From Octopus bimaculoides (lineage: Eukaryota): a stretch of DNA of 43,768 bases. Below are positions 1-43,768 of this stretch, piece after piece. Position numbers and translations under genes: made by a program. The DNA lies in contig NC_068982.1 in assembly GCF_001194135.2 (NCBI RefSeq), positions 166,519,839-166,563,606 of the forward strand, written 5' to 3'. The notes under the pieces were generated by a model that made no database searches, had not been told where the DNA came from, and worked only from the letters and a program-made list of their open reading frames with translations. Each line of letters begins with the position of its first letter. Positions within the stretch are counted from its first letter, which is position 1.

Positions 1-99
1 TGATTTGGTTTTTGTGGTCTATGTTGTACTTCTTATATGTGGTCATTGGTGGGCTACGGCTTTTCGAGTCGATGACCTAACGGTTTTATTCTGCAATTA

Positions 100-103
<4 letters not shown>

Positions 104-134
<31 letters not shown>
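104..134. repeat. (TA)n microsatellite
   Basis: Seen directly. Confidence 0.95.
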
Positions 135-136
<2 letters not shown>

Positions 137-299
137 AAGGTTGTCCCCTTGTCGAATATGTATGACCATCACTGATGAGTAGAAAATATTTCTTGTAATT
201 CATTGATGAATGAATAAATAGTGTATCAATTGGTAGAAGCATCCAGCCATGTATGTGAGGCCACTGACTGTTACTAAGTATTCTGTGGCAAACAAATAC

Positions 300-885
300 T
301 AATCTGCCTCTTCTCAGAATCCAACTCACCTCTACCTGACAAGTTCAAAGCTTTTGATCTGCCATCATTAATGACAGCACATGAAAAGCAGGTCAAATCT
401 GATTGTAGAGGTGGTGGAATAAAGGTGAGATGTATGATGTGTACAGGAGGGAGGATGGAGGAAAGCCTCAACCAGGCTATGGGTAGGATACAAAGACACA
501 AAGACAGTGATGTAGTAGGTGCAGTAGGCATATTGTTAGCAGGCAACATTTACCTGTACATATGCACCACAATCAAAGTTAGAAGAGGAATAGAAGTGCT
601 ATTTTTATGAAATCTTCCATCCAATGAGCTCAAAAACAAACAGTGACCTCATTATCATAGTGGGTGCTTTTAATGGACATGCTGGATAACTTTGATGGTT
701 TTTCTACTTTACATAGAGGGTACAGATATGGTACAAGGAATGGGGAGAGATCAAGGCTCCTAAAGTTCTGTGATGCAAATGAACTAACCATTTGCAACAC
801 TAACTTTAGGAAACTGATTAGTTACCAAATCACCTGCCAATCAGGTGAACATGTCAGATAGACTTTATACTTACCAGAAAATGAT
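300..885 (+). mobile_element. Decayed RTE-type LINE fragment, apurinic-type endonuclease region
   Basis: Broken frames read MKSRSNLIVEVV..CVQEGGWR, GAVGILLA and GYRYGTRNGERSRLLKFCDANELTICNTNFRK, typical of an RTE/BovB-like APE domain. Boundaries approximate. Confidence 0.8.
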
Positions 886-894
886 TGTGAGCAT

Positions 895-895
<1 letters not shown>

Positions 896-931
<36 letters not shown>

Positions 932-969
932 CAGACAGAGAGAGAGAGACAGGCAAACAGACAGAGAGA
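896..969. repeat. (TG)n-(GA)n compound microsatellite
   Basis: Seen directly. Confidence 0.95.
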
Positions 970-2315
970 GATTTGTAATATATATTTTTGTACTAATGAT
1001 ATATATGTAAAGAATACTTTTGGCCTTTATTTATAACTTAGATGTTCATATTTATTATGATATGTTTGACTTGCATTATACATACACACATATTTTTACA
1101 TGCAGAGTTTGAAAAAAATGTGGATAATTTATTGCACATGAATATTTTCTTAAATAAGAAACTAATAGAAATCACTAAATTAAAGTATAAATAATAAACT
1201 GTGACTGGTGATGCTTAAAAAATACATCACAAATGCATAAAGAAACACAAAATACACAGCGACAGGTGGAGAGATATTTAATAATGGTAAAGAAAAGAAA
1301 AAGAACAAATTACATGAAAATATTAGCATGGTTGACTGAAAACAATGTGTTGCTAGATAAGATTTGTAACAACACATGCATTCAACACTTAATGACAATA
1401 AAATACCAGACATAAATGGGAAGACAATTTTCAAGCAGAAAAATGGGAATAAATAAATAAATAAATAAATAAATGATCAAGCTATTTCTTTCTCTATTAA
1501 ATTTAATCACTCTGTGATGAAAGTTGCATTATGATTATTAAACATGTTAACCAAATTATGTTTATTACATTAAGTGTAACTAGGTCAATAATCAAATTTC
1601 ATTGAATTTGAACAAACAAATAGTTTATTTATTGTATTAAATTACAATCAATCAAAAGTCAATACTTTACTTTTTCCAGAGGTGATTATAAGTCAAATAT
1701 AACCAAACTGGTTTACATATAAAAATAAAAGTGTATTGTTTTATGTAACCTTACTACAAGGGTTTTGCTGTTATCCATTCATTTATAGAACTACAATTCT
1801 ACCTTTTTGTTTATATATACATATATCTAAGAATATGTTGCAGGAAATACACCATCATATTAAATTGCATCAGTGAATAATTATATATCAACCTGAACAA
1901 AATGGTCTCAGGCAAAAAAAGATATATTTACAAAGATGGATTTGGAAGCAAGGCCGGGTGTGGAATACAAAAGTGACTACACCAAGTTGACAACATTGCT
2001 TTAAGGGAGTGAAATGGAAAGATGTGATCTATGCAGGAACTTTACAAGAACATAAAACTCACCTGCTTGCCATCGACAGAAATCCAGTTTGCAGTATCAT
2101 CTGTCAATAGCCATAGCAAGTATTTGTAATAATTAATATATTGCTGCAGTATCTAGACATATTATTTATTTTTTTTTTTTCATGATTTTATGTAATTCTA
2201 AGAATACATATGGACAAACTTTCACTATAATCAGAATAAAGTAAGTTTCAGAAAATATATAGTACAGTGAACAATGATACACAGCCTAGTAACTGGTGCA
2301 CCTGTTAAATTTACA

Positions 2316-2318
<3 letters not shown>

Positions 2319-2350
<32 letters not shown>
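2319..2350. repeat. (TA)n microsatellite
   Basis: Seen directly. Confidence 0.95.
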
Positions 2351-2356
<6 letters not shown>

Positions 2357-2895
2357 TCAAAATTTTTGACATGATTACTTGCAAATTTTTAGTATAGCTT
2401 TACATGCATCTTCAGTTTTTTTCTTATTTACGTACATGTGATACATGTGTGTATGCTATATGTATGTAAATAAGAAAATACATATATGCGTGTATAACCT
2501 ATATTCTATTGTCAATAATATAGTCAATAGTTCTATATAGTTCTATAGTCAATGATTCCATAGTCAATAACTAATGACTAGATGTCTTTATATTGGCAAA
2601 GTGAATATGAATAAATTTTGATATATTTAAAGTTTCATAAGATTAATGATAACAGAGAATGTTATACATGTTCATACATATGCATGTGTGTGTGAGTGAG
2701 TGTATGTGAACTGGCAGCATCTCTTGAAGATGTACATAAAAAGGAAAATTATTCAAATTAGTCATGTTTTTAATATGTGCACACATACACACAGAGTAAG
2801 AAGAGTCAGTTAAATGAAATTTAAAAGATGAATTTAGCAAAATGAATTCAGACATCAAATTGGACAATGTTACTAAGATAGAAGATCTGGATTAC

Positions 2896-2994
2896 CTTCA
2901 CAGTCTCAAACCATTTTGGTCGGTCTTCGTGATAATAAATACAGGAACAGTACCTTGACATCATCTCACCACCAGCACCGCCACTTATCACATT
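2896..2994 (-). CDS. DOCK1: DOCK-A exon n (99 nt), DHR-1: NVISGGAGGEMMSRYCSCIYYHEDRPKWFETVK
   Basis: Acceptor ctttcaataaag, donor gtaatc. Matches [32 protein letters not shown]. Confidence 0.94.
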
Positions 2995-3179
2995 CTTTAT
3001 TGAAAGGTAAAGAAAAACATTAAGCAGGAGTATACATTGACTCAACAATCTTTATGTAATTAAACATAGACAGTTTTGTAATTTGTAGCATATCTCAGTT
3101 AGTGAGAGAAAGAATTTTGTTGTTGTTTCATAGAAAAAAAATGGTCTATCTGTTAATAAATGATAAAACAAAAGTTTGT

Positions 3180-4135
3180 TCATCCACATACTATACATAA
3201 TTTCCAGCATCCTAGAAACTATGACACTTCAAGTCAGTTGACTGGTAAAAACCCTATTAGTTAGCATAACTAACTATTCCTGGCTGTGTAAATGTTTCAT
3301 TTAACTCTTCAGATACAGTTAAGAGGACTGAAACCATCCTTTCCGGCACATCTCTTCACATATTCTACACAGCCAAAACTCATACCCAACCCTGCTGTGC
3401 TGCAACAATTTGGGTAAAGAATATGGCCTACAAAGCTTGAAGAAAATAATCCACTCTAACCTATTAGAGAAGTTTTACTGACTGTTGCAATTTCTGCAAA
3501 GCCATCATCCACAGCATAAATGATGCCTACATGTGTAACAAAGCCTGAAAGTTTCCCCATCTCTGAAACTGCATCCCATCTTTCTGGTCCCTTGCTAAAA
3601 ATGATTTTTTACAACTATGTGGAATTGTCTTTCTTTCCACTTCTCAACAATGATGGCTCTGACAACAGCATTCTGCAGAGAAAGTAGCCACATTTGCTGG
3701 TTCCTTTGGGTCCAGCTCCACATTGCACACATTAAGTAAAGTTTCTTCCTCCAAAATGATTCCTCTCCATTGCATCCAGCACACCACAATATGCACATCC
3801 ACACCAAATGTGAACGTGGTTCACACCACCAACCCAGAGTATTTCTTCCATAACCTTCAGTACAGCCCAAAACTAGTCCCTACTCTCACCAAATTTTTCA
3901 ATCTCTCACTCTCTACAGGGATCTACCTTGATCTTTTGAAAGACACAACAATATGCCATAGTTTCAAGAAGGCCAACTCCTCTGATCCTGCTATACACCT
4001 ATGCCTCATCATTTCTAACATTCCAACTGTGATGGAAATAGTCATGAACAACCATCTTCTCCACCACCTTGAATTTCTCTCCCTTCTTAATGATAACTCT
4101 TATGGCTTCTGTCTACCACCAACAGTGTTATTTTA
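3180..4135 (+). mobile_element. Decayed CR1/L2/Jockey-group LINE fragment, start of RT
   Basis: PKLVPTLTKFFNLSLSTGIY..KKANSSDP..NNHLLHHLEFLSLLNDNSYGF resembles RT domains 0-2 (SLSTGxFP..W..KKGDxSDPxNYRP..LLSDxQYGF). Many stops; boundaries approximate. Confidence 0.75.
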
Positions 4136-4204
4136 TGCAATACAGTAGAATTATCAACAGACTACTTCAACCTGATCAGGCCAAACAGGATAAACATTAC
4201 AAAC

Positions 4205-4329
4205 CTCAAGTATCCCTCCTTTTTGATTGCAAACTTGGATCGTCACCTCAACATTTTTCTCTGATGTCTTAGAGCCTTTGTTAAATTCGCCTTGCATTAA
4301 TGTAATGTAAATTTCATTCCGAACATCAC
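4205..4329 (-). CDS. DOCK1: DOCK-A exon m (125 nt), start of DHR-1/C2: DVRNEIYITLMQGEFNKGSKTSEKNVEVTIQVCNQKGGILE
   Basis: Acceptor ttttttcccccccag, donor gtttgt. Matches [30 protein letters not shown]. Confidence 0.95.
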
Positions 4330-6244
4330 CTGGGGGGGAAAAAAAGCATGCATGTTTATTTCAAGCAGAGCTTACATAACATATATTTAGAATATTATTA
4401 TTTCTGAAATTCTGAGGTAGGACATTTGTTGTTTCTGGAATCAATATCTTTTTAAATGACAACCTAATTAGTACCATGTCTCATAATAGAATATAGCAAT
4501 ATCTAAATGAATATATATCCTTTCAAATTTAAGGCACAGCTCAACCAATCACAGAAACAAGGTTTGCAAATGAAAGAATTATGCCAAAGAAAAACAAGTT
4601 TCCTGGAAGAGAATAGTAAACAGGGTCGATAATAATCCTGGTTCTCATCTAATAACAATTTTCTTGCTCAGCAGCATTGGTAGAATCAAACATTAAACGA
4701 AATGGTTAGAAGTGGGAGATGGGGGCAAACTATTTAGTCAGAAAATCTGGATGAATCAAAAAGTAAAATAATTCTTGAGATCAATAAAATATTTATGGCA
4801 TGAAACAAAATGAAACCAAAACTTAGTTCAAATAATCAACTCAGCAAATGAAATGTCTAATTTTATAACCACTGTTCAGGCTGTAGATTTAATCATAATA
4901 ATAATTAGGATGAATAAAGAAATTACTTGATCATTCTTTTTTCAGGATACACCACATAAACAAAATAAAATGGAAAGTAGAAACTCCAAGTATTTATAAA
5001 GTATTTGAGACAGATACTTATGAAGTAAAAGTAATTTACTATAATTCACTTAAGACTTCTTAAATTAAATATAAAATAAATCATCATCATTTAATGTCTG
5101 CTTTCCATGTTGGCGAATTTATTACAAAAACAACAAAAAACTGAAGATTAGCACTGCAAAACAAACATATTCTTCCATCAAGTAATGAAGTCTAAAACAG
5201 ACAGAACATCATACTGACAGAAAAAGAGACAGAGTATGACAAAATGAATTGTTTCTAAAGCTAAAGATATATTTACAATAACACTACATAATAAAAAGGA
5301 ACAAAGAGAAATATACAACTGTATTTCATATCTAGCGTTTGACAACAAAATACTTTGAAAGAAACAATAATTGACACACAAATAGAGAAGTTGACACCAA
5401 AAGCAGAAATAAACATAAATACTAAGCACACTGTGAAACCTTACCTATATCTTCACTGGTCCAAATGTTTGGAAGGTATAGAGTGCTATGAATTAACATT
5501 AGAAACAAAAAGGAAGTGACTACATGGAGCATTGTCTATAACCTGAATATAAATGATATAATATACAACATAATAACCCAAACATAAATTAGGATAAATT
5601 ATGAAATAAGAAAGATTTGATGTTTTTGTTTTGTCAGCGATGGTTATTCCATTACTATTTTATGCAAATAGCACTCCATAACATTCGATTGTTTCAGTAT
5701 TAGTTGGTTTCAATGCTTTTACTCAGATATAGGATTATTCATTGAGTTTGTATCAGTAAGCAACAGTAGCACATATATAATTGTTTTGTTAGGTAACATT
5801 TGTTCATTCAAGTCCTCCTTTTGGCCTTGAGAAACTATAAGGGAGCTGCTCCAAGACTCAGCCTCAGACCAGAGTTCTCAACTTTTCAATCAGCTCTAGC
5901 AGAGGATCTGTACTATTTCTGAAAATGTGCAGATATAATAATTTGTATGTGACAGTCTATTCCTTATTAACACACAATACAAGTAAAGAATAATCCTTCT
6001 TGCCATCTGAGAGACAACAATGATAAAATAACCAGATAATACTAACTTTATATTAAATATATTTTGTTGCAAGTCATAGATACAAAAATAGTTTCAGAAT
6101 CCTTTAGAACAAAGTATTAACTTTTCACAAAGGTATTATGAATGCTTGGGTTTCCTTTAAAATTTTCTTTGTTAGCTATCTCCTCAGAAATGCTTATTTT
6201 GTGTTCCTTTATGTCTGGTAACTTAATTCAAGAAACGGAGAAAT

Positions 6245-6356
6245 ATAATAAGCACCAGACTAAAATAAGTACTTAGATCAATATGATTGAATCATTGAAG
6301 ACAATGCCCCAACATGGCCACAGTCCAATAACTGAAATCAATAAAAGAATAAAAGC
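6245..6356 (+). mobile_element. SINE type A, 3' part
   Basis: ccccaacatggccacagtccaataactgaaatcaataaaagaataaaag matches the tail of the 8640-9000 copy. Confidence 0.7.
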
Positions 6357-8639
6357 ATGTATACATATGAGTGTGCAAACAAATTAAAGAAAGTAGCACT
6401 CAAAATAATTGGAAGGAGTTTCTAACAACAGTTTGACTTAGCTCCCATCACAAAGTTTGAACATGTAGGTCTTGTATGTCTCATTAGATGCTTAGAGTAA
6501 AATATTAACTAGAAAGCCTCTTAAAAATAAACTATAGAAATGAAATAAATTAAGAAATAAATGAAGATATTACTAGCTGTAGGCAAATGATTCTTCATGC
6601 ATCATTTAGAATCAATTTTTACACTTCCTTACACATAAAAACATAAGTAAGTACTAATTACAAAAATTAAGAAAGTAAAAACAAAAAAAAAGGACAAGAA
6701 AAGGTCATTACATAGATTTCATTAAAAAAACTAAATAAACTTGTCTTTTCTATGATACTTAACAGTAAAGACTACAATGGACTAAAAGCAACCCAAGTTA
6801 AACTAAGTGATGTATTAAGTCTAAGACCCATAACTTGAGTCCAAGAAAATCAATATTCAATCAAAAAATATTTGGTTTTTATATTTAGCTTCTGCACAAG
6901 AGTAAACTAGTCTGGAATTTAAAGGTAAAATGTAACATAATGATACAGTTGGTTAGCATTTTAATATGCAACTGAGTCTTTACATGAAATCATTTGAGTG
7001 AACCAGTAATGTTATGTTAATATTCCTTGTGTAACAAATAATCCTGTAGCTCTGTAATTTCCCTTAATGGACAGTTAGGACAAGGGAAATAATCATTTCT
7101 TCTTGATATTTGGTGGGATTAGTGATTTGAATTTGAAATTAAGGAAGAAGGTAAAAGATGCACAGATTATATATGTTTAATTTTCTTTTTTTATTGCTTA
7201 CTTATAACAAAGTCTTAAAATTCCTAGTCTTAGGTAGTCATGTATAGCATGATTTCATTCTTTTAAAAAAAAGATCTCTTACTTGAAAAACAGGTAATGG
7301 CTAGTGACTGGAAGGGCCGCTATTTGTAAAAATAATGTCTTAATAAGTATCTGTCCAAACAATACTAACATGTAAAAACGGAGATAAAATGAACAGAAAA
7401 TTGGCTGAGAAACAAGACAATATCTGTATAGGTTCCACTGTTGTAGCATATAAAGAAAACATGTATGTAACTTGGCAACTATGTTCACCCTAGTGTCACA
7501 CATTGCACCTGTGTTCATATTAACAAAGGCCGTATTAACATGCTTCTCTTGAATAGATTTACAGGTAATGCATTTTGTGTGTGCATTTTATTATTAACAC
7601 TTAGTCTTCTCTGATTGAGCAGATCTAGGATCAGAGACATTTAAACTGTGATCAGCTCATATTTTTGCAAGGCATACTGTATGCAGAACTACTTTATCCA
7701 ACAACTCTTCTTTTTTTAAGACAGTAGAGTGTGATATATTTGTAGCAGGTTAAATAACCATGCAGAAATTCTTTTATTAAATCATGCGTGGTTTGTAACA
7801 CTCACTGCTAAAAACAAAACGTAATGTAAAATGAGGAGTGTAGAAACAAGTGATTTTAAACTGTTTGTACAGTCACTGTTCTGTTAGAGTGAATGACAAG
7901 CAGGTGCAGTAGGTGTAAAGAGAGCAAGGCTACCTATACTGCATGTTAGTTAAGTATCATCATTGAAATATCAATACTTCCAAGCAGAAATTGGTTAGCT
8001 GGTACTGTCATAAGCAGGTTACCAACTGTTCTGGTTATTTGTAATCTCTTCAGTGAGGACCAGAATCCTTGGATATGACTCCATTGTTTTCTCATATTCT
8101 TTTCCATTGACAGTGCATGCACTTTATCACCTATAACTAATTATTTCATTGACAATATTTGTCCATCTTTTGTCACAACTTTGAAATTCATATCTTCAAT
8201 TTCATGGAAAAGTCAGAGATGTTTAGTAATTTGTAAGAGTTTCATAAATACATGTATTCTTCCTAGAACCATTAGTTTGTTCTCAATTTGAAATGATAGA
8301 CTGTAAGTAACTGGAGTAAAATCACACACACACACAATTCACTCATTTAATATTTTGAAGATAATCTAAGTGAGAACAAATCTTAGCTCAGCAGTCTCGG
8401 TCAATTGGTAAAGTTGAAACATAAGATAAATCTCTATTTTATAGGCTATTATTCAGATTTTAAATTTTGACAAAACAGAATTCATTAAAATTTTTACTGA
8501 AATAATAATTAGGAATTTATGTAAAAGCAGAAATTAATTAATTAATGTGTGTATGTATACACACATACTTGCATTTATTTATTTTTATAAGTAACATTGC
8601 TACATACATGTTTGCTAAGCATTAAATCATATTTTTACA

Positions 8640-9000
8640 TTCAAAACACTCAACCACATGGTTCCAGGTTTCAGTCCCACTGTGTAATACCTTGGGCAAG
8701 TGTCTTCTACTATAGCCTCAAACCAACCAAAGCCGTGTGAGTGGATTTGGTAGATAGAAACTGAAAGAAGCTCAATGTATGTGTGCATGTCTTTGTCTCC
8801 CCACCTCCATATGCTTGACAACAGGTGTTTGTGTGTTTATGCTCTTATAGCTTAGTAGTTTGGCAAAAGAAACCAATAGAATAAGTACCAGGCTGAAAAA
8901 AAAAAGTACTGGGGTCGATTCATTTGACTAAAAATTCTTCAAAGTAGTGCCCCAGCTTGGCCACAATCTAGTGACTGAAACAAGTAAAAGATAAAAGATA
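8640..9000 (+). mobile_element. SINE type A, near full length (tRNA-derived head, conserved body, (TAAAAGA)n tail)
   Basis: Head caaccacatggttccaggtttcagtccc, body ttgggcaagtgtcttctactatagcc..gtgagtggatttggtagatagaaactgaaagaagc, tail ccagcttggccacaatctagtgactgaaacaagtaaaagataaaaga. Pieces recur at 9960, 12945, 15125, 20935 and 22770. Confidence 0.85.
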
Positions 9001-9376
9001 TATGATCATTCTTTGTCCAGTTAACTTTACCATATAAGCATGGATTGGATGGGTCCCACACACACACACACATGACAATATTCAAGTTAGTATCAGGAAT
9101 ATGTAACAAAAGGATGTTTTGGTTGGACAGCTTGATTAAAAAACCTTACCAGTTTGGGAAAATTTGATTGATGACAAAAAATAAATAAATAAATAACAAT
9201 TCTAAACATTAGACATAATATTCTACAAAGAACATGCTAAGACCAGAATAGTTAATTAAGACAACAAAGGAGGCAAGAACGAAGTCATGCTGTGAGCATA
9301 TAAATGATGACACTTGAGCTATTTCACTGCAGTGGCAGCAACAACATAAAAAAACAATTGGTAGATCGCCACTTAC

Positions 9377-9382
9377 CTTCTA
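9377..9382 (-). CDS. DOCK1: Candidate alternative microexon TAGAAG (6 nt; 3-nt AAG form via the tandem acceptor), adding VE or E to ..IMP^GDVRN..
   Basis: Minus strand reads ttaactga-t(n)-tgcttctgttctgttctgttctctgtag|TAGAAG|gtaagtg. Both forms are frame-preserving and stop-free in this phase-1 intron. No transcript evidence available. Confidence 0.6.
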
Positions 9383-9500
9383 CTACAGAGAACAGAACAG
9401 AACAGAAGCAAAAAAAAAAAAATCAGTTAAGATGCAACATGGAATTAATGAGGTGAGAAATGAAAGAAGTTTGCATGCATGTAGGTGCATGGTATTCATA

Positions 9501-9542
<42 letters not shown>

Positions 9543-9574
9543 GGAGAGAGAGAGGGAGAGAGAGAGAGAGAGAG
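9501..9574. repeat. (TG)n-(GA)n compound microsatellite, read as a CU/CA tract upstream of the candidate microexon
   Basis: Seen directly. Confidence 0.95.
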
Positions 9575-9959
9575 AATGTGAAATGGAAATGAAAAAGGGC
9601 AGTTTTGTAGATAACAAAGAAAAGGAACACAATCAATAAACATAAACCTTGTAAAGCTATATTGTATTTAGTGGAGAAACCTCAACCTTCCAACATAAAT
9701 GACAACTTGACTGCAGATTTCCAATTAATTAGTGAACTCGACTACCAACATTAAAAAAAAAAGTTTAGATATAATGAATGGGCTACCAATTCATGGAATC
9801 TGATTTAACATTTAGTTTTTAACCCACTTGACACAATTAGAAATAAGAAAATTGATTATATTCTTAAAAAGGTAAGATTACCAAATTACTTTTTAAAATG
9901 TAAATACTTGACAATAATATACAAAGTTTCATAACATTAGTGTAAAAAATTTTAACATA

Positions 9960-10022
9960 TCAAGGCAGTGCTCCAGCAAGGCCACAGTCAAATGACTGAA
10001 ACAAGTAAAAGAATAAAAGAAT
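9960..10022 (+). mobile_element. SINE type A tail fragment
   Basis: gcagtgctccagcaaggccacagtcaaatgactgaaacaagtaaaagaataaaaga. Confidence 0.75.
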
Positions 10023-10389
10023 AATCTTTTTCTTTTTGTTATGTTCTTTGAAAGCAGAACCACAATTCAGTTATCCTGTATGTTTCAGGTGTTTATTGTT
10101 ATTAATAATTCTAAACAATTAATTAAAGGTGATAATCACCTTTCTTATACAAATATCACCACATAATATTCTTTGAACAAAATACAAAGCTCTAGTTCAT
10201 TCCATTACCACTTAAAGATAGGTTCTACTCTCATTTTATATTTTAGTGGTTGGCAACAGGAAAAGCAGAAAGTTATATCACATATTGCATCACTTTATGC
10301 AAATGTTTTCTTAAATTCATTCAACTATTACTACAAGAGAATTAAGTAACAAGGACAGATGTGTAAAGAAGTGCCGATCTCTAACTGTA

Positions 10390-10965
10390 GAGGGAACCTG
10401 TGGCAGAGGTAAATCTAGGAAGACATGGGACAAGGTGGTGAAGCAGGATCTTCAAACTTTGGGCCTCACAGAGGCAATGACCAGTGACCAAGACCTTTGG
10501 TAATACGCTGTACCTGAGAAGACCCATCAAGCCAAGTGAAATCATAGTTGTGGCTGATGCTGATCTCACGTAACTCACATGTAAAGAGCACCTTTCAAGC
10601 GTTGGGCCTCATGGAAGCAATGTGGCTGATGCCAATGGCACATGTAAAAAGCACCTTTCGAGTATTGGGTCCCACAGAAGTATTGACAAATGACCAAGAC
10701 CTTTGGCATTATGAGAAGACCCATCAAACTAAGCAAAATTGTAGTTGTGGCAGATACCAGTGTCAGGCAACTGGCACATAAAAGCACTCATTACACTCTC
10801 GGAGTGGTTGGTGTTAGAAAAGGCATCCAGCTGTGAAAAACATACCAAATCAGACTGGAGTCTAGTGTAGCACCTCAGCTTGCCAGACCTGATCAACCTG
10901 TCCAATCCATGCCAGCATGGACAACGGACATTAAATAATGATGATGATGATGATGATAATGATGA
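10390..10965 (+). mobile_element. RTE-type LINE 3' end with internal duplications and (GAT)n tail
   Basis: ORF end (EGTCGRGKSRKTW..LGLTEAMTSDQDLW..EKTHQAK*) is partly repeated three times. It is followed by the ggagtggttgg..ggcatccagc motif, the ccatgccagcatgg stem-loop and (GAT)n. Confidence 0.85.
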
Positions 10966-12285
10966 ACACAACCCTCCACTCTACAAAGTATAAAACACAA
11001 CTTTAGTCTCTTTCTCATTTTGAACAGACATATGGATGACAGAATTAAATTGGCAACTTTACCATGACAAATGGTTCTGTGGAATAACAAATTCCTTAAC
11101 CTAAATTGTTAAAGTTGCAAACTATTGTTTCTAACTCATACATCAATTTTAAGATACACTAAAACTAAAATTGGAGTTAAATTAACTCTATAAATTAACA
11201 ATACATCCTAGGAAGATTAATAAAATTTGTTATAACTAAAAATGTCACCCATTTAAGAGCAGTGAAAATTCCTATGTTAATTTCTTCAAGACAATCATTG
11301 TCTTTAAGGGTGTGCACATGCATTAAAAAGACATTCAGAACAATGATATTTTTGGTAATTTAAAAAATTTTTCATTAAAGTTTTAGTTAAGTTAGTGCTA
11401 ATATATTTAATACAGGGAGTGTTAAAAAGATAATGCTTTGCTGATGAGGCCACACAAAGACAGAAATATATTTGATGTTGTCTTCTTTACTTTACAAAAT
11501 GATAAAAATATATGTCACTGACTTACAAAGTTTCCTCCTACCCCATATAGCCCTAGTTAGTTTTTAATACTCCTGCATTGAATATGTTAACATAACTATT
11601 GTTTTTTATGTAAATTGTAAATGACTTCTCTGAATAATTTATTCTCTATATATTTCGAGCCTTGATCAAAACACCTTATAAGGCTATTATATATTATAGA
11701 AAGGACAACGCCCAGAGCTACTTTAAACTCTTTAAAACTGATGAAACAGAACACATAAATAAATTGGTGTGGTTAGTGAGGTTAATTTGCAGTGTATATT
11801 GCTGAAGATTAGTAATTAGGAGAAATATAGATAAAGAATAAATACAAGATAGAAGAATTAATGTTTAGTATTGGGGTCTGAGGAGTAAGATACAATAGAG
11901 CTGACAGGAGGAGTACAGGTAATTGTGCTGGGTGTTTTATACAGTACTGGCATTGAAATGTTGAGTTCAGATGAACAAAAGCTTTCTAAACTAGTGAAAG
12001 AAGAGACAGAAGGTAAACAAAGCTTGGTGACAGGTAGAGTGGTTGGAAAGTCAGTGAGTATAAACATTCCCTTTGATGTAATATAGAATGAGTAAATACA
12101 TGTGAGCATGATCCTAAATGAACAAGCATTATTGTACTGCAGAATTCATTTTGGTGAGACAGCTGCATTATTGCAGGTGAACCTCAACACGTGGTTGCAT
12201 TATGTCAAACATGCAAATAGTGTTATAGTATGGACTATGTCTGAGGGGATAGTTGCTCTATCCTAAATGTGTGGAAAGTATAGGG

Positions 12286-12387
12286 GTGTGTGTGTGTGTG
12301 TGCGTGTGTGTGTGTGTGTGTGTGGTGTGTGTGTNNNNNNNNNNGTGTGTGTGTGCGTGTGTGTGTGTGTGTGTGTGGTGTGTGTGT
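12286..12387. repeat. (GT)n microsatellite spanning a 10-N gap
   Basis: Seen directly; N at 12335-12344. Confidence 0.95.
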
Positions 12388-12447
12388 ATATTTGATGCTA
12401 GAGTTCACCTAAAATAATTTCTCATAAAAGTAATAAGTCTCACTTAC

Positions 12448-12529
12448 CTGGCATGATAACCTCTGGAAAGCCAATTTTACGAGATATTGCTGTCCCAGGT
12501 AAAACTAAATGTGGGTAATCATCCCAGAT
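12448..12529 (-). CDS. DOCK1: DOCK-A exon l (82 nt): [27 protein letters not shown](G)
   Basis: Acceptor tttacatgcag, donor gtaagt. Matches [24 protein letters not shown]. Confidence 0.95.
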
Positions 12530-12944
12530 CTGCATGTAAAAACATATATAAATACATATCATCATCATTGCCGAAATAACTTCTAACAAATGCAAAATGT
12601 CACAAATTTTGAGGAGCAGAGGTCAATCAGTTAAATCAACCATAGGAATTGTCTTGTACTTATTCTATCCCAAAAGAATGCGAGGAAAATTCAAGTAGTT
12701 AAGGTTACTGAACTTTCCTCTTTTCACATTGTCAGTAGCTTCTCTGTCTTCTTTATTTGTTATTTTACTTTTGTATCACCATGCTTCAAGCAAACTACAA
12801 TGCTCTTCACTCAGAATGTAAAGAATCACAACTAAAAACTGCAAGTGTTTATTAAAGTTTTTGCTTCTCTACGAATTATGCCAACCACTGCATTTAATAA
12901 AACAAAACTATATAATCATATATATAATATAATCATATATACAA

Positions 12945-12995
12945 AGCTGTGCCCCAGCATGGCCACAGTATAATGACTGAAACAAGTGAAAGTTG
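12945..12995 (+). mobile_element. SINE type A tail fragment
   Basis: gccccagcatggccacagtataatgactgaaacaagt. Confidence 0.7.
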
Positions 12996-13244
12996 AAAGC
13001 TAATGATCATAAGTATGTATATATAACCAAAACTCTAATCAAGCTGAGGGATCGATCTAAGCTGATAGAAAATTTTTTTAAATGCCAATTTGGATAAGTT
13101 TTAATAAAAATGTTAATTTATTGTTGATTTTGAGCAATATTATCATTTAAAACTGACAATTCCCTCTCTACACTCTCATTCGCTATGAACACATCCTCTT
13201 TTTCTGTTTCATCTGATTTTCACCATTGAAGTAAAACTGAAACT

Positions 13245-13672
13245 GTAGCTGTGGCCAGTGCCCCCCTGATTGGCTCCCATTCCAGTGGCATGTAAAATGC
13301 ACCATTTGAATGTGGTTGATGCCAGTGCCCTCTGACTGGCTCCCATGCTGATGGCACGTAAAAAGCATTGTCCAAACATGGCTGATGCCAGTGTCCGCTG
13401 ACTGGCTCCTGTGCTGGTGGTACGTAAAAAGCACTATCCAAACATGATCGATGCCAGGGTCACCTGACTGGCTTCTGTGCCAGTGGCATGTAAAAAGCAC
13501 CCACTACATTCTTGGAGTGGTTGGCGTTTAGAAGGGCATCCAGCTGTAGAAACATTGCCAGATCAGATTTGAGCCTGGTGCAGTTGCTGGCTTCCCAAAC
13601 CTCAGCCAAACTGTCCAACCCATGCCAGCATGGAAAACGGATGTTAAATGATGATGATGAGGAACTTAGATT
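13245..13672 (+). mobile_element. RTE-type LINE 3' UTR fragment with four ~66-bp tandem units and (GAT)n tail
   Basis: Units start at 13254, 13321, 13387 and 13453. The 3' end is the same as in the 10390 and 19925 copies. Confidence 0.85.
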
Positions 13673-14306
13673 TACTTCTTTATCAGTTCCACCATTAGTT
13701 AATTATACTGACTTTTGCTCTTATGAAACATTGTTATAGCAATTATAATTTTTTAAAAACAGAAAATATTGATAATGTATAGTAAGAAAAGCGAATCAAA
13801 ATATTTCTACATTTCACTATTTTGTCAGTTTTTATTCAGAGTTACCACCCTTCCAGAAGACTTGGAGGACCGTGTCTTCCACTTTTGACATTGTGGCTTT
13901 GGCCAGATGCCCTTTTTTAACACTGATAGAATGTACTAGGTACAATTTTCTTGACACTAGAACTAAAGTGGTTGTCTTTTTCTTGGCAAGACTAACAAGT
14001 CCTCTAACCTAATGTTTCTGTTCATTTGCCAAACACTTTACAACACTTGGAAAACACTATGCGAAATGCATTTTATCATGACACCAGCTCTGAAGTGGCA
14101 GTCTTGTTCTTTACAAAATTAAATAGTCCTCTCTTCATTGTTCAAATTCAAGGCAAACATAACTGAGTGTACAGACAAGACAGTAATGACTAAATTTTCT
14201 TAGAAATACTTTAAAAATTATTTTACCATTGTTTTTGGTTGCCTTTTATATTTCATTATTTTATAAGTTCCTAACTTATTTAAAGATTTAAAGGTGAACA
14301 GTGCAC

Positions 14307-14309
<3 letters not shown>

Positions 14310-14348
<39 letters not shown>
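14310..14348. repeat. (TA)n microsatellite
   Basis: Seen directly. Confidence 0.95.
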
Positions 14349-14352
<4 letters not shown>

Positions 14353-15124
14353 CAAAAATATATTCTAATACATAAACTAAGAGAAAACTACCTGCTGGAT
14401 GTTTTTCCTAGTAATTAAAAGTCTAATATGAACAATCATTTAACACAAACTGCATATTTCAGATCTAATGACTTACTTATTTTATTATAACTCAGTAAGC
14501 AAAAGCATTGTTGGCTACAGGTTTCCAATGAAACAATCATTGGTTCATTGCATTTCTGATAGAAAGAGTGATTATCTGTGAAAATTAGATGAAACAAATA
14601 TCCAAACAATGATTTTATTTGAAAGTATTGTTTCTTTTTTATTACTTTTGTTTTTATCTTTCACCATAGTGAATTGGTAGGAGCATTACAATGTCAAGTA
14701 AAATACCTTACAATATATATTTTGGTTTCTTAAATGCCAAGTTCAATTTCCACCAAGATCAACTTTGCTTTTCATCTTTCCAAGGTCCATAAATAAGTAC
14801 CAGTTTAAGGTAGTGGACTATGAAATTGTTAGAACATTGAACAGGATGCCTTGTGATCTTTGTTCAGAGATCTTTGTAGTCTGTATTCAAATTCCACTGA
14901 GACTTTCTTAAGCGGTAGACTTAATCAATAATGGTTTAATGTCATCATTTAGCCTGTGAGGTGACTTTAACTGAATTCACTCTGTTGCAAATATTTGAGC
15001 CAGATTTCTAGTTTAAGGATACTTCCCAACCTTCTGTCAATCTTAGAGGCCATGTAAAGGGTCATGGGCACTGCCCCTCATCTTCATTGAGCAATAGTAA
15101 AATACATTAATGAAATACACACAC

Positions 15125-15300
15125 ACACACACACAGAAATATAAATTATAGTCTTTTATACATTTTCCATCAACAAGTTCTGTTCAGATGGTACTGGATA
15201 ACCTGAAATTATGGTAGACTACACTTGGCTAAGATGCTGTGCAGTGAGATTGAACCTGGAAGTGTATGATTATAAAATTAACTTCTTAATAAAACTTCCA
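15125..15300 (-). mobile_element. SINE type A head/body, degenerate
   Basis: ttttccatcaacaagttc..ggtagactacacttggctaagatgctgtgcagtgagattgaacctgg is a decayed reverse complement of 8650-8780. Confidence 0.55.
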
Positions 15301-15744
15301 TGATGACATTATAACATTTAGTTTCATTCTGCTATATTTTGTGTTTAAGGTCTACTTTTACACCAATGAGGCCTATCACTCTCTTCATTCACAAAATGCA
15401 ATTAGCTTCTTTGTAATTTTTATCAGAGGATAACAAAAGTTCTGCAGCTAAGAATGAGAGCTCTAATAGAAGGGACTCTGGACTCATCACATATAAAAGA
15501 AGATAGATTGCTGATTTAAGGAGCAGAAAATGCCCAAGCAGGCGAAATCTGCAATACAGTCAACAACAAGCCTCCACCCCACTACCACTCAAAAAAAAAA
15601 GGACAACTAGAAATCCTCTGGACATCACTAAAAGAGATGGAAAACATCAATGAAAGGTGTGAATAGATGATGGAGAAATGAAGCAGGACCCAGAATATAT
15701 GCAGTGGTGGATTACTTGCAGAGTAGATGTAGAAGATAATTTAC

Positions 15745-15865
15745 CTGTTGTGAGTCTCCTTCCAGCACTTTAATGGAAACCCACACACCTTGGCCTTTAT
15801 GATCACTTTCGCGTCCACTTGTAATTTTCTTTATCACAGTTTCAAGAAATTCTCTTTCACCACAC
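15745..15865 (-). CDS. DOCK1: DOCK-A exon k (121 nt): CGEREFLETVIKKITSGRESDHKGQGVWVSIKVLEGDSQQ
   Basis: Acceptor attacag, donor gtaaat. Matches GENDFLQTVINKV..NHKGQGLWVTLKLLPGD. Confidence 0.94.
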
Positions 15866-18386
15866 CTGTAATTTAGTAAATAAATCCCATCATTTACTGA
15901 AACAACAATATCATAAATATTTTTAAAAAATGTTGCTTATTATATCATTTATGGATTGGTGGGCTATAGAAATTTAGATATTTAAGTTACCAATTACATT
16001 ACTATTTATCCTTCTTGTCAGCAGTTCTTCCACAAAGAGCTACTGACTCCTCTCAAGTTACTAAAATTTAAAAGTTTTTATCCATTCAATAATTTTGTTA
16101 GGATTTATTCTATGTAAAATTGAATTTATTAATGTTTAAAACTATCAAGCAACTCAAAAAGTGGCCACATGATTCAATAACTTTGAACATTTTTGTTTTA
16201 CTTTCACTCCACAGAAGCAGAATTGCTTGTTGAATATCTCAACAGAAAAATATCAAACAAATGCTGCTCCTAAAATAAATTCACACATCCATATGTATCT
16301 TACAGATACAAATATAAAGACAGATTGAGAAATGTAAAAACAACAACAACAGCAACAACAAAAACAAGACTGTACTCAGAATAAGCAAAGAAAAGCAGTA
16401 CTATTACAATAACCAACGACTGAAGAAAAATGCATTTGTAAGAAATCCAAAAGCAGTCAATTTTCCTTATAAATTTTTATCTTGCTATACCTCCTGAAAC
16501 TAATTGACAATATCAGAATTATTAATGTAAAAACAAGTAAAATTCAACAATCAGGGTAGTGGTCTACCTATACAATAGGAATATTCAAGAAATTCTATAG
16601 AATCAACATGAAGTATGTAAAGAAATGGAAAATATTCTGTTGTAATAATGACTAAGAAGGAGGGAAATGTTGAACTTATCGTTGAGCATTTGAGAGAAAA
16701 TCTTCAATAAACTACATTTTTTTAAAAAAGGGAAAGGAAATAAAGCAAACCTAGAATAACACATTGGAAATAAAACAAGTTGACTATACAAAATATTAGC
16801 TGTGTAATTATTAATACTAAATAATAAGTACTTTTAAGTGAAAATTGATAGATCAAGTATGTTGTTGCTTTCTGAATTGAGATGACAGAAAAAAAACATT
16901 CAAAGCATTTTTTTCTTCTTAAACAAATTGTCGTTCATAAAAATTAATTAAATAAAATGTATAAAATTAAATAATGACAAACAGACATATTTAAACTCTT
17001 ATTGTTATTAACATCATGATGTTGGTAACGATTGGATCTTTGGATTAGCTTGTGCCACATTGCTGTAATACTGCATTAATTCATTTTAGGTCTACTGTTG
17101 TATACAAGCTCTTATATGATGTGATGGGAGTATATGCACAAGGAGTGAAAAGAAGAGATAATAAAAGCAAATTTAGTTTTCTACCAGAATATGAAGAAAC
17201 TTGAAATACATGCTTCTCATTTTGGCCAATGGAAGAAATTGCACAAATAAAAATACAAGATCTTGTTTTTATTGACAGACAAAAGAAATTTTAACAAAGA
17301 GACCTTTCTTTATATCAAAAAAAAAAAAAAAAAAAAAAAAGAAATGATAACTTAAATTAGAACAAATGTCAGCATTAATAGAGAAAACTGAGAAATCATT
17401 AAGTGTCTGGACCGAGTACAACAGACAGATGTGAGATTGTAGTCAGAGGGTTCAACTTACCAAAAGAATTAATCTTTAAAATACAATTTTAAAAAATTTG
17501 CTTGGAGAGAAAAGAACCCAAATATTGTTATAACTACATTTAAAATACTTTCTATGCATTTCTTTGTTAATTTTTTAGTGTATATGTGTATGTGAGATAC
17601 AAAACTTCAATTTAGAACTATATGAAATAATATGCAGTCGAGTCACCAAATAGTTCAATGCAGTAAAGTAAATTTAATATTTATAACTTATTGACATGCT
17701 CAAGAATATTAATTCATTTTGCTGTAAAACAATATTAGTGTTAAGGTTCTAAATTCTGTTGGCAGAACTCATTGGCTCCTGACTATGAGGAGTTTTAATT
17801 CTCATATGACTTTCTGAAGGTGGTGTAGAGCTATTGATAATAAACAAACTATACTTCACTTCTCCAAGTATAGTTCAAACAATGTTTTGTGAAATAAAAT
17901 TTTATTGAATGCTATGCTACATGACCAACAAATATGCTAGTAAAGAGTTGATGTTAGAGTATTCCTGACCTCAGGAGCCCTAGAGAAAAAAAAGTCACCA
18001 TTGACTCAACACACAAAATGTACATGGCTCTAAGCCAATGATGCAGTTCCCTGATGCATAAATACAGAACTGTGAAATTAACAAGTATTTTATTAGTTTC
18101 AAGTACAAATTAAATTCCTTCAGATGGAAAGGTTATGTGCTATAGACAAACACTCTATTCAATAAGTAAAGTTGTTTCTCAAATGCTTTACAGCAAAAGG
18201 TGGAGATCAGAACTAGTGCTATGGAACTCTAACCATATCATTAAGTTAATACACAACATGAGAGACAGAGACAGAGAGAGAAAATTTATTACAAGTGACT
18301 ATGTAACAAACCATGTTTTTATAAACTGATGTAAAGTTAAAATATTGTCAGAGAGATGGAAATATAACAAAATTTATGTCAATATA

Positions 18387-19610
18387 TTGGGTCATCCCAT
18401 AAATAATGCGTTTTTTTTTCAATTGCTTGAAAAGTTAGAGGGGGTGGGGCAGGATAAAGTAACTTTATCAACTTGCTATAAAAGCAGGTAGTAATTTTAC
18501 TTTGTCTTTATTCTTTGTGTAAGTTTTGAAGAGTGCAGTTTGATTTTAACAGTAATTTTTTCAAAGCTAAGCTTTATGAGTTCAATAAAGGCAACAATGC
18601 AACGGAAAGTGTGAGGAATATTAATGTAGTATATGGGGATCGGACAACAAATGTAAGCCAGTGTCCAAGATGGTTCCAGAAATTCCGAGCTGGAAACCAC
18701 AGCCTAGAAGACGAGCCTTATTCTGGAACATCTGTAGAGCTGAACGAGGATGTCCTGCAAACCCTGGTGGAACCAAATCCCATCATAACTGATGAGGAAC
18801 TAGCAGAGAAGCTTGGATTTGGTCATTCAACTATTCATCAACACCTGTGTGCCATTGGAAAAGTCAGCAAATTGGGTCAACGGGTTCCTCACAAACTTTC
18901 CAAGTCTAATTGCATGCAGAGTGAATGTGTGCTCATCTTTGCTGTCATGTCTCATGAATAAACCTTTTTTGAACCGAATAGAGACTGGTCGCAAGAAATG
19001 GGTTCTCTATAAAAATGTCAAGTACTGAAAAGAGTGGGTAGGGAAAGGAGAAACACTGGCACCTTGGGCTTAAGAGGGTCTTCACCCACATAAGGTATTG
19101 CTATCTGTTTGGTGGGATATGAAAGGTTTAGTCCACTTTGAACTTTTAAACACAAACCAAATGATAACAAAGCTCCAAGCAGCATAAGTCAGCACTAGAA
19201 GAAAAATGACCATCTTTGGTTTCAAGATGAAAGATGTTCTTCCATCAGGATAATGCTTGGTCACATATAATGAGGATGACATTCCAAAGGCTGGAGCATT
19301 TTAATGGGAAATGATGCCCCACCCACCATATTCGCCAGGCATTGGCCACCATCTGATTATCACCTATTCTGCAATCTTCAAAATAATTTGGATGGAAAAA
19401 AATATGAATTCTGTAGATGAGATCAGAACAGTACTGGAGGAGTATTTTTCATCACGGACAAGTGAATTTTGGAAGAGGGGCCTTGCAAATGTACCAGATA
19501 GATGGAAGAGCATTGTAGAAAATGAAGGAGAGTATATTTTAGATTTGTTTATCTCAATTTTGAAAAATAAAACAAGTATAAAAAAACTGCATTATTTATG
19601 GATGACCCAA
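18387..19610 (+). mobile_element. Full-length (1224 bp) non-functional mariner (DD34D) transposon
   Basis: TIRs ttgggtcatcccataaataatgc and gcattatttatggatgacccaa with flanking TA. Transposase remnants: YEFNKGNNATE..WFQKFRAG..LEDEP, WVPH-like RVPHKL, TGRKKWVLY (first catalytic D lost), LSVWWD, HQDNAWSH, HPPYSP and PSDYHLF. Several frameshifts. Confidence 0.95.
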
Positions 19611-19924
19611 TACAACAAGATACACACATCATTATCATTCCTTCACATGAGTTTTCCATGCTGGCATTGTTGGAGGGATATTCATGGTTTGAATCAGTTC
19701 TTGTTTGGGGTTACTACCAGGTGTGACCAAGAGACTAGGGACCTAACTCTTGCTCCACACACACACACACACACCTCCAAGTCGTTTCATACATGACTAC
19801 TAGTAGGGAGTCAACTTTGATTTTCATTTTTCCAGATTTAATAAAATCAAATTGTAGAATGGTATTTGATTATAGTTGAATTGATAGAGTGTTGCTTCCC
19901 CACAAAAAAGTTGCGGCCTGTTTA

Positions 19925-20468
19925 AAAGTACCTTTCAATCATTGGGCAATATACTGTGTTTGAGAAGACCTGTTGAGTCAAGTGAAATCATTGTCATGGC
20001 CGATACCAGTACCGCCTCACTGGCACCCATGCTGGTGGCACGTAAAAAGCAGCATTCGAGTGTAGTCAATGCCAGTCCCACTGCACTGGCTCCCATGCTG
20101 GTGGCACGTAAAAAGCACTGTATGAGCATGGTCGATGCCAGTGCAGCCTGACTGGTCCCGTGCCGGCGGCATGTAAAAAGCATCATTCAAGTGTGGTTGT
20201 CGCCAGTGTCACCTGACTGGCCTCTGTGCTGGTGGCATGTAAAATGTACCCACTACACTCTTGGAGTGGTTGGTGTTAGGAAAGGCATTCAGCTATAGAA
20301 ACCTTGCCAGATCAGATTGGAGCCTGGTGCAGCCTCCTGGCTTGCCAGTTCTCAGTCAGACCATTCAACCCATGCCAGCATAAAAAGCAGACCTCAAAAG
20401 ATGATGATGATGATGATGATGATGATGANNNNNNNNNNATGATGATGATGATGATGATGATGATGATC
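19925..20468 (+). mobile_element. RTE-type LINE 3' end with four ~66-bp tandem units and a long (GAT)n tail (contains an N gap)
   Basis: Units start at 20005, 20071, 20137 and 20202. Terminal ccatgccagcat stem-loop, then (GAT)n at 20401-20468. Confidence 0.85.
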
Positions 20469-20934
20469 AGCTGTCCAGTTTTTATCATTTAAATCTTACT
20501 GGTCTTGTCTACCTAGCTAAAGCTAGGATGTCAATATTGCTTGTACTGCTCACAGCTGTGAGTAGTACAAGCACTTTATGCTTTAACAAATGTTCCATGA
20601 ACTGCCAGGTCTGAGTTCAAGTCATGCGAGCCTCTTATGAATTTCAAAAAGTTGTGTGTGTGTGTGTGCGCGTGTGTGGTGTATGTATCATCATTTCATC
20701 CTCATCATCATTTTAACATTCACTTTTTTTATGATCAAAAATGGCAAACAGAATTTGCTGGGGTAGCTTTTCTACAGTTGGATGTCCTTCCTGTTGTCAA
20801 CCATCACCTCTTTCCAATATTTCCTTATGTCCAGATATGTTTTCATGGAAAATTGGAAATGAAGGACACTGAAGTGACATTTGTTAACAACTATTAACAC
20901 AATATCAAAACTAACATACATTCATACATGTATA

Positions 20935-21080
20935 CACAATGGGATTCTTTCAGTTTCCCCTTACCAAATCCTCTTACAAGCTTTGGTTGACCCAGGGCTA
21001 CAGTAGAAGACACTTGTCCAAGGTACCATGCAGTGGGACCAAACCTGAAACTATGTGGTTGGGAAGCAAACCTTTTAACT
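20935..21080 (-). mobile_element. SINE type A head/body
   Basis: ctttcagtttcc..ccaaatcc..gctacagtagaagacacttgtccaagg..aaactatgtggttg is the reverse complement of 8650-8770. Confidence 0.8.
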
Positions 21081-21425
21081 TCACAAAAATATCAGCATGT
21101 TAGATATGGAAAAATATCCCAATTTAAAATAAAGATAATTATATCTCTTAACAAGCTGCCATGACTTGACTAGTTTGGTTGGGACAATTACATCAATAAG
21201 TATTTTTCTAATTTTAGATAACTTATTAACTGAAAAGTTTCTACTGCTAGCTTTGTGTTCTTCAGGCAAATCTCACATCAGCAACACCATTCTATATTTT
21301 CTTTGACTTGCATTGCTTCACCTTCATTCTGTGTCAATACACAACTTCAGTCTCATTTTTTGCATCGTATTTCTTATCAATTTATTCAAATAATGTACAT
21401 TCTTAAAACACTGTATTTCACTTAC

Positions 21426-21501
21426 ATGTGGACATGAATAAAATGCTGTGTGTCTTCATTGCACTCAAGTGTGCCTTGAATGAAAGCAGTAACATCCATA
21501 G
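21426..21501 (-). CDS. DOCK1: DOCK-A exon j (76 nt): (A)MDVTAFIQGTLECNEDTQHFIHVH(M)
   Basis: Acceptor cttattcag, donor gtaagt, phases 1/2 fit the neighbouring exons. Matches VMDVTDIINGKVDDEDKQHFIPFQ. Confidence 0.9.
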
Positions 21502-21740
21502 CTGAATAAGAAAGAGGAGGAAAAACAGTTAATTTTTGTTTTCACTCAATGACATTCACAACACAAAACAAAAACAAGACATGTTCTTTGACAGAGAATT
21601 TTAACAAGATCTTCTTGAAGCAGTCACGAGTAAGATACACTATGCCAGGAATCTCTGTCCCCATTAGCATTGGTAAGTCCTCAATCTCATGCTATCTACC
21701 AATAACATCAATATACTTCAGTGGTCTTCATTCTCTATCA

Positions 21741-21965
21741 AAGTGGTTCTCAACCAGGATCCATATAAGATTTTGCTGTTAAAATTTATGTGCACTAAAT
21801 TGGTTATATATCTACAACACAAAATATTTTAACAGATTTTTTATACAATTCCTAATAATATTTAGTTACAAAAAAATAATAGGATATTCTAAAACATGAA
21901 ATAGTTTAGTAGAGTGAAATAAGAATCAAATGGGTCCATATGTAAAAAATGGTTGAAAACCACTG
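21741..21965. mobile_element. hAT (Charlie-like) MITE, 225 bp
   Basis: 15-bp TIRs aagtggttctcaacc and ggttgaaaaccactg, with an exact 8-bp target-site duplication ctctatca at 21733-21740 and 21966-21973. Confidence 0.85.
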
Positions 21966-22601
21966 CTCTATCAGAGTATGAGAGAATCCTAAGTGTAACA
22001 TCTGTTATGGCCTGTTATTCAGCATAATACCAGTTGCTAGTAAAGTCAACGCTCCATTGAGCAACAATACTAGAGATGAGTGGAAAGTGTCTTTTAATCT
22101 CCTTTATGTTTTTCTGCACCCACCATGATATGTTTTAAGCCTTCATAAGAAGCCTGGTGTATGTACCATCAGGGCAATCTTGAAGGCGCTTATATTTTGT
22201 TTTATCATAAAGAACCTACCTAGCCACTACCATCTAAAGATTACTTTAAGTTTCAGTGATTAGACTGTGACCATGCTGGAGCAGCACTTTCAAGTGTTTT
22301 AGTCAGTTATCAACTATTGTCAAATTTCTCAGTTTCAATATATTAACTGCAAATATAACTGAACAAAAAGTAAAACTGAAATAGCAAGAAAGTCATTATA
22401 TGTGACAGATATGATTGGATAATTATAGATAATTATACCATCTAAAGATTACTTTAAGTTTTACCATTACTGCAGAACACTCAAAGACAGTGAGATTCCA
22501 GTTGTATTGTACAGAAATATATTTAGGGAGCTACAATATATAAATGCATTATGCAAACTCAACTGTCACAGTGATATCTGGAAACAATGTGCAAAATTTA
22601 C

Positions 22602-22716
22602 TTGGTTTACAGAGACAAATGCTTACATTGTATGTTTATGGAACATATTTCTAATTGCTTTGTTTACAATGTAAACAAATGATTACATTGTAAGTTTATG
22701 TGACATTTCTAATTGC
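22602..22716. repeat. Two-copy ~57-bp tandem duplication
   Basis: Unit 1 is 22602-22658 and unit 2 is 22659-22716; both end in tttctaattgc. Confidence 0.75.
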
Positions 22717-22769
22717 TAATTAGAATATAATTGTAAATATTCTAACATAAACACATATGGGAAAACATC

Positions 22770-23110
22770 TTTTACAATCATGTCATTCAAGTCTGATCCT
22801 ACTACAAGGCACCTTGGGCAAATGTCATCTAACATTACCTCAGATTGACAAAAATCTTGTGAGTGAAATTTAGTAGAAATTGTATAGAAGACAATCATGT
22901 GTGTGTGTGTATGTGCGTGTGTGTGTGTGTATTTGTGTATACTGCAGTGAACTCCTTCTGATATATTTTCTCCCAACCTGCAAGTAACTCCCTAAAAAGA
23001 GTCATAACTTAAAGAAAAGCTGAGAAATTTGACAATAATTGATAACTGACTAAAACCCTTGAAAGTGTTGCTCCAGCATGGTCACAGTCTAATCGCTGAA
23101 GCCGGCAAAA
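22770..23110 (+). mobile_element. SINE type A, degenerate
   Basis: ggcaccttgggcaaatgtc..cttgtgagtgaaatttagtag, (TG)n, and the tail gtgttgctccagcatggtcacagtctaatcgctgaa. Confidence 0.7.
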
Positions 23111-23614
23111 AAAAATTAAAGAATGCTAATGTAGTAAATGTTTCCTTATTCCTCTTCATTATTTAGTTACATTAAAAGTAAAGTCACTTAATAAAAAGCC
23201 TCACTATTAAGGTACATATATATGTTGGTAAATATTGTTCCAATATATTAACTGCAAATATAACTGAACAGAAAGTAAAACTGAAATACCAAGAAAGTCA
23301 TTATACGTGACAGATACGATTGGATAATTATAGAAAATTTATGAATTTTATTCTCTTTGTCAACTGTTTTTAGAAAACACGACTTTATGACACTTTTTAG
23401 ATTTCATAATGAAGCTTCAGATGCTTTATATATCTGTATGCATTGACATTATTCTATCCACCCCACGCATTTTAGTATCTTTACTGCTAATTGCTACTGA
23501 CTATGTAAACAAGACTACCAGATGACAACTACTGTTTATCTAATATATTTAGGTTCTCCCAACAGATTGTGAGTGTGGTTATAAGAGATTAGGTAGGTGG
23601 GAAAATGCACATAC

Positions 23615-23686
23615 CAGCAACACCAAAAGGTCGCCGTAAGCCTTGAGTTTGTTTTTTGTTATCCATATCCCGAGGATCCATGGTAC
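23615..23686 (-). CDS. DOCK1: DOCK-A exon i (72 nt): TMDPRDMDNKKQTQGLRRPFGVA
   Basis: Acceptor ttctgcttgcag, donor gtatgt. Contains the LRRPFGVA motif. Confidence 0.95.
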
Positions 23687-23904
23687 CTGCAAGCAGAAAT
23701 ATAAAATATTTTTTAACAGTTAAAATAGCAAATGTAGAATTAAGTCATTGATATTCGTAAAACATGTGCTGCATTTAATCTGCAAGCTTTGATACACTGG
23801 TAAATAATCTAATCAAAAGACTCAAGTTAAAATTTCAAACCTTAGTGTCTTTCTTATTACCAATAGATTGTTTGCTTACTGATAAATAATTAAATAGAAA
23901 TCTC

Positions 23905-24085
23905 AGTGAGCCATTGTACTTGGTATTTATTGACCTGGAGAAAGCCTTTGACAGAGTCCCTCATTCTGTAATGAGATGGTGTCTGAGGAAGCTAGGAGCA
24001 AACAGATGGCTTGTGAGAGTCACACAAGTAATGTACAGGAGTGCTGACAGTAAGGTGTGAGCTAGCAATGAGTACAGCAAAAAAA
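23905..24085 (+). mobile_element. RTE-type RT fragment in the 602-bp intron between exons h and i
   Basis: PLYLVFIDLEKAFDRVPHSVMRWCLRKLGANRWLVRVTQVMYRS (RT domain 3). Confidence 0.9.
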
Positions 24086-24288
24086 AAAAAAAAAATGCTA
24101 AAGGTCTTGGACACACATACAAATAAGTGTGTATGTATGTATTTAACTACACTGTAAATTTTAAGCCAAGAGAACTTATTAACTTGCTTTAATATAATTT
24201 TCATTAACAGAATACAAGTACAAACATTTGGTCTTATAGAGTTCAAAATTTAAATCAATTTCACTGATTCCTACCATAATTCACTTAC

Positions 24289-24352
24289 CAATTCGAACTA
24301 TCTGGAATAATAAGAACACTTTTTCTCGTTGTCTGTCTTTGGAACCAAGATC
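24289..24352 (-). CDS. DOCK1: DOCK-A exon h (64 nt): DLGSKDRQREKVFLLFQIVRI(G)
   Basis: Acceptor ttttctag, donor gtaagt. Matches DLGSKDLKREKISFVCQIVRVG. Confidence 0.94.
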
Positions 24353-24983
24353 CTAGAAAAAAAGAAAAGGAAAGAAATTCATTTTAATTTTCTTTTATAA
24401 AATTAAATCAAGAAATGATGTATAGGCTCTCAGCTGAATCAATGAACTGGTTTCAATTCATGGTTGACGTTAATTCATGTAAGCTGCAATATAGCCTCAA
24501 ATGTGTATCTATCACTTTTTAAGTTTGTGAATATATATTTAAGAATTAAATCAAACATAAACTGAAACTTAGTAACAGCAATAATACTCAAGGTAATACA
24601 GTTAAAAAAAAACTAAAGTTATGAAGGCAGGATAAATAACAACAGTGAAGTTTAGGAAAATAATGAACTTTAGTTAGAAGCTACTTTTTTTTTTTTTTTT
24701 TACATTTAGCATAATACATGAAATACCTTCATATATTTCTCTCACTCTCTCACACACAAATAATGCTAAAAATTATAAGCAATATGTCTGCATGCATGCA
24801 TGCACACACACAATTAGACTGTATTATTTACTGTGAATTCTACAAAATGCAGAACTTAAATGTAAAAATATAGTATTGGATTTGAAATGTTCAATACTTT
24901 GCAGAGATCACAGGAATTCCCCATGACTAATCTTGTACCAGGGTAAAACTGCTAGTCATTGTGAAGTATCAAACTTACCAATG

Positions 24984-24987
<4 letters not shown>

Positions 24988-25020
<33 letters not shown>

Positions 25021-25030
25021 NNNNNNNNNN

Positions 25031-25065
<35 letters not shown>
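24988..25065. repeat. (TA)n microsatellite spanning a 10-N gap
   Basis: Seen directly; N at 25021-25030. Confidence 0.95.
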
Positions 25066-25069
<4 letters not shown>

Positions 25070-25276
25070 CTTTAACATGAATATTATTGACTGTGATTTT
25101 GAAGTTTTGACCAGCTATGCCATCATCAGACTGTCTGATGATGGCTTAGCAGGCCTAAACTTTGAAGTCACTGTCAATATTATTCTTGTTAAAGAAAAAT
25201 TTATTTGTAACGTTCCAAATGCATTGAGTAATCCTTCAATTTAATGTAAAAATTATTTTAACATAAAAATACACAC

Positions 25277-25281
<5 letters not shown>

Positions 25282-25332
<51 letters not shown>
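25282..25332. repeat. (TG)n microsatellite
   Basis: Seen directly. Confidence 0.95.
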
Positions 25333-25335
<3 letters not shown>

Positions 25336-26359
25336 CATACATACATATATATATATATACAGAAATGTAAATTCTTAGTAGTGTACAGGGTAGTATATTG
25401 ATAATGGCAGAAAGAAAAATCAGTCAGAAGTAATGTTGGTATATTTATTTGCACAGATATAATATGTCTATGAATTTTTTAAGGAATACTGCTTAAACCC
25501 TGTTATCTTATATTCTTTCGTGTATGTGTTGGTGCCTAGCACTGAGATAAAGATTGACTCTCCAACATTAGACACAAGCATAAAAAAGAAGATAAAAATA
25601 TTTAGCAGTATCCAACTCATTCTTAGTGAAATTTGAAGGCATTTTATATTTATGTATAAATAAATAAAAATGCTATTATTTCTGACTAATTTTTTTCATC
25701 ATGATTAATACTATACACACACAAAATTTACATACTATAATAAATACACACACATAGCTATATATACTGTCATTATACATATATATATATATATATATGC
25801 ATAATATTGATTTAACTGGAAGCTCAGGTTTTGCCCTTAAAAGCTTATTCAACCAGTTGAATAAGCTGATATGCACAAAACCTTGTCAGTACTGCTGTTT
25901 TTTTTACAAGTTTATTAACAACATCAAACAATACATTTACACATACACAGATAGATAGATAGATATACATACAGTCAACAGATGAAATCTAGAGATGCTC
26001 AATATAGAAAACACAGAGTAGTGTTTAAATGATTTGAACTTAAACTCTGAAGTCTTTATCGAGGACTAGGTACATGGAGTTAGTACAGGTTTCAACCAAG
26101 AGATGTGTACATATGTGTTTATCTTCTGAATAAATTTAGTTTTTGTATATATATATATATATATAATTATCAAGCCTAATCGTGTTTATCTGCATGTCTA
26201 TCTCTCTCTCTATAAATATGTGTGTGAGAGAGAGAGAGAACAAGATAGATATAGGTAGAACGATATATTTTTATACAGCAACTTTGACAAAATTTGGCAT
26301 GTAGTAGCCAAGGACATGCCTGGATAATAGGCAGATATTGTGAATACTGTGCAATATTC

Positions 26360-26570
26360 TTTTCTACTCTAGGCACAAGGCCCAAAATTTTTAGGGAGGG
26401 GGCCAGTCGATTAGATCGATCCCCAGTACATAACTGGTACTTAATTTATTGACCCAGAAAGGATAAAAGGCAAAATCGAGCTCAGTGGAATTTGAACTCA
26501 GAACGTAACAGCAGACAGAATATTGCTAAGCATTTCATCCGACGTGCTAACGTTTCTGCCAGCTTACTGC
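26360..26570 (-). mobile_element. SINE type B (tRNA-derived), near full length
   Basis: Minus-strand A-box tggcagaaacgttag and B-box gagttcaaattcc, body ending in ccttgtgcctagagtagaaaa. Related remnants near 14690-14815, 31500-31620 and 36870-36965. Confidence 0.8.
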
Positions 26571-27099
26571 TTTGGTCCCAGTGACACACATTGCAAGATA
26601 ACTGGGACTATTTTGACACTACACAACACAGAGCACAGTAGTTATATTGTGACATAAGAACGTTACTATACAATGTTATATACATTATAACTGTCATACT
26701 ATGAATCACTGCATAAGCTGGATAAGACACATTTGTCATGCTGTGATATTATATAACAGAACCATTATACTATTTAACATTATAAAAACACATACAATGC
26801 ACTACAGCATATGTAATACAGCTGGCAATACTTACAAAAATAGAACAGTGCTACCATGAAAACATTCTTCATATTTAGATCAGCTTATTTTCAATTTGTA
26901 ATTTAACTGCATTTAAAATTTAGCATTTTCATGATTTAAGGAATTATTTTAACCCTTCAACCCATAAAGTGACAAAATCTAGCTGTCATAAAAACATTAA
27001 TATTTTTCAAACTGCCCATACCTACTGGCATGTTACCTTTCAGAAAAAGAAAACTCAAACAAATCATAGGAACCCTGTTGTTGGCATCCTTTTGTTTCA

Positions 27100-27425
27100 G
27101 GGGACAATGGAGTTGCACATAAACTAATCCAGTCTGGTTTTTAAATTTCATGTCCTCTCCAGTTTTGCGCAGGCCTGGGCTAGATGTAAGAAAATCCTGG
27201 GTAGCCCAATCGTCAGGATTCCTCTCTCGACCTTGCTGATGTAGTCCAAAGGAGTGCAGAGTCAAACACTAAACCACCTACGGGGCTCCACTCCAGATTT
27301 CTTTGAAGGTTGTCTCCTTTCCGTAACTCTGGATAGGGGCCCATACCGGGTACTGTCAGCCGGAGCCAGCTGAGCCCGGGACTCGTGTCAAGCAGGGCCT
27401 TCACTCCCTGAAGTAGTGAAGAAAA
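27100..27425 (-). mobile_element. Isolated GC-rich fragment, probably the 5' region of a second RTE-clade LINE family
   Basis: A local GC-rich island. tggagtggagccccgtagg..cctttggactacatcagcaaggtcgagagagg..cccaggcctgcgc..ggagagg resembles RTE-1-type 5' leaders as I recall them; not searched. Confidence 0.5.
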
Positions 27426-27599
27426 TCACTACCCACTACATAGGAACCAGTTATCCTTAAATCCATTGTTTTCATCATTTTTATGTGACTACATCAGCTT
27501 ATGTAATGGTTGTTATTAAAGTTAAGCAGATACTAATGTCAGCTTCATATATGAAAAAACTACAAATAAAATATAAATTCTACTTTCATCACACAGCAT

Positions 27600-27740
27600 A
27601 AGACATGATAGATTATGGCCTCATAGAGGCAATGACAAGTGACTGAGATGTTTGGTGATATGCCGTGCTTGTGAAGACCTGTCAAGCCAATGAAATCATA
27701 GTTGTGACTGAAGCCAGAGTCATGTAACAGGCAAACATAC
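27600..27740 (+). mobile_element. RTE-type LINE ORF-end fragment
   Basis: ggcctcatagaggcaatgacaagtgactgagatgtttgg..gaagacctgtcaagcc matches 10461-10560. Confidence 0.75.
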
Positions 27741-28553
27741 TCATATGAGGTCATGAAACCATCAAGACTGTGTGACAATTTAACCAAAATTCAATGGCAG
27801 AAAAGTAAATGAAACTGAACATTCCAAGACTTAAAGAAGAATTTAGAAAAGAAACAATTACAACCATGTTTACCAACATCAGCTAACTTGCTTTTAATGG
27901 TTTTGGTGCATCTTACGATATAACAACTTTGATTACCAAAAGCAACAAACCATACACACTATGAGCAAATTATTGTTATATTATGATTTTTGAATTCTAA
28001 TAAATTCTCTAAAGTATATATCACTAGTATGTGTGCAAAGATGGAGCCTGATTAGAACAGTGATCTCATAAGTCAAATCAGTGTACCTCAGGGAATCTTT
28101 CGTTATCTCAACTAATGAAAAGGAAACTTATGCAACAAATACTAAAATATGTGGCCCATTTCCTTTTCACTTTGTCTATATATGCTGAGCCAAACAGTTT
28201 TTTTGTTTTCAACCTTATACATATGCTTGTCCAAATAGATTCTAGAGTATCTTCCTTCAGAATTTGAGTTGTGAAATCTTTACACTTAAACATTATTTAT
28301 TTAATAATTTATCAAAATTTTCTTTAAACTTCAGTAAATGTCATTTAATCTGTTAATTGTAAAGTAGGCAGTACATAGGAAAAGATTGTTAAGCATGAAA
28401 CAACACAGTGCATAGCTTGCTCTCATTAACTTCGGTGTCAACCCAAAACTCTTTCCCCATTAAAACTTAGTATGTTCAATATACATAATAGACTTTGAAT
28501 AAATAAAAAAATCCTAACAATATTTTCTTATTCTGGAATTAACAGATACTCAC

Positions 28554-28635
28554 TGTGAACACAACTCTGAAATTATTCAACATATCTATATCTTTAGGCA
28601 TTCCTTCTTTACCCCATTTCACAACATAATTTTCA
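28554..28635 (-). CDS. DOCK1: DOCK-A exon g (82 nt): (S)[27 protein letters not shown]
   Basis: Acceptor ttttccag, donor gtgagt. Matches [28 protein letters not shown]. Confidence 0.95.
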
Positions 28636-29431
28636 CTGGAAAAATAAATAAAAGAGTAAGTATAAACCTTAAAGGAAAAAACAAAACAAAAATAATTTGT
28701 AACAAAAATAACTCCTGAAATTCTGCAATACATGCTCAGGTAATGTATATAGGTGGAACAGAGTTGCTAAATTTCTTTTGAAAAAGTTCTCTCTTAAGTG
28801 CTGGGTTGGTCTTGTATATCAAGCCTTACTTATGATAATAATATACTCATTGTCACAATTGGAATGATATCTGAATGTTAACTACATATAAATATTTGAT
28901 TGAGTAATATGCCCACATTTCAGAGAAAAACTAGGTTTCAAAAGCAATGTCACTAAAATCTCACTAAACCAGCATTTTCACTCAATCAATAAGCATCTAT
29001 GGTAAATGACACAGTGATGGATGTTGTTATAAAAGCAAACACAGGAGGTCTACAGAAATTTATCTGCATGAAAAGATCCCCCCAGTAAGATACAAGTGTT
29101 TTTTTGCACTATGTAAATTCATTCAAGTAAATTTATATTTACTATGTTGATATGAAAGTCTGATTCAGCCTATATAAAAATAGGCAGTGAGCATATTTAG
29201 ATATTACAACTGGATGGACTATTCAATAACTTACAATTGAGTATTATAAGTTATTGATCAATACTGATCAAAGTTGGTTTAGCTGAGTCATTTCACAAAA
29301 TCAATTAATTTCCTGCACTATACTGGGACAATTGATCAGAAGACTAGGTTGCTTTTTATCCAAAATATTTGCATAGCACTAACAATCCATCATTTGCTTT
29401 TCATTACCTGGATGAGATATAATTAACTTAC

Positions 29432-29580
29432 CTAATAAAGTTTCCTGTTTGTTCATCATAGAGATTCATCAGCAGATCTGCATCTTCCCCAATTCGACAT
29501 ACAAAGTTCCGCAACATCACGTACACTCCAAATGTTGGTTGAATTAATGGTTTCACTTCTACTTCAGTGGAATTTCGACT
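29432..29580 (-). CDS. DOCK1: DOCK-A exon f (149 nt): [49 protein letters not shown]
   Basis: Acceptor ttttcatcag, donor gtaagt. Contains the NFVCxIGEDA family motif. Confidence 0.95.
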
Positions 29581-30129
29581 CTGATGAAAACATAAGCAAT
29601 AAAAAAAAAAATAGAAGAACAAGAAAATTTATTTTTAAGCACACTATTTATATCCATTTGCCCAGTATTCAAGGATTGGCAGTGTTTCTACCAGAAATAT
29701 TGTACTCTTGTATTGTGAGAAAATTGTCACACTACAGTTTATAAATTTAAAGATAGAAAGAAAAGTTCTGAGATAAAGGTACTGCTTCTAATGACTCGTA
29801 GTCATCAGTTCATACCAAACTACTTAAAACACGGAGTCATTTTCAAGCTGTGAACATAACTTCTTCACTGACAATGGACTCCATTCCAGCAACATGAATT
29901 TCTTTTTGTTTTAATCTTTTTTTTTTATATTGGATTGATTCTGAAGAGGAGGCCTTGCATATTCCTCTGAGATTGGTGAGATCTCAGAGGGATGTTGAAA
30001 TAGGAATCGCATCCAGGCGTAAAACCAAATCCTCCAGAAAGCTGCAAACTAAGAACACAAAAATAAATGTCCTAACTATGCTGGTATAGAAAGATGGGCG
30101 TTAAAAAAAGATAGAGTAACCCCTAACCC

Positions 30130-30160
<31 letters not shown>

Positions 30161-30299
30161 ACAGGAATCACTGCACTGACATGACGAGGTGACAAGAGAT
30201 CAAACAAACTATTTCTATTATAACAGTACCAAAAAAAAAGTATTTTAACAATTTCAGTGCTTGCATATTTAAAAAGAAAATTCAAAATAAACAACACTG

Positions 30300-30600
30300 T
30301 TATCATTTAACATCCAATTTTCATGTTGATGTTGAGTTTGATGGTTTGAAAAGATCTAGCAAGCTAGAAGGCCATGTGAAGCTCCAATGTCAGCTTTACC
30401 ATGGTTTCTATAGCCAGGATGCTCTTTTTAATGCCAACTGTTTTACAGAGTGTACTGGGTGCCTTTTTTCATGCCAATGGAACTAGTGAGGTTGCTATGT
30501 AAACTTGCAAGTCAAGAAAAGAAGAAAAGGTGGGGATAAAAAGCTCCTGATACTAAAAGGGGAGTCAGAGGGGAAAGTGGAGGTGGGTGGCTTTAAACTA
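30300..30600 (-). mobile_element. RTE-type LINE 3' UTR fragment
   Basis: catggtttctatagccaggatgc..ttacagagtgtactgggtgcc is the reverse complement of the 42620-42770 type end. Confidence 0.7.
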
Positions 30601-30724
30601 GGTGTGGAAAGGTTAAAATATGGTAGAGGAACAAGCAGAAGAATAACCATCTTCCAAAAATCAAAACACAGACATTTGATATTAATTCAGCTAAAAACAA
30701 TACCTAAAAATATTTGAAATTTCC

Positions 30725-31330
30725 TGATGGTGACAACGTTGTTGTTGCTGCTGTCATCGTCATTTAACGTCTGTCTTCCATGCTGGCATGGGTTGGACAG
30801 TTTGACAGGGGCTGGCAAATCAGAAAGCTGCACCAACTCCCACTGTCTACTTTGACATGGTTTCTAAGGCTAGATGCTCTTCCTAATGCCAACCACTTTA
30901 CAGAGTGTACTGGGTGCTTTTTTATGTGGCACCAGCACTGGTGCTCTTTTACATGGCACAAACACCAGTGGGGTCACCAAGTAACTTGTGAGACAAAAAC
31001 CTCTTAGCTGGGAGAAAGAGTGTATAATAGAGTATAATAGAGGGATAGAAATAGGTAGGTATCTTACTATAAAGGAAATACTTAGCTAGCCCAGTAGGAA
31101 ACGAAAGGAAAGGAAGGAGAGATAGAAAGATAGAGAGACAGTTAGAATAAGAGAGAAAAATAAATAGTGTTGGAAATGCATTGGGACCTACTCACAGGGA
31201 ACAGTGAGTGGGAGATAGAACAGAGGGGATAGAAGGGGATGTTCCATAAGAATGTGACGGGAGATGTTTAGAGACAGGGAATTGAATTACAAGAAGATTT
31301 GTTATACACCAAGTCCGAAGGGTTGGCAAT
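30725..31330 (-). mobile_element. RTE-type LINE 3' UTR with CT-rich spacer
   Basis: (ATC)-type tail, ccatgctggcatgg stem-loop, tactgggtgcttttttatgtggcacc units, then a purine-rich stretch equivalent to the pyrimidine-rich 41950-42480. Confidence 0.8.
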
Positions 31331-33259
31331 TTGTCTCCTGTTAATGGTGCTACAATGTTCAATTCACTTTGTTGTGAAGCTGTAAATAATGACTAACCTA
31401 CTGCAGTAAGCAGTGGAAGCGTTGTATAATTAAAGGAAGTTTTGAGTGTTTACAACATAGACAATCTTAAAGCAATTAAGTTCCAGTCTGAATGTCTTAT
31501 AACATTTAATTTAGTCTCTTCACATTCAGAGTTCAAATCTGTTAAAGCTAACTTTGATTTCCATTCATTGATCCACAGTTGATAAAATAAGTACCAAGTT
31601 TAAATAGGTGTAAATTCAACAAAATATACAGAAATCACTTAAAATTTTGTATATTTGTGTTAAGATAATAAATCAATATGTTGTTACATATTTCATTTCA
31701 AGCCAACAAAGGAATCTTATGCTAGATCAGGCATAAGCAACCTTTCATGAGAAGTGAACCATATGAAACACAGTTCATATTCAAGTGGATCATGCTACTA
31801 AAAAAAAAAATTTTTAATAATAAAGGTAATTTTTTTTGTTGGTGTGCCATGTAGAAAGTCTCAATGGTTGCAGTTTACTCAAGACCATGGAAGATGATCA
31901 ATGAACCTGCTAAAAATAGTAACCAAATCTTGCTTCAACCACATCTTATCTTTAAAAAAAAAAGACATAAGGCTAAACAAAAGCAAATCTTGTTTATAGC
32001 AAACATTTGCGTAGAATTTCTATGTTTGAACTAAAAGCCAATAAGAGCAAGAAAGGTAAAAAAAAGCTTTATTTCTGACTAAGCAGATTTTGATACAAAT
32101 AGAAGCTACTTATGTGGGGGTTTTTTTACTCTCTTTTGCAACACGTTTACATTTGTTATTGTTACTTAATATGGACTGGATGTTACTACAAAAGTTTGTA
32201 TTTGTATTAACTGAAAAGTATATTTTATGCAGTACAGACAGCAGTAAAATAAATATAGGAACTATTTTCAAGTGAGGTAATTAGTATCTTATCTTGACTA
32301 AAAGATCAATGTAATTCATGTAGCCTGATTAGTAAGTATAATCAGTAAATTTTCTACTATAACTCTTCAGCCTTCAAATTCACATATTCAGTGAACCTAA
32401 AGTGCTTTGCTGTGCACTTGAATAACCAGAATAGGTAATGATTTTGAGATAAATTAAATAGAGTTTTTTAATGAATCTCAATTATTCTGTTAGAAAAAAA
32501 AAAAAATTTTATTGAAAAAAAAAAAGAGAAAGAAATATATTGATTTGTTCACTTTTTAAAAACTTTTATCTCAGAATGTACAGATTTCTTTAAAATAGAC
32601 AGGCACAAGACTATTTATTTTTGTAGGTTCTGGGATAGTTGACTAGAATTCAAAGCTTAGAGAGCCGAAATTAAATAATATAAAGGTTAATTCTGATGTT
32701 CAACAATTTCTAACTCACAGTTCCTATATTTTTCAGTTTTATTTAAGTCTCTGAGACAGATAATCTAAAAATTAAGCAAATGATTCAACAAATATAATTA
32801 TACCCACACATACACATAGAAACTTAGAAACTTCAAACTGTATAATGTATGAAAAGTTCAAACACATAAGCAGTATAATACCAAAAGGAATTAGCATGTG
32901 TAGATTAAAGGAGAAAATACATTAGTTGAACATGATCCACTGGGAATATGAATACAAGGTATTAGTAAGAAAATTATGCATGGAGTTGAAATTTAAGGAA
33001 GCTAGACAGAGGAGTTTGCTAAAATTATGGGAATGGAGAGAAAGAGAGATAAGATAAATTCAGGATGTTTTTCCTAGGTTTAGGCTACATCAAAAAAAGA
33101 GAGGTAGAAGGACCATATGTTTATTAAAACCTAAGGAATCTTACAAGGGCAACAACACTCCCTTTAACTGATGCTATCAATTTGGGAGTATTTTGACTGT
33201 AGAAAAACTATGCATTATCAGATGTACTGTAGATAGAGTTGATAAATTAATTCACTTAC

Positions 33260-33292
33260 ATTTTCTTGGATTCTTTTAGCTGCAAGAACATG
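33260..33292 (-). CDS. DOCK1: DOCK-A exon e (33 nt): HVLAAKRIQEN
   Basis: Acceptor tttttcag, donor gtaagt, phase 0/0. Fills the HEIASKQVEERL position between exons d and f. Confidence 0.85.
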
Positions 33293-33990
33293 CTGAAAAA
33301 TACAAGGAAAAATACAAGTTATATAAAAACAATTTTTTTGTTGTTGTTTCTCTAAGAACTCCAAAGAGATGGATACTGTATAAGTTAAATATGTATGTAA
33401 ACATGGTCTATCAGTTATGTGAAGGAGAGGCAAAGTTGTGGAACTCCTTAAAAATGTTCAATGTAGTTTAAATTTTGAGACAGTTTGCAAAATTTTGTCA
33501 TGTGAGGGGAAAAAAAATTGCTGGAATAAATAAATGTTGGGATGTCATTAAAGAAATTAAAATTGTAAATCATGTGAGAAGTTGATACTTCAGTCCAGCA
33601 ACACAAAATCTCATATTGGATGTCCCTGAGAGATAAGTGTTTTAATGTATATTTTTCTACTGTATACTAAACCACTGTGATGTCTATTAGTTTTCTATCA
33701 ATTCAAGCACTACATTCTTTAGTAACAGACTTCATATCAGTAGCCAGAAAAATATAAATTGCTACAAGTTTTTTTGGATTTGATCTGGGTTTACCTTCAG
33801 TCTGGCATTTCTGTCAATCAAGTTTCAGATCATAGACTTATTTTGCACCAGTGCAATTTTGACAAAATTGGTAAGCAAATAAAGAGGGTATAAAAAAAAT
33901 ATTTTGATTTTGAGGTAACAAAGAAGCCAAATGCTTTAGTAAAAGAAAAGTAGACAATATTTTATAATGACATATAAATCAAGGACTCAC

Positions 33991-34078
33991 CTGACGATAA
34001 ATCTTTACAGTGCTGGTTTTCTGAGGATCAATAATATTTCCTTCATCATCACGCACCACAAGGTCCATCTTTAAGGAA
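33991..34078 (-). CDS. DOCK1: DOCK-A exon d (88 nt): (V)SLKMDLVVRDDEGNIIDPQKTSTVKIYRQ
   Basis: Acceptor ttttcaaaag, donor gtgagt. Matches [28 protein letters not shown]. Confidence 0.93.
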
Positions 34079-34189
34079 CTTTTGAAAAAAAAAATGTAAA
34101 ATAACATGTCAGGTGTGATGCGTATGCACACACACACACACACACACACAAAACAATATATATGTCATTTTCAGTCAGCAGACATTACA

Positions 34190-36000
34190 AAGGGTATGCA
34201 CCTTCTTGATGAGGATCAGCATCTTGAGATTAAGCTTTCACTATGTTTCCTTCTTCTACAAGTTCCTTCCACTTGGATCTTGGTACTTCTTTACTCAACT
34301 GTCATCCTTCAGTACCAATGCAGTCTTTTCTCTTACATCTAATTCCCTATTTGCTCTTGGGTCATTCTCACTCCATTATTTAAGCAAACTAATTTTACAC
34401 ATCCATCAGAACATATTGCATTTTTTCCCAGCCTTTATACATCATCTACATTCAATTCCCATGTTTATTTATCATACAATATTGCCCTTCATACACAAGC
34501 ATCATACAATATGTCCTTCACTTGTAGAGGGAAATTTTCTACTGCTATTAGAGGCAATAATTATTCCATGAACTCTTCCCATTTCCTCCTTATTCTGGCT
34601 TCTATGTTTTCAGAACATGCTATTCACTATTTCTTAGTTCACCTGTCTAACAGAAGCTGCCAACTACTTCTTTGGAGTTTTCCAGGTATCTGAAAGAATT
34701 AATTTCATGGGTTCTCTATACTGCTAACTATTCTTAAGTGTTTGCTACATGTCACCTGCCTGTGATGTCACCATATTTCTTGTGCATCTATAGTTTACAG
34801 TACAGATTTTTCACATGTTCCTTTTTAATATATTAAATCTGGTGACTTACCTGAAGGCAGTATAGAAAACTGTCTTCTTTCTTGCTAACTATCACTTTTG
34901 TTCTTTCTAGGTCTATTTTGAAATTTATCAAATATAGGATTTGCTTCCATATTTAGAATTTCTTTTCTAATTTTTCAACAAATTCAGCTACAAGAACTAG
35001 GTTATTGCTGTACAGGAGGTCTCCCAGAAAGTTAATCTTAACTCTTCACCTTTCCAAGGGGTTTTCTTGCCTTTTATTGACATAACAGAAAAATAAAATC
35101 ATGTAATTTATAAAACATGTGTTAAAAGAGGTTAGATAAAAGTTATATGACAACTCCAGATAGATTTCATACGTCAGAAGATTTGAGTAATGATAGTGAA
35201 GATCAGTATGTGACTTCAGCTGATTCATATAGCTCAGAATCTCTTGAAAAAAGATTTAGAACACAAAAGACATACCCAACAGTAGGTAAGAGAAGCTGCA
35301 CCTGTAGGGCCAAGAAATGTATTACCATTGCATTTTTATTCTATATCAGAATAAAATGATTTTTAAATAATTTAAAATAAAATTTTGTATCAGAATAACT
35401 GACAACAGAATTTATTTGATGAATAACATTAAATTTTTGTAATAAGCTTTGTGTAGAGACAAAGATAGCTCATACATTCTAATAGAAATAAATTTCTAAC
35501 AACACAATAAGAATATTGCTGTTATGTAATATCGGAATGTGTATTATATATGATACATAGAATGGAAAAGAGTTAAACTCTTCTGTTTGGCCTAGGGAAT
35601 TAACCATAAACAAGAGTGGGATAGAAATTAAGCCCTAATGGACACCTACATGCAAACTAATTGCACCCTGAACTTGTTGCTCACAACGGCTGTTCCCATA
35701 GCTTGCACAACTCTCACAAACTATTCATCTACATCCATTCATCAAACTACAGAGCATGGCGCTCTGCTCAAGGCCTTTTCCAAGTCAGTCCATGCAAGGT
35801 ATTGCAGCTTACACTTACCTAGTTGTCTAATTATGGAAAGGGCATTGGAGGAATCTTGCCCTGGTACATATTTGAATTGCATCTCATTTAAGCTAATTCT
35901 CTTAATTAGCTGTGATTCAGCTATTTCTATTCCTGTCATAACTTGGTCCATAAATTTGATGTGCCGTGCGTGCGTGCGTGCGTGCAGTGACAATCTCACC
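34190..36000 (-). mobile_element. Decayed RTE-type LINE RT/C-terminal region, interrupted at 35042-35572
   Basis: IKFMDQVM..SLNEMQFKYVPG..LAWTDLEKALSRAPCSV (35742-36002). The frame continues across the insertion as TEEFK|INFLGDLLYSNNLVLVAE..KKF; the C-terminal part matches 41600-41830. Confidence 0.85.
35042..35572 (+). mobile_element. TTAA-flanked 531-bp insertion (piggyBac-like non-autonomous element) carrying a 70-codon ORF
   Basis: TTAA at 35038-35041 and 35573-35576; degenerate TIRs ctcttcaccttt and aatggaaaagag (9/12 match). Removing the element and one TTAA restores the LINE frame aca gaa gag ttt aag. Confidence 0.75.
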
Positions 36001-36049
36001 ATGGTATTAGAAAATGTCCACCTTATGATAGAAGCCTGTAAGTGAATGG

Positions 36050-36373
36050 TGGAGGTGCAATGGCCCAGTGGTTAGGGCAGCGGACTCACAGTCGTGAGAT
36101 CGTAGTTTCGATTCCCAGACTGGGCGTTGATTGAGTGAAAACACCTAAAGTTCCACGAGGTTCAGTCAGGGGGTGGTGGCAAACCCTACTGTACTCTTTC
36201 ACCACAACCTTCTCTTACTCTTTCTTCCTGTTTCTGTTGTACCTGTATTTCAAAGGGCCAGCCTTGTTACACACTGTGTCTGTGGAGTGCTCAGCCACTT
36301 GCATGCTAATTTCACGAGTAGGCTGTTCTGTTGATCAGATCAACTGAAACCCTCGTTGTTGTAACCGACGGAA
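36050..36373 (+). mobile_element. SINE type C (tRNA-derived), full length with target-site duplication
   Basis: A-box tggcccagtggttagg, B-box gtttcgattccc, and an exact 11-bp TSD taagtgaatgg at 36039-36049 and 36374-36384. Confidence 0.9.
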
Positions 36374-37779
36374 TAAGTGAATGGCTTAAAAACTCAATCA
36401 AAAGAAGTTTGAAATCAGTAGTGGAGCAGACTGAGATGGTCAGAGAAGTTTGGTTGCTAAATTCTTGCATACTGGATAGTAGTTATGGGGAAGACACAAT
36501 ATAAAAGTATATTGCAAGAGAAAGAGAAGTGGTAAGTACAAGAAATAGGTTTAAGTGGAAGATGTGGCCTAGCATATTGTCAACAAGTTCAGAGAAGCAG
36601 AGATCATTGTGTAATAGTAGACAAGATGAAGGATAGGTGATAGTTAAAGAATGCTAATGCAACAAGATTTTCCAATCAAGTGAACAATCTACTTTGGACA
36701 TCATCCAGAACAAAAACACTAAACTCTTGCCATGACCTGTTGCTTGGCTGCTGTTCTGTTTGAATTGCTATTTTCATGCTAATAATGTATACCAGGTAGA
36801 CCTGACCTGGGTTATTTAATACCAATGATTTCTAACATATGCACAACGTCACAAAAGTCAAATATATAGAGCCCAGTATTTAACTGATATTTCTTTTATT
36901 GTCCTCACCTACCACACACATATTAAGGATAGAGTTATTCCTGGCAGGAATTGAACTCATAATGCAAAATGACACAACTGAATACCACCTTACTCGTGAA
37001 TCTGCCAGTCATTGTCCAACTTAATAAGAAAAAATAACCACAACAACAAAATATCTGTATGATTGTATCCCTAAAATTAAAAGCTAGATTCATGTGGAAT
37101 TTAATTCAGTCAAGAAGCATGAAGTTTACTCTGTAATAAGTTTTTCCAGCTACTTAAAAGCTGAAGTCATGTCAAAGCTCATGTCTGTGTCCTATTTCTC
37201 AATGCTTTCCTAAGTAGTTAAGTAAATTATTACTCGAAGATTTTTATTTAACTAAGTGATACAGAACAGCTCTAGTGATATGGTGTGAATTCTAAAAGTA
37301 TTTGACTGAGGAAACCAACACTATTCACTCAGCCATTGTGACTCCATATCTTATCAACACAATTCTCTTTCAGGATATAAGATGAAGAATTTTTTTTTTT
37401 TTTTTTCCACCACCCCTTTTTGTTTTTATTTGTCAAGCTCTGTAGTACAACAGTTAAGTTCTTACCAAAATAGGTCAGTGAATAAGTTTCAATAGCCAAT
37501 GAAAACTGCTTCATTTACACAGTTTTCATGTTTCACAAAAACATGGATTTCACAAAACTTCATTTCTTTTGTAAATCTGAAGACTTTCCAACTTTACAGC
37601 AACACAATAAATGTGTGACAGCTGCTTGACTCAGTTGCAAATGAAGTTTATGGTTTGCAGCTATTCTTGTCCAAGTCACAATTAACACCAAAATGATGTA
37701 AACTAATAATGCTAGGATAAGGTTAAACAATCATACACAAACTGAAAACTAAAAAGAAATTGAGGCTCATGATACATAC

Positions 37780-37835
37780 ACATTTCCACAATCGATTTTA
37801 GAGGTGGCTTTGTGCTTCAAATCACGTAACTCATC
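37780..37835 (-). CDS. DOCK1: DOCK-A exon c (56 nt): DELRDLKHKATSKIDCGN
   Basis: Poly-T tract plus cag acceptor, donor gtatgt. Matches DELKELKKKVTAKIDYGN. Confidence 0.93.
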
Positions 37836-38237
37836 CTGAAAAAAAAAAAAAAAAAAAAAAAAAGATAGGTCACAAGACAAATACAAAATGGACTGGTAGA
37901 ACTTAAAANNNNNNNNNNGAACTTAAAAAATATAGACATTTTTGTCTTTCTCTTAACTTAAATGTTTAGCATTATAAATTTCTACAATTTCCTGTATGGA
38001 GTAATTTTTAATATTCACCATTTCCTACAATTAATTACTATTTATTTCCAGGAAATCTTTTAGAATTTCTAGAATTTATTAATTATTCTGAAGCACAGTA
38101 TTAGGAGACCATTGCATCCATATTGAAAAACTGGGCTGGGAAATAAAATCTATGAAGAAAAAAAGTGACAAAAGTAAATACCCTCCCCCTCCCTGTCATT
38201 AAACATGTGTACTGTAAACTAAAAACTGATTACTTAC

Positions 38238-38327
38238 CACAGTCATTTTTTGGGATAAAATCTTACTCCGCCATTCCATTAAATCTAGTACTGAATTTCG
38301 GATGTCGAGGAATTTTTCATCACAGTT
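38238..38327 (-). CDS. DOCK1: DOCK-A exon b (90 nt): NCDEKFLDIRNSVLDLMEWRSKILSQKMTV
   Basis: Acceptor caacag, donor gtaagt, phase 0/0. Matches DOCK1 MIYDLIEWRSQILSGTLP. Confidence 0.93.
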
Positions 38328-38694
38328 CTGTTGCCAAAGATAAGACAAGACAGATGAGAGAGAGAGAGGGGGGGGAAGGGAAGGGAGGGGCAAGTTTGTT
38401 TTTGATGTTGGGATTTGCAGCCCTGCAGATCCAAACAACTTCTGTAGGGAAATGAATGTTTAAGTGATGTTGCTGATGAGGCTTCACACATTAACTACTA
38501 TTAAATATTGTTTTGCATTAAATGTTTTCTTCATAAATGAAAGGAAACAGATTTCCAAACATGAGTACACAACTTTTTTTTCTCTCATTATTGTTTCATA
38601 AAATCTTTCTTTTTTGAAATTTACAATACATTGAAAGCAGTGGTTTTATAACTTTATAGCTTAGATTTAAAGTGCATGCATAATTTGAGTTATC

Positions 38695-39047
38695 TCATCA
38701 TCATTGTTTAATGTCCGCTTTCCATGCTGGCATGGGTTGGATGGTTTGACAGAAGGTGGCCAGGGATTGCACCTAGAAAGTTCCCCTCTCGGGCACAAGT
38801 CCGGGCAAGGTTGTTTTGTGGAAGACCAGCAGTTACCTATGCATACCTCCCCTCTCCACACCAAGGGAAAGGCAAAGACTGATACAACTTGGCACCAGTG
38901 GACATTGCAACACATTTCTACAGCTGAGTGAACTGGAGCAATGTGAAATAAAGTGTCTTGCTCAAGAACACAATACATAGCCCGATCCAGGAGTCAAACT
39001 CACTACCTCATGATTGTGGGCCTGACACTAACTACTGAGCCATACAC
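38695..39047 (-). mobile_element. SINE type D (tRNA head plus conserved core) ending in the RTE LINE 3' tail
   Basis: Minus strand: A-box tggctcagtagttag, B-box gagtttgactcc, core ttgagcaagacactttatttcacattgctccagttcactcagctg, end ccatccaacccatgccagcatggaaagcggacattaaacaatgatgatga. Confidence 0.8.
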
Positions 39048-39597
39048 ATATATGTATGAGTGTGTGTGTGTGTGTGTGTACAGACACACACATACATATA
39101 CATATATATCAATTCAGTTTGACTAGATGTATAGCATGGATTTAACTGTCAGAAGTATTATACTTCATTGGTATTTTAAAATGAAATCAGGCTTACTATA
39201 TATATAGTACTCAATAAGCTAGAGTGTGTACATTTGTTCAGGTAAACAAGAAGAGGAAAATGAGATAGAGTGGGTAGATAGAAAGAGGAAGAGTATCATT
39301 GTTTTATCATTATTCAATTTTTAATGTCCACTTTATGCTATGAGGAAAAAGATAACTCTACTGTTTTAGGCAAAACCCTCTGGAGAGAGACACAGACTTG
39401 ATTGTGTGTGTTTCATGAAAGGTTATCAAAAACAATAAGAATGTAGTGTATTGTTCATTCTTGTTATGAAGTTTGAGACTAAAGAGATTTGTTTCAACTA
39501 TACTCAAATTGCGCAAAAAGTTTTAAAAATCTAATCTGTTAAATGTATTAAATTAAGATATATTTTCAGTGATTCCAGAACACAGATGGTAATATAC

Positions 39598-39694
39598 CTC
39601 ATAAAGTTGATACATTATGTTACTCCATTCTTGAAGTACACTTGTAATCTCTGCAACAATTGGTGGTTCACCTGTGTAAATGAGTTCTTGACAT
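39598..39694 (-). CDS. DOCK1: DOCK-A exon a (97 nt): CQELIYTGEPPIVAEITSVLQEWSNIMYQLYE
   Basis: Acceptor ttacag, donor gag|gtatat. Aligns to DOCK1 [31 protein letters not shown]. Confidence 0.93.
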
Positions 39695-40384
39695 CTGTAA
39701 TGAGCAAAAATAAAAAGAAAAAGAGTCAACAGAAATACATAACATGACAAGAATAGTATAAAATTGTGGAACTATCCTCAATATGTTTGTCCTCTATATG
39801 GTCATAAATGTTTTTGAAGAAATTAGCAGTATTTCTAGCTATAAATGTAGCAAAGTGAAAGTAAAGATCCAACCCTCAGTGTGTAAAAACAACAATTTCT
39901 TCCATGATAAATGGGGCTTTTATAAAGTAATAATTCTACTGCAATATAACATTGGTACATAAATAAAATATATGCGTGAGGGTATTATGGGCTTAAAAGA
40001 AAAATAGATTAATAAATGATAAGAACAACTTCCTTCCATTTCATTTTAACACATAAACAGGAGTTACTGTAATAAATTATATATAATAGGCATTACACAA
40101 TACTATCAGCAGCTGCAGCATTGAAAAGATCAACTGATTGACAATATAATAGTTTTACATACTATCAATTACACAATCCTGACAATAGCTGTAGTTCAAA
40201 TAGAAATTATGGATTGTGATTAAAACTTCAGTAATTAATTAAATAACAAAAAGGAGAAATAATGGATAAGTTACAGCTTAAGTTAGTTGAGCAGAGAAAG
40301 GCAAAAATAAAAGAATGCAAAAGTAATTTTTAAAAAAATGTTTACAACAGAATGTGAGATAAATGATACACAGGAAAAAGTAGA

Positions 40385-42775
40385 GAAGGCAGGACACCCA
40401 TATCTGGTAGAATAGGATAGGGTCTAGTAACCCGCATAATTAATCAGGAAGATGTCCTCCCCAATGACTGGTGCCACAAAGGTACACAGAAGTAATTACA
40501 TCAGCATCAAATTGCTGGACCAAATTACGAAAGTTACAGGAAAAGTTATAGCCCAATTAATTAGAGACAGAATCAGATAAGATGAAATGCAGTCTGGCTT
40601 TGTGCCAGGGAGAAGCACTGACGACACTGTTATTATAGTCAGGCAACTGCAGAAGAATAAACTATTGTACTTGGCATTTGTTGAGTTGGAGAAATCCTTC
40701 AATAGAGTACCTAGCTGTGTGATATGGTGGGCTCAGAGAAAGCTGAGGGTAAACAAATGTCTTGTGAAAGCTGTGCAAGGCATGTACAGAGGTTCTATTA
40801 GTAAGGTGAGAGTTAACCAGGAGTACAGTGATGAATTTAGTGTGCAGGCAGGCGTTTTTGTCAGGCTTGGTTATCAGTCCCCTCCTATTCATCATTGTCT
40901 CCAAAGCCATAACAAAACTTTAACATCGGCTACCCCTGGGAACTGCTATATGCTGGTAATCTTGCTCTTACAGCAGATTCTGTAACAGAACTAGAAAAGA
41001 AATTTCAGGTGTGGAAGCAAAACCTGGAATCAAAGGGCCTTAAGATTAACTTAGCAAAGACCAAGGTCCTAGTAAGCAGGAAATTAGTCAAGACCCTACC
41101 CGCATTGGGTAAATGGCCCTACTGAATATGTAGGAAAAGTGTAGACAGTAATTCCATAAGGCATACAGTGTTAGCTATGGACACACAAGAGGTGCAATGG
41201 AATAATAGGAAGAGTAAGAGAGAAAGAAGTGTTGTATGCGGAACATGCACAGGAGCCATAAAGACTACAGATATATGAGAAATAGATTTTCGCAAATGCC
41301 CCAGAGCTCTTTAGAGATAATGGATAATTTTTGCAACCTAGAGGACTTGATCAGCAGCGAGGGAGATGTACCAAAAGTGTAATTGCTAGAATAAGAATAA
41401 GAAGGAGAAAATTCAGATACCTTTTGCCTCTGTTGGCAACCAAAGGTCACTCTCCCTGAGTGAAAAGAAGGTTGAATGATGCATGTGTATGAACAACAAT
41501 ATTACGTGGCAGTGAAGGGTGGGCCCTTAATGCAGAAGACATGCAAAAACTACAGGGAAATGAAGCTAGTATTCTCTGCTGGATGTGCAATACATGTGAG
41601 ACAGAGTGTAAGTGGATTGAGAGAAAAATTAGACCTAAGAGTTAGATGCAGTGTGCAAGAGAGAAGACTGCACTGGTTTAGTCATGTAATGCATATGAAT
41701 GTGGAGTTACATACAGAAGTGCTGATTGCTTAAAGTGGATGGAACTTGTGGAAGAGGGAGACCAAGAAAGATATTGGATGAAATACTGAAGGCTAATCTC
41801 AAGATCCTGAGCTTTACAAAGGAGATAAAGGACAGATATCGGGTGCCTTGCTGTACTGAAAAAGACATCCACCACAGCAGAATTGATATCCTTAACCATC
41901 CTGGATAATGCTTGTCTGTGAGGAGCTTGCCCCAACCCACCTGCATCCACTCTGCCTTGTCAACCATTTTCCTACACCTTTCATACCCTAACTCACATCA
42001 CCTGAAAGCAGAACAGGTGCATACTACATTCTCCTGCTTTCTCAGTTACCTCCTTCTTCATGCTGAAATGCTTTCATTTCCCATTATCTTCCCCCACCTG
42101 CTGTCTCTACCAATCACCTCCTTTCTGTGCCTTCTCTCCCTTGTGTTGTTCTCCATCATTAACACTTCGCTTTTCTGCTATCACCCTCAATGCCCTCACA
42201 CACCTACCCAACCCTGCTCCCCCAGCCTCTTCTACATTTCACTCCATCATCTGCCTCAGTCACCTATATCTTGTCCATCCAACCAGTCTAAATTTCTGTA
42301 TCACCCCAATTATTCTCACCACTCCTAATGCCCCTTGAGGGCATGTCCTGACATATCTTTGCCATCATCTCTTGCATTATTGATCTCTTTATCTTACTCT
42401 CTAACTCACCCTCCTTTCTTTTTCAACTGGAGTATTCTATACCTCTATCCTCTAATATCTCATCAGCTGGCACAAACTCCCCTTACTCCCCCCAACAACT
42501 ACCTGCTTCCAAGTTACTTGGTGATGCTGTCAGTGCTGGTACCAAGTAAAGAACACTGGTGCTGGCACTATGTAAAAAAGCACTGGTGCCATATAAAAAG
42601 AACTGGTGCTACATAAAAGCACCCAGTACACTCTGTAAAGAGGTTGGCTTTAGGAAGAGCATCTAGCCATAGAAACCATGCCAAAACAGACAATGGGGCC
42701 TTACTAGCTCCTGTTAGACCATCCAACCCATGGCAGCTTGAAAAATGAACATTAAATGATCGTGATGATGAATTA
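40385..42775 (+). mobile_element. 5'-truncated decayed RTE-type LINE: RT, C-terminus, pyrimidine-rich 3' UTR and structured tail
   Basis: NY..IKLLDQ, EMQSGFVPGRSTDD, LYLAFVELEKSFNRVP, SPLLFII, PWELLYAG (YADD decayed), KGLKINLAKTKVL, QERRLHWFSHV and VDGTCGRGRPRK. The 3' end matches the other copies, ending tgatcgtgatgatga. Confidence 0.92.
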
Positions 42776-43635
42776 ATTAATGTCTAGTGCTTTTCTGCTC
42801 ATAATAATTCTTGAACTATAACCCAACTTCAAGAATGGTTGTGTTTGGGAACTGTTAATGATATGGTTCTCATATCAGGACCTTTTGAAATGTTGCAAAA
42901 ATGTTGCAGACATTATTCAAAGGCCTGAAGATCAACATGGAAAAGACTAATGTGCTGGTTTAGTAAGTGACAATATAAAATCACAGTGATATTTGGGAAT
43001 TAATCAGGTGTAATAAGAATTCAGTAAGAGTTTGATCAAGCAAAACAAAACAAGCAATGAATATACAAAGAATGCAGTGGAACCTATGACATAATAACAT
43101 ATATAAGACGTGAGCTATGCTAGATATACAGGATAGTTAGTAGTAGAAGTATCACTTAAATTAAGTTGATGAACTGCCCAAATGGTTCACTAAATATAGT
43201 TGCTAGTTACTGAGGTAGTTACAGAAGACCTATCCTACTCACACTAGTCACAGACAGGTGGGCATTAAAATGATGATGACTTACAAAGTGCTCAGGCAAA
43301 GTCAGAGTTGCTAGATTCTACAGAAAGAGAATCGATATGTTTATTAACCCAGTTGTCTTTCACTTTTTCCTTTCAACTATTCAAAGAAGATAAGGAAGGA
43401 GAGGAAAAGAATAAAGATTCTTTTTTTTGTTTCAAATATGTCAGTTTCTTCCCTGGGATTGCACTTTGCTTAGTTTTTTTGTTTATTTATTATTTATCTT
43501 CTTATTTTTTGTTCTAATTCTCCTGAGAATGCATCTGTGCAAATGTAGGATAAATAATATCTCTCTGTAACACAGCTGTTATATTGTCAGGAGTGGAAAC
43601 AACTTCCAAGAAAATCACCCTCTCTCTCTTTCATT

Positions 43636-43649
43636 CACACACACACACA

Positions 43650-43690
<41 letters not shown>
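43636..43690. repeat. (CA)n microsatellite
   Basis: Seen directly. Confidence 0.95.
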
Positions 43691-43692
<2 letters not shown>

Positions 43693-43768
43693 ATTTTTAA
43701 ACTTAAATAATTTGAAATATCAAAGAATTTTTTTCCTGCATATTTAGTGTAATATTTTAAAGATTCAT

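What the first reader, a model, noticed from the sequence alone, without database searches (positions are those of the whole stretch)
9280..9600. Hidden 6-nt/3-nt in-frame microexon at the DHR-1 boundary of the DOCK-A gene, with neural-microexon-type regulatory context
Seen: inside the 8.1-kb phase-1 intron between exons l and m, the minus strand has a branch-like ttaac, a T-run, and tgc ttctgttctgttctgttctctgtag. TAGAAG (9382-9377) follows, then a perfect GTAAGT donor. The tandem acceptor (TAG at 9382-9380) allows a 3-nt form, AAG. Both keep frame without a stop: IMP-VE-GDVRN or IMP-E-GDVRN, immediately before the first strand of the phospholipid-binding DHR-1 domain. Also seen: a UGC about 25 nt upstream of the AG, UGCAUG and many YCAY words upstream, a long CU tract, and a GCAUG about 90 nt downstream of the donor. 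Established: bilaterian neural microexons controlled by the eMIC domain (SRRM3/4; Srrm234 in invertebrates) are 3n in length and carry UGC in the pyrimidine tract; GCAUG is the RBFOX motif, YCAY the NOVA motif, and CU tracts bind PTB. Inference: a neuron-specific switch that could tune DOCK-A membrane targeting. Gene predictors would usually miss it.
Basis: partly seen in the sequence, partly recalled or inferred. Interest (0 to 1): 0.85.

Follow-up and report, generated by a model that had tools for sequence, protein, structure and literature searches.

The report
Unproven six-base exon in DOCK intron
A long intron of an octopus-type DOCK1/2/5 gene holds six bases flanked by textbook splice signals that could be a brain-type microexon, but nothing reachable here shows they are ever spliced in, so a chance look-alike is somewhat more likely.

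Summary
On the minus strand, AG (9384-9383) is followed by TAGAAG (9382-9377) and then GTAAGT (9376-9371). This lies 3,065 nt into the 8,118-nt phase-1 intron between "...EVIMP" and "GDVRN...". The gene belongs to the DOCK-A group (DOCK5 E=7e-31), and the junction sits at the N-terminal edge of DHR-1. Both the 6-nt and the 3-nt forms keep the reading frame.

The site is unusual. It is the only strict hit on either strand. It ends the longest AG-free run in the window (263 nt). It has the layout branch point, T13, UGC, AG, and two GCAUG lie within 140 nt downstream.

However, this class of pattern is expected about 0.16-0.27 times per window by chance. The "regulatory" tracts are ordinary simple repeats. 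I could reach no transcript and no orthologous intron, because the databases hold only genomic exon fragments from cephalopods.

My rough estimates are: unused pseudo-exon about 0.55, genuine alternatively spliced microexon about 0.3, recursive splice site about 0.05. If it is real, it is a new member of a known kind, a neural microexon in a DOCK exchange factor. A search of public octopus brain RNA-seq for two junction strings would decide the matter.

The parts
12448..12529 (-). Exon l of the DOCK-A gene. It encodes [27 protein letters not shown] plus the first base (G) of the next codon. Its donor is CAG|GTAAGT.
   Evidence: matches DOCK5 residues 422-445
4330..12447 (-). The 8,118-nt phase-1 intron that hosts the candidate.
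   Evidence: a more distant cephalopod (L001-L003) has the same phase-1 intron position
9501..9575 (-). The (CT)30 and (CA)8 simple repeats.
9473..9479 (-). Upstream UGCAUGC word, about 95 nt before the AG.
9426..9430 (-). Branch-point-like uuaAc, with the A 45 nt upstream of the exon.
   Evidence: a motif match only
9389..9422 (-). Pyrimidine tract: T13 (9422-9410), UGC (9410-9408) and (TTCTG)3.8 (9407-9389).
9380..9384 (-). Tandem acceptor AG-T-AG. The AG at 9384-9383 gives the 6-nt form and the AG at 9381-9380 gives the 3-nt form.
   Evidence: the AG at 9384 ends the longest AG-free run in the window
9377..9382 (-). Candidate microexon TAGAAG (adds Val-Glu). The 3-nt form AAG at 9379-9377 adds Glu.
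9371..9376 (-). Consensus donor GTAAGT after AAG.
   Evidence: 3 of 10 real donors of this gene have the same hexamer
9233..9290 (-). Two downstream GCAUG words, at 9290-9286 and 9237-9233.
4205..4329 (-). Exon m, encoding (G)DVRNEIYITLMQGEFNKGSKTSEKNVEVTIQVCNQKGGILE, the start of DHR-1.
   Evidence: the homologue P0004 carries Pfam DOCK-C2 PF14429

Best explanation
The site is most likely a splice-site look-alike, a pseudo-exon that is skipped in all or nearly all transcripts.

Shown: a 263-nt pyrimidine-rich, AG-free stretch ends in TAGTAG. The stretch is built largely from simple repeats: (CT)30, (CA)8, T13 and (TTCTG)4. A consensus GTAAGT lies 6 nt further on.

Inferred: the co-occurrence is fortuitous, the 8.1-kb intron is removed as one unit, and a 6-nt segment is not defined as an exon. 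On this reading the UGC, GCAUG and YCAY words are short motifs without a regulatory role here.
For: - The class of pattern (pyrimidine tract + YAG, an in-frame 3-30 nt, then GTAAGT or GTRAGT) is expected 0.16-0.27 times per strand of this window. A scan over many windows will therefore meet such sites often.
- From my own knowledge, real microexons of 6 nt or less are a small minority of a few hundred to a thousand microexons per genome. This puts prior odds well below 1.
- All the 'regulatory' tracts are simple repeats.
- UGC is present at 30% of acceptor look-alikes.
- YCAY is not clustered.
- The insertion would split the P-G-D-V-R-N motif. That motif is identical in octopus, human DOCK1/DOCK5 and three other invertebrate sequences.
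- SINE-like fragments lie 400-600 nt away on both sides, so this is ordinary repeat-rich deep intron.
Against: - This is the only strict hit on either strand.
- Its AG ends the longest AG-free run in 2 x 43.7 kb. The chance of GTAAGT in a 3n register within 30 nt of one given AG is about 0.4% (10 x 17/43768, using the counts).
- It is the only one of the 40 acceptor look-alikes with an AG-free zone above 85 nt, and the only one with two GCATG within 170 nt downstream.
- Three GCATG within 250 nt occurs in 0.6% of windows.
- The order branch point, pyrimidine tract, UGC, AG is the published microexon layout.
- Real exons of this gene also use microsatellite-like pyrimidine tracts (exons B and C). 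The repeats therefore do not argue against use.
Confidence: 0.55

Rival explanations
1. It is a genuine alternatively spliced microexon, 6 nt with a 3-nt form from the TAGTAG tandem acceptor. Neurons would include it through the Srrm234 eMIC domain binding near the UGC, helped by RBFOX at the downstream GCAUG. Elsewhere it would be skipped, possibly repressed by PTB on the CU tract. Inclusion adds Val-Glu or Glu between Pro and Gly, at the hinge between the preceding C2 fold and DHR-1.
For: - All the sequence-level hallmarks are present: 3n length and open frame, AAG|GTAAGT donor, branch point at -45, T13 then UGC then AG, a 263-nt AG exclusion zone, a CU-rich upstream region and two downstream GCAUG.
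- The upstream exon l has a perfect CAG|GTAAGT donor, as reported for fly eMIC exons.
- The site is the outlier among the 40 look-alike acceptors.
- Other DOCK exchange factors (DOCK3/4 and fly spg) have convergently evolved neural microexons.
- A 3-nt microexon changes phosphoinositide preference in another exchange factor, cytohesin-1 (PMC6314551).
Against: - No RNA evidence and no conservation evidence could be obtained.
- The chance expectation is not negligible, and several supporting features were picked after seeing the site.
- Very short microexons are rare (my own knowledge).
- The site interrupts an invariant motif.
- One GCAUG lies upstream, where RBFOX usually represses (my own knowledge).
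- Other invertebrates have no intron here, so the exon cannot be ancient across bilaterians.
Confidence: 0.3
2. It is a recursive splice site (ratchet point). The third AG (9378-9377) abuts GTAAGT, so exon l could first be joined to a zero-length exon. That junction regenerates CAG|GTAAGT, and the 8.1-kb intron would be removed in two steps (3.07 kb and 5.05 kb), leaving no trace in the mRNA.
For: The sequence ...TAGTAGAAG|GTAAGT places an AG directly against a consensus donor after a long pyrimidine tract. The site divides the intron 3,065 / 5,047 nt.
Against: - The abutting acceptor is AAG, with a disfavoured -3 A, and two YAG acceptors lie 3 and 6 nt upstream and would be met first.
- From my own knowledge, known ratchet points sit in introns of tens of kilobases, and none has been described in molluscs.
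Confidence: 0.05

Closest known systems
eMIC / SRRM3-SRRM4 (Srrm234)-dependent neural microexons of bilaterians
   Same: It shares the 3n length, a strong 5' splice site, a branch point and pyrimidine tract far from the AG, UGC between the tract and the AG, a long AG exclusion zone, a CU-rich upstream intron, and a host gene that is a cytoskeletal exchange factor.
   Different: Inclusion, neural specificity, eMIC dependence and flank conservation are all untested. The pyrimidine and CU tracts here are simple repeats rather than unique conserved sequence.
Neural microexon of DOCK3/DOCK4 and Drosophila sponge (18 nt in the fly)
   Same: It would also be a microexon in a DOCK-family Rac exchange factor, a gene family reported as a site of recurrent microexon evolution.
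   Different: Those exons lie in the catalytic DHR-2 domain of DOCK-B genes and are experimentally supported. This one lies at the DHR-1 edge of a DOCK-A gene and is only predicted.
Cytohesin-1 3-nt microexon (diglycine/triglycine variants)
   Same: It is a 3-nt insertion in an exchange factor next to a phosphoinositide-binding domain, and it changes lipid preference (PMC6314551).
   Different: It is a different protein family and domain (PH rather than a C2-like DHR-1). No lipid-binding data exist for this site.
Intronic pseudo-exons (splice-site pairs that are never used)
   Same: It lies deep in an intron, is flanked by repeats, has no supporting transcript and occurs at roughly the chance rate.
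   Different: Its signals are stronger and more coherent than those of the other 39 look-alike acceptors in the window.
Recursive splice sites (Drosophila ratchet points)
   Same: It has a pyrimidine tract followed by AG|GTAAGT.
   Different: The abutting AG is AAG with competing upstream AGs, and the intron is only 8.1 kb.

Membership tests
DOCK-A subfamily gene (DOCK1/2/5, mbc, ced-5) | Sequence homology across the DHR-1 start, with DOCK1/2/5 as the best matches. | tested here: met
   The exon l+m+n peptide matches DOCK5 (E=7e-31), the DOCK1 DHR-1 crystal chain 3L4C (4e-26) and DOCK2 (1.4e-25). The homologue P0004 carries PF14429 DOCK-C2.
eMIC-dependent neural microexon | Length of 3-27 nt, a multiple of 3, frame-preserving and without a stop. 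| tested here: met
   The 6-nt or 3-nt forms give IMPVEGDVRN or IMPEGDVRN.
eMIC-dependent neural microexon | Strong 5' splice site. | tested here: met
   The donor is AAG|GTAAGT. The same hexamer occurs at 3 of 10 real donors of the gene. No MaxEnt score was computed.
eMIC-dependent neural microexon | Branch point and pyrimidine tract distant from the AG, with UGC between the tract and the AG, and a long AG exclusion zone. | tested here: met
   uuaAc lies at -45, followed by T13, then UGC at -28 to -26, then the AG. The AG-free zone is 263 nt. The branch point is a motif match only.
eMIC-dependent neural microexon | The exon is actually included in mRNA, preferentially in neural tissue. | not testable with these tools
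   The protein collection returned only genomic ORF fragments for this region and no transcript. An 8-tissue O. bimaculoides RNA-seq set exists, but its tables are not held.
eMIC-dependent neural microexon | Inclusion depends on the Srrm234 eMIC domain. | not testable with these tools
   This needs a minigene or a knock-down.
eMIC-dependent neural microexon | Conservation of the exon and its flanking intron in related species. | not testable with these tools
   A close relative exists, aligning at 83% over 1.1 kb around exon m and 91% next to the exon. Its contig for this part of the intron could not be reached. The metagenome scan gave one unrelated hit.
RBFOX-enhanced exon | (U)GCAUG within about 300 nt downstream of the exon. 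| tested here: met
   GCAUG occurs at +87 and +140. The background is 1.17 per kb, and two or more per 250 nt occurs in 2.9% of windows. Binding was not tested. A further UGCAUGC lies upstream.
NOVA-regulated exon | A cluster of YCAY near the exon. | tested here: inconclusive
   There are 5 YCAY in the 116 nt upstream against 2.0 expected, and 4 in the 151 nt downstream against 2.6 expected. There is no tight cluster.
Recursive splice site | A pyrimidine tract plus YAG directly abutting GTAAGT, in a very long intron. | tested here: not met
   The abutting AG is AAG, with two YAG acceptors 3 and 6 nt upstream. The intron is 8,118 nt.

The most novel reading that the evidence does not exclude
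An octopus DOCK-A gene carries a genuine neuron-enriched microexon, 6 nt with a 3-nt form from a TAGTAG tandem acceptor. It inserts Val-Glu or Glu into the otherwise invariant PGDVRN motif at the hinge between the C2 fold and the lipid-binding DHR-1 domain. This would be a lineage-specific, convergent addition to the microexons of DOCK exchange factors.
Probability: 0.3. Interest if true: 0.55.

Novelty: not a real feature. Interest (0 to 1): 0.3.

Why it matters
If the exon is real, it would be the first microexon reported in a DOCK-A gene. It would sit at the boundary of the domain that targets the Rac exchange factor to PIP3-rich membrane.

It would also fit two current themes. One is the recurrent, convergent evolution of neural microexons in the same gene families; DOCK3/4 and spg are a published case. 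The other is the little-studied neural splicing programme of cephalopods.

If it is a look-alike, it is a useful caution. Simple-repeat pyrimidine tracts in repeat-rich cephalopod introns can imitate the whole published microexon architecture, so sequence-only calls need junction reads.

Tried and rejected
1. Transcript evidence. A protein search with the exon l+m peptide gave only five hits. All were genomic ORF fragments from Logan assemblies, and none was a cephalopod transcript.
2. Orthologous intron.
   - Exact look-ups of the two window ORFs that overlap or abut the site found nothing.
   - A six-frame chimeric query covering 8930-9500 and 9586-9900 drew 2,147 word-sharing candidates, none with E <= 10.
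   - The gene caller behind the collection seems to call only coding-like ORFs; each exon contig had a single gene call. I therefore did not spend the last search on wider flanks.
3. Metagenome scan with the 19-nt core. It gave one hit with no flank similarity, so it is a chance match.
4. Contigs of the relatives. L001-L003 (1.5 kb of the intron downstream of exon l in a more distant cephalopod) and L004 (0.45 kb upstream of exon m) contain no similar site, but they do not reach the orthologous position.
5. Transposon origin. The region 9100-9930 has no other copy in the window apart from microsatellites. No target-site duplication of 8 nt or more flanks the plus-strand (AGAAC)4-A13 'tail'. 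Rejected for lack of support.
6. Known RNA families and tRNAs. There are none in 4000-12800, and no tRNA genes in the window.
7. Literature. No paper links a microexon to DOCK1 itself. The octopus splicing dataset has no supplementary tables held.

Full report
**What is there.**
- On the minus strand the window reads ...cttaactga-T13-GC-ttctgttctgttctgttctctgtAG|TAGAAG|GTAAGTggcg... The AG is at 9384-9383, TAGAAG at 9382-9377 and GTAAGT at 9376-9371.
- Tandem Repeats Finder reports (TTCTG)3.8 at 9389-9407, (CT)30 at 9516-9575 and (CA)8 at 9501-9516.
- TGCATGC lies at 9479-9473. GCATG lies at 9290-9286 and at 9237-9233.

**Gene context.**
- Exon l ends ...GTTATCATGCCAG at 12448 with donor GTAAGT. 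Exon m begins GTGATGTTCGG at 4329. The intron is 8,118 nt and phase 1.
- The peptide of exons l, m and the next exon matches human DOCK5 residues 422-520 (E=7e-31), the DOCK1 DHR-1 crystal chain 3L4C and DOCK2. The DOCK-A assignment therefore holds.
- The junction corresponds to DOCK5 P445/G446. The cryo-EM paper on ELMO1-DOCK5-Rac1 modelled DHR-1 from residue 436 and describes a rigid tandem module of a preceding C2 fold and DHR-1 (PMC8294757). The alignment to 3L4C starts at the Met of MPGDVRN.
- Joining the pieces gives IMPGDVRN (skipped), IMPVEGDVRN (6 nt) and IMPEGDVRN (3 nt). If the donor is ignored, the frame reaches a stop 19 codons after the Val-Glu.
- The motif PGDVRN is identical in human DOCK1 and DOCK5 and in three other invertebrate sequences. 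In those three, exons l and m are fused, so the intron is not universal.
- A more distant cephalopod (L001-L003) keeps the same phase-1 intron.

**Is it more than chance?**
- I used a strict definition: at least 80% pyrimidines over 20 nt, then YAG, then 1-30 nt, then GTRAGT. The window has exactly one hit on the two strands together, and it is this site.
- The minus strand has 40 acceptor-like sites and 17 GTAAGT. From these counts the expected number of in-frame pairs is 0.16, or 0.27 with GTRAGT, and 0.03-0.055 for lengths of 3 or 6 nt only. One such site per window is therefore not rare in a genome-wide scan.
- Three further features do make the site an outlier:
  - The AG ends a 263-nt AG-free run, the longest on either strand; the next are 178 and 148 nt.
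  - Among the 40 look-alike acceptors it is the only one with an AG-free zone above 85 nt, and the only one with two GCATG within 170 nt downstream.
  - Three GCATG within 250 nt occurs in 0.6% of windows.
- UGC is uninformative, being present at 12 of the 40 look-alikes. YCAY is only mildly raised.
- I chose these three further features after seeing the site, so they deserve a discount.

**Comparison with real exons of the same gene.**
- Ten exons could be delimited. Three have GTAAGT donors.
- Two have pyrimidine tracts that are themselves simple repeats: a long T run (about 27 T) for exon C and a CT-rich tract for exon B. The repeat nature of the tract therefore does not count against use.

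**Comparison with the published architecture.**
- SRRM3/4-dependent microexons have strong 5' splice sites. Their strong branch point and pyrimidine tract lie far from the AG, and a UGC lies between the tract and the AG in 74-79% of cases (10.1101/2024.09.17.613571).
- Fly eMIC exons add long AG exclusion zones, CU-rich tracts and a strong upstream 5' splice site (10.1101/2021.02.24.432780).
- The candidate matches each of these at the sequence level.

**What could not be tested.**
- The protein collection contains only genomic ORF fragments from cephalopods for this region.
- One fragment comes from a close relative whose intron aligns to the window at 83%, rising to 91% next to exon m. Its contig for the candidate region could not be reached by exact ORF look-up or by a six-frame query.
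- A metagenome scan with the 19-nt core gave one unrelated hit.
- An 8-tissue O. bimaculoides RNA-seq and vast-tools dataset exists, but its tables are not held.

**Weighing.** The priors are rough and come from my own knowledge: about 0.5-1% of long introns in such genes host a microexon, and only a small share of those are 6 nt or shorter. Likelihoods come from the window counts. With these, the core signals alone give odds of a few percent. Adding the UGC position, the AG exclusion zone and the GCAUG pair, with a discount for post hoc choice, raises this to about 12-35%. My estimates are:
- unused pseudo-exon: 0.55
- genuine alternatively spliced microexon: 0.3
- recursive splice site using the third AG (AAG|GTAAGT): 0.05
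- other: the remainder

Neural specificity and an effect on membrane targeting are further inferences beyond that. The nearest functional analogy is the 3-nt microexon of cytohesin-1, which switches phosphoinositide preference (PMC6314551). The nearest family precedent is the DOCK3/4 and sponge microexon in DHR-2.

**Verdict.**
- I file the site as probably not a functional feature. It remains a worthwhile and cheaply testable candidate.
- If real, it is a new member of a known kind.

Noticed in passing
window 33260-33279 (minus strand): A 20-nt segment, CTAAAAGAATCCAAGAAAAT, has a good acceptor (tatttttcagcatgttcttgcag), a GTAAGT donor and a GCATG 10 nt before the AG. One frame reads AKRIQEN, which from memory resembles a stretch of vertebrate DOCK5 (not checked with a tool). 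It may be a real short exon of the gene, but its phase relative to the neighbouring exon was not resolved.
   Followed up: partly
window 4340-4355 (minus strand); L004 around 400-420: A GCATGC sits about 20 nt before the acceptor of exon m. It reads GAATGC in the close relative, so this RBFOX-like word is not conserved next to a real exon.
   Followed up: yes
window about 12942-13010, 9960-10020, 8939-9009 and about 6331 (minus strand): Four copies of a SINE-like fragment (about 84-85% identical for the three aligned copies). Each contains ...ttttacttgtttcag|TCATTnGACTGT and so contributes a pyrimidine tract plus CAG acceptor look-alike in the sense orientation of the gene. Two of them flank the candidate at 400-600 nt.
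   Followed up: partly
window 13254-13501 and 19995-20244: Two arrays of a 66-nt tandem repeat, 3.4-3.7 copies at 73-79% identity, sharing the motif GGCACGTAAAAAGCACCAT. They are probably part of a repeated element.
   Followed up: no
window 12335-12344, 20429-20438, 25021-25030, 37909-37918: Four runs of exactly 10 N. At least three lie inside or beside simple-sequence or low-complexity runs. They are probably assembly gaps or masking.
   Followed up: no
P0001-P0003 (Logan genomic ORFs); L001-L003 around 726-855: The intron between exons l and m is absent in three other invertebrate DOCK-A genes, where one ORF spans the junction. It is present at the same codon phase in a more distant cephalopod.
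   Followed up: partly
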